Shown: positions 1 through 64,000 of the stretch, in pieces
How positions within the stretch are numbered: the first letter of the stretch is position 1
Layout of the letters: every line of letters starts with the position of its first letter
Sequence record: MN342151.1
Origin: Escherichia phage vB_EcoM_3HA14
Length of the DNA: 64,000 nt
Reading direction: 5' to 3' (one strand)
Position numbers and translations under genes: made by a program
Notes under the pieces: generated by a model
The model's input: only the letters and a program-made list of their open reading frames with translations
Told to the model about the DNA's origin: nothing
Databases searched by the model: none

Positions 1-2
1 AT

Positions 3-2192
3 ATTAAGATTAACGCCAAAACTAAACGTGCTCTTGATAATGAGTACCTCAAGCTTAAGAAGTGTGGTGTTGACACTTATGAAACCTACATGCGAGCTAA
101 AGAAACATCCTTCTGGATGAGTCAGCAAGCTATCAACGGTTGGAAAGCTGATGTAGAACTTATGCAGTTCCACGTTAAAGAACTTGACAAGTTAACTAAC
201 GAGTTGGCTGCTGAGGTTGAACCACACCTTCCACCAACTATTAAGACAAAAGGTAAAGTCACAGGTGAAGAATTTGCCAAGTCTTGGAACGAGTATGTAG
301 ATACATTTGGTCACGTTGATGGTTTGAAAAGGATTACCAAGTACCCTAAGACAAAGTATCGTGAACAGATGCGTGAAGGTGAGTTGAAGCAGTACCCTAT
401 CAAGCCGTATGGTAAGCCAACTACAAAGATTTTTAATGTTGAGAAGCGCAACTGCTACACTCCAACTAACACGGTCACAAAAGAAGAGTACCCTGAAGGT
501 TTTGTAGCAATGAAAGATGCTCGTGCAGTTTGTAATGAACTGAATGAGAAGATTGGCAAGAAGTGTAAAGATTGGAAGCCAGTTAAGACTGTGAAAACTG
601 TGAAGTACTACAACGTTCACGTTGTTAATCACTTTGAGTTAGAGTCTAGTCGCTACACTGGTTTGATTGATGCACCATTCACACCAATTGAGTTTGAAGT
701 TTCACGAATGACTCAGGTAGCTGTGGTGAAGGATTACTTAAAATCCGTTGGCTGGATTCCTGATGATTGGAACTATAAAAAAGATTCTGACGGTCGTCCT
801 ATCAAGGTTTGCAGGTTCAAAGACAACAAAAAGATGATTCGCAAACATCCTAAGTGGGATGAGATGGTTGAACGTTGTGGGTTGAACTATATTGAGCATG
901 AAGGTGTCTACTACATCGAGCATAACTGGTCTGTTAAGAAGTACACAGATGTGCTTGAGCCTTGCTTGATTAGGACTTCACCAAAGCTTACAGAATCTTC
1001 TTATGATACAATCGAAGGTGAGCTTGGACAGAAGATTGCGAAGTACTATACTTTGATGCACCGACGCAGGACTATCGAGAACTCAAAGGATGATGAGAAA
1101 GGTTGGCTGAACCAGATTCGTCCAGATGGTCGTTTGAGTGCAGGTGCAATGGTGTTTGGTACTTCTACTGGACGTATGACTCAGTATGGTATTGTGAACG
1201 TACCTTCTGGTGCTGCTGTGTACGGTGAGCCAATGAGGGCAGTGTGGATTTGTGAAGAGGGAACCAACGTAGTATCTGTTGATATGAACTCTGCACAGCT
1301 TGTACTACTCTGTAACTTCATGGGTGATAAAGACTTCACCAAAGCGGTAACAGAGGGTAAAGAAGAGATTGAGTTTGTCCGTCAAGAGGATGGAAGATAC
1401 TACTGTAAACACTTTGACCAGTATCTGAATCCAGAGATTGACAAGTATCTGCGTTACGACTCTGAAAACGATTTGTACGTAGTTTACTCAGGGACTGATG
1501 CTCACACTCTGAACAGTATCTACTTCAGCCTTAATGATGAGCAAGATATCTTGACTTGTCGTGCTACTCAGGATGAGAATCTTCTTCATGAGATTAGCAA
1601 GGGACGTAAGAAAGCTAAGAATGGTATCTATGCTTTGTTGTTCGGTGCAGGTGATGAGAAGTTTGCTAAAACAATTAAAGCAGCAACTACTCAGGAAGGT
1701 GCATTGACTAAGCAGACTTACTTTGTGCGTTTACCGAAGATTAAGAAACTGTTAGACAACTTGGAAGCTGATTTCAAAGCAACTAAGAAAGCACTTGAAG
1801 AGGTGTTTGGTAAAACTGCTGCAATCTCTAAAGGTGGTTTTGTGAAGGTTGCTGGGGCTTGGCTGTGGTGTAAGTCTCCACACAAACTCTTGAACTATTT
1901 GCTGATGGGTTCAGAAGCACAAGTTCAGAATGAAGCAATCAACCTTGCATGTCGTCGTATGATTGACGAAGGTTTGATGAAGTTGAATGGTCGTAAACCA
2001 GCTATTGGTGCTCGCTTACTCTGTGCTTACCACGATGAAACAAGCTGGGAATGTCCAGAGAGCATGACAGCAGATGTGAAAGCAGTAACTGACTGGTATT
2101 ATGGTCAAGCATCTAAGAACCTTGGGCTAAGAAAAGAGACATTGGTCACAGGTGCAGGGAAAGTTGGTAAATCGTGGCTTGAAGTCCACTAA
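3..2192 (+). CDS. DNA polymerase, family A (5'-truncated; gene continues upstream of window)
   Basis: Reading frame is open from window position 3 with no upstream stop. Pol A-like motifs seen: VSVDMNSAQL (motif A-like), RKKAKNGIYALLFGAG (motif B-like), LLCAYHDE (motif C-like). Confidence 0.85.
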   Translation: MKINAKTKRALDNEYLKLKKCGVDTYETYMRAKETSFWMSQQAINGWKADVELMQFHVKELDKLTNELAAEVEPHLPPTIKTKGKVTGEEFAKSWNEYVDTFGHVDGLKRITKYPKTKYREQMREGELKQYPIKPYGKPTTKIFNVEKRNCYTPTNTVTKEEYPEGFVAMKDARAVCNELNEKIGKKCKDWKPVKTVKTVKYYNVHVVNHFELESSRYTGLIDAPFTPIEFEVSRMTQVAVVKDYLKSVGWIPDDWNYKKDSDGRPIKVCRFKDNKKMIRKHPKWDEMVERCGLNYIEHEGVYYIEHNWSVKKYTDVLEPCLIRTSPKLTESSYDTIEGELGQKIAKYYTLMHRRRTIENSKDDEKGWLNQIRPDGRLSAGAMVFGTSTGRMTQYGIVNVPSGAAVYGEPMRAVWICEEGTNVVSVDMNSAQLVLLCNFMGDKDFTKAVTEGKEEIEFVRQEDGRYYCKHFDQYLNPEIDKYLRYDSENDLYVVYSGTDAHTLNSIYFSLNDEQDILTCRATQDENLLHEISKGRKKAKNGIYALLFGAGDEKFAKTIKAATTQEGALTKQTYFVRLPKIKKLLDNLEADFKATKKALEEVFGKTAAISKGGFVKVAGAWLWCKSPHKLLNYLLMGSEAQVQNEAINLACRRMIDEGLMKLNGRKPAIGARLLCAYHDETSWECPESMTADVKAVTDWYYGQASKNLGLRKETLVTGAGKVGKSWLEVH

Positions 2193-2197
2193 TAGTA

Positions 2198-2232
2198 TTG
2201 ACAAGGTGCTCATGGAAGAGTACCTTATACTA
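2198..2232 (+). promoter_or_regulatory. Possible sigma70-type promoter upstream of first small early gene
   Basis: TTGACA at 2198-2203; -10 candidates TACCTT/TATACT downstream with imperfect spacing; followed by AGGAG RBS and ATG at 2254. Confidence 0.25.
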
Positions 2233-2253
2233 TATATTGTATAGGAGACTTGT

Positions 2254-2454
2254 ATGACTATTTCAGAAATTGAAGTTCAACTGCAATGTGCTGGATATTC
2301 TCAAAGTGAGATTGAGGCTATGTGCATCATCATTTGCAGTAGCCATAAGCACCTCAAGCTTTCTAATGAAAATCTTCGCAAGGTTGATATTTTTATTGCT
2401 GGAGGTAAGATTATCAAGGATAAGACAGGCTACCTTAAAGGTGAACGTCTATGA
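2254..2454 (+). CDS. hypothetical protein (66 aa)
   Basis: ORF with AGGAG RBS 7 nt upstream; first gene after polymerase. Confidence 0.35.
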   Translation: MTISEIEVQLQCAGYSQSEIEAMCIIICSSHKHLKLSNENLRKVDIFIAGGKIIKDKTGYLKGERL

Positions 2455-2660
2455 GCCATCGTGGAAGAACTCATCTCGCCATGATGCAAGGTGCTTCAAA
2501 AGAGACTATCAAGAATCGGAAGAAAACTCTTTTTGACAGAATGAATAGACTCATCGATAATGCAAGCCTACCTAACTCTGAAAAGGTTTTCTTGAAAGGG
2601 AATCTGAAGAGTATTGCACAGGAACTTATTGACATTGAATTTTGGAGACACCAAAAATGA
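2451..2660 (+). CDS. hypothetical protein (69 aa)
   Basis: Start overlaps preceding stop (ATGA), suggesting translational coupling. Confidence 0.35.
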   Translation: MSHRGRTHLAMMQGASKETIKNRKKTLFDRMNRLIDNASLPNSEKVFLKGNLKSIAQELIDIEFWRHQK

Positions 2661-2848
2661 CATACGAAGAAGCTCTCGAAGCTATGAAACAGGGCAAGAA
2701 AGTTCGAAATGAAAATTTCACATCTGATGAGTTCTTTGAAATAAAAGACGGAAAGGTTGTATGTGAAATGGGTTACCCAATGGCTGCATGGTACAAGGGG
2801 GAACCTTGGCAGAAAACTGGATGGAGTATCTTTAATGAAACTTTATAG
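2657..2848 (+). CDS. small protein with DUF2829-like N-terminal motif (candidate Tad2-like)
   Basis: Chose internal ATG 2657 with GGAG RBS. N-terminus MTYEEALEAMKQGKKVRNENF resembles the conserved start recalled for DUF2829 phage proteins; assignment from memory only. Confidence 0.4.
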   Translation: MTYEEALEAMKQGKKVRNENFTSDEFFEIKDGKVVCEMGYPMAAWYKGEPWQKTGWSIFNETL

Positions 2849-2967
2849 CATTTGGGGAAGAGTTGGTGAAGGTTATGACTGGACTCTTCTTAAAACAAAT
2901 GTTAAAAGTAACGAGATAGCTTACTACAAAATCTATTACCATAAAACTTTTAGAGAGGTAGAGTATC

Positions 2968-3219
2968 GTGAGCAATAAAGAGCAAGAAGCTTTAGCAATC
3001 TTCAAGAGCGAAGACAAATCAATAGCTTTTGTCTCAGAGGCTTGGTGCAGGGATTTGGGGTATGATTGGTATCTCTTCTTATGCGCTAAGAAAGATGTTA
3101 AACCAGTTGATGAAACCCGATTCAAAGAACTGTATAATATCTGCCAAGAGGGTTATGAAGAACATTACGAAGGTTCTTTGAATCCTGTAAATTCAAAAGC
3201 TTCAGATTTATTTTATTGA
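2968..3219 (+). CDS. hypothetical protein (83 aa)
   Basis: ORF in co-directional early gene block. Confidence 0.35.
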   Translation: MSNKEQEALAIFKSEDKSIAFVSEAWCRDLGYDWYLFLCAKKDVKPVDETRFKELYNICQEGYEEHYEGSLNPVNSKASDLFY

Positions 3220-3229
3220 GAGGTTTGAA

Positions 3230-3475
3230 ATGTTAAAATTATTGATACCAGCTTTAGTAGTCCTACTGGTTGGATGTAACCCTTCTTATGAGAATAAGGA
3301 TGCTTCTTACAGACTTCCTCCAGAAATGCAAGACTGCAAGATTTATAAACTTAATGGTGATGCCATTAGCAGGGATGTTATTGTAGTTCGCTGCCCAAAT
3401 TCTCAGACGACAACTTCTTACAAGTATGGGAAGAATAGTCAGTCACACACCACAGTTTTTGATGGGGGATATTAA
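3230..3475 (+). CDS. putative lipoprotein (81 aa)
   Basis: N-terminus MLKLLIPALVVLLVGCN has a signal sequence plus lipobox (LVGC); GAGG RBS upstream. Confidence 0.5.
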   Translation: MLKLLIPALVVLLVGCNPSYENKDASYRLPPEMQDCKIYKLNGDAISRDVIVVRCPNSQTTTSYKYGKNSQSHTTVFDGGY

Positions 3476-3476
3476 T

Positions 3477-3683
3477 ATGCAGGTTCTGGTAAACTTTATC
3501 TATAAGTATGAAAACATCTTCAGCACTATGACTGTAGCTCAACGCAATCCAGTTATTCCACGAGAAGGGGAGACTGTTGAGATTAATGATTGGAACTACA
3601 GAGTTGAAGAGGTCAAGCATAAACTTAAAGATGGTTATGACCACCAAGTTGTAAATGTGTATTTAAAAGGTAAGTGGCAATGA
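3477..3683 (+). CDS. hypothetical protein (68 aa)
   Basis: ORF-track start at 3426 overlaps the lipoprotein gene; internal ATG 3477 has a GGGGGA RBS and abuts the upstream stop. Confidence 0.35.
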   Translation: MQVLVNFIYKYENIFSTMTVAQRNPVIPREGETVEINDWNYRVEEVKHKLKDGYDHQVVNVYLKGKWQ

Positions 3684-4213
3684 GTGAAAAAAGGTTATTC
3701 AAAGAGTCCTACAGTAATCTGAAGATGGGTTATCAAGGCTACTCAATACCTTGGTATGAAGATAAGAAAAAACAGTATTCAAACCCTTTTATATATCAAC
3801 CTGTAAAACTCTCTGTACTGGAGTTTTGGCATGAAACTGGAGCTACGCCATACCAATTTGACAACATGGAATATGCGCGTATTTGTAAAAGTCTTGGTGC
3901 AAGACAAGTTGATAATATCATTGAACATTTGAAGGATTTGTATAAAGATTTTGCTGGATACTTATACGAGAAACAGTTTGGGGAGTGCTTAAAATACCCA
4001 GATGGGTCACTTGTTCTGCTCTCATACATGTCTAATGGTAACATAAAAATTGCATACAAAGACCTGTGTGATAACTACTATGATTTTTATACTAGATTGA
4101 GACTACCATACCCAGATAGCTCCTTTTCCTTATCTAGCAATGCAATGACGCACTCTGGGAATATTGTTTCTGTTGAAAAATTAAAAAAGACGTGGGAGAA
4201 GAAAAATAAATGA
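3674..4213 (+). CDS. hypothetical protein (179 aa)
   Basis: Long ORF; start overlaps the previous stop. Confidence 0.45.
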   Translation: MAMSEKRLFKESYSNLKMGYQGYSIPWYEDKKKQYSNPFIYQPVKLSVLEFWHETGATPYQFDNMEYARICKSLGARQVDNIIEHLKDLYKDFAGYLYEKQFGECLKYPDGSLVLLSYMSNGNIKIAYKDLCDNYYDFYTRLRLPYPDSSFSLSSNAMTHSGNIVSVEKLKKTWEKKNK

Positions 4214-5310
4214 CAATTCTGTACAAACAAAATAAAGATGGTTCTTTCAACGTCTGGTCATGTGTTGCTGTAGGTGATAAAGTCGTCACAACTTATGGTA
4301 AAGAAAATGGCAAGATGATGTTTGAAGAGTACACAGCAGAGCCAAAGAACATCGGTAAGAAGAATGAGCGTAATGCTGAACAGCAAGCTCTTTTTGAAGT
4401 TGCTGCTAAGTACAAGAAGCAGGTTGACCGTAAAGGGTATGCTTACACAAAATCTGAAGCAGAGAATGTTGAAAAGGTTGGTGTACAGCTTGCTCAGGAT
4501 GCTTCCAAGATAAGTCACAAGAAGTATCTGGTATTTCCTGCCGATGCTCAACCTAAACTTGATGGGGTTCGTTGCAGGATTTCAAGAGATGCTGACTCAG
4601 AAAGTTTTACGGCATATTCTCGTGAGAACACGGTATACAACATTCCTGTAGAGTTGATTCCTGATGTTCTTCTTATGCTGAAACTGCACAAAGATGTTGA
4701 AGATTTCGATGGTGAGATTTATGCTCATGGTTGGGACTTGGAAGATATTGTATCTATGATTAAGAATGCTGACAATCCAGACCGTCACCTTCTTAAATTC
4801 TACTGGTATGATATCTGTGACAAGACTAAATCTTGGCCTGAGCGTCGTGAAGTTATTGATAATTCACCAATCGTTGAACTCGGTGATGCTTGCAGGGTTG
4901 TACCTGTTCAGACAATCCGTGTTAACTCTTGGGAAGAATTTGATAATGCTCATGACAACTGGGTTAAACTCAAGTTTGAAGGGGCAATGTATCGGTCAAT
5001 CTCACCAGATTCGTTCTATGAGTGTGGTCATCGCTCTTACTTCCTGATTAAGCACAAGAAGATGCACACACAGGAATTTAAAGTAACGGGTGTAAAGACT
5101 GATAAACGTGGTCATGGTAAGTTCGTTGTAGAGACTCTTCCTAACGTCTTTGTAGATGTTTCATGGAAAACTACACACGAGAAGAAAAAGTATCTTGCTG
5201 AACATCCTGAAGAGTTTATCGGGAAGCCTTTAACGGTTCAGTTCCAGAAGATGACTCGTAAGGGTTCTTTACAGTTCCCTGTTGGGCTAGTAATTCGAGA
5301 CTATGAATAG
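4210..5310 (+). CDS. ATP-dependent DNA ligase
   Basis: Adenylation motif I KxDG present as PKLDGVRC; size (366 aa) fits compact phage ligases. Confidence 0.8.
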   Translation: MTILYKQNKDGSFNVWSCVAVGDKVVTTYGKENGKMMFEEYTAEPKNIGKKNERNAEQQALFEVAAKYKKQVDRKGYAYTKSEAENVEKVGVQLAQDASKISHKKYLVFPADAQPKLDGVRCRISRDADSESFTAYSRENTVYNIPVELIPDVLLMLKLHKDVEDFDGEIYAHGWDLEDIVSMIKNADNPDRHLLKFYWYDICDKTKSWPERREVIDNSPIVELGDACRVVPVQTIRVNSWEEFDNAHDNWVKLKFEGAMYRSISPDSFYECGHRSYFLIKHKKMHTQEFKVTGVKTDKRGHGKFVVETLPNVFVDVSWKTTHEKKKYLAEHPEEFIGKPLTVQFQKMTRKGSLQFPVGLVIRDYE

Positions 5311-5318
5311 AGGTTAGT

Positions 5319-5468
5319 ATGTTTAGCACAATTATCCTGTTTGTTTTTGTTGTTTTATCATTATCTTACTTCATAAGTAAACTTTTAAGCATAACATACA
5401 AAGCAGCCTTAGCCCTTACTCTGTTGTCATTTGCAGTAAATGCAGCAGTTAGAATGTATTTAGTATAA
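5319..5468 (+). CDS. small hydrophobic protein (49 aa)
   Basis: Not in ORF track (under 60 aa). ATG 5319; product MFSTIILFVFVVLSLSYFISKLL... is largely hydrophobic. Confidence 0.3.
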   Translation: MFSTIILFVFVVLSLSYFISKLLSITYKAALALTLLSFAVNAAVRMYLV

Positions 5469-5473
5469 AATTG

Positions 5474-5501
5474 TTGACATGAGTAACCTGACGGGTATAC
5501 T
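5474..5501 (+). promoter_or_regulatory. sigma70-like promoter inside a palindrome
   Basis: TTGACA (5474-5479), 16-nt spacer, TATACT (5496-5501). Flanked by inverted repeat CTGACGGG...CCCGTCAG with inner CTATATAG palindromes; GGAGG RBS before ATG 5546. Confidence 0.5.
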
Positions 5502-5545
5502 ACCTATATAGAAAATTATATAGGAACCCGTCAGAAACCTCGGAG

Positions 5546-5932
5546 GTGTTTATGAAAAAGTTACTTGTTGGTGTCATTGCTATTGGTATGAGTTTTAGTG
5601 CAGCAGCTATGAAGATGCCTGAAGCAAACTTTAATGGTGTCGCTTTAGAATCTTGTAAGATTGTACAGAAAATCGCTTCAAATGCTGGAGAGTTGACTAA
5701 ACCGTTGTCTGCTCAGACTGTTCAAGAAATGACTGATAAGATGGTTGACTACAACTACCATTTTATGGGAGATTACTATGACAGATTAGCAGATGAGATG
5801 GTTACTCAGAACGTTGACCTTCTTGATAGCAAAGGTATTGAGACTGTAGAAGATGTGAAAGACAATTTTATGCGTGAGTCTTTCAAAGGTGTTCAATACT
5901 TTATTGAAAATCGTCACTGCATGGGTTTATAA
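5546..5932 (+). CDS. secreted or periplasmic protein (128 aa)
   Basis: N-terminal signal-peptide-like segment MFMKKLLVGVIAIGMSFSAAA; own promoter and strong RBS. Confidence 0.5.
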   Translation: MFMKKLLVGVIAIGMSFSAAAMKMPEANFNGVALESCKIVQKIASNAGELTKPLSAQTVQEMTDKMVDYNYHFMGDYYDRLADEMVTQNVDLLDSKGIETVEDVKDNFMRESFKGVQYFIENRHCMGL

Positions 5933-5934
5933 TC

Positions 5935-6138
5935 ATGAAGAAGAACATCTGTAGAGCAGACTACGGTGAAGTAGTCGATGATGACGGAGTAGTTATTTAC
6001 AGAGTTTGGGCAAGTGATTATTCAACCGTTGTAGAGTCTTTAGATAACTACATCAATGGGACTCGTGAAAACGTCAGAGCAACTAATCTTGATTCGTTAA
6101 TAGACACTTCTCGAAAACGGAGAAAGAAAGATGAATGA
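5935..6138 (+). CDS. hypothetical protein (67 aa)
   Basis: ORF in early block. Confidence 0.35.
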   Translation: MKKNICRADYGEVVDDDGVVIYRVWASDYSTVVESLDNYINGTRENVRATNLDSLIDTSRKRRKKDE

Positions 6139-6430
6139 AGTCTTTGACCCATATGCACCTCAAGATTCTTGGGAGGCTGATAGAGAGGCTGAAATGGAGA
6201 ATTATGTCTGTCCAATGGATATAGAAGAGATGAAAGACTTTGTATCTTTCAGATTCTCTAAAGAGATTGAGAAGCTAAAACTTTCTCAGGCTCAAGTAGC
6301 AACTGTTTGTGAAATCTCACAGAGTCGTGTATCAAATATCATTAACGACCCTCAAAAGATTTCTTTAGAGTACATGCTTAATGCTTGTACAAAACTTGGT
6401 GTAAATTTTAACTTAAGGCTGGCAGATTAA
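6131..6430 (+). CDS. putative HTH DNA-binding protein (99 aa)
   Basis: C-terminal segment LSQAQVATVCEISQSRVSNIIN resembles an XRE-type helix-turn-helix. Confidence 0.45.
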   Translation: MNEVFDPYAPQDSWEADREAEMENYVCPMDIEEMKDFVSFRFSKEIEKLKLSQAQVATVCEISQSRVSNIINDPQKISLEYMLNACTKLGVNFNLRLAD

Positions 6431-6431
6431 T

Positions 6432-6791
6432 ATGAAACGTGAAAATGCAATCTTTAACGATAACTTTGCAATTGGCTTCTATGGTAAACCAACTCCAGCA
6501 GAGAAGCTTTATGGTAATGCAATTCTGGAGACCTTGAAAGAGGTTTACACAACTGGTGGTATGAAGCATACTGAAGCAAACCGTGTAAGAGGTTATATGG
6601 CAATTGGCTCTGCAATCTCTAACATCAAACTTGAAACTACAAGTGCTAAAAAGGTACGAGACCACTTCATCAAAGAGTTGTCAGAGAACCTAGATGGTGT
6701 TGAAGTCAAGGCTGTCTGGTTAGATGTTGATGGTCACAACTATACAACTTTTGTGTTTAAAAATGAGGATATCAAATGTCTCTTCCCTTAA
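6432..6791 (+). CDS. hypothetical protein (119 aa)
   Basis: ORF in early block. Confidence 0.4.
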   Translation: MKRENAIFNDNFAIGFYGKPTPAEKLYGNAILETLKEVYTTGGMKHTEANRVRGYMAIGSAISNIKLETTSAKKVRDHFIKELSENLDGVEVKAVWLDVDGHNYTTFVFKNEDIKCLFP

Positions 6792-7279
6792 AACTCGATT
6801 TATACTTTGGGTACAGTGTATTGCAAGGCAGCATACTATCACTACCAAAGTCAGATTATCGTTGTGATTTAGGTTCTGTGAAACGTGCATCACACTTTAA
6901 CAACAATATCTTAGGCTTGCAGACACTTCACAGGTGGCTTGAGGAAGATGGACGGTTAAATGAATATCTTCACCAACTAGAACTAGCCAAAGAAGAGGGG
7001 CATATGGGTTGGAATTTACTACCCCATCTGTACAAACCTGCAAGTCCTATGGAGATACGCTATAACGAACAATCTGTTGATAGTTATAACAAATATAATA
7101 TAACTATTGGCTCAAGACCTTGGAAGGAGTATGGAAAGCTCCGTGAAATCATTATACAGACTATTGGAAAGCGTGTAGCAAAAGGTATTGCTTATGATGA
7201 AAAGGTTGACTGGAATACACAAAAGTGTATAAAATTCTTCAAGTACGATAATGACAAAGATACTTTTGTAGAGGTTTAA
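6776..7279 (+). CDS. hypothetical protein (167 aa)
   Basis: ORF in early block. Confidence 0.4.
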   Translation: MSLPLKLDLYFGYSVLQGSILSLPKSDYRCDLGSVKRASHFNNNILGLQTLHRWLEEDGRLNEYLHQLELAKEEGHMGWNLLPHLYKPASPMEIRYNEQSVDSYNKYNITIGSRPWKEYGKLREIIIQTIGKRVAKGIAYDEKVDWNTQKCIKFFKYDNDKDTFVEV

Positions 7280-7280
7280 C

Positions 7281-7796
7281 ATGAAAATTGGAATTACCCT
7301 TTGCCAGCCTGAAGCAGAGTTCTTGAAATCAATGTTGTCTGAGCATATGAAGTCCACAAATCACACTGAGAAGACATTCTTGATTGACACTAACTATGAT
7401 GCAGGAACTATTGAGTTCATTGATGAAGACACTGCTGATTCTCTGTGTGTTCTTCCTGCTCACTTATTTACTCCAGAGCTACGTGAAAGTCGTTCTATTG
7501 AAGTTAATCTGGAGCCAAGTATTGAACTGTACTCAGATACACAGTATCCAAGAAGCTTTAAAGCATTGCTAAACATCTTCGTAGCTGATATTGTAGAGAT
7601 TGTTAAACAGACTGAAGGTGGTCATGTAGTAACTGCTGAGTATGAACAAGGCACTATCAAACTGACAGGTGACTTTGGTTCTATGAGTTTCTTAGACTTT
7701 GTTCCAAAACACTTTGAAGACTTTCTATCAAGTGAAGTTGATGACCTCGATTTCATACTAAAATTTGAACGCACTTTTAAGGTAAACAAAAAATGA
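7281..7796 (+). CDS. hypothetical acidic protein (171 aa)
   Basis: ORF; product rich in D/E. Confidence 0.4.
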   Translation: MKIGITLCQPEAEFLKSMLSEHMKSTNHTEKTFLIDTNYDAGTIEFIDEDTADSLCVLPAHLFTPELRESRSIEVNLEPSIELYSDTQYPRSFKALLNIFVADIVEIVKQTEGGHVVTAEYEQGTIKLTGDFGSMSFLDFVPKHFEDFLSSEVDDLDFILKFERTFKVNKK

Positions 7797-8065
7797 AAAT
7801 CTTAAGCGGAGTATCACAGTGTTACATGAATGATGGTGAGCCAGTTAAATGCTGCCATTGTGGAGGTGAGAACTTCCAAGGTGAAGTTTCAGAGATTGTC
7901 TCTGGCAATATCGCTGAAGAGTACACCCGTTGCTGTGGATGTGGAAAGATTTTATCTTTTTGGGCTTATGGAAGTTATGAACCACAACCTCACCTTATTT
8001 ACCATCCAAACAGGATTGTGAAGCGTGTTCTGAACTGGTTCATTATCAAAGGATTTACAAAATGA
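7793..8065 (+). CDS. Cys-rich zinc-ribbon-like protein (90 aa)
   Basis: Paired CxxC-like motifs (CCHCGG ... CCGCG). Confidence 0.4.
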   Translation: MKILSGVSQCYMNDGEPVKCCHCGGENFQGEVSEIVSGNIAEEYTRCCGCGKILSFWAYGSYEPQPHLIYHPNRIVKRVLNWFIIKGFTK

Positions 8066-8607
8066 TTAAGTTAATTTTTGCAAGTGGTATTAACGGGGAG
8101 TTTGGCACAGCTACTGGAATGCCTTGGCCTCGTAATAAACAAGATATGGCAGAGTTTAAGAAGCAGACTGTTAACCAGTTAGTCTTGATGGGTAGCGAAA
8201 CTTGGAAGACTCTTGGGAGCAAGCCTTTGCCAAACCGTGAGAATATTGTCTTGACAAACTCTCTTGACTTTTACGGTCTGGACTTTAAAGATGACTCTCA
8301 TTGTAAAGCAAGAGTTAAGCCTGAAGCTTTTGGGGCTTTCCTGAAGTATATTGATAGCTCTATTGATGAAGATGTTTTAGTAATCGGTGGAGCCAATATC
8401 TTAATCTCAGCTTTGCCGTATGCTGACGTAGTTTTCCACAGTGTTATTAAGGAAGTTACTGAAGAGGCTACTGTCAAGCTACCTTATGAGGGTTTCTTCC
8501 AGTACTTGTATGACACAGAGTTATTTGCTAAAGTACAGTCCAAACCTTCAGAAGATAAGTCTGTTGTGTTTGATACCTATGTTCCACAAGTAAGAGGACG
8601 TTTCTAA
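8062..8607 (+). CDS. folA: dihydrofolate reductase
   Basis: N-terminus MIKLIFASGINGEFG..MPW...LVLMGSETW..LG..PLPNRENIVLT matches the DHFR family pattern; sits next to thymidylate synthase. Confidence 0.8.
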   Translation: MIKLIFASGINGEFGTATGMPWPRNKQDMAEFKKQTVNQLVLMGSETWKTLGSKPLPNRENIVLTNSLDFYGLDFKDDSHCKARVKPEAFGAFLKYIDSSIDEDVLVIGGANILISALPYADVVFHSVIKEVTEEATVKLPYEGFFQYLYDTELFAKVQSKPSEDKSVVFDTYVPQVRGRF

Positions 8608-8608
8608 T

Positions 8609-9508
8609 ATGTCACAAGCAGATGTAAGCTACAAAGCTATTTTAAACCATGTTTTATCAGTTGGTGAGTTGCGTAAAACCCGAACTGGCTCAGTGATTTC
8701 AACCTTTGCTCCACCTGAGTTCCGTTTTGATATGCGTAGTGGATTTCCATTAATCACCTCAAAACAAACATTCATGCGTCAAGTCCTCGGTGAAGCATTA
8801 TGGTTTATGAACGGTGAAAACCAACTAGGCCATTTGCGTTACAGAACTTGGGGAGAGAACGACGGAGAGCGTTGGACTATCTGGACAGATGATTTTAAAC
8901 GTTGGTTGAAAACAACCTATGCTACAGAGAATGATTGGCTGGAGGATGCTGGAGGAAGAATCTATGGAGTCCAATGGAGAGCCTACGAAGGTCATGGTGG
9001 CGTTGTTGTAGACCAGTTGAGTAATCTTGTAGAGAAGATGAGAAAGTCTCCTACAGACCGTTACATGCTCGTTAACGCATGGAATGCAGCAGATATCTCA
9101 AGTAACTCTATGGCATTAGCACCTTGCCATGTACTTTTTCAGATTTATATCTCGAACACTAATGAGGTGGATTTGAAATGGTATCAGCGTTCTTGTGATA
9201 CGTTCTTAGGGTTACCATTTAACATTGCTTCCTATGCCTTTATCTTGGAAGTGTTGTGTAAACTGACGGGATATACACCGCGATATCTGGTAGGGACTTA
9301 TGGTGATACTCAAATCTATCAGAACCATATGTCACAGGTTTTTCAGCTTCTTGGCAATGAAGAGTTCCCAGCACCTAAGTTTGAAATTCATCAAGATTTG
9401 AAGTCTCTTGAAGACTTGAGACATATGACAGCAGATGACTTCCTAGGTGGGTTGAAAGGGTATAAACATGCTGGTAAGATTGAAGCACCTTTATCAGTAG
9501 GTAAGTAG
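8609..9508 (+). CDS. thyA: thymidylate synthase
   Basis: Catalytic-site region ALAPCHVLFQ and QRSCDTFLGLPFNIASYA closely match ThyA conserved blocks. Confidence 0.9.
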   Translation: MSQADVSYKAILNHVLSVGELRKTRTGSVISTFAPPEFRFDMRSGFPLITSKQTFMRQVLGEALWFMNGENQLGHLRYRTWGENDGERWTIWTDDFKRWLKTTYATENDWLEDAGGRIYGVQWRAYEGHGGVVVDQLSNLVEKMRKSPTDRYMLVNAWNAADISSNSMALAPCHVLFQIYISNTNEVDLKWYQRSCDTFLGLPFNIASYAFILEVLCKLTGYTPRYLVGTYGDTQIYQNHMSQVFQLLGNEEFPAPKFEIHQDLKSLEDLRHMTADDFLGGLKGYKHAGKIEAPLSVGK

Positions 9509-9512
9509 AAAC

Positions 9513-9545
9513 AAAAAAGGCTCCCGTAAAAAGGAGCCTTAGAAT
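9513..9545. terminator. probable bidirectional rho-independent terminator between convergent genes
   Basis: Stem GGCTCC/GGAGCC with short loop; A-run upstream and T-rich downstream gives a T-tract on both strands. Confidence 0.5.
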
Positions 9546-9919
9546 TATTTCTTTTTAGTGCTTTGGGTATTTTGTTCTGTAATTGCTTGCAAAGCTGATA
9601 CAGATTGTGCTAAGTTGTTAACACTGTCAGAGAACTTATCAAGGGTCTTAGTCAACTTAGCGTTTTCTCCCTTAACATTCTCTAGCTGAACTTTCTGGTT
9701 CTCCATCCCTAATTGTAGGAGCTTCATATCAGATTGTAAGTCACGAATAGCTGAATAGTTACCTTTTGAGTAACCATCCAACTGCTGTAACTTATTTGTG
9801 ATAGACACTTCCTGTTTACCATCAGAGACCTGCATTGTAGTGTACATACCAATTACACTGAAAATACCTACAACGATTGCACCAATATTATTCTTAAAAG
9901 CATCTTCAAGCCACTTCAT
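9545..9919 (-). CDS. membrane-anchored coiled-coil protein (124 aa)
   Basis: N-terminal hydrophobic segment IGAIVVGIFSVIGMY followed by heptad-like Q/L/K-rich region. Confidence 0.45.
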   Translation of the reverse strand: MKWLEDAFKNNIGAIVVGIFSVIGMYTTMQVSDGKQEVSITNKLQQLDGYSKGNYSAIRDLQSDMKLLQLGMENQKVQLENVKGENAKLTKTLDKFSDSVNNLAQSVSALQAITEQNTQSTKKK

Positions 9920-10113
9920 TATTTCTCACCTTTAAAAGCCTTTTCCAAGGTATCTACAAATTCATCATCAATAGGTGTATCTGTTTTGCTCGCAAGGTAT
10001 CTTGCAAGCTTAAAGAACACTTTTTCAATCATGTATTCACTGAGAAGAGAAAAAAGAAGCTTCCAAAAGAATGCCCCAAGGTTTTTCATGAGGATTGCTA
10101 GAATGGTTGGCAT
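9919..10113 (-). CDS. small membrane protein (64 aa), holin-like candidate
   Basis: Hydrophobic N-terminal half, charged C-terminus; start overlaps downstream gene. Confidence 0.35.
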   Translation of the reverse strand: MPTILAILMKNLGAFFWKLLFSLLSEYMIEKVFFKLARYLASKTDTPIDDEFVDTLEKAFKGEK

Positions 10114-10199
10114 TTAATCACCTTACTTCTTGAGCCAAGATGGTGAGAATACCTACTAAGAAATATTAACACCATCTTGACAGTTAGTCAACAAGGTAA

Positions 10200-12578
10200 T
10201 TATGCAGTTCTTACCCAAGCCATTAATTTAATGTAAGTGTTCTGAACACTGAATGCTGCACCAGAACCAGTTGCACCAGTGTTACCACTAAATGTGTGGT
10301 TGTGAGCACCAATACCTACACCGTGACCGTGAGCACCTACCCAACTTGTTCTCCCTGTCCAAGTTCTTGATGCGTAGAAGTTGACAGGTGTACCATAAGT
10401 GAATTGTGAACCAGTATAACCTCTAGAGGCTTGTGAACCTGAGATAGCGAATGCCCCACTTGCTGTATAGAAGCTGTTTGCATCACTTCTGAAGAAACCA
10501 AAGTCACCAGAGATTTCCATGTTACCTCTGTCATGGTCGTGAGCACCTTGAGCGTCTGTGTACTTAGTACCATAATCAAATGTACTTGTTGTTCCAGAGA
10601 AGCTATGAGTGTGCGCAGGAATATGACCAACACTTAGAGCCACCGTATCAGAACCACCAAGACCTTTCACATCGGAACCATTTGCAGAACCAATCCTAAT
10701 AGTTCTGTTTGCACCTTCTGTCAAGTAAGTCCAAGTAGTGCCTGGGAAAGCTGTATTTGGGTTGACATTAGAAGCAAAGAACGTCACAATACCAACTGGA
10801 TACACTTTCTTAAGGTCTGTAGAATCAGTTACCGCAGAGGCAATACGTTGGTCTACTTCAGCCTTGGTGTAAGCACCAAGTTCAGAGGGTGTAGGTTTGT
10901 CTTGGTCTGTGTAGATTTTAGCCCAAACCTCTTCAAAACCAAATCCATCCCTTGCTGTTCTATAATAGATTCCAGTATTCTTGTAGTTAAATTTAAACTG
11001 TGCAGTCGGTGTAGATGTACCAACTCCAAGGTGCATTTGGTAAACTAAGTGAGTAGACCCACCAGTTGAATTTGTAACACTGTACAAACCTGTTTTTGAA
11101 TTCCAAGCAATACCTGTTGCATCACCTACTTCTGTTCCCGTTCCAGATACACCAGACAACATATATCTTGAGTTTGCAGCAGATTGTGTGTAGTATCTTG
11201 AGTCAAAGTTTGACCAATCTGTAGGCTGAACCTGACCAGTTACTGATACGCTTCTGTTGAACATGAAAGTGTCAGCAATTTCTAACTGTACACCACCACT
11301 TGAATAGTTGTACAGGAACAGAGAATTTGGCCTACTGCCTTCACCGTTACCAATATACCAACGTCTGTTGCCGTCTGCATTAGCGCCAACAATATACAGT
11401 GATGAATTAGCTGTCCCACTTTGCAATGTGAAAGCCGCATCTGTAGTAACAATAGTTTGTGGGTTAGTAAAAACGTTTGCAGCATTAGTTCTTGCAAGCA
11501 CGTTCGTTAAAGAGCTTGGAACATATCTTGTATCAAAGTTTGCGAAGTCACTTGGTTTTACCTGACCAGATACATTAATAGCTTTGTTAAATGAAAACTC
11601 TGTAGCAATTTTCAAGTTAACATTTGTCATCTGGTTTGCTAAAACAATCTCAGACTGCGTACCATCTGGTTGACCCACATACCAAGCACCTGTCCCAGCA
11701 CTGTTGTAACCACGCATAAATAATGCAGCATTCTCTGAAGCCGCTCTTAAGTTAAGTGCATTACTATCTGCAATAACATAAGTCTTCCCGTTGAAGTTGT
11801 TAACCCCAACAAAGTTATTACTTGCATTAAGTCTTGCAAATCTCTGGTCAGCAGCAGTCTGTGTAAAGAATCTTGCATCAAGGTTGTTCCAGTTATTAGG
11901 CTGAACCTGACCATTGATTTCAAAGTTCTTGTCAACACTAACAGAGTTTGTACCAAGAGTCAACGTAGCACCTTTGCTGTTAACTAATGTAACATCAGTC
12001 CCAGAAGTCAAGTTACCAACTGTGAATCTCAAAGCATTATTTGAGTCTCTTGCTTCAATATATGCTCCACCATCTGGTAAGATACTTTTAAGTGTCAAAC
12101 CAACACCGTTGATATTAATGATTTGTCTTGCCAAGAAAGTATTTTCAGTTTCCTTCATAGCATATCTTGCATCATTTTCAGTGTTAGTTCTCATACCTAA
12201 TTCATTAGGAGATGGTTTATTAAGTGTGTGATAAACTGTTGCAGACCTTGTGGCATCATTTACAGTTAATCTTAAAGCACTTGCATTAATTCTAAAGGTC
12301 TTGGCAGTGTCACCGAGAATAACTTCAGAAGAACCTGTTGGGTCTAATAAGTCTTTTCCACCGTATCTTAATTTAACGATGCCAAGATTTCCTGTCATAT
12401 CCCCACCAGTTAGTTGTAAGAATCTTTCTAGTTTGAAAGAGGCAAGGAAATTTGCATAGGTCATTTTACGGTCTTCATCACCTAGCATATCAGACCTTTT
12501 GATAATTCTTAGGTGAAGTAAATCTTCTGAGCGAACTGTATCAATACTGTTTAGCTCACTTAGCTTATATTCAGCCAT
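10200..12578 (-). CDS. tail fiber protein (792 aa)
   Basis: Large S/T/N/G-rich protein with repetitive N-rich segments and C-terminal His-x-His boxes (HIPAHTHSF, HDHD, HGHGVGIGAHNHTF); first gene of the tail module. Confidence 0.7.
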   Translation of the reverse strand: MAEYKLSELNSIDTVRSEDLLHLRIIKRSDMLGDEDRKMTYANFLASFKLERFLQLTGGDMTGNLGIVKLRYGGKDLLDPTGSSEVILGDTAKTFRINASALRLTVNDATRSATVYHTLNKPSPNELGMRTNTENDARYAMKETENTFLARQIININGVGLTLKSILPDGGAYIEARDSNNALRFTVGNLTSGTDVTLVNSKGATLTLGTNSVSVDKNFEINGQVQPNNWNNLDARFFTQTAADQRFARLNASNNFVGVNNFNGKTYVIADSNALNLRAASENAALFMRGYNSAGTGAWYVGQPDGTQSEIVLANQMTNVNLKIATEFSFNKAINVSGQVKPSDFANFDTRYVPSSLTNVLARTNAANVFTNPQTIVTTDAAFTLQSGTANSSLYIVGANADGNRRWYIGNGEGSRPNSLFLYNYSSGGVQLEIADTFMFNRSVSVTGQVQPTDWSNFDSRYYTQSAANSRYMLSGVSGTGTEVGDATGIAWNSKTGLYSVTNSTGGSTHLVYQMHLGVGTSTPTAQFKFNYKNTGIYYRTARDGFGFEEVWAKIYTDQDKPTPSELGAYTKAEVDQRIASAVTDSTDLKKVYPVGIVTFFASNVNPNTAFPGTTWTYLTEGANRTIRIGSANGSDVKGLGGSDTVALSVGHIPAHTHSFSGTTSTFDYGTKYTDAQGAHDHDRGNMEISGDFGFFRSDANSFYTASGAFAISGSQASRGYTGSQFTYGTPVNFYASRTWTGRTSWVGAHGHGVGIGAHNHTFSGNTGATGSGAAFSVQNTYIKLMAWVRTA

Positions 12579-12623
12579 TTATAAATCCTCTTTCTAGGGG
12601 CTGTGTAGCCCCTTATAAAATAA

Positions 12624-13799
12624 TTACGCAGTTCTCTTCCAAACATATACAACATAAGAAGGTTGCTCAATATTAAATGCTTGTCCAGCACCAAATGCAC
12701 CAGTTGTACCTGAGTGAGTGTGCTCAGAAGATTGAACTGTCACAGTACCTGAGTGTCCATGTGAACCAATTGCAACACTGTGTCCATGTGCTCCGATATA
12801 CACACTGTGAGAGTGGTTACCACCAACTGAAGAATTAACGTTGAAGGTATGTGTGTGAACCCCATCAAAGTCTGTATATGACGCATTACCAACACCTGCA
12901 TCAGCCGTTGCCGTAATAGCATTCACACCACCCCTGTCAGAACCCCTCAATGGAATCCTGTGGCTGTGACTACCAGCACTGCTTACAGAACCATTAACGT
13001 TATGAGCGTGGCTTCCAGAGTCGTTTGTGGCCTTAGAACCATAATCAAAACTTGATGTGCTCTTAGTCCCATAGTCAAAGTTAGAAATTACTACTGTTGC
13101 ATTGTGGGAGTGTCCACCACCAGTTAGTAATACAGAGTGTGTGTGACTTGGAATGTTATTTTGTGTAAGTGTTACAGTAGCAGAACCAAATACTGATTCT
13201 ACAGGTCTTGTATCTGTGTCATAACCGACAAGAGACCTTCCTTTAGAAACTAACTCCCAAGTACCACCACAAAGTAAATATGTAGATGGGTTTGCAGGGT
13301 TAACTGACAAATGAATAGTACCGATTGGATAGCTATTCTGGATAGCTCTATATAAAGCATTCACAGCTTTTGCAGTAGCATACTTATCAGCGTCTTCAGA
13401 GTAAGAGTTTGAATATGTCCAGTTTTGAATATTAGACAAACCTACTTGAATCTTGTTAGTGTTGTGAGGGTTATTCTTGTCATTAATGTGATTCTGAATA
13501 AGGGCATTAACTTCATCACTTGATAGAATATTAAGGTTCTGTCTAGCCTCTTCAACACTAACCACGTCTGACAAGTTATTAGCAGCCACTAATTGGAGCG
13601 CGTTAATAACATTACCAAGTTCTACGTGAACCTTTGTAACACCGTGTGGGTTATTTCTCAAAGATGCGTGTGGAGCAAGTAATTGCTCAAGTGTGCATCG
13701 TTTATCCTCAATACCTTGCTTAAGGTGAAAGATATCACTTAAATCAATAGGCAACGAGGCTTGAGGCAATGCACTAATTTGAATTTCACCTACTGGCAT
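12624..13799 (-). CDS. tail fiber protein 2 (391 aa)
   Basis: C-terminal third is dominated by repeated HxH boxes (HTHSV, HSHNA, HAHNV, HSHR, HTHTF, HSHSV, HGHSV, HGHSG, HTHSG); adjacent to the long fiber gene. Confidence 0.7.
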   Translation of the reverse strand: MPVGEIQISALPQASLPIDLSDIFHLKQGIEDKRCTLEQLLAPHASLRNNPHGVTKVHVELGNVINALQLVAANNLSDVVSVEEARQNLNILSSDEVNALIQNHINDKNNPHNTNKIQVGLSNIQNWTYSNSYSEDADKYATAKAVNALYRAIQNSYPIGTIHLSVNPANPSTYLLCGGTWELVSKGRSLVGYDTDTRPVESVFGSATVTLTQNNIPSHTHSVLLTGGGHSHNATVVISNFDYGTKSTSSFDYGSKATNDSGSHAHNVNGSVSSAGSHSHRIPLRGSDRGGVNAITATADAGVGNASYTDFDGVHTHTFNVNSSVGGNHSHSVYIGAHGHSVAIGSHGHSGTVTVQSSEHTHSGTTGAFGAGQAFNIEQPSYVVYVWKRTA

Positions 13800-13801
13800 T
13801 A

Positions 13802-14101
13802 TTAGCTCCCTTTATATTCGTATGTGTAAAGGTTAGTCGTGCTAGTGGGTGCAGTTCCTGTTACTGTGTCAATTAATTCCCAACCATTGGAAACTAAATC
13901 AGGTTGCTCCGTAGCAAATGAACGAACCTCTCCAACCGTACCATTTACTTTGTTAAGCAAATAGTTGATAATATAGTTAAACCACTGACGACCCATAGGT
14001 TCACCCCTTAATAGGCCAGTGGCTTGAATTTCTGGAGGTGGTAAAACTTTAAGCTGGTTACCATCAGCATCAACTGTATCTGTAGACCATGAAAGAGACA
14101 T
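13802..14101 (-). CDS. hypothetical tail protein (99 aa)
   Basis: Small ORF between baseplate and fiber genes. Confidence 0.4.
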
Positions 14102-14997
14102 TATGAACTTCCTTCTTGTTGAGATTTATCTTTTCTGCCTTTGACGATTTGGGCGACTTCTGCCATAATCCCATAATCACCACCTGCTACTGTTTCTTTA
14201 CCAGCAATGAAATAGTCGTTGCTATTGTTTGTTTTGCTGACTTTCAAATAATCTTTACTGGTACTTCCACCAGTTTTATCCACTCTTACATAACCATCTC
14301 TTACACCTGCATCTGCAAAACTACCTAATTTATTTGCTTCTAGAGAGCCACCTGTGTTGTTCGTAATAAGACCCTTGTTAGTGTTTGTTACAAACCAGTT
14401 ATTGTTCTCATCAGTAATTGCCAGAGATGAATCAGCAACCTCTACAGGAGTCCAAGCAGTACCATTTAAGGTAACATCTCTAAGGATAACTGCTGAACCA
14501 ATAGTTGTTGCAGCAATCTTAGAAAGTGTGTATGCTGTATCTAACACGTTATTACGAGTGTTTACACGGATAACAATTCCACCAGTCATTGGCGTAATGT
14601 GCTCAAAAATCTGGCTGAATGATGCGTTGTAAAGAGTCATAACAGCTCTTTGTAAGAAGCTTGGTGTGGTGTCAGAACGTCTTAAGAAAATTTGAATGTA
14701 GAGGATAGCTCTGTAAGTGTCATCATCAGCACCAATAGGTCTAGGGACTTTAATCAAAGCCCCGATGTTATCAAGTTGTGTGCCAACACCTACACGAATA
14801 TTTCTTTCAGTATATAACTGATTACTGATATCCTCTAATAATTGTAACTCATCTGTGATAGATTTCAATAGACTTGTGTAAATAAACTTATCTTTGAATT
14901 GAGTTACAGTTCTTTCGTCCAATGTTTTCTCATAAAAGTTTTCAATCTTTTTAAACATTGTTACTCCTTGGTAATTGTATACTGTGAGCTTTCCCAA
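14101..14997 (-). CDS. putative baseplate protein (298 aa)
   Basis: Position in baseplate block next to fiber genes. Confidence 0.4.
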
Positions 14998-16430
14998 ACA
15001 GTGTACTGGTCACCATCAATAGTGATTCTTGAAGTTGTGTACTGCCCCTCAGCAGGTGGAATTGCTTGGTTATTTGAAAGTGCAACCTTAATCTCATTAA
15101 TCTCGATACCTTGAATCACATCATAGATATGTCCATAGATTCTGTTAGGGATTACATCGTTACCAACTTTCAAAGTTCTACCGTAGGCATTAATACCTTG
15201 AACAATTCTGTCATGAATATCCTGTTCAGGGATGTTAAGAGTTTCTTCATCGTAAAGAGAGTAAGTAACCTTGACAAAAACGTATTTAGGCATTGGTCTA
15301 CTAAAGTAAACGTCGTGAGGGAGAGAACCTAAGTCATATGCAGTCCCAAAGATTGAACCATATGGGCGAATACCAGCAGGTTTCGTGTCCCAGATTGCCT
15401 GTGCAATATTATCATTCTGACCACCAACTACAACAATCTTAAAAGACTTCGGAGGAAGACCATCAGAGTTTGTTGTCTCAGTATCATTTTCTACACCAGA
15501 AGCATCAGACACACCTTGAACTCTCTTGACAGCAGCTACAATAGCATCTAGAGTACCTACACCAGTAACAGCCAAAGATTCTAAGTAACGCTGTCTCAGT
15601 TCTGTGTCAGTTTCCTCATCACGACCTGTTGTCAAGTCATATCTGTTGAAAACACTATCGAGACCATCTACAGTTGTTTCAATCTCAATCAAGGTTCCTG
15701 CCAGAGTCTGGATGGCTCCAGTTTCATCTGCTACAACGTCACTAATTGAAGTAATCTTTGTAAATGTTAAGAATGTCGTTGCGGTAACAACCATAGGGTT
15801 AGTTCTGGCAATGATATCTCCAGTGTCTTTATAGATTCTCAGAACTGAACCATCATTAGTAACTTCAGCCTTTGCAATAATACCACCATTAATAGCATCT
15901 GCAAGTTTCTGTAGCAATGTTGTAATGGTATCAGAACTAGTCGGCTGATATGAATACTCAATGTTGTCAATGATAATAACATAGTTTGCATCTGTTCGTA
16001 AAGAGTTAACTTCTAAGTTTGCCTCTACACAGTAAGATGGAGTCAGTGTGAAAGTTGACACAGGGTAAAAGATATTACCTGCTGTGCTTCTTAATCTTGT
16101 AGTGGCTGGTACAGGAGCACCAGAATTACCAGTGAACTCAGCTTGGCCTCTTGTAGCCTGTGCCACATATCTGTATACAGCATTCAAAGCTGTTACATCA
16201 TCTAAACTGAATCCTTCAGCTTTGTCAATAGTACCACCATCATAGATTTCTGACAAGATTTCATGAACGTCTGCAAGACCTCGGCAAACAGAAGCTAAGA
16301 ATAACCCAAGTTCGCTATCTTCAGAAACATCAAGGTTTGGTGAGATATCTCTATACAGACTTGCTTTAACATCATCCAAGATTTCTTGATATCTTTTTGT
16401 TTGTAAACCTGTAGTTGTTAATCCAGCCAT
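14961..16430 (-). CDS. putative baseplate wedge protein (J/gp6-like, 489 aa)
   Basis: Size and position downstream of a gp25/W-sized gene, as in P2/T4-type baseplate modules; inferred from synteny. Confidence 0.45.
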
Positions 16431-16845
16431 TAAATGTTTACCTCTGTATTAATTTCAACATCGTCAGCAGTTGTCGTTGCATTAAATCTTACTGACACTT
16501 TTCTCATTGCATTATCCATTGTTGAAGAGTAGTTGTAGATGTTTGTTACATCTCTCGTTTCAACAAGGTAACCTTTCATATAATTATCAAAAATAGAGGT
16601 CTTCTGCTTGAACTTAGCAAGCTGTAAATAAGGGAATCCAGCAGATGTATTAAAGAATACCTCTCCAGCCCTTAGAAGACACCTAATATGTAATCTTTGA
16701 GCTACCTGAGTAGCTTTATCGTCTTCTGGGATAATTCTAATCTGATTACCCGTAATTTTTAAATCTCCGTGAGCAACGTATACAGAATCATTTCCTAATT
16801 TAGCTACGTAGTCACCACCAAGATTGATTGCAAAATCTGTTTTCA

Positions 16846-16846
<1 letters not shown>
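16430..16846 (-). CDS. putative baseplate wedge protein (W/gp25-like, 138 aa)
   Basis: Size and synteny between spike-like and J-like genes. Confidence 0.45.
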
Positions 16847-19607
<2,761 letters not shown>

Positions 19608-19608
<1 letters not shown>

Positions 19609-21845
19609 TATTCATCCTCTGGGTAGCTAGAGTTTAACAGAATATCTTCCTGACTCTTATCAGTGATATCCACCATCTTAGTAGCAATCTGCTTACCATC
19701 CAGATTAAAGGAAACGTTAAGCGTCTGCTTAGTTTGCAATGGTAGTCCAGAAGGAGTCATCATCATAGGTGTCTGGTTAAACTTGTTTGCAAAGTTATTT
19801 AGAGACTCAGACAGGTTGTTCATGATAATATCCCAATTTGACAAACCATTATCAACTCTCTGAATATTTCCAGAAGTGTCTGTGGTATATTGTGCAAACT
19901 GAAGTTGTCCATTCTGGTCAAAGAACATTGGACGTTTTGGATTAGTGATTCCTGAGATAGCTTCATTGAAAGGATTAGGTGTGTTAACCTCGTTAAATCT
20001 CTTTCCAGCATTCTTGTCAACTGAACCAGATAACATTAATGCAGAACCACCTACACCAAGAGCCATTCTGGTTGCTGATACACCAGCCGTTGTAGCTGCT
20101 GTTTCTGCTGCTGTAGTTAATCCAAACTTCTGTGCAATCTTAGCTAAGATACCTTCTTCAAAGATACTCTTGACAAATGCTACAGTACCACCAAAGATTT
20201 TAGCGACTTTTGTAATAGCTGCAATTGAGACACCAATAGCGGTGAACGTAGCAACTAACTCAGCAGAATCCTTGATTAGTTTCTGTTGACTAGCATCTAA
20301 TTCCTTGAAATAGCCCATTGAGGTATAGTACAATGAAGAAATGCGGTACATGATATCTGTCACGAAGTCTAGAAGGTTACTAGCACCTTTTAAAAGGTAA
20401 CCAATACCTGTACCAAGTGCTTCAGATGTACCAAGGGAACCTTGCAAGAACATTGCAACTGAGTTAGAGAGTTGTGAAATACCTTCGCTAGAGTTGTTAA
20501 ACAAAGCTACAAGGGTGTTATCCCACATTGCCTTTGCTTGACCCATAGAGGTAGCTGTCTGCTTAGAAACTGCATTCATACCACCTGCTGCTTCAACAAG
20601 CTCTCTCATTTTTTCTGAGACTTTTGGTAGAACGTCTTTTGCAAGAAGCTGACCATCTTTCATCATCTTGTCAAGTTCTTGTGGAGTTTTACCAATAGCA
20701 TCAGAGAATAACTGAACAGCACCTGCCAAACGGTCACCTAACTGTCCACGAAGTTCTTCAGCCTGAATCTTACCTTTAGATGCCATTTGCTGGAAAGCAA
20801 CCATGATACCTTTCAAGTCTTCATCAGAAGCACCACGGATACGTGAGAACATAGCAGCATTCTTATAGAACTCTTGAGTCCCTTTAAAACCTAACTCTGG
20901 TTGAGCACCAGCAGCGAAGTTTGAGTACTGCTTCATAGTGTCTGTGTAGTTCTGACCAATCTGGTGAGAGAACGTAGCAGCGAACATTCTAGCTTGCTGT
21001 GTATCCCCTCCAAAGATAGCTGTTGAGGCTAACTGTGCAGACTGTCTCTTTACACCTGCATCAATAGTCTTCTGAGCTAATTCCAACATAGCATACGCTG
21101 AAACAAAACCACCTACAAGCTGTCTTAGTGAAGAGTTTGCTCTGTCTTGTAACCAAGCTGACTCTCTGACTGCCTTAAGTCTAGCATTTTCTGCAATAAC
21201 CCAACGTTTGGTAGTGTCAATGAGTTTCTTAACTTCCATTTCATACTCACCGACTTTACCACTACCTTTGTACTTATTATAGATTCCTTGTAAGCTTCCT
21301 CTGAAGGAAGTAGCCATTTGGTTACCTTGTCCACCAATTGTTTCAAGACGACGAGTCAAACCAGAATAGAAGTTGTTATTAAACATTCTTTCCATTTGTC
21401 TTTGAGCAATATCAGGTCTAACTCTAGGTGAACCACCACCCCCAACCGGAGGGATAGTGTTACCACGGCCTCTACCAACTCCACCACGAACATTGACTTT
21501 ACCTTCAACATTCATAGCTTGTCTTAGAGCCTTATTAATTTCTTTGGCTGTTTTCTTACCCTGTGTTTCTAATCTACGAAGTGATTTTACACCTTGTGAA
21601 TCTAAATTCATAGCATTGTTTAGGGATTTATTGATTCTGCCTGAAGCAGTCTGAGCGTTTTTTACAAGTCTGTTTAGAGCGTCTTGTGAACTTCTATTAG
21701 GCTTCACATCAAAGGCTTTATTGATATTGCGTTCGATACGTTGAGCAGACTGCATAGCCATTTTCTCAACTCTTTGCAAACCCTTAACAACCTTTTCACT
21801 GAATCCAAGTTCAACAATAAAACTATCAACTGTATATTGTGCCAT
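19608..21845 (-). CDS. tail tape measure protein (745 aa)
   Basis: Long helical A/Q/K-rich protein with Gly-rich segment, directly after the chaperone pair. Confidence 0.7.
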
Positions 21846-22072
21846 TAAATTTTACCTGCTTTTCTGAGTTCGTTGTAAGCCATTTCTTCTTTATATGACT
21901 TCTGGATTTCTAAATACTGACGTAGAGATAATAAATCAACGAAGGTCATATCAAAAAGTTGGTTGAGTGTTTCTTTACACCCATCCATACCATAAATAGC
22001 AAGCACAAATTTCATCTCATCTGCTTCATCATAAGTTGCCTTTACAGCCCCGTCAGTCAGCGGGGTCTGCAT
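21845..22072 (-). CDS. tail assembly chaperone, frameshift-extension (T) segment
   Basis: Lies in the -1 frame relative to the upstream 133-aa ORF; that frame stays open back to a TTTTTTC heptamer inside the upstream ORF. Confidence 0.5.
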   Translation of the reverse strand: MQTPLTDGAVKATYDEADEMKFVLAIYGMDGCKETLNQLFDMTFVDLLSLRQYLEIQKSYKEEMAYNELRKAGKI

Positions 22073-22080
22073 AGAATAAC

Positions 22081-22482
22081 TTAAGCTTCCTGCTGAGAAG
22101 TTAGGCTTTTGAAAATGCTTGCCTCGAAAAAACTTCCGAAGTTTGCCTCCAAAGCAAAAGCTAAGAAGTCAATAAATTCACCGTAGTTCGCTTGGAAGTA
22201 ACTATCAATTTTCAGTGGGAAGTCATTAACTGTTGCCCCCTGAAATAGTGTCTCTGCCATTGCATCAATATCTAGTTCATCAACCTTTTCAAAGCAAGCT
22301 TCAACGAGTTCTTTAAATGGGATTTTAGCTTCCCCATCTTTAGAGGTTAAACCAGAGAACATCTGTGCAAATGCTGGTACAACTGCTTTACCAAGTTTCA
22401 TAGAGATACGAATACCATCTCTTGCTCCAAGAAGAATAATAGTTACCTTCTTGCCGTTAATCATTTTAGTTTCAGTCTTCAT
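22081..22482 (-). CDS. tail assembly chaperone (G-like, 133 aa)
   Basis: Sits between tube and tape measure; contains slippery TTTTTTC heptamer 45 nt before its stop. Confidence 0.55.
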   Translation of the reverse strand: MKTETKMINGKKVTIILLGARDGIRISMKLGKAVVPAFAQMFSGLTSKDGEAKIPFKELVEACFEKVDELDIDAMAETLFQGATVNDFPLKIDSYFQANYGEFIDFLAFALEANFGSFFEASIFKSLTSQQEA

Positions 22483-22512
22483 TGTGATTCCTTAAAAGTT
22501 ATGCTATAAAAA

Positions 22513-22547
22513 CACAAAAGGGGAAGACCTTTTACAGTCTCCCCCTT
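22513..22547 (-). terminator. rho-independent terminator (attenuator candidate) after tail tube gene
   Basis: On - strand: GGGGAGAC ... GTCTTCCCC stem followed by TTTTGTGTT. Confidence 0.5.
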
Positions 22548-22558
22548 ATTAGGATTTG

Positions 22559-23005
22559 TTAAACGCTTGACGCAGGGATTGTTGAAGTGTAGTCTAACTT
22601 CTCACAACCGAAAATCCAAGTTTTCGAGTTCTGGTCACGACCTAATTCAATCTGTGGAAGCTCTTGCAACCAAGCATTAATACCTGTTGCCAGAACTGAA
22701 CCAGATGGGTCGTAAATTACAAAGTTAGATGAGATATCTTCTTCAAGTTCCATGTCATCTTGTTTAGCTTGAATTGCAGAAAGCATCTGGTTTGATAGAG
22801 AAGTCTGCATTAGCTCAATCTCAATCGTACCTGTCTTGTCTGCATTTCTTGTCAGAGCTACTTGACCACCTGCACCTACAACTGGCGTAACAAGTGGAGA
22901 AGTTCTCTGAAGACGCAAGAATGAGTCTGGTGCAAAACCTTCAATGGCAATGCCATTCCAGCTACAAACTACATCTTTAGGGGAATATTGCTGATACATA
23001 GCCAT
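22559..23005 (-). CDS. tail tube protein (148 aa)
   Basis: Small ORF immediately downstream of sheath-sized gene, followed by a terminator and the chaperone pair. Confidence 0.55.
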   Translation of the reverse strand: MAMYQQYSPKDVVCSWNGIAIEGFAPDSFLRLQRTSPLVTPVVGAGGQVALTRNADKTGTIEIELMQTSLSNQMLSAIQAKQDDMELEEDISSNFVIYDPSGSVLATGINAWLQELPQIELGRDQNSKTWIFGCEKLDYTSTIPASSV

Positions 23006-23019
23006 TCCTAATTACTCCT

Positions 23020-24372
23020 TTATTCGTAAGCCACTGTGCCTTTCAAGTCAACATCCAAGATAGCCCCTGCAAGAATACCGTGGAAGGTAACGTCTTTCAG
23101 GATACGTGCTTTCTTATCTGCCAATGCAACTTGTGAGGCTTTAGGAACAGTAACGGTGTAAGTTGACAAAAAGTTTCTGTTAACTGCTCGCTGAAGAGAT
23201 GTTTCAATGACCTGACGAATACGGGTAATACCAGTATCATCATAAGTAATCTTACCACCCTTCTGATTAATTAGCAAGTCTCTCAGAGATGTTTTCAAAT
23301 CAGATTCAAGCCAATCAACACCACGTACAATATCAATCCATTCACCACCAGAAGTGATACCTCTACGCACTACAGGAACCCCACCATCGAGGTCAATGAA
23401 GTTACAGCTACGGGTATCCAAAGCTGACTTCTGAATGCTTGTCAGTGGTCTCTGGTTAGCAGGTTGTAGAGATGCTGCAACACCAGTTAATTGAGCGTTA
23501 CCCCAAGCAATTGAACCTGCATCATATGGAGCACCATATGCGATGTAAGCCATTTCTGGGTAGTCATACTCGGCTGTGTGATGCCACAAGCAAACTGTAC
23601 GAGTGTACTTGCTCTTAGCTAACTGTGCCGGAACATCTGTTGCAGAGGTCAAATCAGTGCCTTGCAGAGCCTTAACGTCAGCATTAGCTGTGAAGAAAAT
23701 CTTCTTACGAGCCTGAATCTCTGAAGCCATTGCCAAGACAAACTGTTGAGTTCTGTCTTCTGCTGAGATGAAGTACCAATCTGTTGAATATGTCTCAATG
23801 GATGCCAGAGCAGCGGAAGCCGTGTCAGCAGTTGTTGCTGCAATAGACGTTGTAGGTGTAATAGATGTTACTTTTACGAAGTCATTATCACCAGCTTTAG
23901 TAATAATCATCGTCGCAGAAGCACCAGTACCTGTTACACTAGCATTAACACCATCTTTAATTGTTGGGCTTGCTTCAATCTGTGATTTAAACTCATTCAA
24001 GACAATAAGTGCTGTGTCGTTTTCTTTTGCAGTGTACTGGAATGGCTGAGAAACACCACCACCGATAGCAACTGTCAATGAATATTCACTTCCTTCAGCC
24101 ACTGTGTCAGGAATAGAAACAGTATATTGCATAGTTCTTCTACCAATATACAGTTGAGTTACTTTTGGAGTTTGGCTCCATAGCTGTTTTGCAGCTTTAT
24201 ACGCAGCAGTACTTTCATCAAAGTCTTCAGCTACTTCTGTTAATGAAGTATAACCACGGATTCTTTCTTCAAAGTTATCTGTTGAAGCAAGGAATAATGG
24301 TAAACCAAAACCTTCTCTTGTAGTTCCTGCTGTGTTCAATGTAATATCTACATTAACAATTGGATTCCACAT
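23020..24372 (-). CDS. tail sheath protein (450 aa)
   Basis: Size and position upstream of tube, chaperones and tape measure indicate a contractile tail. Confidence 0.6.
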   Translation of the reverse strand: MWNPIVNVDITLNTAGTTREGFGLPLFLASTDNFEERIRGYTSLTEVAEDFDESTAAYKAAKQLWSQTPKVTQLYIGRRTMQYTVSIPDTVAEGSEYSLTVAIGGGVSQPFQYTAKENDTALIVLNEFKSQIEASPTIKDGVNASVTGTGASATMIITKAGDNDFVKVTSITPTTSIAATTADTASAALASIETYSTDWYFISAEDRTQQFVLAMASEIQARKKIFFTANADVKALQGTDLTSATDVPAQLAKSKYTRTVCLWHHTAEYDYPEMAYIAYGAPYDAGSIAWGNAQLTGVAASLQPANQRPLTSIQKSALDTRSCNFIDLDGGVPVVRRGITSGGEWIDIVRGVDWLESDLKTSLRDLLINQKGGKITYDDTGITRIRQVIETSLQRAVNRNFLSTYTVTVPKASQVALADKKARILKDVTFHGILAGAILDVDLKGTVAYE

Positions 24373-24972
24373 TTATTTTACCCCTTTGGAGTCTACATCT
24401 AGATGGATAGTATATTCTGGTGGCTCCTGTCCTTCCTCGTAAACCAATTCACCATCCACAATGACACGTTCAATAATACTTCCACGTTCATCTTTTAATA
24501 CTGAATTTTTTACAAGGGTTACAACAAGAGGTGCAGAATTTTCAAAATCTGTGTTGAGATAAGTATAATCATTCGGGATAGCCCCTGTATCAAGTACTGA
24601 AGCACCTGTCATGTCAGCTAGATAATCTCTTGTAGTACTCATCTCTAATCTTTGTTTTAGCTCAAGCATAATACTGTGAGCACCTTTACCATTTACAGTA
24701 ATCAGTACAGGAATCTGGAAAGCAATTCTGTAACAAACTACATCATCTTCCACGAACTTATCAAGGACCCAACCATAAGGTGTGGTAGCATCTTGACAGT
24801 ATACTGTAATAAAAGGTTGGTCTGGTTTCAGACCTTTATCATTGGAATTATCTGAAGGGTAAGCCCTAATAACGTTTGGTCTGTTATTCTTGTCTCTCGC
24901 TAAACGGTGACCAATAACATCAACCAAAACTCGGACAATACCTTTCTCAAGTTCTGCTGTTTCTAACTGCAT
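24373..24972 (-). CDS. putative tail completion protein (199 aa)
   Basis: Synteny between head and sheath genes. Confidence 0.4.
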   Translation of the reverse strand: MQLETAELEKGIVRVLVDVIGHRLARDKNNRPNVIRAYPSDNSNDKGLKPDQPFITVYCQDATTPYGWVLDKFVEDDVVCYRIAFQIPVLITVNGKGAHSIMLELKQRLEMSTTRDYLADMTGASVLDTGAIPNDYTYLNTDFENSAPLVVTLVKNSVLKDERGSIIERVIVDGELVYEEGQEPPEYTIHLDVDSKGVK

Positions 24973-25348
24973 TCATCTTATCCCTTCTAATAATGATATA
25001 CTCATAATGGGATGTGTGAGCTAATTGTTCAGACCAATCCATTGTCATAAAGACTTCGTATTCGTGTCCCTTAATCATGACAATATCAGCTTCAGTCCAA
25101 TCAACATCATCAGATGTTCTTAACTCAGCTACAGTGAAAAGGATTCTTGTATCTGTCAGTCTGATACCTTCAGGTAAAACAATCTGTGTACCATTCTTTA
25201 CAGAACCCTTAATATAAGGTTGAATATTACCTTTGCAGTTAATTGATACAACATCCTGTGAAGCTACCCAATCACCATCTTCATTGTAATGACCATCTTC
25301 AGATACCTTTCTTTTAACTACAAAGCTGTGTCTATTTAAGAGTCTCAT
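24947..25348 (-). CDS. putative head-tail joining protein (133 aa)
   Basis: Synteny. Confidence 0.4.
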   Translation of the reverse strand: MRLLNRHSFVVKRKVSEDGHYNEDGDWVASQDVVSINCKGNIQPYIKGSVKNGTQIVLPEGIRLTDTRILFTVAELRTSDDVDWTEADIVMIKGHEYEVFMTMDWSEQLAHTSHYEYIIIRRDKMNAVRNSRT

Positions 25349-25827
25349 TTTTTAATACCTTTCTTAGTAGAGATTTTATAAGCAAGGTTATCTCGTAAAT
25401 CTCCAGTTTCTACAAGAGGGGCATTGAAGCCTTTCTTTTTAACTGTAGATGGAGCGTTAGGAGGCAATATAGCCGTATTACCAAAACCTCTTTTAATTGC
25501 TTTCTGAGCACTCTTTGCAAATGCTTCTAAAGTATCTGAGGGGTCAGTATTAAGACTGTTTAATTGCTTATAGAGATTCTTCTTAGTCTGCTCTAACAAG
25601 GTCTGTCTGTGTAACATCATAGTAATTTCAAACAACCTACGATATACTTTACCTGAAGCTGCTGGTACACCAATAACTTCATGCAAGTACATTAAAGCAG
25701 AGTAAGAAAAACCAGAGCTATGTTGACCTTGTTCCTGAAAATACCCAACTTGAGCATTAGCCGTATGCAAGTTCTTCATAGCCCCGACTAATTTAGCTCT
25801 AGCGGGGTGAATAACCCTTTTAACCAT
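25345..25827 (-). CDS. putative head-tail connector protein (160 aa)
   Basis: Synteny. Confidence 0.4.
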   Translation of the reverse strand: MVKRVIHPARAKLVGAMKNLHTANAQVGYFQEQGQHSSGFSYSALMYLHEVIGVPAASGKVYRRLFEITMMLHRQTLLEQTKKNLYKQLNSLNTDPSDTLEAFAKSAQKAIKRGFGNTAILPPNAPSTVKKKGFNAPLVETGDLRDNLAYKISTKKGIKK

Positions 25828-26276
25828 TATTCATCTCGCTCGATAATAAATACACCATTGACACGTTCACAGTAATCTCTACCGTAGTATCTAACAGCAT
25901 CGCCATATTCAGTATATTTCTTGACAGAGCAAGGATTTTGACGACGCATGTCAATATCACACTGGTTAATACCACCCGCATAAGGGAGGCCACTAACAGA
26001 GCTTTTAACTAGGTCGTCATAGACAGCTTTCAGAGATTTGAATCTGGAAGAGTTTCGTAAATAAACACCACCAACTTTCTCATCTCCCATCTTGGCTACT
26101 TGAAAGAGTAAATATTTAAGAGCTTTGATGGCTGCTTTCTTTTCATCCTTTCCAGATTCTTGGTAGAACCACTCTAGCACCGATTGGTCAATGAGGATTT
26201 CATTGTTGTCAGTATCGGTGCAGAGGATTCGAACTCTATCAAGAGGGTTATTAGCGGGGTCGCCTGTATAACACAT
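25827..26276 (-). CDS. putative head completion protein (149 aa)
   Basis: Synteny; directly downstream of capsid gene. Confidence 0.4.
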   Translation of the reverse strand: MCYTGDPANNPLDRVRILCTDTDNNEILIDQSVLEWFYQESGKDEKKAAIKALKYLLFQVAKMGDEKVGGVYLRNSSRFKSLKAVYDDLVKSSVSGLPYAGGINQCDIDMRRQNPCSVKKYTEYGDAVRYYGRDYCERVNGVFIIERDE

Positions 26277-26298
26277 TTATAACCCTCCTTTCAAGTTA

Positions 26299-27402
26299 TT
26301 ACTCAGCGTCTGAACGAACGTCAACAAGCAGTTGAGGACGTGTGCAGTATGGCAGCATGTAAGAGTGGGCTTCGAAGTCAATACCTTCGTCACGGTCTTT
26401 CTCATATTCGAACACATACAGTTCCTGACCCAGAGTGTTTGCATACCCCATCTTAGGACATGGAGCGTAAGCAACTTCGAAGATGTTGTTAGCTTCACCC
26501 AACATTGCTACGTTAGGGAATGCGTGACCTACACCAATATTAGTGTCAGATACACCATCAATGCTAACCAGAGTATGAGTCTTACCACGCTTGTCTTTGA
26601 ACTTACCGTTGTACTGTACGAATACAACACCACCGTAGTAGAAGCGGTTCATGTGAGCCTGAACACCATCAGTACCACCAGTTCTCAGAGAACCAGTAAT
26701 CTGTTGCCAAGCCAGCGGAGTCTGCTGTGCAAGGTATGCGTCACGAATCTTAGGATGCTTGATAAGCTTGCTGAAGAAAGTTCTGTCAACAACGATGTGA
26801 ATTTCTTCACCGTTGATTACAGTACCTGTCTTAGCTTCATCTTCCATGTGCATACGCAGGTCTTCAATGTGCGCATCGATATCAGAGTTCGGGTTGTCCA
26901 AGTCGAAGTAGATAGTCTTCTTAGTTACATCGAACTGCTTGTACAGGTCTGCGTACAGAACACCGTTAGCGTCGATAACTTTACCCTTCAGGGCTTGCAT
27001 AAACAAGAACTCACGAGTAATATCAAACTTGGTACGAATCTTCATCAGCTTCTTAGCACGTACAACTGCTTCAGTAGTCAGTTCATTTGCAGTGCCTGGC
27101 TGACGAACACCCTGAATCTCATCAGGAGTGATGCTCTCAACTTCCTTGAAGTACATCATCGGGAAGCTAATCTGACGAACACGCTCAGGAGCGCTAGTCT
27201 CAGCTTTACGGCTGGTACGGTCTACCGCATCCAGTAAGCTGATATCCCAATCAGTCAAGTCCATCAGGAAAGTAGTCTGTGTTTGTGGAGCAGAACGGAA
27301 CAGTCCCAGACCAGAGATATATCCGTAAGTATTTGGAATAGACTGGACTTCACCAGTTAAGTCAGCAAGGAAAAATCTGCTTTTTTCAGAATTAGTCAAC
27401 AT
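26299..27402 (-). CDS. major capsid protein (367 aa)
   Basis: Position after protease/scaffold and decoration-like gene; the segment is visibly more GC-rich than its neighbours, consistent with a highly expressed gene. Confidence 0.65.
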   Translation of the reverse strand: MLTNSEKSRFFLADLTGEVQSIPNTYGYISGLGLFRSAPQTQTTFLMDLTDWDISLLDAVDRTSRKAETSAPERVRQISFPMMYFKEVESITPDEIQGVRQPGTANELTTEAVVRAKKLMKIRTKFDITREFLFMQALKGKVIDANGVLYADLYKQFDVTKKTIYFDLDNPNSDIDAHIEDLRMHMEDEAKTGTVINGEEIHIVVDRTFFSKLIKHPKIRDAYLAQQTPLAWQQITGSLRTGGTDGVQAHMNRFYYGGVVFVQYNGKFKDKRGKTHTLVSIDGVSDTNIGVGHAFPNVAMLGEANNIFEVAYAPCPKMGYANTLGQELYVFEYEKDRDEGIDFEAHSYMLPYCTRPQLLVDVRSDAE

Positions 27403-27433
27403 TGTAAAATTCTCCAGAATGTCTTATTATTAA

Positions 27434-27811
27434 TTACAGGCCAGTTGGGACGAAATCAATACCTTTCGCCTTAAGAGCAGACTTGACAGCAGCAGCATCA
27501 ACACTATCTGCCAGAGTTAGCATGTCTTTCAGTTCAGCGTCACGGTAAATACCAACAACTTTTAACTGACCGTGGTAAGACAGTTGTAGGTCTGCGTAGA
27601 AGTTAACGATACATACAGAATCTGCCTGAGCTTCTTCACCTGCTGCAACTTTAGTACCATCAGCTTTCAGAACTTCACCTACACGATACTCAGTGCTGGC
27701 TACTGGAGCGTACTCTTTACGCGAGTGACCAGTTGGTGTAATCTGTTCCCAAAGGATGATATCGTTCAGAGGTTCTCTGTTACCTAATTTAGTAAAACCT
27801 TGATATGCCAT
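27434..27811 (-). CDS. putative head decoration or accessory protein (125 aa)
   Basis: Small gene between protease/scaffold and capsid genes. Confidence 0.4.
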   Translation of the reverse strand: MAYQGFTKLGNREPLNDIILWEQITPTGHSRKEYAPVASTEYRVGEVLKADGTKVAAGEEAQADSVCIVNFYADLQLSYHGQLKVVGIYRDAELKDMLTLADSVDAAAVKSALKAKGIDFVPTGL

Positions 27812-27823
27812 TATTTGTGTTCC

Positions 27824-29170
27824 TTATTTGATAAGAGTTTTCAAAGCATTCTGGAGAGCCAGTTTGCGTTGGTCAGCGTTAGCATTAGCATTTGCTTCTG
27901 GAGCGGTGTCTTTACCGTCATCCACTTCTGCTTCGCCGTCATTGCCAAGTTCTTCCATAGCGTTTGAGTGTTCCAGAACAGCACCAGCAGTTTCTTTCAG
28001 CTTAGTGATTTCAGAATCCTTCTCAGACATGGCAGAAGCATGGGACGCGATAGTTTCATTAAGTTTCTGGTTAGCACCTTCCATAGCATTCATAAACAGA
28101 ACACTCAGAGGGTTGTCAAGACCAGCACCTAAAATAGCTGTTGCAGCTTCTTTTGCATCAAACCCAAAAGCTTCAGCAGATGCAGAAATCTTACCAGTTA
28201 AATCTGTAAGAACTGCTTCCTGTTCCTTAGCTTTCATTTGAGCAACCTGAAGACGCAGAGCTTCTAGTTCTTGCTTTTCTTGTTCAGTCATTTCTTCACC
28301 TGAATTGTTTGTGTTTAAACTTACAGGAGCTTCTTCAGAACCTTGTAAGTAATTTAAGAAATCATCTTGAGACATGATAGAGTTAATTAAACCAAGTTCA
28401 AGAGCTTCCTGAGCAGAATAAACATTCGCCTCAGTATTCTTTACAGCTTCTTCAGAGATATTACGCGAGTCTGCAACAAAACTAGTAAAAGTCTTGTAAG
28501 TGTCATCAATTCTCTTTTGAAGTCTATTCTTGCTTTCTTCTGATAATGCTTGGAATGGGGAACCCATACCTTTAAATTCACCAGCTTTAATAACGTTAAT
28601 AGTTACGCCATTCTTTTCAAATGCTTTAGTTAATTCTTGGTGAACCATAATCACACCAATTGAACCAACATCTGCATCTGGTGATGCAATAATTTCTTCA
28701 GCGGAAGATGCAAGAGCGTATGCAGCAGAGCAAGCAAACTCATCTACATAAGCAATAATTTTCTTTTGGCCTCTTGAAGCCATGATGTGACGTGCCAACT
28801 CAAAACAACCTGACGCTTCACCACCACCTGAATCAACGTGCAGCACGATAGTCTTAATAGACTCATCTGCTAGGGCTTCGTCAAAGCCTCTGCGTAAACC
28901 TTCATAAGAACTTAGTCCACCAGTACACATTGCATCCATGAAGGTCATACGATGTGTTAGGCCACCCATAATAGGGATGATAGCAATGTCTTCTTTAACT
29001 TTTAAAAGACTTCTTGCTTCACCTTTTGGCTTATCGAAGTTTACTGCTGCTTGTACCTCACCTAACAAGCGGTTATTAACATAAGTCGCTGCTGAGTGGG
29101 CTAATGATTCTGTAGCTAGTAAAGGTTGGTTGAATAATCTGTCAGCAAGTCTGAAGATATTCGAACTCAT
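27824..29170 (-). CDS. prohead protease (ClpP/S49-like) fused to scaffold-like C-terminus
   Basis: N-terminal region (IVLHVDSGGGEASG...IAYVDEFACSAAYALASSAEE...VGSIGV) resembles SppA/ClpP-type peptidases; C-terminal A/E/K/Q-rich coiled coil typical of scaffolds. Confidence 0.65.
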   Translation of the reverse strand: MSSNIFRLADRLFNQPLLATESLAHSAATYVNNRLLGEVQAAVNFDKPKGEARSLLKVKEDIAIIPIMGGLTHRMTFMDAMCTGGLSSYEGLRRGFDEALADESIKTIVLHVDSGGGEASGCFELARHIMASRGQKKIIAYVDEFACSAAYALASSAEEIIASPDADVGSIGVIMVHQELTKAFEKNGVTINVIKAGEFKGMGSPFQALSEESKNRLQKRIDDTYKTFTSFVADSRNISEEAVKNTEANVYSAQEALELGLINSIMSQDDFLNYLQGSEEAPVSLNTNNSGEEMTEQEKQELEALRLQVAQMKAKEQEAVLTDLTGKISASAEAFGFDAKEAATAILGAGLDNPLSVLFMNAMEGANQKLNETIASHASAMSEKDSEITKLKETAGAVLEHSNAMEELGNDGEAEVDDGKDTAPEANANANADQRKLALQNALKTLIK

Positions 29171-29181
29171 TTTTACTCACC

Positions 29182-29514
29182 CTATTTATTTAAGTCAATG
29201 GATACTGAAGAGATAACATAAATTCCTTCTTCAGCAAAGAACTGAGGGCTACTTAGAGCACCTGTTGCCACGCACTTAGAGTTGTCATCCCATAAGCTAA
29301 AATGAGAAACTGTAGCAGAAGCCGGAACAGTAATATTAACTGTGTCTTCTGAAGCAATTAATCCATTATTAGGTTCTGAGAAGAAGATAGCCACTGGCTG
29401 AGTAACCTTGTTTGCTGTAGGGTCTGCCGTTGGGTCTACATTGTGTAATACAATAGTTGTCGGGGTTAGTGTGGCTAGGATTTTATTCTTACCATCAATC
29501 GTTAATGTTCCCAT
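29182..29514 (-). CDS. hypothetical head protein (110 aa)
   Basis: ORF between portal and protease. Confidence 0.4.
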   Translation of the reverse strand: MGTLTIDGKNKILATLTPTTIVLHNVDPTADPTANKVTQPVAIFFSEPNNGLIASEDTVNITVPASATVSHFSLWDDNSKCVATGALSSPQFFAEEGIYVISSVSIDLNK

Positions 29515-30014
29515 TAATTAAACCTTACTTTTTGTTTAAGGATTGTTGAATGGTTACCAGATTCATCTACCACATTTACAATCATATCATAAACTTTACC
29601 TTTGACAAGTACTTTGTAATCATTTTGTGAAAAAATGTACTCAAGTCTGTTAGACTCTTTATTTACTGTCATTGGAGATTGGAATGCTGTATCAATGGTA
29701 ATGAATGCAGCTTCAACACTATTAACGTTAACACGTTTATTCTCACAGTTATATAACTTTACACCCAAAAGGCATGAACTGTCAAATGGAATTTTAACAA
29801 TTTCGTTACAATTGTTTGAAATAAACTGTTTTCCGCTCATTGGAGCATCAAGTAACCTGCAAATAGTGAAAACGTCAGAGGTTCCACCATCACTAATATA
29901 CCCTGAAAGGCTGACCCTTGAGCCAGCCTCTACAGTTAATTCATCAGTGATAATTAAGACACCTCTATAAGAATGCACTCGCGTAGCATTGGAAATAGAG
30001 ATAACTTCTGCCAT
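29514..30014 (-). CDS. hypothetical head protein (166 aa)
   Basis: Start overlaps portal stop. Confidence 0.4.
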   Translation of the reverse strand: MAEVISISNATRVHSYRGVLIITDELTVEAGSRVSLSGYISDGGTSDVFTICRLLDAPMSGKQFISNNCNEIVKIPFDSSCLLGVKLYNCENKRVNVNSVEAAFITIDTAFQSPMTVNKESNRLEYIFSQNDYKVLVKGKVYDMIVNVVDESGNHSTILKQKVRFN

Positions 30015-31480
30015 TATTTGTTTGCCTTATTAGCTGTGCTTGGGTCTCTAGCTGAAGGAGTATTAGCAGTCCCTTCTCCAGCAGTTTGATAACCATCACC
30101 AGAACGACTTTGAGTGTTTGGAGATAGTTTCTCAGATACTGGTTTAGACTCATCAGCAGGTTCAAGGTCAAGATATTCTCTAAGCTTGTCAGACAATGGC
30201 TTGTCAACTTCCAGAGCACCAACTGCAACTGTTTTCTGAATGAATGATGCAATAGCTTCAAGGTCTGGTGTCTCAATATCATCATACACAATTTCTACGT
30301 GTTCTTCATCATCCCACATATTTAGTGCATAAGTCTGAGCAACCAAATCACGGTTAATTACATTCTTCACTTGCTTCAGAAGAATATCAACTGACATTGC
30401 CAGTAAGCTTGTCTTAGAATCTGCCAGAGAGAATGAGCCATACTTTGACTGTCCCATAGCAAGAACATCAGACATAAACGCCATCATAATTTGCTTAGAG
30501 TATCTATCAATGATAGAACCTGTATCATAAGCTTTAGCACCCTGTCGAGAAACTAATGAGAACTCAAAGATATCTTCTTTAGTTTCTGGGTCGATAAATC
30601 TAGGCCAAATTAAACCTGCTCTGTCATTAGCAATTAAATCATTTACTACTTCTTGGCAGTATTTAACAAAAGCTTTCTTTTCAGGTTCTGCATCTTCACC
30701 TAAGTAATCAGGTGGAAGACCAATCTTTGGCATACCTACTAAGTCTCTGGAAACACCAACTGCTTCAAACTCTTCAATTTGAACTTTGTATTTCCAAGGA
30801 ACATAAGCATTAAGCAATGGTGAACGTCCCTCTGGGTTACCATATTCATCGTCATACTTGAACAATAAGAATTTACTTCTGGGAAGCTTTCTTGTCAATG
30901 GTTGTTCACCAAGATTAATTGCTCCTGCAATATGGGAGACATTACGCAGGTTCTGTCTAACACCAATGACTTTTCTATAGTCAGAGTCAAAGTACCATTT
31001 ATCTAATGTAGTCTGATTACGGATTGGTAATTTAGCCCAACCAATTAAACCATCATTATATTTTGAAGGGTACTTACCTTTCTTACCTTGACGTTTCTTA
31101 TAAACTTTCTCGTTTACACAGAAACCGTAAGTACAGAATGACATTACAGAGTTAATAAAGTCAGCCCAATCGTGCTCCATGTCATTCATTAGTGAGTTAA
31201 AGAAATTAGCCCTTTCAATCATCTTGGCATCTTTCTCTTTTCCCTTCGGTGGTACGAATCTCCAGTTAACCTTTCTGACAAACATCTTAATAATATTTAC
31301 AGAGGCTGCTACTGAAGGGTCTCTCATCATAAGTTGGAAAGTCTTAATACTTTCTGGGAATCTTAAAGCCTGTCTAGGTTCTTCATAGATTCTTCCTGAG
31401 CGAACTTTAAGGCCAAGACTCCCAACCTCACCCATTCTGAATGGAGGAAGGCTTTCTTGTGTTTCTGTGATATCTGCCAT
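30014..31480 (-). CDS. portal protein (488 aa)
   Basis: Immediately downstream of large terminase; size typical; acidic C-terminus. Confidence 0.65.
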   Translation of the reverse strand: MADITETQESLPPFRMGEVGSLGLKVRSGRIYEEPRQALRFPESIKTFQLMMRDPSVAASVNIIKMFVRKVNWRFVPPKGKEKDAKMIERANFFNSLMNDMEHDWADFINSVMSFCTYGFCVNEKVYKKRQGKKGKYPSKYNDGLIGWAKLPIRNQTTLDKWYFDSDYRKVIGVRQNLRNVSHIAGAINLGEQPLTRKLPRSKFLLFKYDDEYGNPEGRSPLLNAYVPWKYKVQIEEFEAVGVSRDLVGMPKIGLPPDYLGEDAEPEKKAFVKYCQEVVNDLIANDRAGLIWPRFIDPETKEDIFEFSLVSRQGAKAYDTGSIIDRYSKQIMMAFMSDVLAMGQSKYGSFSLADSKTSLLAMSVDILLKQVKNVINRDLVAQTYALNMWDDEEHVEIVYDDIETPDLEAIASFIQKTVAVGALEVDKPLSDKLREYLDLEPADESKPVSEKLSPNTQSRSGDGYQTAGEGTANTPSARDPSTANKANK

Positions 31481-31492
31481 TCTTTCTACCTA

Positions 31493-33109
31493 TTATCGTC
31501 TTAGCCCCTGATATGGATTACTCTTCATAATATCTGTATGAGCACCCATTGAAGGTGGCTTGAATAGTTTAACTTCGTTTAGACTGTTGAAAGCATCACT
31601 GGTAGCATCCACTTGGTCATCCTTAGTACGACCGTCACCACAAAAACCTTCTAGTTCTTGGAAATATGCTTCATTCCAAGAGCCTCTAACAATTTTGACA
31701 AGTCCTGCCTCAGAAGCAGCAGAGAAACCCGCAAAACGGGTGACTTTATCTTTATTTGTTGGTTTAGCTCTTGCTCGGAAACCTTTCTCAGCAAGTTTTC
31801 TAATAAGGGAGGTTGCGTAGGATTTACCAGCAGCGCCGGGGTCTTGAGGGATAAAAATACCTGTGCGCTTACCATCACCTTCAGCAGTTTGGTTAATTTG
31901 TGTTTCAACTCCAGAAGGTCTATCTCTAAATCTTACTACGTTAATCACATAATAGCAACCATCTTTTTTAGATTTACCCATTTTAACACCTGCTGTCCAG
32001 TCAGGGTTAGGGTTAACCTCAGAAGGTAATGTTGCTGCTAAGTCCCATGCTCTTACGTCAAATACGTCTGCTGGAACACTATCAACAATTTCACACCATT
32101 GTCTTTGCCAGTAGTTTGAACCTTCAGCACGAGCTTTCCAGTTACCAAAACGTAAACGTGCAACGTTAACTGGTGTGTTGTTTTCTAATTTACCACGATA
32201 CTTAGGTTCAAGGAAATCTAGAATAGGGTTGTCATCAATTGTACCGGAAATAAAGGTATATGTTTGAGGAATCTCAAGAGGGAACATTTCAAGAATTTTA
32301 TCTCTATCCCAATCAGAAACCATGACACCATCATTCATAACATACCAACGAATCCTGCCGCACTTCTCTGGGTCTGGATATCCAGCATCATCTAGGAAAG
32401 GTTCTACCCAATCATAAATAAAGTGGTCTCTATCTGGGTTCATTGAGATTTTCATATATGAGTCACCTTCAGCGCCAGAACGTAAACGTGTCTGAAGATA
32501 TGAAATCTGTGAAGCCGAGAAGTGTGTACCTTCGTCGAAATAAATAGCTGAGTATTCGATACCTTGGTGACCTTCTGAGTGTTTCTCAAGTTCCAAATAA
32601 GTAAACTTGATAGTTGCTCCAGAAGGGAAAGTGATAGTCATTTTCTGTTCATGTGGAACTCCACCAAACTTACCAAATAACTTTTTAGCCGCAGGCCACA
32701 GACCACCTTGTAACTGTGTTGTATTTCGACGGAAATAAACAGCGTTATAGTTTGGGTCTTCAATAAACCTTAATGAGTCCATTAAAAGGGCAGCAGTCTT
32801 ACCAGCACCAGCAGCACCACCATATAGTACCAAGTCAGCATTAGTGTTCAAGAATACCTCTTGAGAGCCAGGCTGTGGAGCTACATAGTTCTTGTCAGTC
32901 ATCAATTTAAAGATGAGTCTTACTTGGTCTGGGGTGTATCTTAATAAAGTCAGAATTTGAGTTGGAAGGAATTTAGAGGGGTCTTTACCAAAGGATTTGA
33001 TAATATCTTTTACTTCTTCAGAAAGCCCCAACTCACCTGCTAGGACTTTCCTTACATCTTCCACTCGCTTCTGCTTAATAACATTTAAGTCCATTAAGCA
33101 CCTCTGCAA
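31493..33109 (-). CDS. terminase large subunit (538 aa)
   Basis: Walker A motif LYGGAAGAGKTAALL near N-terminus; C-terminal nuclease-sized domain; followed by portal. Confidence 0.85.
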   Translation of the reverse strand: MQRCLMDLNVIKQKRVEDVRKVLAGELGLSEEVKDIIKSFGKDPSKFLPTQILTLLRYTPDQVRLIFKLMTDKNYVAPQPGSQEVFLNTNADLVLYGGAAGAGKTAALLMDSLRFIEDPNYNAVYFRRNTTQLQGGLWPAAKKLFGKFGGVPHEQKMTITFPSGATIKFTYLELEKHSEGHQGIEYSAIYFDEGTHFSASQISYLQTRLRSGAEGDSYMKISMNPDRDHFIYDWVEPFLDDAGYPDPEKCGRIRWYVMNDGVMVSDWDRDKILEMFPLEIPQTYTFISGTIDDNPILDFLEPKYRGKLENNTPVNVARLRFGNWKARAEGSNYWQRQWCEIVDSVPADVFDVRAWDLAATLPSEVNPNPDWTAGVKMGKSKKDGCYYVINVVRFRDRPSGVETQINQTAEGDGKRTGIFIPQDPGAAGKSYATSLIRKLAEKGFRARAKPTNKDKVTRFAGFSAASEAGLVKIVRGSWNEAYFQELEGFCGDGRTKDDQVDATSDAFNSLNEVKLFKPPSMGAHTDIMKSNPYQGLRR

Positions 33110-33115
33110 ATAGAA

Positions 33116-33322
33116 TTATTCAGAAACTTCTTCAGATTCCTGTTTAGGTTCTACACCAAACTTTTCATCTACTAAATTAAGAAGTTTATCCATCGTTGCT
33201 TCTTGTGGGTTAATACCAGTTGCAACAATTAAACGTTCAGCCACAGCCATTACAGTTGCCTGAAGCATCTGAGCCTGTTTCTGAGTCTCATATAGTTCTT
33301 TGTAAACATTAGTCTCGTTCAT
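33116..33322 (-). CDS. hypothetical protein (68 aa), possible terminase partner
   Basis: Small ORF directly upstream of large terminase; too small to assign. Confidence 0.35.
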   Translation of the reverse strand: MNETNVYKELYETQKQAQMLQATVMAVAERLIVATGINPQEATMDKLLNLVDEKFGVEPKQESEEVSE

Positions 33323-33541
33323 TGTATTTCTCCAAAATTAAAGTTATAGTGATTCCCCTGAAAAAAGACGGTGCAGAGACCGTCAAGGAGAAACCACAAT
33401 GTATGCCAGAGACATACTGTATAGGTCTTCCCATAAAGTATAACTCTATAAAAAAGCCCTGTCTAAAAATACTCTCCGGTAGCGAAAGGGAGAATACTCA
33501 TAGCAGGGCATAATAACTTTGAGAGAGATATTAATATAAAT

Positions 33542-33617
33542 TGGAGTATCGGAAGGGACTCGAACCCTCATAAACCTGTTTTGCAGACAGGCACATAACC
33601 ATTTCTGACACCGACAC
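33542..33617 (-). tRNA. tRNA-Cys (GCA)
   Basis: Manual fold: acceptor GTGTCGG/CCGATAC, anticodon arm CCTGT-CTGCAAA-ACAGG, T-arm GAGGG-TTCGAGT-CCCTT, CCA encoded. Confidence 0.75.
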
Positions 33618-33623
33618 ATAATT

Positions 33624-33716
33624 TGGAGGAAGATACCAGACTTGAACTGGTACGCCGATTTCTCGGTTACTGGCAGTTTAGCAAACTGCTCCCTTACCTT
33701 TTAGGGTTAATCTTCC
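33624..33716 (-). tRNA. tRNA-Ser (GCT), long variable arm
   Basis: 93 nt; acceptor GGAAGAT/ATCTTCC perfect; anticodon loop TTGCTAA; long variable arm; T-loop TTCAAGT. Confidence 0.75.
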
Positions 33717-33717
33717 A

Positions 33718-34452
33718 TTATTTGTTCAGAGCTTCTTTCATCTCTGGAGTTGCGATAGTATCAATCACACCAGTTTTACATGAATCATCAAACCAGCTTG
33801 GTAGAACATTCGCAAGGAAACCATTAATATTTGTTTTCAGATATTCTGCAATCAGTGCTGCTTCATCTGCAATCATCTGAGTTACTTCGTTAGCATATGC
33901 AGTAATCTTTGCAATACCCTCATTAATCGCTGTAACGGCCTGTGTAGCGAGTTCAGAGATTGTATCTAGTCCTTGGTCGATTGCATCTTGCAAATCGCTT
34001 AGAACGCCATTTACAGCGTCTATGGAGGTATTAATCAAATCCATCGCTTTATTACCGTACTCGGTAGCTACGCCCATGATACCGCTAAACGGTGTACATC
34101 CAACCTGTTCACCTGCTGCTCCCATAACGTTAGAGTAACCTTTAGCTACTTGCATACGTTGTGAAAACTCATCTACAGACTTTTGTCCATACTCAGTAAG
34201 TGTACTTGTCGTTGAAGTTGTACTTCCAAGGCTTGTTGTGAAGCTTCCTAATAAGGCTGTTGTCAGTCCAGCAGCAACTAAAATCTGTTGTGTAGCTGGG
34301 TCTGTTACAGAACTAATTGAGTTAACTAATGATTGAGAGGCAGCTATAGTACCACCAAGAACTGCTGCACCAGTAATAAGAGGGTTTGAAAAACCATTAC
34401 CAGTTTTAAGGAGATTAAAAATCTCTTTACTTTGTTCTGTCATCTCTTTCAT
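33718..34452 (-). CDS. hypothetical Ala/Thr/Ser-rich protein (244 aa) within tRNA cluster
   Basis: ORF-track start (GTG at 34515) would run through a tRNA-Phe; ATG at 34452 has a GGTG RBS and avoids the tRNA. Confidence 0.5.
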   Translation of the reverse strand: MKEMTEQSKEIFNLLKTGNGFSNPLITGAAVLGGTIAASQSLVNSISSVTDPATQQILVAAGLTTALLGSFTTSLGSTTSTTSTLTEYGQKSVDEFSQRMQVAKGYSNVMGAAGEQVGCTPFSGIMGVATEYGNKAMDLINTSIDAVNGVLSDLQDAIDQGLDTISELATQAVTAINEGIAKITAYANEVTQMIADEAALIAEYLKTNINGFLANVLPSWFDDSCKTGVIDTIATPEMKEALNK

Positions 34453-34468
34453 TATGCACCTATAAAGT

Positions 34469-34545
34469 TGGTAGCCCATCGGGATTTGAACCCTGTTCTC
34501 ATGTTTTTCAGACACGCGCTTTAACCATATAAGCTAATTGAGCTA
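34469..34545 (-). tRNA. tRNA-Phe (GAA), atypical acceptor/D spacing
   Basis: Anticodon arm CGTGT-CTGAAAA-ACATG; D-arm GCTT-ATATGGTTA-AAGC; T-loop TTCAAAT; acceptor pairs only with a 1-2 nt offset and T-stem is weak. Confidence 0.55.
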
Positions 34546-34551
34546 TTAAAT

Positions 34552-34628
34552 TGGGGTGACCTACGGGAATCGAACCCGTATAGACCATGTTCACAGCATG
34601 GGTCATTATCCATTTATGATAAGGCCAC
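34552..34628 (-). tRNA. tRNA-His (GTG)
   Basis: Anticodon arm CCATG-CTGTGAA-CATGG; D-arm TCAT/ATGA; acceptor GTGGCCT/AGGTCAC; CCA encoded. Confidence 0.75.
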
Positions 34629-34659
34629 ATTTAAGGACTCTCGTAAGAATCCTTAGAAG

Positions 34660-34735
34660 TGGCAGCAGTATAAGGATTTGAACCTTAATCTTTCAGCTTC
34701 AGAGGCTGGAGCATTGCCAGTTATGCTATACTGCT
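34660..34735 (-). tRNA. tRNA-Gln (CTG)
   Basis: 76 nt; anticodon loop CTCTGAA; D-arm GCAT/ATGC; acceptor AGCAGTA/TACTGCT perfect. Confidence 0.7.
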
Positions 34736-34741
34736 AATATT

Positions 34742-34820
34742 TGGTACTCCATATCGGATTCGAACCGATACATAACACAGATTTTAAATCTGGCCTCTCT
34801 GCCAATTGGAGTAATGGAGC
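34742..34820 (-). tRNA. tRNA with Leu anticodon (TAA) but short variable arm
   Basis: Anticodon loop TTTAAAA; D-loop AATTGGCAGAG (Leu-like); variable region about 7 nt; discriminator A; T-arm ATCGG-TTCGAAT-CCGAT. Confidence 0.6.
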
Positions 34821-34822
34821 AT

Positions 34823-34898
34823 TGGCGGGGGATGATGGAATTGAACCATCTTCTTCGATTTCAAAGACCGAGGTTTTAACCTTGTAAACTAATCCCCT
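34823..34898 (-). tRNA. tRNA-Gln (TTG)
   Basis: Anticodon arm TCGGT-CTTTGAA-ATCGA; D-arm GTTT/AAAC; position 1:72 mismatched. Confidence 0.65.
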
Positions 34899-35124
34899 AA
34901 CGAACTCTTGAAAGAATATATGCGTTATTGCAAGTATCCTTATTTTCAGGTAGTGATGTTTCGAAGATAACTTGCTTAAGTTCTAATCCAGCAAAGTTAT
35001 AAACAACCTTTCTAACTTCTAACGGGTCACATTGCCAACCAACCGCTATAAAGAAAGTATCTCCAAATCTACCTGTTTCAATCTTGTGGTCATCTTTATG
35101 TTTTTCAACTATGAGTTTATACAT
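34897..35124 (-). CDS. hypothetical protein (75 aa) between tRNA genes
   Basis: ORF fills the gap between two tRNAs. Confidence 0.35.
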   Translation of the reverse strand: MYKLIVEKHKDDHKIETGRFGDTFFIAVGWQCDPLEVRKVVYNFAGLELKQVIFETSLPENKDTCNNAYILSRVR

Positions 35125-35142
35125 AATGTTACCTATTAAATT

Positions 35143-35219
35143 TGGTGCAGAATAGAGGATTCGAACCCCTAACTAACAACTTCGTAGGTTGCTGCTCTGT
35201 CCATTTGAACTAATTCTGC
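35143..35219 (-). tRNA. tRNA-Arg (ACG)
   Basis: Acceptor GCAGAAT/ATTCTGC perfect; anticodon arm GCAAC-CTACGAA-GTTGT. Confidence 0.75.
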
Positions 35220-35381
35220 AATATCCTTTTGAGATTCCTGTCTAGCTCTCTTCTTATCTCTTCTGAGAAAGCGTTTACGATGGTCTGTACGCCATTTGTA
35301 ATAATCTTCTTCACCATCATGCGCTGCACAGCAGCCACAACTTGCAATTTCAACTTTACCATGTCTACCATAAGGCTTCAT
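35169..35381 (-). CDS. hypothetical Cys-rich basic protein (70 aa)
   Basis: ORF whose 3' 51 nt overlap tRNA-Arg; CxC plus basic KRxRR-like segment. May be real or chance. Confidence 0.3.
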   Translation of the reverse strand: MKPYGRHGKVEIASCGCCAAHDGEEDYYKWRTDHRKRFLRRDKKRARQESQKDIAELVQMDRAATYEVVS

Positions 35382-35397
35382 AGGAATCTCCTAAAAT

Positions 35398-35475
35398 TGG
35401 TGTTCCAAGACGGATTCGAACCGTCACTAATACAAGGTTTGAGCTTGCATCCTCTGCCAATTGGGATACTGGAAC
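35398..35475 (-). tRNA. tRNA with Leu anticodon (CAA) but short variable arm
   Basis: Anticodon arm GCAAG-CTCAAAC-CTTGT; D-loop AATTGGCAGAG; variable region about 6 nt; discriminator A. Confidence 0.6.
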
Positions 35476-35476
35476 T

Positions 35477-35551
35477 TGGTACTCGCTGAAGGACTTGAAC
35501 CTTCTTCACCAACTTGTAAGGATGGGGCTTTACCATATAAACTAAGCGAGC
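35477..35551 (-). tRNA. tRNA-Val (TAC)
   Basis: Anticodon loop CTTACAA; T-arm GAAGG-TTCAAGT-CCTTC; separated by 1 nt from the neighbouring tRNA. Confidence 0.7.
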
Positions 35552-35646
35552 TTTGAAGAGGTCTGAAGCTGTGCCGCTAACTCAACTCCGTGGAATTTGT
35601 TACGGTCTTCAGTTGACTCAAGCGGTCTTTCACTTGACCTCAAAAT

Positions 35647-35723
35647 TGGTGCTGCTCACAGGACTCGAACCTGCATCTCCATCCTTACAAGGGATGTGCA
35701 ATAGCCAATTATACGAAAGCAGC
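35647..35723 (-). tRNA. tRNA-Thr (TGT)
   Basis: Anticodon arm CATCC-CTTGTAA-GGATG perfect; T-loop TTCGAGT. Confidence 0.75.
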
Positions 35724-35729
35724 ATTATT

Positions 35730-35804
35730 TGGAGCATCCAGAGGGAATCGAACCCTCAACCTCAGTTTGGAAGACTGTAATTTTCCCATTTAAACTATGG
35801 ATGC
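35730..35804 (-). tRNA. tRNA-Gly (TCC)
   Basis: Acceptor GCATCCA/TGGATGC perfect; anticodon loop CTTCCAA. Confidence 0.75.
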
Positions 35805-35810
35805 ACTAAT

Positions 35811-35886
35811 TGGTGGAGAAGCAGGGAATTGAACCCTGTACTTAAGTTTGCAAAACTTATGTTTTAACCATGTAAACTACATCCCC
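35811..35886 (-). tRNA. tRNA-Ala (TGC)
   Basis: Anticodon arm TAAGT-TTTGCAA-ACTTA perfect; D-arm GTTT/AAAC; G3:U70 wobble (Ala identity element) present. Confidence 0.8.
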
Positions 35887-35892
35887 ATTGTT

Positions 35893-35968
35893 TGGTACAG
35901 GTGGAGGGAATTGAACCCATCGTCTTACTGATTAAGAGTCAGCCGCATAACCATTTTGCTACACCTGC
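35893..35968 (-). tRNA. tRNA-Lys (CTT)
   Basis: Anticodon arm GCTGA-CTCTTAA-TCAGT; T-stem only 3 bp (GGG/CCC). Confidence 0.6.
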
Positions 35969-35975
35969 ATTAATT

Positions 35976-36052
35976 TGGTACACCTAGAGAGATTCGAACT
36001 CACACTGAGCAGATTCTAAGTCTGCTGCCTCTTCCAATTGGGCTATAGGTGC
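35976..36052 (-). tRNA. tRNA with Leu anticodon (TAG) but short variable arm
   Basis: 77 nt; anticodon arm GCAGA-CTTAGAA-TCTGC perfect; D-loop AATTGGAAGAG; 5-nt variable loop; discriminator A. Confidence 0.65.
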
Positions 36053-36305
36053 ATTAAATCTTTGTAGAGAACTGCTAAGACGCCAAAGCAACAATGGTAT
36101 CAAATGCCTTAACAATTCTCTAAAAAGACCTATTGGCCTCTGCATAGTCTTGCTTAATCCGGTGACTAGAACCTTTGGAGAGCTTGATACTATCTCTTCT
36201 CCGTGACACCTACTAGGTGCTTTACCAGTGCCGTGTACGCCAATACACGAAGAGGAAACCTGAAACACTTGCTCGAACAAATAGTCTCAGCTTTAAATCT
36301 TATTA

Positions 36306-36395
36306 GGCGGTAGATAAAGGAGTCGAACCCTCACCGTATCTCTACAATGGCAACTGTTTTCAAGACAGTTTGGCTTCCATTAGCCGCTACCTACC
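36306..36395 (-). tRNA. tRNA-Ser (TGA), long variable arm
   Basis: About 90 nt; anticodon arm ACTGT-CTTGAAA-ACAGT; long variable arm; 3' CC encoded but not the terminal A. Confidence 0.7.
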
Positions 36396-36408
36396 CCTAA
36401 TAAGACTT

Positions 36409-36491
36409 TGGCATGGGACGGAGGATTCGAACCCCTTTGAGTAAGTTTTGGAGGCTTACGCACATGCCTTAGTGTCTTAACATCGTCCCAT
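36409..36491 (-). tRNA. atypical tRNA-like gene, possibly tRNA-Trp (CCA)
   Basis: Perfect 7-bp acceptor ATGGGAC/GTCCCAT and T-arm. Anticodon stem GTAAG/CTTAC encloses a 9-nt loop CCTCCAAAA (CCA anticodon if the closing pair is unpaired); D region about 8 nt longer than canonical. Confidence 0.5.
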
Positions 36492-36656
36492 ACTATATTT
36501 CGAAGCTTACCCTGTTATCTCAACACTGTCAAGCTTCTTCTCAGATTATTTACATGTTCTGGAAAACATGAGATACAGACCACCTCCTTATGAGATTGAC
36601 TCTTTCAAGTCAATGCGGAGACCCATAAAGGTCGTCATAGTAATCTGCTAACTAAT

Positions 36657-36724
36657 TGGCAGTCAAGGTAGGAGTCGAACCTACTTACTATTAAAGGGAG
36701 CTACCCTTCAGCAACTATCCGACT
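36657..36724 (-). tRNA. tRNA-like element (truncated or non-canonical)
   Basis: Canonical T-arm GTAGG-TTCGACT-CCTAC and CCA end, but only about 68 nt to the best acceptor match; no convincing anticodon arm. Confidence 0.35.
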
Positions 36725-36785
36725 TTCGTTTATCTCTTAACGCGTATCCAAGATAACTTACTCGTGTTGTCTTGACCATTAAAAT

Positions 36786-36862
36786 TGGCACACCCTACAG
36801 GATTCGAACCTGTAACTGACGGTTTAGAAGACCGTTGCTCTATCCGTTTGAACTAAGGGTGC
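36786..36862 (-). tRNA. tRNA-Arg (TCT)
   Basis: Anticodon arm ACGGT-CTTCTAA-ACCGT perfect; T-arm ACAGG-TTCGAAT-CCTGT. Confidence 0.75.
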
Positions 36863-37066
36863 ATTATCTTTAAAGGCTCTCTTAGAAAACCCTTAAAGAT
36901 GCCCACTTTATTAATCATACCGTGGGCTAGTACGCCAAATTCTTTAACAGGGAGTTGGAATACCCTGCTGGTGTTTAGCCTATTAAGCTACTGCCAGAAA
37001 AACATTATCGTTTGCATTTATTTTTAAGTTTTTAAAATAGACGCTACGCTAACGAAAACTAAGGTT

Positions 37067-37095
37067 ATCTTAAAGTGGTCACATCTAAATGTCAA
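37067..37095 (-). promoter_or_regulatory. possible internal sigma70-like promoter in tRNA cluster spacer
   Basis: On - strand: TTGACA (37090-37095), 17-nt spacer, TAAGAT (37067-37072). Confidence 0.3.
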
Positions 37096-37109
37096 CAACT
37101 TTATGAAAT

Positions 37110-37187
37110 TGGTTGTAGGTGAGGGTATCGAACCCTCTTCTAACGGTTATCAGCCGTTTGCATTACCATTTATGCTAACCCACAATT
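37110..37187 (-). tRNA. tRNA-Ile (GAT)
   Basis: Anticodon arm AACGG-CTGATAA-CCGTT perfect; D-arm GCAT/ATGC. Confidence 0.75.
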
Positions 37188-37189
37188 GG

Positions 37190-37266
37190 AGGTTCAGGTG
37201 GGAATCGAACCCACATTCATAGGGCTTATGAAACCCTTGCATTACCTTATCTGCGACTGAACCATT
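37190..37266 (-). tRNA. tRNA-Met (CAT), elongator-like
   Basis: Acceptor GGTTCAG/CTGAACC perfect; anticodon arm AGGGT-TTCATAA-GCCCT; 1:72 paired, so not initiator-like. Confidence 0.7.
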
Positions 37267-37344
37267 ATAAGTTGCCCCTTTGTAGAGAACTGATTGAGTG
37301 GGTGTTTCCAGCCGCGCATGTGTTCTTCAGTTAAGGGGCGAATT

Positions 37345-37421
37345 TGGTAGAAGTGGAGGGATTCGAACCCGTCGCCTGTCAGATTAAAAGTCTGCCGCAT
37401 CACCATTCTGCTACACTTCCA
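37345..37421 (-). tRNA. tRNA-Lys (TTT)
   Basis: Anticodon region GCAGA-CTTTTAA-TCTGA; weak T-stem like the CTT isoacceptor. Confidence 0.65.
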
Positions 37422-37606
37422 TTAAATCATCTTTGCAGTAACCTACGCAAACCTTGCTAAAGGGTTTGTAGAGTCATCTCTTATAAGCTAATCTAGAATC
37501 ATGCTCAAGAGACTCTTCGGCACTCATGGGACGACTGGTTAGCTCCATAAGTCACTGCAAAGAGGATTACCAGACCGTATTTATCTTAAGTGCTTCCATT
37601 ACACCA

Positions 37607-37643
37607 ACACGCCGTAACGTGTGAAGGAATCGAACCTTCGCCT
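37607..37643 (-). ncRNA. orphan T-arm-like hairpin with adjacent stem-loop (tRNA-like module without acceptor or anticodon)
   Basis: Sense strand GAAGG-TTCGATT-CCTTC followed by ACACG-TTACGG-CGTGT; no pairing acceptor found within 100 nt. Confidence 0.3.
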
Positions 37644-37844
37644 TTTCTTTACCAGAGAAATAGATTGTTTATTGTTTGCTGTAAACGGTCTTCTGTAAAA
37701 TTGTTGGAACCAGACCAAGTTTTAAATTTTTCAAATTAAATTGGCTTGAAATATTAAAATTGCTTGCTGTATTTGGTCTTCTGCTCCTTTAAAGAATACT
37801 CGTAAGAACTCTTTAAGGGAGGGGCTAAAAAGCCCTCTCAAATT

Positions 37845-37921
37845 TGGCGGTTACGAAGGGATTCGAACCCTCATCATCCTCCGTGACAGGGAGGTATTTT
37901 GACCAGTTAAACTACATAACC
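37845..37921 (-). tRNA. tRNA-Asp (GTC)
   Basis: Anticodon arm CCTCC-CTGTCAC-GGAGG perfect; T-arm GAGGG-TTCGAAT-CCCTT. Confidence 0.75.
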
Positions 37922-37927
37922 TTTATT

Positions 37928-38015
37928 TGGTGCGCCGTGAAGGAGTCGAACCTCCCGAGTCATAATGACAAGTGATTTACAGTCACCACCGCTTCCATCT
38001 ACGGGATAACGACGC
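37928..38015 (-). tRNA. tRNA-Tyr (GTA), long variable arm
   Basis: 88 nt; anticodon arm GGTGA-CTGTAAA-TCACT; variable-arm hairpin TGTCA..TGACT. Confidence 0.7.
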
Positions 38016-38083
38016 ATTTTATTCTATTCAGGCTAAGGACTTGCACCTTACAAATCGGTGAGCAATCGCTTCTCTCCCAAATC

Positions 38084-38161
38084 TTGGCGGTTAGTCAGGG
38101 ATTCGAACCCTGTACCATTCGGTTAACAGCCGACCGCACATGCCTTATGTGCTTCCTAACC
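38084..38161 (-). tRNA. tRNA-Asn (GTT)
   Basis: Anticodon loop CTGTTAA; D-arm GCAC/GTGC; T-arm CAGGG-TTCGAAT-CCCTG. Confidence 0.7.
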
Positions 38162-38245
38162 ATGTTAGTATTACCAGACCGTATCTTTTCATTTTTTGCC
38201 TATAAAAAATTTTAAGTGTTTGCTGTAAACGGCCTTCTGTAAATT

Positions 38246-38322
38246 TGGAGGCGGGTGTAGGAGTCGAACCTACCGATAACATGCTAATGAGACATGTGAG
38301 ACACCCTTTCTCTATACCCGCA
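38246..38322 (-). tRNA. tRNA with CAT anticodon (Met or Ile2), 1:72 mismatch
   Basis: Anticodon arm CATGT-CTCATTA-GCATG; first acceptor pair unpaired (T:C). Confidence 0.6.
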
Positions 38323-38409
38323 ATTCTTAATGACCAGACCAAATCTTTTTTGGATTTCTATGCGCGAAATTGAAAAGTTTGTTTGCTGTAATTGGTCTTC
38401 TGTCAAAAC

Positions 38410-38487
38410 TGGCATTCCCGAAGGGACTTGAACCCTCAAACCACACCTTGAAAGGGTGTTGACTTTACCTAATTTGTCTACGGGAAT
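38410..38487 (-). tRNA. tRNA-Glu (TTC)
   Basis: Acceptor ATTCCCG/CGGGAAT perfect; anticodon arm ACACC-CTTTCAA-GGTGT perfect. Confidence 0.75.
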
Positions 38488-38493
38488 ATAATT

Positions 38494-38573
38494 TGGTCTC
38501 CGTTGAAGGATTTGAACCTTCGACCCCTTGCTCCCAAAGCAAGTGCTGCTAAACCAAACTGAGCTAAACGGAG
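38494..38573 (-). tRNA. tRNA-Pro (TGG)
   Basis: Acceptor CTCCGTT/AACGGAG perfect; anticodon arm CTTGC-TTTGGGA-GCAAG perfect. Confidence 0.75.
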
Positions 38574-38610
38574 ATAATCTTTTTAACAACCTATGTAACA
38601 ACTATAACAC

Positions 38611-38640
38611 TATTTTTTAGTGTCTGTCAAGAGGTTTTTT
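38611..38640 (-). promoter_or_regulatory. candidate sigma70-like promoter for the tRNA cluster
   Basis: On - strand: TTGACA (38635-38640), 18-nt spacer, TATAGT (38611-38616), about 40 nt upstream of tRNA-Pro. Confidence 0.4.
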
Positions 38641-38738
38641 AAAATAATTTGATTTATTTCAGAAAACTTCTTTTTCGTTTCTATGTAGAACATATTAAAG
38701 GGTATTAAACACTTTGTCAATACCCTTTTTAAAACTTT

Positions 38739-40154
38739 TTACCAATCGTAGCGTTCAACCATTACTGCTTTGAGCATTACGCTGATAGGGTCAAACTTCT
38801 CACCACCAAGCAAAGCTTTTAAAGTGGCTGGAGAGAAACCAGATACCATTGCTACACCGTTATCCTTTACAGACACTTCGCAAGTACCGTTACGGTTTGC
38901 TAAGTACCAGAATACCAGTTGTGGCATCTCATATCCAGCTTTCTTGTACTTTTCTTGAATTGCTTCAAAGTTAGTACGACCATCTGCTCCATCAACCTGA
39001 TTAAACTGCATATCAGAGAAGATGATAAGCTTACTAGGCATCTCTTTCTGAGTCAAGTTGTTTTTAACACCAATCTCAAGGATTCTTGCAAAAGCAGCTT
39101 GTAGGTCAGTTGAACCATACTCTACATGACTCTTCACTTGACGTAAGCGAGTCTGTAAATCACCACTCAATGTGATGAAGTGAGGTCTGCTAGAGTAAAC
39201 CATCAATTCATCTTTAAAGCAACCTGTATTACGTTCTGAAACGTACAGGGCTAAAGATACACCAATGTCTAGCGCTGTAACAGAACCATGTCGCTCCCAA
39301 GTCATAGATGAAGATACATCTGCCATGCACAGAATGTTCTCACCCTCTTTCATCCAGTTTGGTAAAGCTTTCCACTGCTCATTTGCAACGGTTGCATTAC
39401 CATAACCGACTGACTTTGTAATGTCATAAGGGTAGACTGCACCAGCATTAATCTTTGTCTCACCTTTAGTCAGTGCTGCAATGTATGCTGCATAACGCTC
39501 ACCATCTTTACGACTGAAGAGTTTTTGATAACGTGCAGCAGCCAGTGAAGGAAGCTTGCTGTAATCAATCTCTCCGAACTCATTTGCTGAAATCTTTTGT
39601 TCAACAGTATCAGACAGTGCTGACAGAAGAACTCGATACTGCTTCTCTGAAAGATTTGCAAACTTACAGAAACGACGAACAAAACGCATGTGTCGTGATT
39701 TTACTCGTGGTAACCATTTTGCTGCCAGAGCCGATGTTGCAGGGTCTAACAGTGCAGCTTCTAAATGCTTGAAAGCATCTGTTTCGTAACGTGTACCAAC
39801 AAAGATTTTAAAGTCGTCATAACGACCTAAATCAGAAATCTTGTCCATGATACGTAACACTTGGAACTCATCAAGAATCCCGTCAGAGATTGCTTTAGTA
39901 AGAGTATAACGGAACGCTTTACGCTCACCCATACCTTCTCGTGCATCTCGCATATGTAACAGGATTCGAACTGCTACATCAATATCTTCTCGCATTGCCT
40001 TGTAAAACAAGTTTGGAAGAACTTCTACATTTGTTCTGCTTGAACCAGCAGCTTTGTAGAAATCTACCAGTGCAGACATTGAAGAGGTGTGGTTAACAGC
40101 ACCGTTTTCAGTTAAACCTGCATGTAAATGCGAGTGCTTAAATAATTCGCTCAT
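38739..40154 (-). CDS. vWA-domain protein (471 aa), possibly TROVE/Ro60-like
   Basis: C-terminal half has vWA hallmarks: hydrophobic strand then DVSSSM (MIDAS DxSxS) and LIIFSDMQFN; N-terminal about 270 aa helical. Directly upstream of and co-oriented with the tRNA cluster. Confidence 0.55.
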   Translation of the reverse strand: MSELFKHSHLHAGLTENGAVNHTSSMSALVDFYKAAGSSRTNVEVLPNLFYKAMREDIDVAVRILLHMRDAREGMGERKAFRYTLTKAISDGILDEFQVLRIMDKISDLGRYDDFKIFVGTRYETDAFKHLEAALLDPATSALAAKWLPRVKSRHMRFVRRFCKFANLSEKQYRVLLSALSDTVEQKISANEFGEIDYSKLPSLAAARYQKLFSRKDGERYAAYIAALTKGETKINAGAVYPYDITKSVGYGNATVANEQWKALPNWMKEGENILCMADVSSSMTWERHGSVTALDIGVSLALYVSERNTGCFKDELMVYSSRPHFITLSGDLQTRLRQVKSHVEYGSTDLQAAFARILEIGVKNNLTQKEMPSKLIIFSDMQFNQVDGADGRTNFEAIQEKYKKAGYEMPQLVFWYLANRNGTCEVSVKDNGVAMVSGFSPATLKALLGGEKFDPISVMLKAVMVERYDW

Positions 40155-40230
40155 ATTAATTCTCTCTCGTTAGAATGTTTTGGTGAGACAGACTCTAACG
40201 TTTGATTTAGAACCTGTCAACACCTTTTTA

Positions 40231-40599
40231 TTATTTTTTCAGAGTTGCTACAGCAGAGAACGTTGGTTTGTTCTCCTGTGCTCCCTGATTCCCATTATCT
40301 GTAGTCTTTTTGTCTACAGCGATGGCTTTCATCTCACCTGCTGAGTGAGTCATGATAACTTTACCAGCTTCCATCATTGATTTGACTTGGATATCTTTTT
40401 GAGTCAAACCAAACTCAGCAAGCTTTACAGGGTCTCTTGTAACAATGGCCTCAAACAGTTTTGCAGCATACTCTGCTGAGTTATCAATAGTCAACTGTGC
40501 CTTGACCAGTGAACTCTTGTTACGTGAGCCTTTGGGTCTACCTGATGGGTTACCAGATTGACCTTTCTTGAATTGGCCTTTGTTTGTTCGTTTCGTCAT
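40231..40599 (-). CDS. basic DNA-binding-like protein with GNPxGRPKG motif (122 aa)
   Basis: N-terminus KKGQSGNPSGRPKGSRNK; GAGGTG RBS upstream. Confidence 0.45.
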   Translation of the reverse strand: MTKRTNKGQFKKGQSGNPSGRPKGSRNKSSLVKAQLTIDNSAEYAAKLFEAIVTRDPVKLAEFGLTQKDIQVKSMMEAGKVIMTHSAGEMKAIAVDKKTTDNGNQGAQENKPTFSAVATLKK

Positions 40600-40989
40600 T
40601 CTTCACCTCTTTTAAGAACTCTTAAAAGGCTTTTAAGATAAGAGATAGATATCCAGAAAGATATCTGTTTAAATAGCCTTTTTAGAAGAGTCTTTTAAGT
40701 AATCTTCTAAGTATTTATTAGGCTACACGTTGTCAAGAGGAATGTCAAGTAAATTTTTTAGTTGCAATACTTCTTGACTTGTTGTATGGATTACTGTACC
40801 ATCTTACTAAAGCTGTAGGTCTGCCTTTATCTACAAAGGAGACTTAATGAGAAACAATTCAAAATTGAAGACAGGTAATAATACCAATCACTGTAAGGAA
40901 TCAAAGCGGGTAGAATTACTCTATTACAAATCCTCTGAAATTGGTTTGTACCTATACTTTCAAAATTATAGACGACAAGAGGATTATTT

Positions 40990-41223
40990 ATGTGTAGCTC
41001 CCAACTAGAAATCACAGATATTATTGATTTATACCAAACTGCAAAGAGTCATGGGTATATCACTTCAATTGGAAAGAATAAGCACTATGATGCACTAACT
41101 GGTATGTATTTCAGAGCAATAGCTCAATCTAGTGAACAGGTTCTAATGGTTTCTTCCAGTGAATTTGCTTCATTTCTCTATTGCAGCAAGATTATCAATC
41201 GTAGGAGAACTGATAAATGTTAA
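40990..41223 (+). CDS. hypothetical protein (77 aa)
   Basis: First ORF of + strand block; AGAGGA RBS. An alternative 55-aa ORF from ATG 40847 (RBS AAAGGAGA) overlaps in another frame. Confidence 0.3.
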   Translation: MCSSQLEITDIIDLYQTAKSHGYITSIGKNKHYDALTGMYFRAIAQSSEQVLMVSSSEFASFLYCSKIINRRRTDKC

Positions 41224-41807
41224 ACGTGAGTTTTAATTATAATGGTGATGGGTCTGTATCAATCACTTCACCATATTCTGATGACCTTCTTAAAGAGTTG
41301 GTTAATCAATGTGAAAGAGGTATGCACTATGTACCTAATTCATTTAAACAGAAAACAATTGCAAATAACTTGATGCGTGTTACTGTTCAGTCCATGAACC
41401 CAGATTATAGCATTGATGGTGAAAGTCCATATTCACTCATGGCTCTAGGTGCTAATAGTGAATTTAAACTGGTATGTCATGATTCAGAAACATTCTTCAA
41501 AGTATTCTCAAATCTTATCCACAATGCTAAATACAGTTATGTGGCTGGTTCAACATCGTTCTCTCCAGCAAACTACACATGTGTTGTGATTGATAACCTC
41601 AGAGAGTCTGAAGAGGCATCCACAGAGATTTCTTTCGATGTGAACACCTCTCCAGAGTCCACTCCAAGTAATGACTTTGACATGAACTATGCGTTATCTC
41701 TGAGTAAGAAATCTGATTTCATTGAATACGTCAATGGATTTGGATTTAAGTTGGATGAGACAATGAATCTCAAAAAACTTAAAAACATGCTTAAGACTAT
41801 GGCTTAA
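41217..41807 (+). CDS. hypothetical protein (196 aa)
   Basis: ORF followed by a clear terminator. Confidence 0.45.
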   Translation: MLNVSFNYNGDGSVSITSPYSDDLLKELVNQCERGMHYVPNSFKQKTIANNLMRVTVQSMNPDYSIDGESPYSLMALGANSEFKLVCHDSETFFKVFSNLIHNAKYSYVAGSTSFSPANYTCVVIDNLRESEEASTEISFDVNTSPESTPSNDFDMNYALSLSKKSDFIEYVNGFGFKLDETMNLKKLKNMLKTMA

Positions 41808-41814
41808 GTTTTAT

Positions 41815-41836
41815 GGGGCGAAAGCCCCTTTTATTT
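41815..41836 (+). terminator. rho-independent terminator
   Basis: GGGGC-GAAA-GCCCC followed by TTTTATTT. Confidence 0.6.
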
Positions 41837-41850
41837 GTTAAGGATAGATA

Positions 41851-42219
41851 ATGAAGGCAAAGAGTGGAAAAGACTTTTATTGCTTCCTACAATCTTATGT
41901 CCAAAGTGTTCAAGAAGGTGACAGGTATAATCTTGATGATGTACTTCCGACACCCTTAACATGGCGTGATAGCAAATGGCCTGAGAAGGATATCAACCCT
42001 ACCGAAACATATTCCGAATACACACCTAAAATTCCTCTACCAGATACTGAAGAACTTCTTTACCCAATGTTTCATATCGTTGGTCTTGGTACATTTTTGA
42101 TGGATATTCAATATGTGATGGGTAAAGGCTATAAGATTGACGGAGTTGTTGTAGGTGATGTTTCACCGCAGCACAAAGGTTATTTTAGACTAAATGCAAG
42201 ATTAGAGGCTAAGAAATGA
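41851..42219 (+). CDS. hypothetical protein (122 aa), paralog of the N-domain of the next gene
   Basis: Shares order and motifs with residues 1-125 of the downstream protein (KxYxDFKEFV, LPxxYxxxWPExDI, YTP, EELLY, FMDLQY). Confidence 0.5.
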   Translation: MKAKSGKDFYCFLQSYVQSVQEGDRYNLDDVLPTPLTWRDSKWPEKDINPTETYSEYTPKIPLPDTEELLYPMFHIVGLGTFLMDIQYVMGKGYKIDGVVVGDVSPQHKGYFRLNARLEAKK

Positions 42220-43100
42220 TTAAAGCAAAGACATATCCAGATTTTAAAGAGTTCGTTAAGGATTTTGTAGCGAATGTTAAAGCTGGCAAAAGATACGACT
42301 TCAGAAAGTATCAGGAGGCTGTTCTGCCTCTGACATATAGCTCACCGTGGCCTGAGTCTGATATTCCAGAAGTTACTGACTTCAATTACACGCCAGACTA
42401 CACAGTTCCATTTAGTGAAGAACTCTTATATTCAGTTGGTGCTCAGATGAGGACTGCTGACTTCTTCATGGACTTGCAGTATGCAATCATCAATGGGAAA
42501 GATGTTGATACAGTTTATTGTGAATGGTTGGCAAGGGTTAAACCTTTCTCCATGCTTAATGCAAAGTTGAAGGATGCAATCACACCTCCAGTTATTACAC
42601 AGCAGCCAACTGACCAAACTGTTAACGAGGGTGGAACACTTACACTTTCAGTTGTTGCTACTGGTGCAACTGGTTATCAGTGGAAGAAAGGTGCATCAAA
42701 CATCTCTGGAGCAACCTCTGCAACATATACTAAGAATGGCGTAGTCCCTACTGATGCTGGCGCATACACCTGTGTAGTTTCTGGTGAAGGTGGCTCAAGT
42801 GTTAATTCCAACGCTGCCACAGTAACTGTGAATGCACTGCCTGTGATTACACAGCAACCTACTAACCAAGAGATTACAGAGGGAGATACACTCACCCTTA
42901 GCATCGTAGCCACTGGTGCAACTGGTTATCAGTGGAAGAAAGATGATGTAGATATCCCTTCAGCAACATCTGCAACATATGAAAAGACACCGACTTCTAA
43001 AGCTGATGATGAAGGTACTTACTCTTGTGTTGTAACTGGTGTAGGTGGCTCAATCACATCCCAATCTGCCAAGGTGGTTATTAACGCAGTAGGAGGTTGA
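42216..43100 (+). CDS. protein with two tandem Ig-like domains (294 aa)
   Basis: C-terminal half is two about 82-aa repeats (PVITQQPT.Q...TLTLS.VATGATGYQWKK...SATSATY...Y.CVV.G.GGS) with alternating beta-strand pattern; N-domain paralogous to the upstream gene. Confidence 0.6.
   Translation: MIKAKTYPDFKEFVKDFVANVKAGKRYDFRKYQEAVLPLTYSSPWPESDIPEVTDFNYTPDYTVPFSEELLYSVGAQMRTADFFMDLQYAIINGKDVDTVYCEWLARVKPFSMLNAKLKDAITPPVITQQPTDQTVNEGGTLTLSVVATGATGYQWKKGASNISGATSATYTKNGVVPTDAGAYTCVVSGEGGSSVNSNAATVTVNALPVITQQPTNQEITEGDTLTLSIVATGATGYQWKKDDVDIPSATSATYEKTPTSKADDEGTYSCVVTGVGGSITSQSAKVVINAVGG
42583..43080 (+). repeat. tandem direct duplication (about 2 x 246 bp) encoding the two Ig-like domains
   Basis: Nucleotide-level repeat with an identical core ACTGGTGCAACTGGTTATCAGTGGAAGAAAG in both copies. 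Confidence 0.7.
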
Positions 43101-43567
43101 TAATGCAACTCTCAAGTAAAGGCTTAGAAGCCATTAAGTTCTTTGAAGGGCTTCGCTTAGAAGCTTATAAAGACTCTGCTGGAATCCCCACAATCGGCTA
43201 TGGAACAATCCGTATCAACGGAAGACCTGTTACGATGGGTATGAAAATTACTGCCGAGCAAGCTGAACAATATCTCCTTGCAGATGTTGAGAACTATGTA
43301 GGTGCAGTAAACAAAGCAATCAAGGTTCCAACTACTCAGAATGAGTTTGATGCACTTGTTGTAGAGACTTACAACATTGGTATCGATGCTATGCAGGATT
43401 CAACTTTTATCAAGCGTCACAATGCTGGTAATAAAGCTGGGTGTGCAGAAGCTATGCAGTGGTGGAACAAGATTACAGTGAATGGTCAAAAAGTAACTTC
43501 CAAGGGTCTACAAAATAGACGTAGTTTGGAAGCCAAGATTTACCTTGACGCTGTTTATCCAAAATAG
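43097..43567 (+). CDS. endolysin, T4-lysozyme-like (glycoside hydrolase family 24)
   Basis: N-terminal catalytic region EGLRLEAYKDSAGIPTIGYGT matches the T4 lysozyme pattern (catalytic Glu, Asp, Thr spacing). Confidence 0.85.
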   Translation: MIMQLSSKGLEAIKFFEGLRLEAYKDSAGIPTIGYGTIRINGRPVTMGMKITAEQAEQYLLADVENYVGAVNKAIKVPTTQNEFDALVVETYNIGIDAMQDSTFIKRHNAGNKAGCAEAMQWWNKITVNGQKVTSKGLQNRRSLEAKIYLDAVYPK

Positions 43568-43575
43568 TAGATTAA

Positions 43576-43600
43576 GAGGCTCCTTCGGGAGCCTTTTTTA
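43576..43600 (+). terminator. rho-independent terminator after endolysin
   Basis: AGGCTCC-TTCG-GGAGCCT followed by TTTTTTATTTC. Confidence 0.6.
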
Positions 43601-43617
43601 TTTCTATGGAGAAAACT

Positions 43618-44016
43618 ATGAAGCTTTGGGCGAATGATAATGGTACTTTCAAGTACACAAGAAGTGGTATGAAGGTTCGTATTGCAGGAACCAAGTTGAT
43701 TACTATGGGTGACAAGGTGTTCACAAAGTTTGTTGTTGAGGTCATTGAACGCTCACCTATCACAATGGCTAACAAAGGCTTCTTTGCTGGTGAACTGTAC
43801 AACGTGGATGACAATGGTATGTTCTCACCTTTAGGTGAAAGTTCTCTTGATATTATTTCAGAACACCCCTTGACAAGAGAGCAGTTATCAGGTTACTATA
43901 AATTTCTACTTGAGCAGAAGAAGAAGTTACACCAGAGTGAGGCTACATACCATAACAATGAGTGTATCAAACTTCTGGATAAAATTGAGAAAGCTGAGAG
44001 AGGTTATTATGGATAA
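43618..44016 (+). CDS. hypothetical protein (132 aa)
   Basis: ATG 43618 chosen because GGAG RBS lies 6 nt upstream. Confidence 0.45.
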   Translation: MKLWANDNGTFKYTRSGMKVRIAGTKLITMGDKVFTKFVVEVIERSPITMANKGFFAGELYNVDDNGMFSPLGESSLDIISEHPLTREQLSGYYKFLLEQKKKLHQSEATYHNNECIKLLDKIEKAERGYYG

Positions 44017-44389
44017 GATTGATGTATTGGTTGACACATCCGGTCACGATTTAGATGAGTCTGGTGATTTTGCAAAAGCAATTATTTTCCAAGACAATGG
44101 AAGACTGAAATTGCAGTTTGAGTCAGGTAGCATACTATCATACCGTGGTGATGATGCAGATGGTTGTCCAATTTTTGGATGGTTTGACCTGAATTTTCAC
44201 AAATATGCTTACCACTACCCAGATGGTCAGGAAGATTGGACTACACAGGCTATCTTTGATGAACTGAATGGTGTACCTTTGGAAGATGAGGTTACAGAAC
44301 CAACTCTTCTAACTTTCACCTTCATCAAAGAAGAAAAAGTCGGTGATATCTCCGTAACAGAAGCATTGCAAGTTACACAGGTAGTTTGA
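44009..44389 (+). CDS. hypothetical protein (126 aa)
   Basis: Internal ATG with GAGAGG RBS overlapping the previous stop; the longer ORF-track start would overlap the upstream gene by about 100 nt. Confidence 0.4.
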   Translation: MDKIDVLVDTSGHDLDESGDFAKAIIFQDNGRLKLQFESGSILSYRGDDADGCPIFGWFDLNFHKYAYHYPDGQEDWTTQAIFDELNGVPLEDEVTEPTLLTFTFIKEEKVGDISVTEALQVTQVV

Positions 44390-44390
44390 T

Positions 44391-44684
44391 ATGAGTAAAG
44401 TACAGGTTATCTTTCCAATTAATGACTTCAGCTATGAAGCTGAGTTTGACCTGTACGAAGAACTCACTGATGATGTTATCTGGAGTGTGGTATCAAAGGC
44501 CATTAAGAAACTTTATGGTGGCCTTTTAAACCCTAATAACCCAAAAGTGTCAACAAAGCAAGTTTCCGAGCCATACACTAGCTATGATGCTGAAAAGAGT
44601 AAGTTCGAGATTACTTGCTATGACCTTCTGGTATCTGATAACAAAATCAACTACTTCTTCGTCAGAGAATACGCAGATGCTTAA
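44391..44684 (+). CDS. hypothetical protein (97 aa)
   Basis: ORF. Confidence 0.4.
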   Translation: MSKVQVIFPINDFSYEAEFDLYEELTDDVIWSVVSKAIKKLYGGLLNPNNPKVSTKQVSEPYTSYDAEKSKFEITCYDLLVSDNKINYFFVREYADA

Positions 44685-45021
44685 GCTCCACATCGTTGTT
44701 TATAAGAATTTTGCAGATATACAAGAAGCCCTGTCAACAAGGCTGGACAAATGTCAGCAAAGACTATTTCTGATGTTTGATATGCTTGACTATAAACAAC
44801 CTGATAAGCTTGTGTATAAAGATGGTACAGTAATCTTTAAAAGTGAAGAGTCAGTGACCATCTTTGTTAAGCATGATATGCCAGCTAAAAATATAGGGAT
44901 GCTTGAGTTCTACATCTACCAATCCACAGGTATGCGTGGTGAGAGCATCAAAATAGATTCTATTGAGGTCTTTGAAAAACCGAAGACACCACTTAAAAAG
45001 TATTTAGTGAGGAAGTTATAG
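44677..45021 (+). CDS. hypothetical protein (114 aa)
   Basis: Start moved to internal ATG that overlaps the previous stop. Confidence 0.4.
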   Translation: MLKLHIVVYKNFADIQEALSTRLDKCQQRLFLMFDMLDYKQPDKLVYKDGTVIFKSEESVTIFVKHDMPAKNIGMLEFYIYQSTGMRGESIKIDSIEVFEKPKTPLKKYLVRKL

Positions 45022-45022
45022 T

Positions 45023-45616
45023 ATGAGTGTACACATTAAAGAAAATGGTGGAGTTGATTCTCCACAAGTTGCATTAGTCCAACACTACGGCAATGTTCAG
45101 GGTGTGCTTGCTGCGTTCCAGCCAAACATTAACTCACCAGCAAAAGTTGTCAAATTGACTATGGATGTGAACAACATCTCTGCATGTATCATTGAAGATG
45201 TGCAGTACTTTAAGTTCTCATCTAAAGAAGTTGATGAAGCACTCCTGAAGTACCGTTTAGACCTTGAAAAAGACATTAACCACCAAGAGGTTGTGAAACT
45301 GTTTGGTGACCTACATGATATGCTTGATAAAGTCCACAAGCGTACATATTACATGAATGGTGGTTCAGTTATCACCACGTACACCTCCCCATTCACTAAA
45401 GAGGTCATCTTAACCGATGATGAGCAGTTCTTTGTTATGACTGCCTCAAGCTCAGATTGGTGGATGAAGAACACAGGTATGAAGACGATTATTGAAGCTA
45501 TTCGTCAACATATCCCAAACTTCAGCCCTTGGAAGGGTGCTTCTGATGACTTCATAGCTATCCTTGAAGATGTTCGAAGCAGAAAAAGTAAGTTACTGCC
45601 TAGAAAATATACTTGA
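45023..45616 (+). CDS. hypothetical protein (197 aa)
   Basis: ORF. Confidence 0.45.
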   Translation: MSVHIKENGGVDSPQVALVQHYGNVQGVLAAFQPNINSPAKVVKLTMDVNNISACIIEDVQYFKFSSKEVDEALLKYRLDLEKDINHQEVVKLFGDLHDMLDKVHKRTYYMNGGSVITTYTSPFTKEVILTDDEQFFVMTASSSDWWMKNTGMKTIIEAIRQHIPNFSPWKGASDDFIAILEDVRSRKSKLLPRKYT

Positions 45617-45686
45617 CAGTGATATCTAGAATTTTGTATGATGGGAGCTATCGAAAGGTGGTTCCCTTTTTTATTGGAGAGATAAA

Positions 45687-46427
45687 ATGGTTAAAGTTAA
45701 AGAGACAGACACAATTTACATCTATGTAAAAGCTTCACCAGCCCAAAGAACTAAGGCATTTGTTACGTATGTGTCTGATAGCGGGGTTGTGTACTTCCGA
45801 CCTATGAAGACATTACATTTCAAGATTTATCCAGCAACATCACTTGGTCCAGAAGCACACTTATGGGCTGGTAAAGTCTATTCGACCACTGATATTGAAA
45901 ACTTAACCTTCACAGGAAGCTTCAGAAAGATTCTGGGTATTTCTTTACAAGATACTGTGGTAGGGGATGAAGAAGAGTCTGAAAAGGCAACTTTTGAGGC
46001 AACTCCGACTATGAAGAAAGAGGCAACTCCAAAGGTTAGAACGGCTGATGTTACTATAGAGGCTCCTACACACAGACTTGATGATTTACCTGAGCAAGAA
46101 TCTCGATACCAAACTAAAGAAGACGGTCATCAAACTCTAGTTGTAGATAACGTCAGAGATTACTTCAAGTATTTCTGTGATGCGAATCCACATAGTCATG
46201 CTTGGACTACACCACAAAAGAAATTTGACTCTGTGTTGACCAGCACTTGTGAAGATGCTAAAAAGAATGTGGAAGAGTTAAAAGAAGCAATCAGTGTCAC
46301 AGACCATGTGGTTAATAAGAATGGCATTGAGTACACAGTCAGGATGATGTTAAAAGCTGGTTTCACACCTTATCAGATTGCTGAAGAGATTCAAAGGCAA
46401 TTCTACAACGCAATGGTGAAAGAATGA
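45687..46427 (+). CDS. hypothetical protein (246 aa)
   Basis: ORF with GGAGAGA RBS. Confidence 0.45.
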   Translation: MVKVKETDTIYIYVKASPAQRTKAFVTYVSDSGVVYFRPMKTLHFKIYPATSLGPEAHLWAGKVYSTTDIENLTFTGSFRKILGISLQDTVVGDEEESEKATFEATPTMKKEATPKVRTADVTIEAPTHRLDDLPEQESRYQTKEDGHQTLVVDNVRDYFKYFCDANPHSHAWTTPQKKFDSVLTSTCEDAKKNVEELKEAISVTDHVVNKNGIEYTVRMMLKAGFTPYQIAEEIQRQFYNAMVKE

Positions 46428-46642
46428 AAAAGTTTACAACTCTAGGTGAATACTGGAAGCTCTCTGTTTCTGAGCAGTACAGACGAGCTAAGAAGACTAA
46501 ACAGTGTTATGGCAAATTTGCCAGAGGTGATATCTTAGTATGTACTGAAGAATCACTTAAGAATGTTACTCCAAGGGGTAAGACATTCCAGAGAATGATT
46601 GACAGAGAGTGGAATGCACGATTAAAGAGGATTGAACAATGA
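46424..46642 (+). CDS. hypothetical protein (72 aa)
   Basis: Coupled start/stop overlaps. Confidence 0.4.
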   Translation: MKKFTTLGEYWKLSVSEQYRRAKKTKQCYGKFARGDILVCTEESLKNVTPRGKTFQRMIDREWNARLKRIEQ

Positions 46643-47145
46643 TTTACGAAGATTCAAGAGACCAGATTTCTTATGAGCAATCTAAGCACCATGTATCTTT
46701 CAAGATTGTGAAAGCAAACGGTGAAGAAGGTACTATTTCACACTTCGGAGGTGAAAATTGGTTTGGTACAGGATGCTTTGAAGGTTACAGCAGAGAGTAC
46801 TTGAAAGCTTTCTACAGAGACTTCTCAGCAGACTACAACGAACTTATCAATCTTGAAAATAAGCGTAGAAATGCTGAACATAATACCAGAGGGTGGGCAG
46901 GAATAGCAATCATGTTATCTGTATTCCTTGCTATGATTTGTGTAATCTCCTTCGGTGGCATGTACATGCAGGATTTAACGTTTAACCAAGCTGAGAAGAA
47001 AATTTCTGAGATTTGGTTCTTGTATGTGATTCCAATAGTTGGTATCATCCTCTCATGTTTGAGAATGACAACTTACAAGAAGAAGATTGTAGAGTTTGAG
47101 AGTAAGTTTGAAGAGGTAAGTAAAGAATGCAACCTAAAATTTTAG
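46639..47145 (+). CDS. membrane protein (168 aa)
   Basis: Two hydrophobic segments in C-terminal half (WAGIAIMLSVFLAMICVISFGG; IWFLYVIPIVGIILSCL). Confidence 0.45.
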   Translation: MIYEDSRDQISYEQSKHHVSFKIVKANGEEGTISHFGGENWFGTGCFEGYSREYLKAFYRDFSADYNELINLENKRRNAEHNTRGWAGIAIMLSVFLAMICVISFGGMYMQDLTFNQAEKKISEIWFLYVIPIVGIILSCLRMTTYKKKIVEFESKFEEVSKECNLKF

Positions 47146-47215
47146 TAGTTTGTATCCGCTATGCTATTGCGGAAATGATTAACCAGAAAATCTTAAAAGA
47201 TATCTCGGAGGGTAA

Positions 47216-47425
47216 ATGATTAGAACACCTGTCAAGCCTTTTGGCTTTAACACTCTGGAAGAGTTCAAAGAGTACCTTGAGAAAGGTTTCTACAACGAAC
47301 AACCAGTAACAGTGATTAAATCTGACTTAGCACAGCTTGTTGACATTGCTATTGCAGCAACTGAGACTAAGAAGAAAGATAAAAAGACTTCTTCAAAGAA
47401 AGATAAAGAATCTGCTGAAGAGTAA
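47216..47425 (+). CDS. hypothetical Lys-rich protein (69 aa)
   Basis: ORF with GGAGGG RBS. Confidence 0.35.
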   Translation: MIRTPVKPFGFNTLEEFKEYLEKGFYNEQPVTVIKSDLAQLVDIAIAATETKKKDKKTSSKKDKESAEE

Positions 47426-47467
47426 TCTGTCAAGGGGTGTAAAAGCCCCTGTTTAGAGGTAGCGAAA

Positions 47468-47911
47468 ATGGAACTTAAGAAGTATGAAGTAGTAGAGCTT
47501 GTAAACTATGCAACGAGAGAGCATGTAGCATTTGGTACAGTCAGAAACATTGAACAAGGCCGTTATCCATTCTCAGTAGAACTCACTAATGATTTCATCA
47601 TTGGTGAAGGTGATAAAGGAATGACATTTAAGTGCGGGGAGATTATCACGTTTGATAAAAACTTCTTGTACAGAGGTATAGCACATGCTGACCACAAAGT
47701 TTTTGATATCCAGATTGCAATGTTTGATGAGAAAGATGTAAGTGGGGTTTGCACATACAGTATCCTTCAAGAAGATATTGCAAAAGAAATCTTAGAAATG
47801 TCTGTTAAGATTGATAATGCACTAGAACCATTGCTTCCATACTTAAAATCTGGTAAGTTATCTAGACAAGCACTTTTGAATATCATTGATATAAAAATTT
47901 CTAAAGGTTGA
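47468..47911 (+). CDS. hypothetical protein (147 aa)
   Basis: ORF. Confidence 0.45.
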   Translation: MELKKYEVVELVNYATREHVAFGTVRNIEQGRYPFSVELTNDFIIGEGDKGMTFKCGEIITFDKNFLYRGIAHADHKVFDIQIAMFDEKDVSGVCTYSILQEDIAKEILEMSVKIDNALEPLLPYLKSGKLSRQALLNIIDIKISKG

Positions 47912-48210
47912 CTATGACTCCACAATCCAGAGGTGTTAAAGGTATCCACCCTCCAAAGGGTGGTTGGAAAGATAACACTTTCTACATCGTTGAAGTTGCT
48001 TACAAGCCACTTAACATGATTCATAAAGCGATGTTCTACACAGGGTTCTGTGATGATAACGGTGTACCTGCTGGTTACAACTGGCTTATGAATGGTGGTT
48101 ATGAAGAACTTTGCAGTATTCAAGAAGCTTATTACTTGAAAGCTATTGCAGAGTTACCTGATGAGTTTCAAATTGAGAGAGATGAGGATTGGAAAGATGA
48201 AGAATGTTAA
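47908..48210 (+). CDS. hypothetical protein (100 aa)
   Basis: ORF. Confidence 0.4.
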   Translation: MTMTPQSRGVKGIHPPKGGWKDNTFYIVEVAYKPLNMIHKAMFYTGFCDDNGVPAGYNWLMNGGYEELCSIQEAYYLKAIAELPDEFQIERDEDWKDEEC

Positions 48211-48661
48211 AGAGACAGTACGCAAAGCTTTGCTTAACAACGGGACTAAAGATGATATGTACAAAGATATCGTTGCAGAATTTGGTTGTTCAAGACATGC
48301 TGCAAAGGTTCTTCTTCATAGCTTTATCTGGGAGTGCTCAGAAGCTTACATGGTTCATGCAGCTTTTTCAGAATCTCACTTACAAGCCGATAAAGACTTG
48401 TTAGCACCATATGACTTACGTGAACAAGAGCATGAAAGTGACATTAAAACAAACACTGTGTACATGATTAGAGACACTCATACAGATTTGGTAGTAGCAA
48501 CTATCAAGATTGAGAGGGAAGTTCCTGATTGTGGTTTTGAAGGTGATATTAATAGTGCAGATTTAGACACGGTATTCAGTCGTGGTGGAAGATGGTTGGT
48601 AGGTTATGATGGTTATATCACAGTTGATTATCAACGTTCAAAGTATCAGATTAAAGTGTGA
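48197..48661 (+). CDS. hypothetical protein (154 aa)
   Basis: Start moved to internal ATG (MKNVKET...) overlapping the previous stop. Confidence 0.4.
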   Translation: MKNVKETVRKALLNNGTKDDMYKDIVAEFGCSRHAAKVLLHSFIWECSEAYMVHAAFSESHLQADKDLLAPYDLREQEHESDIKTNTVYMIRDTHTDLVVATIKIEREVPDCGFEGDINSADLDTVFSRGGRWLVGYDGYITVDYQRSKYQIKV

Positions 48662-49329
48662 TTATGGGACACCTACTGAAGAAGAGTTGGAAGAACTTAA
48701 CAGATATGGTTCCCCATCTGAAGAGGAAGAGAAAGAACTCCGAAGAATGGGAAGCAATTACTAAGAAATGCTTTAAGGATTTGATAGAGATGAAAAAGTT
48801 TAAACTTGACAGGAAGTATCTGGTACTGAGTGTGAATGATATTAACACTTATCTGTCAGAGGGTGAGCAAGAGTATCTTAATAACATTGTTGAAATACTC
48901 TACAATGCACGTATAGAGGATTGTAAAGACCAACTTGAAGGTATCTTTATCAAGAAGTCTTATCCGTTCTATGAAGATACTTTGAAGAAACTTGAGATGT
49001 ATGTTAAGCAGCAGAACCGTAAAGAGTTCTCTATGATTTCTCTTGGTGGACAACAAATGCTGGTTATGGAAGATATAAACCCTAAAAGAACCAACAAAGG
49101 TGTTTGTATCAAGGTCACAGGTAAAGAAGAATTTGTTGAATATGACATACTCAGACACATTATAGATGGTTTGGGTGCTGTACTGAACATGAATGAATAC
49201 CATATTAGTTCACACCCGATTAAGGGTGACCAGATAATGATTCAGGTAAGAGAACGTCATAATGGGTTCACACACTTCTTCCAGACTTCTAAAACTTCAT
49301 TGCAAACTATGCTTAGTGAAGTGATGTAA
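48658..49329 (+). CDS. hypothetical protein (223 aa)
   Basis: Last gene of + block; followed by terminator. Confidence 0.45.
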   Translation: MIMGHLLKKSWKNLTDMVPHLKRKRKNSEEWEAITKKCFKDLIEMKKFKLDRKYLVLSVNDINTYLSEGEQEYLNNIVEILYNARIEDCKDQLEGIFIKKSYPFYEDTLKKLEMYVKQQNRKEFSMISLGGQQMLVMEDINPKRTNKGVCIKVTGKEEFVEYDILRHIIDGLGAVLNMNEYHISSHPIKGDQIMIQVRERHNGFTHFFQTSKTSLQTMLSEVM

Positions 49330-49337
49330 AACTATAC

Positions 49338-49361
49338 AGCCCCTTAATTGGGGCTTTTATT
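49338..49361 (+). terminator. rho-independent terminator closing the + strand block
   Basis: AGCCCC-TTAATT-GGGGCT followed by TTTATTT. Confidence 0.6.
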
Positions 49362-49364
49362 TAG

Positions 49365-50870
49365 TAAAATTTACGAAATTTATAATTTTTATAAAATTTG
49401 GGATTCACTCCGTTCATCTTGGGTCACCATGATATGTGATAAAATATCTATACCCCTTCTAAACACCCTTTCTAAGCATCATCTCTATATAGTATTATAT
49501 AGTATCTATATAGCCTCTTAGTCCCTAAATAGTGCTCTCTATATAGCCCTCTATAAAGCCTTCTAAGCCTCCCATTAATCAACCCTATACAATCACCTTC
49601 CTAACCTCTTCATAGCCCCTTAGAAGCCCCTATACTCATCTTAATCTCTAGGTAAACGATAGTACCCTATATAGCAGAATCACTAGGTATTACTAAGCCT
49701 CTATATAGACTGTTATATAGCACTAAACAGGTATTCCCTGTAAATGCTTATCCTACAAGGTCTAACACGGTACTAACAAGGTCTCTTATAAGCCTGTTAA
49801 TTCCTGTTTTATATAAGATAGTGTATAGATAGTTATTCAGAATTATAAAATTTTTATAAAATAGACTAGGTAGGTTACTTTTTAGGTTCTTTGGAGAATC
49901 TGAAAAATATCTACAGAGTGTGTATATCTGCTTGGTAGCCCTTAACAGCCCTGTAACATCCCCTTTGCAAAATCTTAAAATATCATTAACAATCTCTTAA
50001 CAACTCTCCCAAGCTCTTAACATCTCTTCAAAGTTCTTAACAGTCTCTTAACAGAACTAACAAGAGCTTAACCATTCTGTAACATTACTAACAAGAGTCT
50101 AACAAGTTGCTTATAAGTTGCTAAATAGTTAAATCTTAAGAGTTATTTTGTTAAGATAATTAACAAGATGCTAACAAGTTCTAAACCTTTTTAACAGTCT
50201 CTTAACATGGTCACTATCTCTTGGTCTATAGTTCCCTTCCTCTTCTTAGTGATTCTCTATAAAGCCCTCTTAAAAGCTCTCTGTAGCTCTGTATAGCCTC
50301 TTCTAAGCTTCTCCCTAGTAACTACACCCCAACTACCTGTATAGCTCTTTATAGGGCTTTCTAGGGGCTTATACAGGGACTTCAAAGAGTCTAACAAGCT
50401 TTTAACATACCACTAACAAGGATTTAACAAGGGGCTAACAAGTCTCTAATAAGCATAACTATGTAGCATTTGTTAAGATTTTGTTAAGAGAATGTAAAGG
50501 GGGCTAACTTTTACGTTACTTTTAAGGTTCTTTTACGTTACTTTGAAGACTCCATAACATACTTTAAAGCTATTATCAAGCCCCTTTGTAACCATTCACA
50601 AGATACTAACGAGATAATAAAGCTTATACCCTTATAAGATTCTTTTAAGGCTCTAGAAAGCTCTATAAAGGGCTTTTAAGAGTAGGTTAATATGATTGCT
50701 TAAGATGAGATGATAAGCCCGTATAGAGCGTTATAGAGCGTTTTAGGGATTGCCCTTCCCTTTCGGGTTATGGGCTTATATTTAAGGGAATTTATAGTTG
50801 ATTTGATAAGAGGATATAGAGTAAGCTATAGAGTTATTGTTCTAAATGTCTGGTAAGATTCTAGGAAGAC
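49365..50870. other. about 1.5 kb ORF-free, repeat-dense non-coding region
   Basis: No ORF of 60 aa or more on either strand. Dense in short reiterated words: CTATATAG palindromes, TAACAAG, CTCTTAACA (about 7 copies in 49980-50060), CTATAAAGCCCTCT; AATTATAAAATTTTTATAAAAT near-palindrome at about 49376 and 49840. Flanked by convergent terminators. Confidence 0.6.
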
Positions 50871-50872
50871 GT

Positions 50873-50897
50873 AAAAAAGCCCCATCTAAGGGGCTGT
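50873..50897 (-). terminator. rho-independent terminator closing the - strand small-gene block
   Basis: On - strand: AGCCCC-TTAGATG-GGGCT followed by TTTTTT. Confidence 0.6.
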
Positions 50898-50936
50898 AAA
50901 GGTGTCTGGGGCTATTTGCCCCGTTGCGGCGACTTG

Positions 50937-51188
50937 TTAGTTATTGAAGCCGTCAACTTCATAGTAAAGCGTGATAAGAGAATCACCCCAATAGTAAGAG
51001 GATTTGCCATCCTTTAAGACTTCTTGTTTTACTTCTTTCCAGAACCACTCAGATTGATTGTAGTCCTGAATAGTTGCTTTTAGACACATATCAACCATGC
51101 CAAAAACATCGCCAGTTCCAACCATATCAAATTTAACATCTAATACATGGAAGCCAAAATTGTTAACAGTTGCGTGGATAGTAGCCAT
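50937..51188 (-). CDS. hypothetical small protein (83 aa)
   Basis: ORF immediately after a conserved leader cassette. Confidence 0.5.
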   Translation of the reverse strand: MATIHATVNNFGFHVLDVKFDMVGTGDVFGMVDMCLKATIQDYNQSEWFWKEVKQEVLKDGKSSYYWGDSLITLYYEVDGFNN

Positions 51189-51253
51189 TTTCAGATTCTC
51201 CAGTTTAGGAATTTAGGTTAGTGGGGAAGTCTCCCTCCCCGTTGAAAGTAATA

Positions 51254-51517
51254 TTAATTCATTGCTGCATAAGTTGCAAGTCTTTTTTCATTGTATTTTG
51301 TAAGAATCTCACAAGATAAAACGTCATACTTTGCAACGGCTTCAGATTTAGTTAAACCAAAATGGCTTACAATTTCACCATTCATGAATCCGACTACTTC
51401 ATAAGATTCTGCGATGATTTCACCGTTGAACCAATCACTTTCAATACGTTTGCAAAGTTGGATATCTTCTTTGTCAGTACCGATTTGTAACAGGATAGTG
51501 ATTTCTTGATTATTCAT
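51254..51517 (-). CDS. hypothetical small protein (87 aa)
   Basis: ORF directly after leader cassette. Confidence 0.5.
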   Translation of the reverse strand: MNNQEITILLQIGTDKEDIQLCKRIESDWFNGEIIAESYEVVGFMNGEIVSHFGLTKSEAVAKYDVLSCEILTKYNEKRLATYAAMN

Positions 51518-51577
51518 TTTCTAGTCTCCAGTTTAGGATTGTTGGGGAAGGTCATTCCCTCCCCGTTGATAAGTACT

Positions 51578-52105
51578 TTATAGATTTGTGATGATTTCGT
51601 CAAGGGAATTTTCTAAGTTTTTTAAAGATTGTTCGTAAAGCCTAATTCCCCTATTTAATGCTTCCCCTAACGTAATTTTAAAATTAGTTGTTGGGTAGTC
51701 ACTTGTAAAGATGTTTTCCACTTCATAGAGTGGGTATTGTTGGTTACCCGTTCCCATAGCATACATCCCTGTATAATGGATTGCAATAAAAAGATTATGG
51801 GACTTAATAGAGCGCTCATAAGCCATTTTAAAGCGGTTTAACTCGTTTTTAGTTGCCTTAATAGCCATTTCGTGAATTTCTGCGACTATAGCCATATAAT
51901 CATTCAGAATGAGAGAAATAGCCCCCATAAAGTTGTTAGCTGTTACCGCTTTTACATTTGGTCGGTGTACATAAAACTTCTTATCTTCCCCTTTTGTGAT
52001 AACTGCAAAAACTTTGCTCTTTAAGGTAAATTCCCAAGTATCTTTACAAGGCTTGCTCATCACTTCACGGCTACGGATTGCATTAACAGCATTAAACTTA
52101 TTCAT
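51578..52105 (-). CDS. hypothetical protein (175 aa)
   Basis: ORF directly after leader cassette. Confidence 0.5.
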   Translation of the reverse strand: MNKFNAVNAIRSREVMSKPCKDTWEFTLKSKVFAVITKGEDKKFYVHRPNVKAVTANNFMGAISLILNDYMAIVAEIHEMAIKATKNELNRFKMAYERSIKSHNLFIAIHYTGMYAMGTGNQQYPLYEVENIFTSDYPTTNFKITLGEALNRGIRLYEQSLKNLENSLDEIITNL

Positions 52106-52169
52106 TCTAGATTCTCCAGTTTAGGAATTTTGTTTAGTGGGGAAGTTTCCCTCCCCGTTGATGAATACT

Positions 52170-52310
52170 TTACTTGTTTTGATTCTGCATTGCAAGTAGT
52201 TTTTTATCAAAAACTTTATCTGAGATTTCACCAATGATGAGCATTGCTAATGGCAACACAACAGAAACAATCATACCGCAAAGGATAGGGTTTTTAATGA
52301 TATCTAGCAT
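52170..52310 (-). CDS. small membrane protein (46 aa)
   Basis: Not in ORF track. Hydrophobic product MLDIIKNPILCGMIVSVVLPLAMLIIGE...; C-terminus ...LAMQNQNK identical to the end of gene 55622..55969; preceded by a truncated cassette. Confidence 0.35.
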   Translation of the reverse strand: MLDIIKNPILCGMIVSVVLPLAMLIIGEISDKVFDKKLLAMQNQNK

Positions 52311-52506
52311 TTTGTGATTCTCCAGTTTAGGAAGTTGCCTTTTGAAGATACTATATAGATATGATTAGACCTTTGCAAGTACTTTTTACGCTTATCTATA
52401 AAGAATCTATTAAGTTAATCCCTTTTAGATAAACCCCCTCGAACAAAGTTACACTTGTCAAGGGGCATTGTCAATAGTTTTTCAAAAGATTTTTATAAGT
52501 TGTTGA

Positions 52507-52848
52507 TTAGCTTATAAAGATTTTTTCTGGCTTAACATAGGTTAATGACTGTTTTTTAAGCAAATCAGACCAAATGAGCGCGGCAATGTGACTATATCCC
52601 TTTTCTCTTAACTCCTGCATAGCTGATTTGCGAGTTTCGAAACGTGTAGCATAGTATTCAGTGTTAAGGGTAGTTTTATTCCCTTCATTGTCAACATGTA
52701 CAATCTGCATCACTTGAAACGGGCTTACATCTTCTCCCCTGTTCCATTGCTCAAAGTACTTGAGACACTGCATAGGTTTCATTTTGTCGTTAACTTGGGT
52801 AGACCATGACGAATTTTCTTTATCGGTGATAATTGTTACATAGGCCAT
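52507..52848 (-). CDS. hypothetical protein (113 aa)
   Basis: ORF after long-type cassette. Confidence 0.5.
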   Translation of the reverse strand: MAYVTIITDKENSSWSTQVNDKMKPMQCLKYFEQWNRGEDVSPFQVMQIVHVDNEGNKTTLNTEYYATRFETRKSAMQELREKGYSHIAALIWSDLLKKQSLTYVKPEKIFIS

Positions 52849-52933
52849 TTTCAGATTCTCCAGTTTAGGATTGTTGGTAAAGCTCTTTCTCTGGGGCTTA
52901 AGATACTAGCTTTTAAACCCCATGTAAAGCACT

Positions 52934-53131
52934 TTAATAAATTCTATCCATCAAATTATTCACGGCCATAATTGCATTATCTTTGAAGTGTGGATGACTG
53001 CTATTCTGTGAGAATAGTATTTCTCCATTGTATACTATTTTTAGGTCTATCTTTGAACCTTCCATGTTAAGGTTACACTCTACACCTTTTAAACACCACA
53101 AGGTAGAAAGTTTTTGCATCAGTGATAACAT
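52934..53131 (-). CDS. hypothetical small protein (65 aa)
   Basis: ORF after long-type cassette. Confidence 0.45.
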   Translation of the reverse strand: MLSLMQKLSTLWCLKGVECNLNMEGSKIDLKIVYNGEILFSQNSSHPHFKDNAIMAVNNLMDRIY

Positions 53132-53222
53132 TTTAGATTCTCCAGTTTAGGATTGTTGGTAAAGCTCTTTATCTGGGGCTTATCTTATCTAACTATAAAC
53201 CCCATGTAAAGCACTTTATTAG

Positions 53223-53444
53223 TTATTTGTAGTAATAGTATGTAAAATCATTTATCAGGCTTCCAGCCTCATCATTATACTGCTTATGACTAGCCAGATA
53301 ACCGCCATTAGCTAGAATTTCATCAATCAACTTTTTAGCGTCATCGTTGGGAATTCTAACAGGGTTATTAAACGGCTGTAAATAGGTACGACGAACATTT
53401 GAGAATTTAAAATCAATGGTTTTTACGTTAAGAACTTGCAACAT
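53223..53444 (-). CDS. hypothetical small protein (73 aa)
   Basis: ORF-track start at 53522 reads through the cassette in frame; true start taken as the ATG at 53442-53444 that abuts the cassette, as in all other copies. Confidence 0.45.
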   Translation of the reverse strand: MLQVLNVKTIDFKFSNVRRTYLQPFNNPVRIPNDDAKKLIDEILANGGYLASHKQYNDEAGSLINDFTYYYYK

Positions 53445-53522
53445 TTTTTGAATCTCCAGTTTAGGATTGTTGGGATGTTTCCCGTTGATGAATACTTTAC
53501 TTTCTTGCGTTTTCAGTGTCAA

Positions 53523-53753
53523 CTACTTTTCTATAAGAATCTCATATTCACCATTCACACTATCAAAGTAAATACCTTCATCATCTTCTGACTTATAGTA
53601 ACATTGGATATCATCCGATGTTGGGTAGTCTTGCCTTGCTATCTGACAGGCAACAATAGCATTATTTTCGCTACCTGTAAACTCTTCTAAACCTTTAAAG
53701 TCACATTGTGAACCATTGCAGATAGATAAGATAAGATAGATTGTTGTAAGCAT
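53523..53753 (-). CDS. hypothetical small protein (76 aa)
   Basis: ORF without its own cassette; N-terminus MLTTIYLILSICNGSQC is hydrophobic and Cys-containing. Confidence 0.4.
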   Translation of the reverse strand: MLTTIYLILSICNGSQCDFKGLEEFTGSENNAIVACQIARQDYPTSDDIQCYYKSEDDEGIYFDSVNGEYEILIEK

Positions 53754-53770
53754 CTTTTAAGCCTCTTGTA

Positions 53771-53793
53771 AGCCCCTGTGCGGGGCTTTTCTA
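53771..53793 (+). terminator. terminator-like hairpin oriented for the + strand, inside the - strand gene island
   Basis: AGCCCC-TGTGC-GGGGCT followed by TTTTCT on the + strand; no T-tract on the - strand. Confidence 0.35.
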
Positions 53794-53816
53794 GTGAACT
53801 GGCATGATTCTATGGT

Positions 53817-54374
53817 TTATGCTGTTAATTCGTTTATAGCCGTTTCTGCTACGTTACATTGCATTGTGTCAAAGATATCACAATATACATTGCTCATCTC
53901 ATCACTACGTTGGACTATTGCCGCAATGTTGCGTAATTCATCCGGTATATAACCCAAGTTCCTATTATTCAGGTTAGGGACAAAGAAAGGCGCATACATA
54001 GCATTAAATTCAGTTGTGTAAACCTTTTTAATCCATTCTTTATCGAAATATTCTGTAAAGCTTGCTACGTCGCTCATGTTCTCACAGCTCCAGTCATCTT
54101 GTAAATCATCTTCTGGAATATCCAGTTCCAAGATAACAAGCTTTTGTGACTTCATTTGATAGGCTGCTGTAATGCTTGCGCTATCAAGCGCGTTTCTAAT
54201 ACCTTCATCTATGATTTGTTCGTCATCCAGATTTTCTACATCATAGAACTTACTAACAGGGTAGACATAAAAACATCCATCCATATCAGAGCAATTCCAG
54301 ACTCCTGATGGTTTATCACCGCCATTAATAAGGTTTACAAAGTTTTCTTGTGTAGTACCATGAAAGCATTTCAT
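53817..54374 (-). CDS. hypothetical protein (185 aa) with N-terminal H-G-T and G-x-F-Y motifs
   Basis: MKCFHGTT...GCFYVYP pattern is reminiscent of ADP-ribosyltransferase or Tpt1-like folds; speculative. Preceded by long-type cassette. Confidence 0.45.
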   Translation of the reverse strand: MKCFHGTTQENFVNLINGGDKPSGVWNCSDMDGCFYVYPVSKFYDVENLDDEQIIDEGIRNALDSASITAAYQMKSQKLVILELDIPEDDLQDDWSCENMSDVASFTEYFDKEWIKKVYTTEFNAMYAPFFVPNLNNRNLGYIPDELRNIAAIVQRSDEMSNVYCDIFDTMQCNVAETAINELTA

Positions 54375-54458
54375 TTTTGATTCTCCAGTTTAGGATTGTT
54401 GGTAAAGCTCTTTATCTGGGGCTTATCTTAGCTAACTATAAACCCCATGTAAAGGACT

Positions 54459-54707
54459 TTATTTAGTTTTCTTTGTAAAGATTAGTTTAACGGCAACAGT
54501 TGGTAACTCTTCAATACTTGTGAACAAAGTCACTTTTTGAGTCTTGACATTATAGCCATACTTTGAACCATAAGCCGTAAAACGGTTTACAATGTAACTG
54601 TAAGTTTTTGCAGTGTTATCTGGCATATGATATAAAAACGGCTTGCCAAGGTTATCAAGTTGTGTTAAGAGTCGGCAAGTGTCAGGGATATTCAACATAT
54701 TAAACAT
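54459..54707 (-). CDS. hypothetical small protein (82 aa)
   Basis: ORF after short-type cassette. Confidence 0.5.
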   Translation of the reverse strand: MFNMLNIPDTCRLLTQLDNLGKPFLYHMPDNTAKTYSYIVNRFTAYGSKYGYNVKTQKVTLFTSIEELPTVAVKLIFTKKTK

Positions 54708-54792
54708 TTTCAGATTCTCCAGTTTAGGATTGTTGGGGCTTATAACTTGCCCCGTTGATGAGTACTCTACTACTATGCTTTTGCAATGTCAA

Positions 54793-55200
54793 TCAAATCT
54801 CTGAATAAATTGCATCGCAGATTTCACGGAAAACTTCCACCGGTAAGTTACGCTGTAACCATGTTGCAAAGAAATCAGCAATTGCAAAGTTTGCATCAAA
54901 ATCAACACATAGCCACACTTTAACAGCAAATCTAAACATTTTCAAGTCAAGTTCTTTATTCATTACTTTTGACTTTGACAGCATTTCCTTCATCTCATAT
55001 TGAGCACCGTCAATTATAGCTCCTGCTGCTACATCTTGCAAGGATTCTTTAAGCTGTTTTGTGTCTACTACTGCGCCCTGAATTTTACCGATGATATTAT
55101 GTAGTGTTTCGTCTGGTGCTGCTGATGTTACAATGTTGATGCGGTTAATGGTCAAACGTGCTTTCAAAATTGCAACTTCTTTGTGATTAACATTAGTCAT
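54793..55200 (-). CDS. hypothetical protein (135 aa)
   Basis: ORF after long-type cassette. Confidence 0.5.
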   Translation of the reverse strand: MTNVNHKEVAILKARLTINRINIVTSAAPDETLHNIIGKIQGAVVDTKQLKESLQDVAAGAIIDGAQYEMKEMLSKSKVMNKELDLKMFRFAVKVWLCVDFDANFAIADFFATWLQRNLPVEVFREICDAIYSEI

Positions 55201-55289
55201 TTTCTAGTCTCCAGTTTAGGTTAGTTTTAGATAAATCTCTTTATCTGGGGCTATCTTAGCAACTTGATAACCCCATGTAAAGCAATTTA

Positions 55290-55562
55290 TTAGACTAAAT
55301 ACAATTTTTTACCGCTAACAATAATATAACTTACACCACTATTACTATAAACATCTTGATAAATTCTGCGTAACTTTCCAAGGTATCGAACTTTCCAAGA
55401 TGTAGGAATTTTCTTTCCATATCCTGTAGCGGTTTTTTGTAAACCTGCTACTTGCCAATCTAATAGGTGCTGTTCTGCTCTTAACTCTTCAAAGTTTAAT
55501 ACACCGTCTACATAGTGTTTTAAAGTTACGTTCAAAGTGCGACCGTCATTAGTAGTATACAT
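55290..55562 (-). CDS. hypothetical small protein (90 aa)
   Basis: ORF after short-type cassette. Confidence 0.5.
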   Translation of the reverse strand: MYTTNDGRTLNVTLKHYVDGVLNFEELRAEQHLLDWQVAGLQKTATGYGKKIPTSWKVRYLGKLRRIYQDVYSNSGVSYIIVSGKKLYLV

Positions 55563-55621
55563 TTTCAGATTCTCCAGTTTAGGATTGTTGGGGCTTCTAT
55601 CTTGCCCCGTTGATGAATACT

Positions 55622-55969
55622 TTACTTGTTTTGATTCTGCATTGCAAGCTCTTTTTTATTAATTTCTTGTGCTATCACGATATAATAATCTTTTAGGTTT
55701 ATGTCTTGAATTGACTCTAGAAGTATGTCATAATCACTGATTAATTTAAAATCACCGTCTAGAATGTTATCAATCCGGTATGTCTCTGCTTTAAATCGAA
55801 AGCTCATCTCTAAACGTTTCAATTGTTCTAAGCTCAAACGCTCTAAAAAGCCCCGTACAAGATTTATTTTTAAATCCCTTGTAAGTGCCTTATTAGCTAT
55901 ACTGTGCGCTTGCAAAGCTTTATAGAGCGCCACAATAGAGATAAAAATAGCAGTGTATGTGATTAACAT
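55622..55969 (-). CDS. membrane-anchored protein (115 aa)
   Basis: N-terminal TM-like MLITYTAIFISIVALY; C-terminal ...ELAMQNQNK shared with the 46-aa gene at 52170..52310. Confidence 0.45.
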   Translation of the reverse strand: MLITYTAIFISIVALYKALQAHSIANKALTRDLKINLVRGFLERLSLEQLKRLEMSFRFKAETYRIDNILDGDFKLISDYDILLESIQDINLKDYYIVIAQEINKKELAMQNQNK

Positions 55970-56259
55970 TTGTTTTTACCTTTGTGGAATAGTTTACCAG
56001 TGTGACTAATTTCATATGAATCAACCATATCTCTAGTAGTCTTAATAGATGACTTATTAGTGTTATCATATATATCAACCTGAAGCAATGGTTTTTTGTA
56101 TTCTTTGCAAAAGTTCCATACACAAATTATTACTTCTTTTTTGTTAATCTTTCCATGATACCACTCTACGGCTTCAGAAGTACGGCGCATGGATTCAATG
56201 AATTGGATATTGCTTAATAGCTGGCTTAATTTAGTTCTAACGTTTGCGGCAATAAACAT
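55963..56259 (-). CDS. hypothetical protein (98 aa)
   Basis: ORF after long-type cassette. Confidence 0.5.
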   Translation of the reverse strand: MFIAANVRTKLSQLLSNIQFIESMRRTSEAVEWYHGKINKKEVIICVWNFCKEYKKPLLQVDIYDNTNKSSIKTTRDMVDSYEISHTGKLFHKGKNKC

Positions 56260-56343
56260 TTTAGGTTCTCCAGTTTAGGATTGTTTGTAAAGCTCTTTAT
56301 CTGGGGCTATCTTATCAACTTGATAACCCCATGTAAAGCACTT

Positions 56344-56856
56344 TTAGATATTAAAGATATTCATAACAGAATCTTTCAAGGCTTCTAAACGTTCCATTAC
56401 TTCAGATTCTCCATCGGAGTTCGACACTTCCTCTTCTAATCGTGATTCTAAATCTTCCCCGTCAAGATAGCACCAATCGAAGCCATAAGCAAGAGAAAAG
56501 CTATTTAATACTGTATTACCTTCTTTATCTTCTACCTTTGCAAATAGCACGTAGCTGTTAGCCTCTAAATCTCTTTGTAATTCATCTTGTAAGCTCTTGT
56601 AAGCCTCTATAGATGGATTTTCGCGGCCTTGTTTAGCATAATCACTCATCAATTGTGAAAGGCTGTAATGCTGTGGAATTGCATATTTGTACCCGTTACG
56701 CTCTGGATTTTTAAGTTTGATTGTAACCCCGCCTTTGTGCTCATCGGTAAACTTCCAATTCTCCACACAATGGGATGCTTCACAAATATTAACAGCTTCA
56801 TAGATGATAGTGAATTTTTCTTTTTGGACTTCAAAGGTAGCTTCAACAAAATTCAT
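56344..56856 (-). CDS. hypothetical acidic protein (170 aa)
   Basis: ORF after long-type cassette. Confidence 0.5.
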   Translation of the reverse strand: MNFVEATFEVQKEKFTIIYEAVNICEASHCVENWKFTDEHKGGVTIKLKNPERNGYKYAIPQHYSLSQLMSDYAKQGRENPSIEAYKSLQDELQRDLEANSYVLFAKVEDKEGNTVLNSFSLAYGFDWCYLDGEDLESRLEEEVSNSDGESEVMERLEALKDSVMNIFNI

Positions 56857-56947
56857 TTTAGATTCTCCAGTTTAGGACTATTGGTTAGTAAAGCTCTTTA
56901 TCTGGGGCTTATATTATCTAACTATAAACCCCATGTAAAGCACTTTA

Positions 56948-57205
56948 TCAGATTAAATTGTCAGTTAATGATAAGTGCATTTTATAACCTTTCTTCGTGT
57001 AGACGTTAGTTCTACCGATTGCTTTTACACCTTTGAAAAGGTCATAGGAACTACGTTTTAAAGTAATTTCCTTATCACATTTTACGCCCCATCTTACAGC
57101 AGATTCTTTTCCGTTGTCAACCACTTTACCATTTAGTTTTTTAGCAGTTGCGCGAGCGTCATCACGAGATTTTGCAGATACAATGATGTTTTTGATAGTA
57201 GCCAT
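56948..57205 (-). CDS. hypothetical small basic protein (85 aa)
   Basis: ORF after long-type cassette. Confidence 0.5.
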   Translation of the reverse strand: MATIKNIIVSAKSRDDARATAKKLNGKVVDNGKESAVRWGVKCDKEITLKRSSYDLFKGVKAIGRTNVYTKKGYKMHLSLTDNLI

Positions 57206-57296
57206 TTTTGATACTCCAGTTTAGGTTATTGTTTGGTAAAGCTCTTTATCTGGGGCTTATCTTATCTAACTATAAACCCCATGTAAAGGACTTTAT

Positions 57297-57677
57297 TTAG
57301 TTAATTTTGAAAACTGTAACGTAGCCGTCACTACCAATAGTTTGAGATACTCCAGCTTTCTCTACATCATACCCCATTTTATCAAGATGGTACATTGCAT
57401 CTTCATACCCATATTTACCGCCTTGATAGCGTCTTTTTTCACAGCGTATCACAGTTTTACCACGTCCTGCAATAGCATTTATTATAGCTTTTTCACCGGA
57501 TAGTGTACCGTCAAGCATAGTAGCTTTGTAGTGGTTAATACGGTTACCATTAACATCATACTTAAAATTGTAAGCGTGAACAACAATTATTTTTCCTTTG
57601 AAGTTTTCTTTCATAGTTTCCTCTAAGATACTACGAAAGTTTTCTTTGTTGATAAATTTAGGCGCACGATATTTCAT
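57297..57677 (-). CDS. hypothetical protein (126 aa)
   Basis: ORF after long-type cassette. Confidence 0.5.
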   Translation of the reverse strand: MKYRAPKFINKENFRSILEETMKENFKGKIIVVHAYNFKYDVNGNRINHYKATMLDGTLSGEKAIINAIAGRGKTVIRCEKRRYQGGKYGYEDAMYHLDKMGYDVEKAGVSQTIGSDGYVTVFKIN

Positions 57678-57761
57678 TTTAGATTCTCCAGTTTAGGATT
57701 GTTGGTAAAGCTCTTTATCTGGGGCTTAAGATACCAGCTTTTAAACCCCATGTAAAGTACT

Positions 57762-57923
57762 TTATGCAATAATTTTTATAAAATCTTTCATGGTTATTTT
57801 GTCGCTATTTGTAAGGGCTATACAGTCATTACCCATAGCAGACTTATAGAGATAGAAGACTTTACCAATTTTTGGGTATCCGTCTAAATCTTTGTATTGT
57901 ATTAAATCGTTTTCTTTAATCAT
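57762..57923 (-). CDS. hypothetical small protein (53 aa)
   Basis: Not in ORF track. ATG at 57921-57923; product MIKENDLIQYKDLDGYPKIGKVFYLYK...; no cassette of its own. Confidence 0.3.
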   Translation of the reverse strand: MIKENDLIQYKDLDGYPKIGKVFYLYKSAMGNDCIALTNSDKITMKDFIKIIA

Positions 57924-57935
57924 TGTCAAGCCTTT

Positions 57936-58142
57936 TTAAACGTTGTAATAATAAATTGCTGTATGCCTTGTGTAATGCCTTGTGTGAGTTGTCAAATAAC
58001 AATCAGACCTGATTGACGTATCAACATATTCATCAAAATCCTTTTCTGAGATACGTTGCCAAACATCACAAATTAGCATATAGAAACGACGTTTATTTGT
58101 TTTGTTGTTGTCAACAATCATTAACTCACGTTGATATAACAT
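57936..58142 (-). CDS. hypothetical small protein (68 aa)
   Basis: First gene of the island; preceded by short-type cassette at 58143-58200. Confidence 0.45.
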   Translation of the reverse strand: MLYQRELMIVDNNKTNKRRFYMLICDVWQRISEKDFDEYVDTSIRSDCYLTTHTRHYTRHTAIYYYNV

Positions 58143-58393
58143 TTTTAGATTCTCCAGTTTAGGATTGTTGGGATGTTTCCCGTTGATGCAAATACTATAA
58201 GACTGGATTTATGAAGTCAACAAAAATTTTTAAAATATTTTTGATGTTTCGTGAATAGAACGCACGTATGCGGGTACACTAAAACAGAAACCTAGTCAAG
58301 AATTATTTTTGAGTTCTCTACAAATTTCTCTCTTGACTTTTGGGAGGAAGGGGAGTAAGAGGGGATGGTGGGGCTGGTTTCCTACAGCTACCT

Positions 58394-58600
58394 ACCTGCA
58401 CAATTTGAAAATGAATTTTCCCTTTGGAGTCCAACTGCATCTGCACAGATTGAAAATGAAAAAGCTCTTTGGAGTCTAAACCTGCACAAATTTGAAATGA
58501 ATTTTCCCTTTGGAGTTCAGCTAAAGAAATCTGTCCAGAGTTCTATGCAACTATACCTGCACAAATTTAAAATGAAAAAGCCCTCCTTACCTGAGATTTT
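58394..58600. repeat. four direct repeats of about 40-45 bp in intergenic region
   Basis: CCTGCACA(A/G)ATTTGAAAATGAA-(TTTTCCC or AAAAGCTC)-TTTGGAGT at about 58394, 58440, 58481, 58555; two alternating subtypes. ORF 58365..58643 across them is probably not coding. Confidence 0.65.
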
Positions 58601-58623
58601 TAAACTCAAACTTTGGAGGGCTT
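58573..58623 (-). terminator. possible terminator after macro-domain gene (large loop)
   Basis: On - strand: AAGCCCTCC ... GGAGGGCTT 9-bp stem with about 28-nt loop, followed by TTTTTCATTTT. Confidence 0.3.
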
Positions 58624-58647
58624 GTCTATGTCTAGCTAGGTGACTTA

Positions 58648-59499
58648 TTAGTTACGTGCTTCAACATAGCTTACGTTTTCATGTGTGATATAATCTTCTG
58701 CAAACTCTTCTGTAGTCGCATTGATATATACACTTGCATCATCACTAAACGTTACCGCTCTGTGGTGGTGGCCTTGTAACGGGTGGGTAACTTGAGCGTT
58801 ACTTCGATTGTACTTCTCAACCGGAGGGTAACTGGTGTGTACCTTGCCATTACGCTTCACCTTGAGGGTAACTTTATCCTTGCCTACCACAGCAACACCA
58901 TCAAAGTATTGAGGCTCACTGAAGTTCTCCCAACCAGTAACAGGATTAGTCAACTGACTGTACATCTTATCTTCATAGACATACATATAAACGTCAACAT
59001 CCTTCATAGTCTGGTTGATAATGGACAGTACAGCCATGCTATCAAGACCACCAATCCCTGCACCAACCATTGGAAGCCCAACTTTCTTAAGTTGGTTAAC
59101 TTTACAGTAGTTATTAAGACGCTGTAAAGCTGCTTCTAAGGCGTTGTATCGTGCATCTTTGCCAGTGATAACCTGAGTGTAAAGGTTAGCAATTCGACCC
59201 TGCTTAAAACGTGCTACAGAGATGTTACCAAGCATTAGATGCTTAGGGTTATGATTTTCACCACCTACTGTAGCATAAACTTCAGCGTCAGTTTCATAAG
59301 CTTTTGGGTAGCGTTTAGCAATTGTTGCTGCGATACCTGCACCCATCAAGTTCATGCAGTTACAGCCGTGACCAATGATATCAAACTTCTTACCATCAAA
59401 GTCTTTAAAGATATCACCTTTAATAATTTTTACGATACCCATATTAGTAATGCTCCCAACGTTCGTTATCTTCAGATGGTTTAACTCGGTTACCTTCAT
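58648..59499 (-). CDS. macro-domain protein (TARG1/DarG-like ADP-ribose-binding or hydrolase fold) with C-terminal extension
   Basis: GDIF...DIIGHGCNCMNLMGAGIAATIAKRYP and VGLPMVGAGIGGLD match the Gly-rich ADP-ribose-binding loops of macro domains; about 110 aa extra C-terminal region with a His-rich patch. Confidence 0.6.
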   Translation of the reverse strand: MKVTELNHLKITNVGSITNMGIVKIIKGDIFKDFDGKKFDIIGHGCNCMNLMGAGIAATIAKRYPKAYETDAEVYATVGGENHNPKHLMLGNISVARFKQGRIANLYTQVITGKDARYNALEAALQRLNNYCKVNQLKKVGLPMVGAGIGGLDSMAVLSIINQTMKDVDVYMYVYEDKMYSQLTNPVTGWENFSEPQYFDGVAVVGKDKVTLKVKRNGKVHTSYPPVEKYNRSNAQVTHPLQGHHHRAVTFSDDASVYINATTEEFAEDYITHENVSYVEARN

Positions 59500-59644
59500 G
59501 GTCTACCCATAAAGCACCACAACCTTCACAGATTACTGGCATTGCTGAACCAGCTTCAAACTCTGCTTTTGTAAAGAGACCTTTTAAGTCTCCTGTATCT
59601 CTGCCAAACATATCAATAGAACACTTAGTGCAGAAGTCAGCCAT
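59444..59644 (-). CDS. zinc-ribbon-like small protein (66 aa)
   Basis: CxxC ... CxxC pairs (CTKCS, CEGCG). Confidence 0.35.
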   Translation of the reverse strand: MADFCTKCSIDMFGRDTGDLKGLFTKAEFEAGSAMPVICEGCGALWVDHEGNRVKPSEDNERWEHY

Positions 59645-59861
59645 TTAAGATTACCTCTTGAATAATAGTACGATTACTCTTAAAAGTCTTCTTGAAATCT
59701 TCAACATTTGAGCGGCAAAATTCACTATTCAAGTAATTTGTATAGCTCTTGTTTTCATGTGAGAAGATTTCAGTAAATGGTACTACTTCATTGCGACCTA
59801 CATAAACGCCAGTTGCAATAATCTGACGAGTCTTTTTATTTCTGATTAACAGAATTTTCAT
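59637..59861 (-). CDS. hypothetical small protein (74 aa)
   Basis: ORF. Confidence 0.4.
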   Translation of the reverse strand: MKILLIRNKKTRQIIATGVYVGRNEVVPFTEIFSHENKSYTNYLNSEFCRSNVEDFKKTFKSNRTIIQEVILNG

Positions 59862-60165
59862 ACATCACCTTTTCAGTTATCTCAAACAGGTCAACATGTT
59901 CGATGCTTTCAATATGGATACCAACTTTTGCATAGCGTTCTTTAACATTCTCTGCATTAAGCCATATCAGACACCAATGATTCTCTATGGATTCTTCAAG
60001 CTTGTCAACACAATCTTTAAAAGATTTCATATCTCCACGAGTGCCAATGAATGCAACAACCCCATAGAGAAATTCTTTACCACTGTGACAGACTTGTGCT
60101 GTACCAATTTCCTTTTCACCGTCTGAGAAGACGGCTACATAATTCTTACCATCTAGTTGCATCAC
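59836..60165 (-). CDS. hypothetical protein (109 aa)
   Basis: ORF. Confidence 0.4.
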   Translation of the reverse strand: MMQLDGKNYVAVFSDGEKEIGTAQVCHSGKEFLYGVVAFIGTRGDMKSFKDCVDKLEESIENHWCLIWLNAENVKERYAKVGIHIESIEHVDLFEITEKVMYENSVNQK

Positions 60166-60171
60166 TAACCC

Positions 60172-60441
60172 TCACTTCCTCGTTTTAAGGACTGCATAGA
60201 TTTCTTTAGAATCTTCCCCGAACCATGTGTAGTGATTCTCGTTGATTTCAGGATGGTTGTCAACACGTATTTTGCAATCTCTTCCAACATGTTTAAGTTG
60301 TGCAGAAACACCCTGCATAAAGATGTGACAAGTTACATCATCCATAACCGTTGGCATAATGTCAAATCTCATGTAAGTGTTACTTGGTCTTGGTAACAGA
60401 AGATAACCTTCCACAAAAAATGTTTCATTCTTCTCTGTCAT
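60172..60441 (-). CDS. hypothetical protein (89 aa)
   Basis: ORF. Confidence 0.4.
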   Translation of the reverse strand: MTEKNETFFVEGYLLLPRPSNTYMRFDIMPTVMDDVTCHIFMQGVSAQLKHVGRDCKIRVDNHPEINENHYTWFGEDSKEIYAVLKTRK

Positions 60442-60707
60442 TACTGCTTATTCCCTAACAAAATCATATCAATTAAATTGTTTGCCTTAATAGTACATTC
60501 ATAGTAACCATCACGATAAAACTCAAGAGCACTTGCAAGGTCTTCACCTTTAGTACCTTTAACCTCATACCGTGCTTCTTCTTGAGTGTACTTGTCACTC
60601 TCACTTACTTGGGAGTTTTTGAAGGTACTGTTCACTTTGTTCGTTGAACACCCTGACATAAGGCTCAGTAGCACAATCATTAATAAAGACTGTCTTAGTT
60701 TTTTCAT
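60441..60707 (-). CDS. lipoprotein (88 aa), o-spanin-like candidate
   Basis: Signal sequence with lipobox LMSGC; its start lies inside the 3' end of the upstream membrane-protein gene in another frame. Confidence 0.4.
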   Translation of the reverse strand: MKKLRQSLLMIVLLSLMSGCSTNKVNSTFKNSQVSESDKYTQEEARYEVKGTKGEDLASALEFYRDGYYECTIKANNLIDMILLGNKQ

Positions 60708-60948
60708 AGTTCAATACCTCTTTGGTGTGTTTGTTTTTAGCAAGCACATCTTTCAAATCATTTTTGTAATTGGAGCTAAGATTTGATAAACCCTCTTGAT
60801 AAGCATCTTTAGCAACACTCACAAGTCTCTGGTTAGTTAACTCCTTTTCATTAACTTGGCTGGTCTTGTAAGTGTAACCTCCCCAAGCACCAACACCTGT
60901 TAAGAAAATGATTACAAAAGCTGCTTGACAAAATTCTTTAAACGTCAT
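60601..60948 (-). CDS. N-terminally anchored membrane protein (115 aa), i-spanin-like candidate
   Basis: N-terminal TM-like FVIIFLTGVGAWGG followed by charged coiled-coil-like region; overlaps the lipoprotein gene by about 107 nt. Confidence 0.4.
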   Translation of the reverse strand: MTFKEFCQAAFVIIFLTGVGAWGGYTYKTSQVNEKELTNQRLVSVAKDAYQEGLSNLSSNYKNDLKDVLAKNKHTKEVLNYEKTKTVFINDCATEPYVRVFNEQSEQYLQKLPSK

Positions 60949-60964
60949 TTAACTTCTCCTAGAA

Positions 60965-60990
60965 ATGAAAAAGGCTCCCGAAGGAGCCTC
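60965..60990 (-). terminator. rho-independent terminator
   Basis: On - strand: GAGGCTCC-TTCG-GGAGCC followed by TTTTTCATTT. Confidence 0.55.
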
Positions 60991-61000
60991 TATAATAACT

Positions 61001-61465
61001 TTAACCAAGAACTTTCGCAAGGACATTTGCTGCCATTGTTGAGGCTTTTGAAGCAGCAGCTACGCCAGCCTTAATGGTATTGTCCTTAATCGCAGAAACC
61101 GTTGCAGTATCTGTGAAGAGGTAAGTGGTAGTCTGAGAACCACTTGTAAAGGAAAGCATAAGAGCAGTTTCCAGATTGAAAGAACGGTAAGGAGCACCGG
61201 ATTGTACAATCCCTTTTGCACCTAACTCTGAAGCCATACCCATATCATAGATAGTCATCAGATTTTCTTTATGAGCAGTAGTTGAACCAACACCCTTAAC
61301 GTGTTTTGTGACATTCAACATTGCACGATACTCACGAATGTTACCATCAGCTTTCACGTTTACTGCACGAAAGATTTTACCATCGAAATTACTTTTGATA
61401 ATCTCACGAACTACCTGTGATTTGTTACCGGAAGCATCGATAGCTACTGTAATAATGTTTTGCAT
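61001..61465 (-). CDS. hypothetical protein (154 aa)
   Basis: ORF followed by terminator. Confidence 0.45.
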   Translation of the reverse strand: MQNIITVAIDASGNKSQVVREIIKSNFDGKIFRAVNVKADGNIREYRAMLNVTKHVKGVGSTTAHKENLMTIYDMGMASELGAKGIVQSGAPYRSFNLETALMLSFTSGSQTTTYLFTDTATVSAIKDNTIKAGVAAASKASTMAANVLAKVLG

Positions 61466-61476
61466 GGTTTACTCTC

Positions 61477-62172
61477 TCAGTTTTTAACAAGCATTGTTTT
61501 GATGTGTGGTAAGATTCTTTCAACCTTCTCCACGTTCTTCACTGTATCTTCTATAAAGCATACTACATCATAGTAAGGTAGAATGCAAGACTGAAGCATA
61601 CGAACTTTCAAACTTTCTGCACTAATCTCATTGTCACCAAATCCACGCATAAACAGTAGGAAATCACTGTCTACATTCTCATTCAGGAAAAGATGTGTGA
61701 CAACTCTTTGTGATTCACCACGAGCGGTTAAGAATCCTATATCAGCATTTCTTGATATACCACACAGAATGTTAAAAACATATGTTGGTTTAGCTCTGCA
61801 AGATTCTACCAAATCAGTATACTGTGAGTAAGTACCATCAGTTAGCAGAGTTGCATTAAGCTCCTTATTAAAGCTTGTAAGAACACCGTCAATGTCTGCT
61901 AAGACCATTTTACGTTTTTCTTCCAAGTTCTTTGCAACCAAGATAAGGCTGTTACGACCAACATATACAGTTTTACCTGTTAGCAAATCCTGACAAGGAA
62001 TCTGTGTCTTTGTTGAGTGGAAGTCTTCAAAGCTACACACAACATATCTTGCTGTATCTGCAAAGTCAGCTTTAGCAATATCTGACCAACTTGCAGAACT
62101 GATATCTAAATCAAGTGGCTTAATATCATAAGCATGACACAGAACCATATCAAATTGTTTTGATTCGCTCAT
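61477..62172 (-). CDS. HAD-family phosphatase-like protein (231 aa), possible 5'-nucleotidase
   Basis: Motif I-like VLADIDGVL (hhhDxDGxL) at residue about 100; later FIEDT resembles motif IV. Confidence 0.4.
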   Translation of the reverse strand: MSESKQFDMVLCHAYDIKPLDLDISSASWSDIAKADFADTARYVVCSFEDFHSTKTQIPCQDLLTGKTVYVGRNSLILVAKNLEEKRKMVLADIDGVLTSFNKELNATLLTDGTYSQYTDLVESCRAKPTYVFNILCGISRNADIGFLTARGESQRVVTHLFLNENVDSDFLLFMRGFGDNEISAESLKVRMLQSCILPYYDVVCFIEDTVKNVEKVERILPHIKTMLVKN

Positions 62173-62722
62173 ATTTTACCTTTTTAATGTTTGTTGCAAA
62201 CTCACATTGAGCCAGCAGTTTCATGTTATTGTACACATCTTGAGAGTATTGTCTAGCCTTTGGAATCTTGTATTTGTAACCAGCATTATAAGAAGCTAGG
62301 ACACGCTTCATAGGGTACTTTCCATCTGGGTTACCATGAACCTTAGTCCAGAATAATAGCTCCTTATGAGCCTCTTTCGCTGAGTAATGGAAGTCACTTA
62401 CTAGCTTCTTCTTAGCAACCTTTGGAGATACCTTGTTACGCTTTACAACAGTCTTCAAGTGATTCTGGAAAACACCATAATCATGAGTCTTTTTATTTTC
62501 TAACATGACACCTAATTGTGACTCTTGTAAGGCTATAGCTGCTAAAGGGATTCCCCAACCTTTTCCCATCTGCCCTTCGCCATAGTTATATGCTTTTAAC
62601 ATATTAACTTTCTGGCTGATTGTAAGCTCTGGACAGTCAGATGCTGTAGCTAAATGTGCTGTAAAGAATAAGCACAAACCTAAAACAAATTTCTTCATTT
62701 GCACTCCTATTTTGTTAAACAT
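62150..62722 (-). CDS. secreted lytic transglycosylase-like protein (190 aa)
   Basis: N-terminal signal peptide (MKKFVLGLCLFFTAHLATA); AIALQESQLG resembles the SLT-domain catalytic Glu-Ser motif. Confidence 0.5.
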   Translation of the reverse strand: MFNKIGVQMKKFVLGLCLFFTAHLATASDCPELTISQKVNMLKAYNYGEGQMGKGWGIPLAAIALQESQLGVMLENKKTHDYGVFQNHLKTVVKRNKVSPKVAKKKLVSDFHYSAKEAHKELLFWTKVHGNPDGKYPMKRVLASYNAGYKYKIPKARQYSQDVYNNMKLLAQCEFATNIKKVKYERIKTI

Positions 62723-62754
62723 GCAGACAATTATACACTAACCTGCACATTTTT

Positions 62755-62785
62755 CAAATAAAAAAGGCTGCCGAAGCAGCCCCTT
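62755..62785 (-). terminator. rho-independent terminator
   Basis: On - strand: GGGGCTGC-TTCG-GCAGCC followed by TTTTTTATTT. Confidence 0.55.
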
Positions 62786-62799
62786 TAGGAATTTACTTA

Positions 62800-63921
62800 T
62801 TAAACTTCACGTTTACGCTGAGAAATCAGTTCACCAGCAGTACCTACAACTACGTGGAGTGCTTCTGAACCATCCCACTCTTTGATGACTTCGCGACGAC
62901 TATTTACAATCGCTGCAACTTCATAGCGGGAAGCTCGCATTTTCATGTCGTTGTAGTCAGTTGGTACTGAAACAACATCACGAGGATGAACACGAACTTT
63001 CAGGATAGTGTCACCAGAGAAGCTAGTTACATAATCCCAAGCACCAACGTGCAGACCCTGAGAGCAGGTTACATGACGATTATTATCAACCATCCAACGT
63101 GGCATCTCTACAATGTTACCCAAATCATTTGGAACTTTGCAGGTACGAGAGTCAAACAGTTTACCACTACGAGTTGTGACTTTCTTCCAGCCGATGATAT
63201 AACCTTCTTCATCAATTTCAACATCAAGGTGTGATACGAAGCCCCAAAGTTGTTCTACAGAGTCTTTTGATGGGTTTTCCATCAGTTTTTCGAAGAATGC
63301 AATCAGTCGAACAAAACCATTATCACCTTTCTTCATCATATCCAGAATACGGTCTACCAGAGTTGAGCGCATCTGAACAGCACCGTAATACAGGTTGTCA
63401 CCTTTGATGGTTACAGCACCTTGAGTGAAGTTCTCAATAGACTTGCGAATGTTCATCAGTTCAAAAGCTTTCTTGTACTCACCTGAAACAACAGCCATTA
63501 CAATATCAGTGTAGTTAGGATGAGTTGACTCAACAATCTCAGACTCTGCACCGAAAGTCATGATAACAGAATCACCAGTAATCATGTATTCAATCTGGCT
63601 GTTATTCTGCATTGCTTCATGCAGAGCATTCACAGGTTCTGCTTTGACTGCTTCTTTAACAGCTTTTGCAACAGGTTTCTGCTTAGATACTTTCTTGGTT
63701 GCTTTAGCTTTCTTAGCACTCTTTGCAATATCTTTCAGAGTCTTTGCAGGTTTTGCTTTGGTTTTCCCTGACAGCAGCGTTGCTTCATGACGCTCTACAG
63801 CACGACCTACCGAACGGGTTGAAGTGTTATACTTCAGAGCAATTGCAGTTTTGGTAAGTTTACCTTCTTTAACCAGTGCATAGATTTCTGCGTCGATTTG
63901 TGCTTTAGTCTTAGTAGTCAT
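62800..63921 (-). CDS. DNA-binding-like protein: N-terminal HTH-like segment, Lys/Ala-rich linker, about 270-aa C-terminal domain (373 aa)
   Basis: TKTAIALKYNTSTRSVGRAVER looks HTH-like; KAKPAKTLKDIAKSAKKAKATKKVSKQKPVAKAVKEAVKAEP is histone-H1-like low complexity; C-domain unassigned. Confidence 0.5.
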   Translation of the reverse strand: MTTKTKAQIDAEIYALVKEGKLTKTAIALKYNTSTRSVGRAVERHEATLLSGKTKAKPAKTLKDIAKSAKKAKATKKVSKQKPVAKAVKEAVKAEPVNALHEAMQNNSQIEYMITGDSVIMTFGAESEIVESTHPNYTDIVMAVVSGEYKKAFELMNIRKSIENFTQGAVTIKGDNLYYGAVQMRSTLVDRILDMMKKGDNGFVRLIAFFEKLMENPSKDSVEQLWGFVSHLDVEIDEEGYIIGWKKVTTRSGKLFDSRTCKVPNDLGNIVEMPRWMVDNNRHVTCSQGLHVGAWDYVTSFSGDTILKVRVHPRDVVSVPTDYNDMKMRASRYEVAAIVNSRREVIKEWDGSEALHVVVGTAGELISQRKREV

Positions 63922-64000
63922 TTCAATATCTCTCTTTGTTGTTTAAAATTACTTATTGGTTCGTATTCTAAGGGGCTTTTCAGCCCCTGTCAAACTATTT

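Follow-up and report, generated by a model that had tools for sequence, protein, structure and literature searches.

Leader cassettes with promoter and stem-loop signals precede most of the small genes of an island in a Felix O1-like phage

Gene content and borders of the island

The window, that is the whole 64,000-nt stretch of DNA that was analysed (MN342151.1), is from a Felix O1-like myovirus (Ounavirinae), and Shigella phage Sf13 is 97.9% identical to it. An island of small ORFs, the counterpart of ORF15-23 in Felix O1, lies between two terminators on its minus strand.

50937..58142, minus strand: island of 19 small ORFs of 46-185 aa between two terminators (ORF list and translations)
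53817..54374, minus strand: island gene, 185 aa, predicted ADP-ribosyltransferase-like fold
50878..50922, minus strand: end of the island, with an orphan cassette-type hairpin (CAAC)GGGGCaaataGCCCC(AGA) at 50908-50922, then an intrinsic terminator at 50878-50895 (sequence and terminator scan)
58575..58620, minus strand: terminator of the upstream operon and upstream border of the island, CCCTCC...GGAGGGCTTTTTC, homologous to the published Felix O1 terminator t13

A leader cassette stands in front of 16 of the 19 ORFs, the exceptions being 57762-57923, 55622-55969 and 53523-53753; the initial annotation had given about 18 small genes, each behind a leader. Its statement that the gene bodies are unrelated was borne out, as the 19 ORFs fell into 19 different PHROG families, all of unknown function. 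No Pfam family was found in them (the single match was sub-threshold), and the sole functional hint among the island products, for which host-takeover or anti-defence roles had been suggested, comes from 53817-54374. The orphan hairpin sits after the last gene and has neither a promoter nor a ribosome site, and the terminator at 50878-50895 was the only canonical intrinsic terminator that the scan found on the minus strand. This arrangement of hairpin and terminator also occurs in Felix O1, including its terminator t23, which has been published together with t13 (PMC3185647). The terminator at 58575..58620 was not called by the scan tool.

A repeated core within two classes of cassette

A repeated element directly 5' of small minus-strand genes had been described, and we confirmed it: the 12-mer CCTAAACTGGAG occurs 16 times without mismatch, always on the minus strand and only between 51198 and 58163, against a chance expectation of 0.32, and none of 100 shuffles reached 16 copies. 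Every copy lies 8-9 nt 5' of the ATG of an ORF. The full 30-mer of the initial annotation has eight copies at ≤ 3 mismatches (0 expected), and exact copies of CTTTACATGGGG and CATCAACGGGR are confined to the island. Each core copy belongs to a larger unit, in which a sigma-70-type promoter with 17 bp between its hexamers and a fixed translation start region are always present and a hairpin usually is. In class A (n = 8), TTTACA-N17-TAnnnT lies inside a 58-59 nt three-helix hairpin of 21-22 bp, an inverted repeat TAAAGTGCTTTACATGGGG...CCCCAGATAAAGAGCTTTA of which the GGGG...CCCC stem is the inner portion. In class B (n = 7), a TTGACA-like promoter, again with 17 bp between the -35 and TAnnnT and often within the 3' end of the preceding ORF, lies 5' of a short GGGG...CCCC hairpin. 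The location of the hairpin relative to the promoter depends on the class, while its place between stop codon and ribosome site does not change. The earlier claim of a GGGG...CCCC hairpin in each copy therefore holds for 15 copies but not for the unit at 52311-52378, which has a promoter and no hairpin. Likewise, TTTACA does mark the long type (class A), but the supposed short type is not short, having its own TTGACA-like promoter upstream.

58143..58220, minus: class B, first in the island; -35 TTGACT 58215-58220; -10 TAGTAT 58192-58197; hairpin GGGAAACATCCC 58170-58181; core 58152-58163; ATG 58142
57678..57764, minus: class A; -35 TTTACA 57751-57756; -10 TATCTT 57728-57733; long hairpin 57706-57764; core 57686-57697; ATG 57677
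57206..57295, minus: class A; -35 57282-57287; -10 TAAGAT 57259-57264; long hairpin 57237-57295; core 57214-57225; ATG 57205
56857..56947, minus: class A; -35 56934-56939; -10 TAATAT 56911-56916; long hairpin 56889-56947; core 56865-56876; ATG 56856
56260..56345, minus: class A; -35 56332-56337; -10 TAAGAT 56309-56314; long hairpin 56288-56345; core 56268-56279; ATG 56259; one parent of the Sf14 chimeric cassette
55563..55647, minus: class B; -35 TTGCAA 55642-55647; -10 TAAAGT 55619-55624, holding the stop codon of ORF 55622-55969; hairpin 55590-55608; core 55572-55583; ATG 55562; 5' half encodes the tail ...LAMQNQNK
55201..55289, minus: class A; -35 55276-55281; -10 TAAGAT 55253-55258; long hairpin 55232-55289 with compensatory outer pair U-A; core 55209-55220; ATG 55200
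54708..54792, minus: class B; -35 TTGACA 54787-54792; -10 TAGAGT 54764-54769; hairpin 54735-54753; core 54717-54728; ATG 54707
54375..54461, minus: class A; -35 54448-54453; -10 TAAGAT 54425-54430; long hairpin 54403-54461; core 54383-54394; ATG 54374
53445..53522, minus: class B; -35 TTGACA 53517-53522; -10 TAAAGT 53494-53499; hairpin GGGAAACATCCC 53472-53483; core 53454-53465; ATG 53444
53132..53218, minus: class A; -35 53205-53210; -10 TAAGAT 53182-53187; long hairpin 53160-53218; core 53140-53151; ATG 53131
52849..52936, minus: class A; -35 52923-52928; -10 TATCTT 52900-52905; long hairpin 52878-52936; core 52858-52869; ATG 52848
52311..52378, minus: hairpin-less; TTGCAA-N17-TATAGT 52350-52378; core 52320-52331; ATG 52310; preceded by a gene-free gap of 196 nt (52311-52506)
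52106..52195, minus: class B; -35 TTGCAA 52190-52195; -10 TAAAGT 52167-52172, holding the stop codon of ORF 52170-52310; hairpin 52139-52156; core 52114-52125; ATG 52105; 5' half encodes the tail ...LAMQNQNK
51518..51603, minus: class B; -35 TTGACG 51598-51603; -10 TAAAGT 51575-51580, holding the stop codon of ORF 51578-52105; hairpin 51544-51564; core 51526-51537; ATG 51517
51189..51279, minus: class B; -35 TTGCAA 51274-51279; -10 TAATAT 51251-51256, holding the stop codon of ORF 51254-51517; hairpin 51223-51240; core 51198-51209; ATG 51188

Promoter signals and early expression

All 16 cassettes carry a -35-like hexamer, a spacer of exactly 17 bp and a TAnnnT hexamer. An independent promoter scan called 8/8 class A cassettes and 5/8 others (four class B and the hairpin-less one), and the promoters at the island head (58192-58220) were strong in it. 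Among 32 distinct class A variants from 13 phages, TAnnnT was kept 17-18 bp from TTTACA in every one, with nine different -10 hexamers and a loop that was otherwise variable. An A-tract lies 5' of the class B -35. The class A hexamers match the consensus at only 9/12 positions, and the GC-clamped hairpin over the class A spacer could impede the promoter instead of aiding it. Felix O1 ORFs 16, 20, 21 and 22 are located behind cassettes of the same kind, and published RT-PCR showed that they peak at 5 min (PMC3185647), which supports the description of the island as early. Since a literature search found no transcript 5'- or 3'-end data for any Ounavirinae phage, we infer promoter use from sequence and low-resolution RT-PCR.

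Folding and covariation of the hairpins

The folding check proposed in the initial annotation showed that all eight class A copies share one three-helix fold (dG -21 to -25 kcal/mol, z -3.6 to -4.6) with one 1x1 and one 2x2 internal loop. Class B hairpins have 4-8 bp stems and their folding z-scores were not significant (-0.5 to -2.6). In 38 distinct class A variants, 93.1% of cells were paired, a share that fell to 86.5% after shuffling and to 30-58% with slid partners. Compensatory changes were found at four class A pairs, including GC to UA or AU in the outer helix, and the covariation score of the stems was equalled by 0/500 shuffles. Because of two conserved U.G pairs, the class A sense strand folds more stably (-22.6 kcal/mol) than the antisense strand (-17.3 kcal/mol). 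No T-run follows any of the cassette hairpins, so the standard rule does not predict a terminator role for them, the lone canonical terminator being that at 50878-50895.

Exchange of genes among related phages

In comparisons with ten related phages, 35 of 40 unique homology breakpoints fell inside cassettes (21.7% expected; binomial p about 1e-18), a statistic that shows gene plus cassette to be the unit of change and does not address mechanism, because BLAST alignments cross conserved intergenic DNA and end where genes differ. A chimeric cassette forms the junction of a three-gene indel (a deletion) in Sf14, with the crossover within CCCCAGATAAAGAGCTTTAC, a 20-nt identical stretch, and the gene at 52934-53131 occupies a different position in ESh22. 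Together with the breakpoints, these two cases support the cassette-mediated recombination suggested earlier. The relatives carry 10 to 16 cassette copies each, and blastn with the cassette at 53132..53218 as query matched 287 phage records. At least 80% of the island was covered in only 5/246 matching phage records, against 207/302 and 25/279 for two control stretches of equal length, in keeping with the term hyperplastic that had been applied to it.

Leaders resembled a paralogous leader of their own genome (0.93) more than the leader of the SUSP2 orthologue (0.81), and the paralogue was closer in 11/12 genes, a comparison biased to paralogues because the best of 15 was taken. Felix O1 and an Erwinia phage each have a core sequence specific to their lineage. 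In divergent relatives the copies are more conserved than flanking coding sequence (0.82 versus 0.705 in the Felix O1 comparison), so the low conservation that the initial annotation had named as grounds for rejecting its reading was not found.

Proposed function of the cassettes

We consider it likely that in this Felix O1-like phage the repeats belong to the PeSL (promoter-early stem-loop) type of composite regulatory cassette and also serve as portable homology. Each cassette fills the entire space between two genes and has three parts. The promoter would serve the sigma-70 RNA polymerase of the host and make each gene transcribable alone straight after infection. The second part is a stem-loop on the sense strand, which in class A encloses the spacer and -10 of the promoter; since transcription from the cassette itself should begin just past the inner 3' arm (predicted at about 53174-53176 for 53132-53218), the class A hairpin would form only in read-through RNA. 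The class B hairpin (4-8 bp) lies some 3-6 nt away from where the transcript of its own cassette is predicted to begin (about 55611-55614 for 55563-55647). Most likely the hairpins insulate neighbouring genes. Read-through RNA could be attenuated or processed at them, which would leave the message upstream with a protective 3' hairpin; the class B hairpin would additionally shield the 5' end. The third part is the fixed translation start region AACAATCCTAAACTGGAGAATCTAAA-ATG. Since these 60-90 bp are repeated between unrelated genes, always in the same orientation, they offer portable homology, and recombination between copies may delete, insert, replace or move units of cassette and gene and may also keep the copies within one genome alike. 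The anatomy, the conserved promoter and stem signals and the traces of recombination among relatives were observed directly, whereas the activity of the promoters, the role of the hairpins and the way in which genes are exchanged are inferred. That three of the island genes lack a cassette counts against this reading.

This layout clearly exemplifies a design that was already known, because gene gain, loss and movement at such units have already been described in T4-like phages. Felix O1 repeats were published in 2010, and a 26-bp leader repeat was reported for phage Mordin in 2015 (PMC4611695). The PeSLs of T4-like RB49 and phi1, whose promoter and terminator activities have been measured (PMC2839356), have the same design as the island cassettes, although sequence homology is not detectable; those of RB49 read TTGACA-GGGG..CCCC-TATACT...GGAGAATCAAA-ATG, with variants that carry TAAGAT inside the hairpin.

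Class A could instead be mainly a processing site, like the RNase III sites between T7 early genes, at which a long early transcript from near 58190 is cut into messages of one gene each, every one of them protected by a 3' hairpin, the hexamers being incidental or minor. The interrupted 21-22 bp hairpin (1x1 and 2x2 internal loops) is substrate-like in size, covariation and sense-strand asymmetry indicate a role in RNA, the class A hairpin would exist solely in read-through RNA, and the island head (58192-58220) carries strong promoters. However, processing has no need of a TAnnnT fixed 17-18 bp from TTTACA in 32/32 variants despite a variable loop, the 4-8 bp stems of class B fall short of what RNase III requires while their cassettes carry near-consensus promoters, and the RB49 cassettes, which share the design, do act as promoters; we regard this account as possible but doubtful. 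It is unlikely that the cassettes are primarily translational 'start-associated sequences', with promoters and hairpins secondary, as put forward by the Mordin authors (PMC4611695) by analogy with cluster K mycobacteriophages (PMC3203893). Here the invariant 26-mer around the Shine-Dalgarno would bind a factor of phage or host, either a protein or an RNA, by which translation is turned on or off jointly for all early genes, and the CCTAAACT tract, apart from GGAG and its spacing, would affect the level or timing of translation. The 12-mer, invariant in 16/16 copies, does reach well past the 4-nt GGAG able to pair with 16S rRNA, and the tract 5' of the Shine-Dalgarno changes along with it in three lineages (UCC..GGA, UCCU..AGGA and CCUU..AAGG), but gene conversion among copies could equally yield invariance, no candidate factor has been identified, and the conserved -35/-10 geometry and stem covariation are left unexplained. 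This account is compatible with PeSL-type cassettes and not opposed to them.

The many near-identical copies, the inverted repeat of the long type and the associated indels might also suggest a selfish miniature mobile element, or a target of a homing or site-specific recombination enzyme, that spread via intergenic spaces with regulation as a by-product; the PeSL authors suggested a recombination protein recognising GGGG...CCCC (PMC2839356). This is very unlikely: all copies point the same way and occupy exactly the interval from stop codon to ATG, the inspected junctions have no target-site duplications, 0/19 island ORFs match a Pfam recombinase or transposase family, the Sf14 crossover in a 20-nt identical stretch fits ordinary homologous recombination, and purifying selection acts on the promoter and stem signals across genera. 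It is least probable of all that the hairpins are promoters like those of phage N4, used by a phage-encoded RNA polymerase that recognises hairpins in DNA. The resemblance is general only (small GC-clamped hairpins before early genes), whereas stems (4-10 bp) and loops (4-14 nt) vary widely in size, good sigma-70 hexamers accompany every copy, and the Felix O1 paper (PMC3185647) does not report a phage RNA polymerase gene.

The shared protein tail

An identical nine-residue tail, ELAMQNQNK, had been noted in two island products and taken to suggest recombination. Only eight residues (LAMQNQNK) are identical, the two ends being ...KKELAMQNQNK and ...KKLLAMQNQNK. This tail is not by itself evidence of recombination, because what is translated there, where the upstream ORF ends, is the class B promoter: the DNA that encodes the tail consists of the A-tract, TTGCAA, the spacer and TAAAGT with the stop codon inside.

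Small genes of the island

The segment 50900-58300 matched Shigella phage Sf13 over its full length with 97.9% identity, and matches were found in 246 phage records, all of about 85-90 kb and with Escherichia, Salmonella, Shigella or Citrobacter as hosts. These records belong to the Felix O1 group of the Ounavirinae (Mooglevirus, Suspvirus and Felixounavirus), and the Felix O1 counterpart of the island is ORF15-ORF23, bounded by the published terminators t13 and t23. The island itself comprises 19 ORFs of 46-185 aa. The initial annotation had described the gene bodies as unrelated, and this was borne out, since Pfam gave no family at significance for any of the 19 products and PHROG placed each ORF in a separate family, all of unknown function. 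PDB sequence searches with the 185-aa and 170-aa products returned no match, and an Rfam search of 49000-59000 on both strands (E <= 1) gave a single chance-level miRNA match and nothing else. A functional hint was obtained for only one product, the 185-aa protein encoded by 53817-54374, whose homologues are confined to this phage group and which has an invariant N-terminal FHGT, Y36 and E83. This protein is 66% identical to Bas63 gp107, which was termed Tpt1-like in a knockout screen and was more important on one host strain. In addition, a gene for a macro-domain protein lies immediately upstream of the island; the Macro domain was the only Pfam family found among the ten neighbouring proteins scanned, a set also considered as a possible source of a RegB-like nuclease acting on GGAG. 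Together, these features of the 185-aa product and the macro-domain gene would fit an early host-modifying role.

A predicted promoter cassette precedes most island genes

The invariant core CCTAAACTGGAG occurs 16 times in the window (0.32 expected by chance), always on the - strand, only within 51198-58163, and every copy lies 8-9 nt ahead of the ATG of an ORF. The 30-mer repeat reported initially was likewise recovered, with 8 copies at <= 3 mismatches and none expected. Each cassette spans the whole gap from the upstream stop codon, which lies in or beside TAAAGT or the -35, to the next ATG, with GGAG placed 8-9 nt 5' of that ATG. Cassette motifs are restricted to 50.9-58.2 kb of the 64-kb window, and the flanking motifs of both cassette classes have exact copies in the island only. 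All 16 cassettes contain a -35-like hexamer, a spacer of exactly 17 bp and TAnnnT, and a consensus promoter scan independently recovered 13 of these promoters. A stem-loop is present in 15 of the 16, lying over the spacer and -10 in the long-hairpin type (class A, 8 copies) and past the -10 in the short-hairpin type (class B, 7 copies). The exceptions, namely the one cassette without a hairpin and the three island ORFs without a leader, are as follows.

Island features that depart from the common layout
52311-52378, - strand: hairpin-less cassette, TTGCAA-N17-TATAGT
57762-57923, - strand: ORF without leader, starting 12 nt past the preceding stop
55622-55969, - strand: ORF without leader, overlapping the 3' end of the preceding ORF
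53523-53753, - strand: ORF without leader, with its own Shine-Dalgarno behind a GCCCC...GGGGC hairpin

The hairpin 5' of the last of these ORFs, GCCCCgcacaGGGGC at 53772-53786, is of opposite polarity; on the + strand TTTTCT comes directly after it, yet + strand genes are absent nearby. The hairpin-less cassette is preceded by a gene-free gap of 196 nt (52311-52506) holding a CCCC...GGGG inverted repeat and a pair of TTGACA hexamers 7 nt apart, and a similar gap lies between ORF21 and ORF22 of Felix O1.

Class A cassettes form a three-helix hairpin

The 5' part of the eight class A copies reads [stop]AAAGTGC-TTTACA-T-GGGGTTTAT...(TAAGAT/TATCTT/TAATAT)AAGCCCC and is continued by -AGATAAAGAGCTTTACC-AACAAT-CCTAAACTGGAG-AATCTAAA-ATG. 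The GGGG...CCCC hairpin noted initially for this type is real, but it is merely the inner helix of a larger structure: because TAAAGT.CTTTA upstream is complementary to TAAAG.GCTTTA downstream, the whole forms a hairpin of 58-59 nt with three helices of 6 + 5 + 10 bp (21-22 bp in all) separated by two internal loops. The inverted repeat pairs CTTTACATGGGG (- strand) with CTTTATCTGGGG (+ strand). On folding, the same structure was recovered in 8 of 8 copies (dG -21 to -25 kcal/mol, z -3.6 to -4.6). We also considered the TAAAGT at the class A 5' end as a second -10, and rejected it: a conserved -35 is absent upstream (by eye, three copies), and the outer hairpin arm together with the stop codon accounts for the hexamer better.

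Predicted class B promoters can encode the tail of the preceding protein

The seven class B copies have the layout A-tract-TTGACA/TTGCAA/TTGACG/TTGACT-N17-TAAAGT/TAGAGT/TAGTAT/TAATAT, followed by -ATTCATCAAC-GGGG(loop)CCCC-AACAAT-core-ATG with stems of 4-8 bp. This type is not a short one, as it had seemed initially: it is as long as the long type, with its promoter often reaching into the preceding ORF. Four class B copies share their -10 with the end of the upstream ORF, whose stop codon is the TAA of that hexamer and whose last codons are formed by the -35 and spacer. Two of these ORFs, singled out initially for a common C-terminus, end in KKELAMQNQNK and KKLLAMQNQNK, and their DNA is identical from CTTGCAA through CAACGGGG. 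With the stop inside the -10, the -35 and spacer as final codons and the DNA identical, the shared tail is the promoter read as protein. Being class B promoter DNA, the common tail is not in itself evidence of recombination. Related phages have variants of the tail-encoding promoter DNA at the same place, as found by translating it for comparison.

Cassettes are conserved and the class A stem covaries

To assess conservation, cassettes were collected from the window and eleven Ounavirinae loci (ten Mooglevirus/Suspvirus relatives and Felix O1), which yielded 64 cassettes of class A and 52 of class B, all distinct; an Erwinia phage locus contributed none of either class. That phage has the same layout in other sequence, TTGCAA-A-GGGGTTACGG...TAACCCC with the ribosome site CCCTTATAAAGGAA. 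With one class A copy as query, blastn (E <= 0.001) gave matches at 1487 places, spread over 287 phage records, among them phages of Erwinia and Hafnia that belong to the same subfamily. In divergent relatives, conservation of the intergenic cassettes exceeded that of coding sequence: Felix O1 (0.82 versus 0.705), Silverhawkium (0.866 versus 0.771) and KMM4 (0.878 versus 0.790), while in close relatives the two were about equal.

All 32 distinct class A promoter/hairpin segments carry TAnnnT 17 or 18 bp from TTTACA; nine different TAnnnT hexamers occur among them, and adjoining loop positions vary freely. Constancy of TAnnnT amid a variable loop is the pattern expected of a -10 element. Stem covariation was scored with variants aligned outside-in, using column shuffles and slid partners as controls. 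Among 38 distinct variants, 93.1% of the class A stem cells were paired, compared with 86.5% in shuffles and 30-58% with slid partners, and the covariation score was reached by 0 of 500 shuffles. Compensatory changes were found in four pairs, including GC to UA/AU in the outermost helix. The strands are not equivalent, because U.G occupies two of the pairs, one in 31 and the other in 33 of the 38 variants; folding is therefore more stable for the sense than for the antisense strand (mean -22.6 versus -17.3 kcal/mol). This asymmetry points to a role of the coding strand in single-stranded form, most likely as RNA, rather than to a symmetric protein site in duplex DNA.

In published RT-PCR of Felix O1, ORFs 16, 20, 21 and 22 were among the genes peaking at 5 min (PMC3185647), and a cassette lies ahead of all four. 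Within every cassette core, a tract 5' of the Shine-Dalgarno can pair with it (e.g. 53140-53153), and the two change together in three lineages: UCC..GGA in the window, UCCU..AGGA in the class B copies of Felix O1, and CCUU..AAGG in the Erwinia phage. The examples outside the window are from the comparison loci L011 (2975-3075) and L012 (6597-6700). The pairing could form a small hairpin of 3-4 bp that masks the ribosome site in these three lineages, a weak candidate.

Gene turnover is bounded by cassettes

The island had been proposed to be a hyperplastic region in which cassettes mediate recombination, and comparison with related phages agreed on both points. It was the least contiguous of three equal-length stretches, with coverage of >= 80% in 5 of 246 records, compared with 207 of 302 for the terminase/tRNA region and 25 of 279 for the tail fibre/td region. 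Alignments against ten relatives gave 40 distinct break positions in the island; 35 of these lie in cassettes or <= 3 nt from a gene end (21.7% expected), a count to be read in the knowledge that alignments inevitably cross conserved spacers and end at differing genes. Three of the five exceptional breakpoints are 5 nt within a gene.

Individual genomes illustrate these changes. Sf14 lacks 56344-57675, comprising three genes; its single remaining cassette matches the copy ahead of 57677 in 5' flank and hairpin type, and the copy ahead of 56259 in its TTTACAAAC variant. This cassette is therefore chimeric, which places a crossover within the common CCCCAGATAAAGAGCTTTAC. In Sf18, another gene replaces 54459-54707 between conserved cassettes; Moogle lacks 52170-52310, 52934-53444, 54459-54707 and 56948-57677; and in ESh22 the homologue of 52934-53131 has moved to between the homologues of 51578-52105 and 52170-52310. 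The breakpoint count shows the unit of change, and the chimeric junction is the more direct sign of homologous exchange.

Core copies number 10 to 16 per genome in Mooglevirus and Suspvirus, and Felix O1 has two core sub-types, CCTAAACTGGAG (three copies) and TTAAACTAGGAG (four copies). Over the 45-nt leader, a paralogous leader of the same genome was closer than the orthologue's leader in SUSP2 for 11 of 12 genes (0.93 versus 0.81), which suggests gene conversion; the comparison is biased, however, in that only the best match among 15 paralogues was used. At the end of the Sf14 record (L003, MF327003) there is a second copy of the 52507-52848 homologue with its cassette (1-387 versus 387-773), labelled 'potential duplication' by the depositors. 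We left it uncounted as a recombination event, as it resembles an untrimmed assembly overlap at the opening of the record; it is probably such an overlap, the alternative being a real tandem duplication between cassettes.

Proposed working of the cassettes

We propose that host polymerase would initiate at every cassette. In class A, transcription would start about 7-8 nt past the -10, at the A after CCCC, so that the gene's own message would be without the hairpin and open with the unstructured leader AGAUAAAGAGCUUUACCAACAAUCCUAAACUGGAG. In class B, the predicted start lies 3-6 nt ahead of the hairpin and would give a 5'-terminal stem-loop. The position of the hairpin relative to the promoter thus depends on the class, while its position between the stop codon and the ribosome site is constant. 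Two elements at the downstream end of the island bear on its function.

Elements after the last island gene
50908-50922: orphan hairpin without promoter or ribosome site
50878-50895, - strand: directly past the orphan hairpin, the only canonical terminator found by the terminator scan

Given this constant placement and the orphan hairpin, we think that the hairpin acts on RNA arriving from upstream, where it could cause attenuation, or processing that leaves a protective 3' hairpin. The terminator scan found no T-run 3' of the cassette hairpin at any copy, so classical intrinsic termination is not predicted there. The RB49 elements that we examined likewise have no T-run, and in a published assay an RB49-type stem-loop cut downstream expression like a strong terminator (PMC2839356). 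By analogy with the early-gene sites of T7, the class A hairpin, with its 21-22 bp and two internal loops, is a plausible RNase III substrate.

Superimposing a promoter on a processing or attenuating hairpin may make a gene independent of its position, in that initiation and cleavage would yield one leader (~...CCCC|AGAUAAAG); if true, a gene would be expressed alike wherever recombination places it. We think it unlikely that class A is such a device and that units of promoter, GC-clamped hairpin and ribosome site form a general gene-capture system of virulent enterobacterial myoviruses. Such units may be convergent or exchanged, and are seen in the Ounavirinae, in RB49 and around two island-gene homologues in PVP-SE1.

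The cassettes resemble the promoter-early stem-loops of T4-like phages

Promoter-early stem-loops (PeSLs) are known from the T4-like phages RB49/phi1, PST and nt-1 (Arbiol et al., 2010, PMC2839356; Comeau et al., 2014, PMC4122927). A PeSL extends from the upstream stop codon to the Shine-Dalgarno and ATG and joins a strong sigma-70-like promoter to a GGGG...CCCC stem-loop in any of five positions relative to the promoter (PMC2839356). PeSLs concentrate at the orphan genes of hyperplastic regions; they bring about indels and replacements and give rise to mini-circles (PMC2839356; PMC4122927); promoter activity, terminator activity and mini-circles were demonstrated in RB49/phi1 only (PMC2839356). 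The cassettes have the same elements in the same order, namely a stop codon in an A/T-rich stretch, sigma-70-like -35 and -10, GGGG...CCCC stem-loop, Shine-Dalgarno and ATG; their stem-loop also varies in position (in the spacer, over the -10 or after it), they also cluster in a hyperplastic region among small orphan genes, and related phages differ in segments bounded by the motif, with crossovers inside it. At the sequence level, promoter, stem-loop, stop-to-ATG extent, hyperplastic location and motif-bounded turnover were thus all found.

The start region GGAGAATC(A/T)AAAATG and the in-hairpin -10 TAAGAT recur in RB49. One RB49 element (locus L013) reads aaaaagttgTTGACA-GGGGATCACCGATCCCC-TATACT...GGAGAATCAAtt-ATG, and another, TTGACAgcatatcacGGGAGTAGTAAGATACTCCC, resembles class A in enclosing its -10 TAAGAT in the hairpin. 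The only sequence shared with the RB49 elements is the start region GGAGAATCWAAAATG. RB49 start regions such as CTGGAGAATCAAAA-ATG and GGAGAATCAAA-ATG lie in intergenic regions (e.g. L013 7097, 8247 and 12819) and are close to CTGGAGAATCTAAA-ATG of the window, the cassettes being otherwise unrelated; the two groups could have converged on a start site that works well in E. coli, or one could have passed it to the other. The differences are that the host lineage here is Ounavirinae, not Straboviridae, that the class A -35 is TTTACA where PeSLs have TTGACA, and that class A adds two covarying outer helices (58-59 nt) seen in none of the RB49 copies examined. Blastn with a class A copy (E <= 0.001) found no Krischvirus among the 287 records. 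With other blastn similarity absent and the phage groups unrelated, we regard the cassettes and PeSLs as the same kind of element, not a family by descent. In Salmonella phage PVP-SE1 (L015, NC_016071), an rV5-like member of another subfamily (Vequintavirinae), homologues of 56344-56856 and 55290-55562 lie side by side at 874-1716. As we read their upstream sequences, both are preceded by a promoter-like TTGAC.-N17-TAnnnT, then a GC-rich hairpin and a ribosome site, so the design may be more widespread.

Other known systems share some of these features. T7 has RNase III sites, interrupted hairpins of about two helical turns, between consecutive early cistrons. Host polymerase transcribes these cistrons from strong promoters where the region begins, and cleavage leaves a stabilising 3' hairpin. 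In size, class A, with 21-22 bp and two internal loops, fits the roughly 20-bp interrupted hairpin of such a site, and class B, with 4-8 bp, does not. However, T7 has three promoters at its left end only, compared with one per gene here, and its sites have no embedded promoter or standard ribosome site; to our knowledge, they are not recombination points either. The start-associated sequences (SAS) of cluster K mycobacteriophages are short, strongly conserved and asymmetric, and include a Shine-Dalgarno core (Pope et al., 2011, PMC3203893). All in one orientation, they lie a few nucleotides ahead of the ATG in some of the non-structural genes, which come from different families, and roughly half of them have an inverted repeat of variable spacer upstream (PMC3203893). 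The cassettes share with SAS an asymmetric leader bearing a Shine-Dalgarno near the ATG of unrelated non-structural genes in one orientation. In contrast, the 13-bp SAS consensus GGGATAGGAGCCC is unrelated in sequence, the phages are temperate and unrelated, and a promoter was never proposed for SAS. The arms of the extended element (ESAS) show no RNA covariation, for which reason its authors favour a DNA-binding protein (PMC3203893), whereas class A arms co-vary. N4-type hairpin promoters and a miniature transposon were also considered as readings of the cassettes and rejected.

Earlier reports and significance

Parts of the cassettes had been published. Felix O1 was reported to contain direct repeats of 57 bp and 39 bp (Whichard et al., 2010, PMC3185647), both omitted from the predicted-promoter list of that paper (PMC3185647); we found that the 57-mer CTTTACATGGGGCTTAAAAGTCTGTAAAGTAAGCCCCAGATAAAGAGCTTTACCACT is a class A cassette and that the 39-mer TTGACACTGG...CATCAAC is a class B promoter. 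Similarly, a 26-bp repeat of Mordin was described as 'reminiscent of start-associated sequences', with its role unknown (Guan et al., 2015, PMC4611695), and it corresponds to the cassette leader, annotated as repeat_region in GenBank KT363872. Both papers list the repeats but give no promoter reading, structure or link to gene shuffling (PMC3185647, PMC4611695). In the open-access literature on Felix O1-like phages we found no transcript mapping and no description of promoters with stem-loops; the wV8 paper does not mention the cassette repeats, the paper on the unrelated rV5-like phage rV5 describes no comparable promoter-hairpin units, and in open-access papers we found no PeSL-type interpretation of the Felix O1-group repeats.

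Taken together, the island described in the initial annotation is real and its interpretation was largely right. The layout is the well-characterised PeSL design in a new phage lineage, parts of which were published in 2010 and 2015, and no new kind of system emerges from it. What is new, on the present sequence comparisons, is the predicted promoter in every copy, the covarying, strand-asymmetric three-helix hairpin assigned to class A, the protein tails encoded by promoter DNA, and the comparative evidence of cassette-bounded turnover in the Ounavirinae. These results extend the PeSL idea past T4-like phages; if so, virulent phages would more generally try accessory genes by means of standard regulatory cassettes that are recombination sites as well. 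They also account for the direct repeats that earlier papers recorded in Felix O1 and Mordin, offer in class A a defined co-varying RNA structure that is directly testable, and provide 16 predicted early promoters in a phage group used in biocontrol of Salmonella, E. coli and Shigella. For engineering of these phages, the cassettes mark boundaries where genes can probably be swapped.

Sequences flanking the island

Just upstream of the first island promoter (58342-58597) lie a 32-nt C/T-rich tract (58342-58373, - strand) and four direct repeats of about 43 nt (58394-58597; ACCTGCACAAATTTGAAATGAA...CTTTGGAGT on the + strand), the last of which runs into the upstream operon's terminator. On the other side, immediately past the island, plausible genes are absent from about 1.6 kb (49300-50935), which is conserved in 254 phage records of the group. 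Besides many inverted repeats, it contains dense short repeats of the TAACAAG/CTAACA and CTCTATAnAGC families with 11-bp spacing. This stretch may be an origin, a packaging site or a terminal-repeat region; a terminal repeat of 608 bp has been reported for UAB_Phi87.

Follow-up and report, generated by a model that had tools for sequence, protein, structure and literature searches.

An unannotated phage protein family with a predicted ADP-ribosyltransferase fold and a non-canonical conserved loop

The Locus and Its Gene Neighborhood

The window analyzed in this study is a 64,000-nucleotide stretch of Escherichia phage vB_EcoM_3HA14 (sequence record MN342151.1). The phage region is that of a Mooglevirus (Ounavirinae), Felix O1-like, and has 97-98% identity to Shigella phages Sf19, Sf13, and Sf14 and 90% identity to Citrobacter phage Michonne (Mooglevirus, Ounavirinae). 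The features considered here are collected in Table 1. The central one is a gene for an acidic protein of 185 residues, referred to below as the ADP-ribosyltransferase (ART)-like gene, whose product has the N-terminal sequence MKCFHGTTQENF... (also given as MKCFHGTTQENFVNLINGG…GCFYVYP). Comparison with two orthologs gives dN/dS values of 0.10-0.16 and, therefore, the ORF, which starts with ATG and has the coordinates given in the first-pass annotation, is a real gene under purifying selection. The same annotation described the gene as cassette-driven, which is correct because the promoter/5'UTR module upstream of it also precedes other genes, at least 11 in all, on the minus strand between 51.5 and 58.2 kb (repeat families D1-D5); families D1 and D3 have 11-13 copies, and every copy ends at a start codon.

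The promoter of the cassette has the -35 element TTTACA (54453-54448) and the -10 element TAAGAT (54430-54425), separated by a spacer of 17 nt, and the -10 element is bracketed by a GGGG...CCCC inverted repeat. The leader that follows includes a GGAG ribosome-binding site at 54386-54383 and terminates in CTAAACTGGAGAATCAAAA-ATG. Judged from its sequence, the cassette would act as a promoter for the 185-residue protein, and expression of the gene is presumably early. The hairpin located just 3' of the stop codon has no U-run on the minus strand and is followed directly by the ribosome-binding site AAGAGG of the next ORF; it is perhaps a processing or stabilizing element. The downstream 76-aa ORF lacks a separate promoter cassette and probably shares a transcript with the ART-like gene, which it adjoins in Mooglevirus and Felixounavirus. 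Elsewhere, the only match is a weak and non-adjacent one in an Erwinia Ounavirinae phage, and none was found in the Vibrio or Pseudomonas phages that were compared, so the 76-residue protein is not a family-wide partner.

Table 1. Coordinates of the features at the locus (positions in the window)
Feature	Position	Strand	Basis or remark
CDS, 185-aa acidic protein (PHROG 3303)	53817..54374	(-)	ATG start, dN/dS, profile match
H5-G6-T7-T8 codons	54351..54362	(-)	End of beta1; putative NAD+-contacting H-G-[ST]
W26 to Y36 codons	54267..54299	(-)	W26, C28-S29-[DE]30 loop after alpha1, Y36 on beta2
D93-D94-W95-S96-C97-E98-N99-M100 codons	54075..54098	(-)	Signature loop, between strand 92-93 and strand 105-107
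Cassette 5'UTR, conserved (…CAATCCTAAACTGGAGAATCAAAA)	54375..54424	(-)	Direct-repeat families D1, D3
Sigma-70-like promoter of repeated cassette	54425..54453	(-)	Consensus scan; putative function
Hairpin AAGCCCC-GCACA-GGGGCTT	53770..53788	(-)	Sequence; repeat D13
76-aa ORF, lipobox-like N terminus (MLTTIYLILSIC…)	53523..53753	(-)	Sequence
Macro-domain gene	58648..59499	(-)	Pfam Macro E 4.8e-7, 30.2 bits (cut-off 22)

The first-pass annotation also placed a macro-domain gene at a distance of 4 kb in the same strand block. The gene is indeed present, 4.3 kb upstream of the ART-like gene and about 12 genes away, with a Pfam Macro score above the cut-off. It does not specifically support an ART-like function because such genes are common in phages (homologs in 2,664 phage records, T4-like phages included, as compared with 375 for the ART-like family), because the gene is DarG-like (NCBIfam DarG, E 2.5e-14; PADLOC DarG, E 6e-15), and because it is not a conserved neighbor of the ART-like gene outside the Ounavirinae. 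It was rejected as a functional partner on the same grounds: it is ubiquitous in phages, DarG-like, and not syntenic. Being DarG-like, the macro protein resembles the orphan "eraser" counter-defense enzymes that act against DarT toxins, such as AdfN (PMC11825919).

Synteny of the neighboring genes is restricted to the Ounavirinae; the Vibrio, Pseudomonas, and metagenomic phages have only the ART-like gene in common, and no conserved partner or immunity gene was identified in the neighborhoods of these groups and of the Ounavirinae. In every context examined, the ART-like gene stands in a run of small early genes. A NADAR-like gene, which fits the counter-defense pattern, is located 3 kb upstream of the ART-like gene in one distant member (L002). 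In the window, the early block that contains the ART-like gene also includes a polynucleotide-kinase-like gene at 61477-62172, so annotated in phage Michonne. Taken together, the macro and NADAR-like neighbors indicate that the ART-like gene lies in an early neighborhood rich in counter-defense genes but do not demonstrate functional coupling.

Family Distribution and Sequence Matches

The 185-residue protein matches PHROG 3303 (function "unknown") with an E value of 2e-94, residues 1-184 being aligned with positions 1-185 of the 186 in the profile. Homologs were found by tblastn in 375 phage records, in all of which the protein is annotated as "hypothetical protein." The phages that carry them are Ounavirinae of Escherichia, Salmonella, Shigella, and Citrobacter, Erwinia Kolesnikvirus, Vibrio phages of ~137 kb, and Pseudomonas Pakpunaviruses, in which the ortholog is gp143 of PaP1. 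An exhaustive profile search gave 404 clusters at 50% identity, nearly all of them stand-alone proteins of 170-200 residues. The 96 matches in the named database are all without a name and without a Pfam domain, and searches with the query gave nothing significant in Pfam, PDB sequences, NCBIfam, or PADLOC. A literature search on the PHROG identifier, on ARTs of Felix O1/Felixounavirus and of Pakpunavirus, and on PaP1 gp143 found no description of the family. No cellular homolog was found in 185,579 genomes of bacteria and archaea by two motif scans that required exact motif matches; one family member is located on a 3.19-Mb ENA contig. Within the limits of these scans, the family looks virus-restricted, with the exception of the member on that contig.

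The conservation counts and the comparisons below are based on an alignment of 135 diverse homologs, which on average are about 30% identical to the query. The Pfam PARP profile (PF00644) is touched by 28 of the 135 members, with a best E value of 6e-4, and Tpt1/KptA (PF01885) by six. The highest PARP score among the members is 17.8 bits, as compared with a gathering threshold of 26.7, and the matches are confined to positions 48-76 of the 199 in the profile; the highest Tpt1/KptA score is 17.2 bits against a cut-off of 26, and the query itself has no match. When the PARP profile was calibrated with a fragment of PARP1, the NAD-site His was found at profile position 54, which is also where the His of the family H-G-T motif falls. 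The best match of the family profile among PDB sequences is the LFHGTAEKNF stretch of Runella Tpt1 ("LFHGTAEKNFDLILKDG" versus "lyHGTtkenlkailkgg"), with an E value of 0.13. In a comparison with an alignment of 26 Tpt1 sequences, hhalign aligned 20 columns (beta1-alpha1) with a probability of 4.9% and paired yHGTT..I..G of the family with LYHGTA..I..G of KptA. The beta1 motif of Escherichia coli DarT1 is matched by one family member. These sequence-level links are weak but converge on one segment: no match to an ART family attains a curated threshold, and all of the matches are confined to beta1-alpha1; because the Tpt1 alignment pairs only this segment, the mapping of residues past the first motif fails at the sequence level.

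Several other matches were considered. The only Pfam match of the family consensus is DUF6912 (E 0.031), which four members touch with a best E value of 6.9e-5. A weak match of residues 91-130 to UPF0223/PRK04387, specific to the query and seen in 2 of the 135 members, was treated as spurious, and a match to the Thoeris inhibitor Tad6, which comes from one member only (E 0.0055), was rejected as noise. Identity with the anti-aRES family aRad1 was rejected since aRad1 has only about 70 residues.

Predicted Fold and Conserved Residues

A template-free AF2 model of the 185-residue protein, calculated with the alignment of 135 sequences, has a pLDDT of 94.8 and a pTM of 0.90, and all five models have a pLDDT of 93.9 or higher. 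The predicted structure has the split beta-sheet core of the ART fold, and its structural matches include about 50 ART structures in succession. The figures listed for the model against individual structures are 7.5 for LT-A, 7.3 for TreX, 7.1 for pertussis toxin S1 (over 105 residues) and for TreTu, 7.0 for EcPltA, 6.0 for CC0527/DUF952, 5.9 for mouse Tpt1, 5.8 for PARP15, 5.5 for both DarT1 and Mtb DarT, 5.4 for Scabin, and 5.2 for Arr. Lower matches include further PARPs, diphtheria-toxin homologs, pierisin, RES toxins, and AcrIF11, and the non-transferase ART-fold proteins IcmQ, PARP13, CC0527/DUF952, and CNF domain 4 are also represented. A weaker model, obtained with 12 sequences, gave the same ranking of structural matches. 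In a Foldseek search of BFVD, the top match is an uncharacterized siphovirus protein, and the best named match is a phage DarT (E 1.3e-3). The ART fold is well supported by the confident AF2 model, the matches to ART structures, and the DarT match in BFVD, and the 185-residue protein very probably adopts it. The comparison of a predicted structure with ART, PARP, and Tpt1 families that was proposed in the first-pass annotation therefore gives an ART fold, with Tpt1, PARP15, and DarT among the matches, and places the suggested ART-like assignment on a sturdier footing than the two short motifs from which it arose.

The model comprises a predicted ART-fold region (approximately residues 1-125) and a helical C-terminal part (residues 125-185). 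According to DSSP, strand beta1 (residues 2-8), which has H-G-T at its end, is followed by alpha1 (9-16), a loop that contains W26, C28, and S29, strand beta2 (35-39) with Y36, a long helix (51-73), beta3 (77-85), a short helix, beta4 (92-93), the loop 94-104, beta5 (105-107), beta6 (115-123), and the helices of residues 125-185. The order of the strands is the same as that of the NAD lobe of Tpt1, as traced on the KptA sequence.

The residues that are conserved in the 135-sequence alignment comprise three groups. (i) At the end of beta1, H5 is present in 133 sequences, G6 in 130, and T7 in 115, and position 8 is Thr or Ser. (ii) Between alpha1 and beta2, W26 is found in all 135 sequences, S29 in 129, and C28 in 91, and Y36, on beta2, is present in 133. 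(iii) In the loop between beta4 and beta5, D94 and S96 are both invariant (135/135), M100 is present in 132 sequences, C97 in 123, N99 in 117, and D93 in 77; position 98 is Glu or Asp in 93, and A104, which follows the loop motif, is found in 114. This pattern of polar residues (H5, S29, Y36, D94, S96, C97, and N99) together with W26 and M100 points to an active site. Y36 is the putative Tyr of an H-Y-x triad, by its spacing from H5 and the strand order of the model. The spacing is 31 residues, similar to the 30-34 residues that separate His and Tyr in ExoA, Arr, diphtheria toxin, and PARP1. G33 and F35 are variable (40 and 15 of 135, respectively), and the second motif is therefore really h-Y-h-[WY] rather than the G-x-F-Y originally described: both H5-G6-T7 and G33-C-F-Y36 are present in the protein, and H-G-T and Y36 are constrained, but G-x-F is not conserved. 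The conserved W26, S29, D94, S96, C97, N99, and M100 were not mentioned in the first-pass annotation.

In other ARTs, the ARTT loop recognizes the substrate and the catalytic Glu is at the start of beta5. By strand order, the canonical Glu position in the 185-residue protein is occupied by A104/S105, which are small and non-acidic, and no Glu or Asp is conserved in the 135-sequence alignment on the strand that is expected to carry the glutamate of the H-Y-E triad; D94 and the mostly acidic position E98 are in the preceding loop. Of the two features on which the ART assignment was originally made to depend, the fold is thus predicted, but the conserved Glu or Asp is not on the expected strand. 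By the same strand order, the D94-M100 loop would correspond to the ARTT loop. If another acid takes the place of the Glu, D94 is the obvious choice, a role that is a guess from strand order in the model; Arr is an H-Y-D enzyme. By the absence of the Glu, the family resembles Tpt1, which has an H-H-hydrophobic triad, and the mono-ART PARPs (PARP10, PARP15), which have H-Y-hydrophobic triads and are functional without Glu.

The family is strongly acidic, with a median pI of 4.26 and a median net charge of -21. This acidity argues against a nucleic-acid substrate of the type used by Tpt1, DarT, pierisin, or Scabin and favors a protein target, probably a basic one, over a nucleic-acid target; alternatively, it could reflect an inhibitor or mimic role.

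The suggestion of an ART-like fold with an H-G-[ST] motif like that of H-Y-E or Tpt1-like enzymes is supported, and the His aligns with the motifs of PARP, Tpt1, and DarT, but the protein belongs to neither the Tpt1 nor the PARP family. With Tpt1/KptA, it shares the beta1-alpha1 motif [YF]-H-G-T-x(6)-I-x(2)-G, an identical order of strands, and, judged by strand order, a non-acidic residue where H-Y-E enzymes carry their glutamate. It differs from Tpt1 in that it lacks the N-terminal RNA-binding lobe, since beta1 of the ART fold begins at residue 2, and the Arg-His-Arg-Arg tetrad; the putative second triad residue of the family is Tyr, whereas that of Tpt1 is His, and the connection between beta4 and beta5, which in Tpt1 is a tight turn of three residues, is an 11-residue loop with the invariant motif D-x-S-C-x-N-M. 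The family also has an additional 60-residue helical extension at the C terminus and is very acidic. Members of the PARP/diphtheria-toxin clade similarly have H-G-[ST] on beta1 and an aromatic residue on the next core strand, with an H-to-Y spacing of ~31, but the 185-residue protein lacks the Y-x10-Y helix motif and the Glu, is much smaller than these enzymes, and has no regulatory domains. DarT (DUF4433), a toxin that ADP-ribosylates single-stranded DNA, is a His-type ART of the bacterial and phage world with a similar size and a similar beta1-alpha1 motif, and a DarG-like macro gene is present in the same phage as the ART-like gene; however, the 185-residue protein is of an acidic and not a DNA-binding type, a search of its sequence gave no DarT signature, and, in contrast to DarTG, its gene is neither adjacent to nor co-conserved with the macro gene and is found in virulent phages and not in toxin-antitoxin loci. 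The toxins of the cholera, LT, and pertussis type and the Rhs toxins TreTu and TreX have the R-S-E set (Arg on beta1, S-T-S, and E-x-E), whereas the family has His on beta1 and conserves neither S-T-S nor E-x-E, and its likeness to the R-S-E toxins is structural only. The protein is outside the PARP, Tpt1, DarT, and R-S-E families, and PHROG 3303 is a previously unannotated, separate family within the ART superfamily with a non-canonical conserved loop.

Possible Functions

The function that we favor, and to which we give about an even chance, is that of a mono-ADP-ribosyltransferase that is made early, uses NAD+ at an H-Y-(D-loop) active site, and acts on a conserved host protein in the service of takeover or counter-defense. 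The host RNA polymerase would transcribe the gene from the sigma-70-like promoter of the cassette soon after infection. The product would have the ART fold of the His-type clade (PARP, diphtheria toxin, DarT, Tpt1), in which H-G-T on beta1 and the Tyr on beta2 would bind NAD+, and the invariant D-x-S-C-x-N-M loop would most likely contribute the third catalytic element in an H-Y-D-like arrangement. A single ADP-ribose would be transferred to a conserved, probably basic, host protein so as to divert host machinery or inactivate a defense, as with T4 Alt/ModA/ModB and AcrIF11 (PMC12421852). These analogues are phage ARTs with known roles, Alt, ModA, and ModB being of the R-S-E type, and have no sequence relationship to the family. 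NAD+ binding, catalysis, the role of D94, and a protein substrate are each presumptive elements of this scheme.

A rather unlikely alternative is that the protein has the ART fold but is not a catalyst and acts by binding through its NAD pocket or its acidic surface. It might sequester NAD-derived immune signals or ADP-ribose, or it might inhibit a host defense or DNA-binding protein stoichiometrically or serve as a decoy of such a protein. The lack of a conserved acid at the canonical beta5 position is in keeping with this reading, and inactive ART-fold proteins exist, namely IcmQ, PARP13, CC0527/DUF952, and CNF domain 4. The extreme acidity of the family, which is like that of many phage inhibitor or mimic proteins, and the early, counter-defense surroundings (the DarG-like macro gene here and the NADAR-like neighbor in the distant member) are also consistent with it. 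However, the small polar residues H5, G6, S29, D94, S96, C97, and N99 are nearly invariant among sequences that are about 25% identical, a pattern that suits an active site better than a binding surface, and the mono-ART PARPs show that an enzyme of this fold can function without Glu.

It is improbable that the protein is a nucleic-acid enzyme of the Tpt1 or DarT type that removes RNA 2'-phosphates or ADP-ribosylates the ends or bases of DNA or RNA, with a role in phage RNA repair or host shut-off. The non-acidic residue at the canonical Glu position, as in Tpt1, and the polynucleotide-kinase-like gene of the same early block would suit such an enzyme, and the by-products of Tpt1 can be processed by macro enzymes, Poa1p-like examples of which have been discussed in Pakpunaviruses (PMC12846349). 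The macro protein encoded here is, however, DarG-like and not Poa1p-like, and the missing N-terminal lobe is the part of Tpt1 that holds most of the Arg-His-Arg-Arg tetrad. The hhalign comparison with Tpt1 aligns just 20 columns, and a net charge of about -21 is hard to square with nucleic-acid binding.

Equally improbable is a NAD+ glycohydrolase or other small-molecule NAD+ consumer that would alter the NAD+ pool of the host instead of tagging a macromolecule, although the motifs of the NAD site are conserved and NADase activity is common among ARTs. NAD+ reportedly drops during infection by PaP1, which has the ortholog gp143, despite the presence of NARP1, an observation cited in PMC12846349. 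Nevertheless, a dedicated NADase seems counter-productive because these phage groups invest in rebuilding NAD+, which is the function of NARP1 in Pakpunaviruses (PMC12846349). Finally, a coincidental occurrence of the motifs in a protein of unrelated fold and function is very improbable: every sequence-level match to ARTs is below threshold, but about 50 successive ART structures are matched by the confident model, the 12-sequence model of lower confidence has the same top matches, and the alignments of four different ART profiles all fall on one motif.

Beyond the mono-ADP-ribosyltransferase that we favor, we consider, as a speculative extension with a low likelihood, that the family represents a mechanistically new branch of the ARTs, in which the NAD pocket is kept and the Glu is replaced by the invariant Asp-x-Ser-Cys-x-Asn-Met loop, and that it is a widespread counter-defense factor of virulent phages. 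Such a branch might differ from other ARTs in its chemistry, with a reaction assisted by Cys or Ser, or in its acceptor, which could be a small molecule or an immune signal; these are only examples, and it might instead be a decoy or sponge built on the NAD pocket. If this were true, the phages that carry the counter-defense factor would include Felixounavirus and Pakpunavirus, genera of relevance to therapy.

The current view of the conflict between phages and bacteria gives a central place to ADP-ribosylation and the NAD+ pool, as is apparent from DarT/DarG, AdfN, NARP1/2, aRES, Thoeris, and AcrIF11, and phage ARTs as such are not surprising. The family described here is found in at least 375 sequenced phages and approximately 400 clusters, includes proteins from genera used in phage therapy, and is not represented by a model in Pfam, NCBIfam, or PADLOC. 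With the ART fold recognized, an early gene that was anonymous becomes a candidate, open to direct testing, for an enzyme of host modification or counter-defense, and its unusual conserved loop could broaden the catalytic repertoire known for the ART fold.

Early promoter cassettes and the genes around the ART-like gene

The early promoter cassette comprises TTTACA, a 17-nt spacer and TAAGAT, followed by a near-identical leader (CAATCCTAAACTGGAGAATC), and a GGGG…CCCC inverted repeat flanks the −10 element on both sides. Other genes use a second leader variant (…GGGGAAG..TCCCTCCCC GTTGA…; repeat families D8-D11). The 76-aa ORF next to the gene with the predicted ADP-ribosyltransferase (ART)-like fold lacks a separate promoter cassette. 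In Mooglevirus and Felixounavirus the two genes adjoin, and in the Erwinia phage the match to the 76-aa ORF is weak and is not adjacent to the ART-like gene. The N terminus of the 76-aa product is lipoprotein-like (MLTTIYLILSIC…) and the protein contains several Cys residues; it could be a small lipoprotein that acts, for example, in superinfection exclusion. The mechanical call for the ORF at 53223-53522 probably overestimates its length. Here the cassette leader ends at an ATG at position 53444, and a start at this codon gives a 73-aa product, in agreement with gp112 of Citrobacter phage Michonne.

Four members of the ART-like family (alignment A2, the homologs of the ART-like protein) matched Pfam DUF6912 weakly, with a best E value of 6.9e-5, and the family consensus also gave a weak match (E 0.031). 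The matches cover residues ~53-103 of the 185-aa query, corresponding to the long helix, β3 and the first part of the DDxSC loop, the signature region of the family, and DUF6912 may be a related uncharacterised family.

Features of the early region and its flanks
Feature	Coordinates	Strand	Description
TAACAAG/CTAACAAG arrays	50076-50135, 50379-50460		short-repeat arrays inside 49330-50930
CTCTATA[AT]AGCC arrays	49483-49583, 50255-50311		short-repeat arrays inside 49330-50930
Inverted terminator-like hairpins	49332-49358, 50875-50901		flank both ends of the repeat-rich 1.6-kb stretch
Early promoter cassette	51500-58200, e.g. 54375-54480	−	80-117-nt module, at least 11 copies
ORF 53223-53522	53223-53522	−	mechanical call: TTG start, 99 aa
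76-aa ORF	53523-53753	−	directly downstream of ART-like gene
43-nt repeat (ACCTGCACAATTTGAAAATGAATTTTCCCTTTGGAGT…)	58394-58597		4 copies, spacing 41-75 nt
Macro-domain protein, 283 aa	58648-59499	−	DarG-like
231-aa ORF	61477-62172	−	positional ortholog of Michonne gp088

A repeat-rich junction between strand blocks

At 49330-50930 the block of plus-strand genes gives way to the early block on the minus strand, and the GC skew switches sign there. This 1.6-kb stretch is dense in short repeats spaced ~11-12 nt apart, and no ORF of at least 60 aa, tRNA or Rfam match was found within it. The stretch could be an iteron-like array for protein binding, or an origin.

Macro-domain and polynucleotide kinase-like genes

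The 43-nt repeats lie between the macro-domain gene and the early-gene block, and they overlap a 92-aa ORF on the plus strand (58365-58643). Gp088 of Michonne is annotated as "polynucleotide kinase, HAD-like domain"; the 231-aa ORF had no Pfam match at E ≤ 0.01 and is possibly an RNA/DNA end-repair gene within the same early block.

The macro-domain protein matched the DarG models of NCBIfam (antitoxin_DarG, E 2.5e-14) and PADLOC (E 6.4e-15), in each case with a score far under the full-length cut-off, and no Pfam domain was matched in its C-terminal ~100 residues. Some relatives carry the annotation "phosphatase." The protein may be an orphan anti-DarT2 "eraser" comparable with the NADAR factor AdfN (PMC11825919) or, alternatively, may act on ADPR-1''-phosphate as a phosphatase of the Adpp kind (bioRxiv 10.64898/2026.01.28.702374).

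Follow-up and report, generated by a model that had tools for sequence, protein, structure and literature searches.

Our results show that an intergenic gap of Escherichia phage vB_EcoM_3HA14 (MN342151.1) carries an array of direct repeats that is nearly unchanged across at least four phage genera. We tentatively read the array as a unique cis-acting element, made of three to four candidate sites in the same orientation for a sequence-specific factor that would act on the DNA; we give this reading a probability of roughly 45%. We infer that a protein would bind the repeats, would act on DNA rather than on RNA, and would have the consequences outlined below.

The window, which is the whole stretch of 64,000 nucleotides that we analysed, belongs to Mooglevirus (Ounavirinae) and is 97–98% identical to the Shigella phages ESh20, Sf18 and Sf13. 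All genes around the array are on the minus strand. Hence, the array is best read as its reverse complement.

The repeat array and its intergenic gap

The features to which we refer are the following, with matrix scores from the weight matrix described below.

62800–63921, minus strand: rIIB
62740–62768, minus strand: fifth copy of the motif, weaker than the others, GCCTTTTTTATTTGAAAAATGTGCAGGTT (24.1 bits; best score among 20 shuffles, 13.1)
58648–59499, minus strand: macro-domain gene, last gene of the upstream operon
58578–58623, minus strand: Rho-independent terminator hairpin of the lysozyme-like to macro-domain operon, “t13” of Felix O1 (MFE −20.5 kcal/mol, z −3.66)
58554–58582, minus strand: R4 core, GGCTTTTTCATTTTAAATTTGTGCAGGTA (42.9 bits; in all lineages; fused to the terminator tail)
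58479–58507, minus strand: R3 core, GGAAAATTCATTTCAAATTTGTGCAGGTT (36.5 bits)
58438–58466, minus strand: R2 core, AGCTTTTTCATTTTCAATCTGTGCAGATG (39.8 bits)
58393–58421, minus strand: R1 core, GGAAAATTCATTTTCAAATTGTGCAGGTA (42.4 bits; 76% of columns invariant)
58338–58392, minus strand: C-rich tract, G-rich on the plus strand (variable; 19% of columns invariant)
58288–58337, no strand assigned: inverted-repeat block (70% of columns invariant across genera)
58185–58245, minus strand: AT-rich UP-like stretch and predicted sigma-70 promoter of the small-gene island (promoter scans)
33542–38573, minus strand: cluster of 26 tRNA genes covering most amino acids

Between rIIB and the gap lie a lysozyme-like gene, a polynucleotide kinase gene, spanin genes, small genes and, last, the macro-domain gene. 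Past the gap follows a long island of small genes, all of which are preceded by a promoter and a ribosome-binding cassette of their own. Along the gene strand the order is macro-domain gene, t13 terminator, R4 to R1, C-rich tract, inverted-repeat block, a variable stretch, AT-rich stretch with promoter, leader/RBS block and small-gene island.

A repeat search of the window returned four direct copies of a 43-nt unit (58394–58436, 58439–58481, 58480–58522 and 58555–58597), of which the second, third and fourth are 74%, 88% and 63% identical to the first. The copies start 45, 41 and 75 bp apart, and TRF groups the first three into an array of period 41/45. On the transcribed minus strand the core reads CTTTTTCATTTTCAAATTGTGCAGGTA. 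A 21-nt version, TCATTTTCAAATTGTGCAGGT (minus strand), has four matches in the 64-kb window at up to three mismatches where 0.00 are expected, and the pattern TCATTT-N5-8-GTGCAG also occurs four times, against an expectation of 0.05. The array of four direct repeats described in the first-pass annotation is therefore real, and so are its two alternating subtypes, GAAAATGAATTTTCCCTTTGGAGT in R1 and R3 and GAAAATGAAAAAGC in R2 and R4. The intergenic region is longer than the 450 bp given there: the cores span 58393–58597 within a gap of 505 bp (58143–58647). The fourth copy holds up over one half, which is in register with the others, while the distal half belongs to the macro-operon terminator, as its 3′ arm and T-run. 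The TTTGGAG assigned to that copy lies about 27 nt further on (~58611–58618), where it forms the other arm of the hairpin.

The motif is asymmetric and its internal dyad is weak. The base that follows GTGCAG in R2 is A instead of G in nearly all lineages sampled. The subfamily-wide core, given for the gene strand, is T(C/T)ATTTT-N2-A-N3-GTGCA, in a unit of about 37 nt.

The terminator directly precedes the array, and its T-run (58568–58577) is the start of R4. It corresponds to a predicted terminator listed in the Felix O1 genome paper (PMC3185647), and its counterparts in ASO1A, XTG1 and wV8 carry a terminator annotation. The stem is changed on both arms in BPS17L1 and phiWec172 with pairing retained, and its 5′ arm differs in ESh21. 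The hairpin part thus has a stable GC-rich stem, a T-run and pairing that is kept despite sequence change, as expected of a terminator. Folded as plus strand, the hairpin reaches −19.8 kcal/mol (z −5.05) and has no U-tract after it. When the segment 58579–58625 is compared with R1–R3, the 5′ arm of the hairpin in the Mooglevirus type, CCCTCCAAAG, resembles the sequence that heads R1–R3, ACTCCAAAG; the Felixounavirus terminator has a different 5′ arm, GCCTTTCTTATCTGG. Because of this resemblance R2 reads like the terminator-R4 module minus the hairpin interior, which suggests that repeat unit and terminator have recombined.

Downstream of R1, the position of the C-rich tract holds a second, unrelated allele (GGTGGGTGCAGGTGGGGATGTCGCC...) in other Felixounaviruses, with both flanks nearly invariant. 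The plus strand of 58338–58392 (GGGAGGAAGGGGAGTAAGAGGGGATGGTGGGG) has four G-runs with loops of 5–7 nt, a G-quadruplex-type motif, and the gene strand, which is C-rich and G-poor, resembles a Rho-loading site. The adjoining inverted repeat has the arms AGTCAAGA (58294–58301) and TCTTGACT (58331–58338), about 30 bp apart, which yield two divergent, back-to-back TTGACT hexamers. The one on the plus strand (58333–58338), paired with TAAGAG (58356–58361), would face into the array. By its layout, the block at 58288–58337 might hold two divergent promoters or serve as a dimeric operator; in Kolesnikvirus, CGTCAAG ... TTGACTT is arranged analogously.

The promoter of the small-gene island is predicted on the minus strand as TTGACT (58220–58215), a spacer of 17 and TAGTAT (58197–58192). 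It is kept in Felixounavirus, where ASO1A has it annotated as a promoter, and its Kolesnikvirus counterpart is TTGACT-17-TATATT. An invariant AT-rich stretch, AAAAATATTTTTAAAA, at 58221–58245 doubles as its UP element.

The gap ends in a leader/RBS block. An exact 29-nt repeat, TTTTAGATTCTCCAGTTTAGGATTGTTGG, occurs here at 58143–58171 and again at 57677–57705, with similar blocks near 54700, 55560, 56860 and 57210. On the gene strand it reads CCAACAATCCTAAACTGGAGAATCTAAAA followed by ATG, and this cassette is reused before many of the small genes. Part of it is annotated as repeat_region in Mordin, and it yields recurrent spurious plus-strand ORFs containing “FRFSSLGLLGL”. The wV8 counterpart is annotated as DR_6; we considered DR_6 as a previous record of the array, and it is the leader/RBS block instead.

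Conservation across genera

Searching with the gap in distant mode gave 255 phage records, 235 of them at a query coverage of at least 80%. In near mode, several genera match the gap while the adjoining macro-domain gene does not. Our alignment comprised 20 distinct orthologous regions, which came from Mooglevirus, Suspvirus and Felixounavirus. Each of them has all four repeats, at spacings of 73–77, 39–41 and 45 bp. Between the Mooglevirus-type group and the others, repeat cores are 79–90% identical, a range in which the value for R4 is inflated because the pattern used to retrieve IMG/VR loci overlaps the start of R4 (loci derived by BLAST agree in outcome). Most spacers are 28–62% identical and the C-rich tract 53%. 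Even the R3 core stands at 79%, against 62% for the spacer that precedes it. Each repeat also keeps its position-specific flavour across lineages: orthologous units are more alike than paralogous ones, and hence each site appears to be individually constrained.

The array extends to a different genus on a different host. In the Erwinia phage Harbringer (Kolesnikvirus), the macro protein is 41% identical over half its length. Downstream of its gene we find a terminator, four units (GGATAGCTTTTTCATTTTCAATTTGTGCATAG and three variants, spaced 37/37/39 bp), a C-rich tract and a UP-like stretch with promoter, and two further Kolesnikvirus contigs agree with this layout. The Kolesnikvirus unit K3 (AGGTCTGGCAAGAAAAATCATTTT...) is nearly identical to the Felixounavirus form of R1, AGGTCGGGCAAGAAAAATCATTTT, so that single units appear to be orthologous across genera. 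The array was found in every relative examined, the check by which the first-pass annotation had proposed to judge it. Judged by these comparisons, the repeats are under strong purifying selection as sequence.

One could also argue that the repeats are inert relics, that is, decayed duplications of the terminator tail (CTCCAAAG...GCTTTTTCATTTT). R2 does read like R4 with the hairpin interior deleted, and the CTTTTTCATTT part is the usual tail of terminators in this phage. This explanation is very unlikely, for the following reasons. First, the GTGCA half is absent from the other terminators. Second, neutral decay is at odds with cores that are 79–90% identical when spacers are at 28–62% and the neighbouring protein is at 41–61%. 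Third, three to four copies are kept in four genera. The conservation data therefore disfavour a relic.

The number of units is less constant than their sequence. Three units are found in BPS17L1, in phiWec172 and in several metagenomic contigs, with R3 and R2 fused such that exactly one unit is lost. One contig (L019) has no R1, and in wV8 the GTGCAG of R2 carries a 2-nt deletion. These natural variants suggest that the units are modular and partly redundant. We count the variable copy number against a binding array, and likewise the asymmetry of the motif with its weak dyad. The spacing also bears on the kind of complex that could form. Spacings are fixed in Mooglevirus, Suspvirus and Felixounavirus (73–77/39–41/45) but are 37/37/39 in Kolesnikvirus; this difference in helical phasing counts against a tightly cooperative DNA complex. 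Unconserved phasing is unusual for cooperative DNA-binding arrays.

Uniqueness of the motif and a fifth site

From all copies we derived a weight matrix of 29 nt, with which we scanned the window and the complete genome of Sf13. The scan returned the four sites of the array (36–43 bits) and a single other one, which makes five sites in 88 kb. Four sites at one locus and one elsewhere is the pattern of a unique cis site and not of a promoter class.

The fifth copy lies directly after the rIIB terminator (62783–62766), where it covers the −35 hexamer and the spacer of a near-consensus promoter, TTGAAA (62757–62752), 16 nt, TATAAT (62735–62730). This promoter starts the operon upstream of the array, from the lysozyme-like gene to the macro-domain gene. 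In three lineages TGTGCAG is fixed within the promoter spacer, and the neighbouring spacer bases vary. By its position, the fifth site looks operator-like. No such site was seen in the 4–6 kb examined upstream of the Kolesnikvirus arrays, which speaks against the binding-site reading.

The first-pass annotation had also proposed that the repeats are stacked promoter elements. Each unit would then fire into the small-gene island, depending on sigma-70 or on a phage factor, much as T7 A1–A3 do. The units point along transcription and are A/T-rich upstream in the manner of UP elements, R4 of the window matches TTTTCA-17-TATAGT, and the fifth copy overlaps a near-consensus promoter. Yet R1–R3 have no acceptable −10 at any spacing in any lineage. 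The −10 of R4 decays to TATCTG, TAAAAG or TGAAAT in other lineages and is not kept in arrays of the BPS17L1 type or of Kolesnikvirus. Kolesnikvirus units have no promoter match on the sense strand, and in-array matches on the opposite strand are confined to that genus. Moreover, a phage-specific promoter class should recur before other operons, but apart from the fifth copy the motif is nowhere else in 88 kb. With a sigma-70-like pair in R4 alone, and there in some lineages, the proposal is not supported; as a description of the array we consider it distinctly unlikely.

Beyond these genomes, searches of IMG/VR, of 185,579 prokaryotic species and of JGI/ENA metagenomes found the array only in Ounavirinae-type contigs, where its context is constant; viral and metagenome matches were filtered with the matrix. 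A two-unit pattern searched in one genome each for the 185,579 species gave 12 unrelated tandem repeats and no host analogue. An Ignavibacteria MAG (CAVVVP010000010.1, L039 1305–1440) has, between genes of a prophage-like region, four or five tandem units of 32 nt, GGCTCATTTTCCATTTGTGCAAGGGGTCAATC. Of 18 core positions, 17 are the same as in the phage. As both phylum and context are unrelated, this likeness is probably a coincidence.

Coding capacity and RNA

The array does not encode a protein. The plus-strand ORF across it (58365–58643), annotated as Sf13 gp58 and as Mordin_126, shifts its frame, start and stop between lineages, and so is the artefact that the first-pass annotation suspected. 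Sense-strand ORFs, including “gene 13” of wV8, vary in frame, start and end in the same manner. They start at the GTG of GTGCAG, and lineages differ by indels of 2 and 4 nt. No reading frame is conserved on either strand.

Nor is the array structured as RNA in nested-pair folding. Folding 331 nt on both strands gave z values of about 0, and single units fold worse than their shuffles (z +0.5 to +1.4). RNAalifold on 10 lineages, like the other folds a nested-pair method, gave −10.9 kcal/mol with 0 compensatory pairs. Searching Rfam, both at the gathering threshold and at E ≤ 10, gave tRNAs and chance hits only.

The main alternative to a binding array is nevertheless that the array acts as RNA, either as an antisense noncoding RNA on the plus strand (~255–310 nt, from a divergent TTGAC(T/G) promoter to t13) or within read-through sense transcripts. 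Under both forms, three to four copies of an unstructured, U/A-rich motif would bind or decoy a protein, for example a host endoribonuclease toxin. There is a phage precedent for such a decoy in pseudo-ToxI (PMC3475682). The Kolesnikvirus units of ~37 nt are almost strictly tandem (37/37/39) and within the size range of type III antitoxin repeats, and copy number shifts by recombination at the level of the unit. A TTGAC(T/G) hexamer that faces the array is conserved 100–170 bp away; the antisense promoter is good in Kolesnikvirus (TTGACG-18-TATACT), its −10 is moderate or plausible in some Felixounaviruses (TGG-TAGTCT), and t13 folds with equal stability when read as plus strand. The layout of a type III antitoxin is absent from the sense strand, and on the antisense strand it is represented by a promoter of variable quality and the t13 hairpin.

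Several observations speak against an RNA. The sense strand is shielded by a strong terminator. On the antisense strand of the window, the −10 is poor (TAAGAG) and the hairpin has no U-tract. Single units are less stable than their shuffles and lack covariation, while type III antitoxins form pseudoknots (PMC5086642). Spacing in the window is irregular (45/41/75), and the paralogous units have diverged without concerted evolution. Finally, there is no Rfam family at E ≤ 10 beyond chance hits and no host array with the motif among the 185,579 species genomes. Taken together, we think that an RNA function is rather improbable.

Replication origin and genome end

An origin of replication is a sub-case of the binding array: the repeats would be iterons, the stretch at 58221–58245 the unwinding element, and the flanking promoters would supply transcriptional activation, as they do at lambda ori. 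An origin would be in keeping with a unique locus that has four repeats in one orientation beside an invariant AT-rich stretch and strong promoters, and with the conservation of the whole module across the subfamily. On the other hand, there is no recognisable initiator, the annotated replication genes being a primase-helicase (pfam03796) and a family-A DNA polymerase (pfam00476). GC skew, which tracks gene orientation in this phage, shows nothing at 58.4 kb. DnaA-box similarity is not above background, and units are lost in natural variants. A T7-like replisome can start from RNA-polymerase transcripts without iterons. We therefore regard an origin as unlikely.

The DnaA reading deserves a closer look, as the GTGCA half, read in reverse complement, gives the TGCAC core of the DnaA box. 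Kolesnikvirus units read CTATGCACA, one mismatch from a DnaA box, and such boxes occur about three times per kb. Searching for a cluster of TT(A/T)TNCACA with at most one mismatch, we found that the window units have two to three mismatches and do not rise above background. Because one-mismatch boxes are common in this AT-rich DNA and the window units are further off still, we dropped DnaA.

Comparison by eye with known consensus sites gave no good fit, for sigma-54, sigma-E, sigma-32, CRP, IHF, Fis, Fur and NtrC; for oriC 13-mers, the UP-element consensus, lambda boxA and the T4 MotA box; and for Tus-Ter, MuA and phi29 p4.

The array is not a genome end, a terminal repeat or a pac site either. 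PhageTerm-based reports give Felixounavirus terminal repeats of 581–613 bp, and the one annotated in Pr103Blw, a short direct repeat of 581 bp, corresponds to 49934–50504 of the window at 78% identity, 8 kb from the array. That segment lies in a gene-free gap of ~1.6 kb packed with short repeats of the CTTGTTA(A/G) and CTGTTAAGA types. The position of this homologue also means that the window spans the concatemer junction, that is, the physical genome end. The array is 8.5–8.7 kb from the physical right end, an estimated ~9.5–10% of a genome of ~88–90 kb.

This distance brings to mind a DNA-entry checkpoint, by analogy with the injection stop signal of T5. First into the cell would be the right genome end, which carries ~8.5 kb of small early genes with individual promoters; at the array, a bound host or membrane factor would stop the transfer, and the remainder would follow once the early proteins were made. 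We found no report of two-step injection in Felix O1-like phages in the literature searched, and such an injection pause seems highly improbable to us. If true, Felix O1-like myoviruses would be a second, unrelated group with two-step genome delivery.

How an array of candidate protein sites could work

Among the explanations proposed in the first-pass annotation, binding sites for a regulator or replication protein survive testing best, largely by elimination and also by conservation, even though no binding protein was found among the neighbours. The ten neighbouring small proteins have no Pfam domain and match PHROGs of “unknown function” only. The array of candidate sites is supported by oriented copies beyond chance, cores that outlast their spacers and the strong terminator ahead of them on the sense strand.

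The factor that would read the sites could be encoded by the phage or by the host. The array lies at the junction of two early transcription units, right behind the macro-operon terminator and 95–175 bp upstream of the presumed small-gene-island promoters. Once occupied, the sites may form a nucleoprotein complex that controls events at this junction. At the single site (62740–62768), occupancy would repress the operon promoter; at the array, it would insulate or modulate the early promoters. Were the factor a replication initiator, the complex would serve to unwind the neighbouring AT-rich stretch as an origin instead.

Significance

The Felix O1 genome paper of 2010 (PMC3185647) lists the terminator and several other repeats, the array is absent from it, and by its own account how transcription is timed in this phage is not understood. 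The PhageMaP library of Bas63 targeted genes only. We found no paper that describes the array in the literature searched, of which our coverage was incomplete. Provisionally, the array appears to be an undescribed cis-element of a familiar general kind.

Felix-O1-like phages are classic typing phages of Salmonella, and they are often found in collections for therapy and biocontrol. A non-coding element of ~200 bp that has outlasted the divergence of neighbouring genes would offer a handle on the timing of early transcription and on the start of replication. The array could serve as bait for its candidate factor, and it can be cleanly deleted. There are also practical consequences. The “hypothetical proteins” called across the array in many deposited genomes are a recurrent annotation error, and for genome engineering the gap that holds the array is not a neutral insertion site.

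Comparison with known systems

T7 A1, A2 and A3 are tandem early promoters that are read by host RNA polymerase. Our array resembles them as several similar tandem elements that head an early gene block. It differs in that its units have no conserved −10, and the real early promoter is 175 bp further downstream.

The repeats of ToxI and of the PhiTE pseudo-ToxI (PMC3475682, PMC5086642) are similar to ours in that they are intergenic phage units of ~36–45 nt in tandem, whose copy number changes by recombination at the level of the unit. Unlike them, our units are diverged and irregularly spaced, show no covariation and have no structure of their own in nested-pair folding. Also unlike ToxI, the array has no sense promoter upstream, and the terminator is in front of it rather than behind. 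It has neither similarity to a known antitoxin (in Rfam or in the 185,579 species genomes) nor a known cognate toxin.

The iss region of T5 is non-coding and bounds the 7.9% of the DNA that is transferred in the first step; over ~1.2–1.7 kb it contains nested inverted repeats as well as palindromes and DnaA boxes in pairs (Davison, bioRxiv 10.1101/866236). Both regions are non-coding, rich in repeats, better conserved than the adjoining genes and bound a terminal block of small early genes (~8–10% of the genome). Our array, in contrast, consists of simple direct repeats over ~200 bp and has no significant DnaA boxes, and the two sequences share nothing.

The closest likeness to candidate protein sites is found in iteron and operator arrays. 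Examples are the four iterons of lambda ori, bound by the O protein, and the iterons of plasmid Rep proteins; the p4 sites of phi29 lie between early and late promoters. Compared to these arrays, spacing is larger here (37–77 bp), its phase is not conserved and single units can be lost. Compared to iterons, the array is in an intergenic gap behind a terminator and not inside the initiator gene. What it shares with both are three to four oriented copies of an asymmetric motif of 20–30 bp at one locus, beside an AT-rich stretch and promoters, with a conserved sequence, drifting spacers and one extra site over a promoter.
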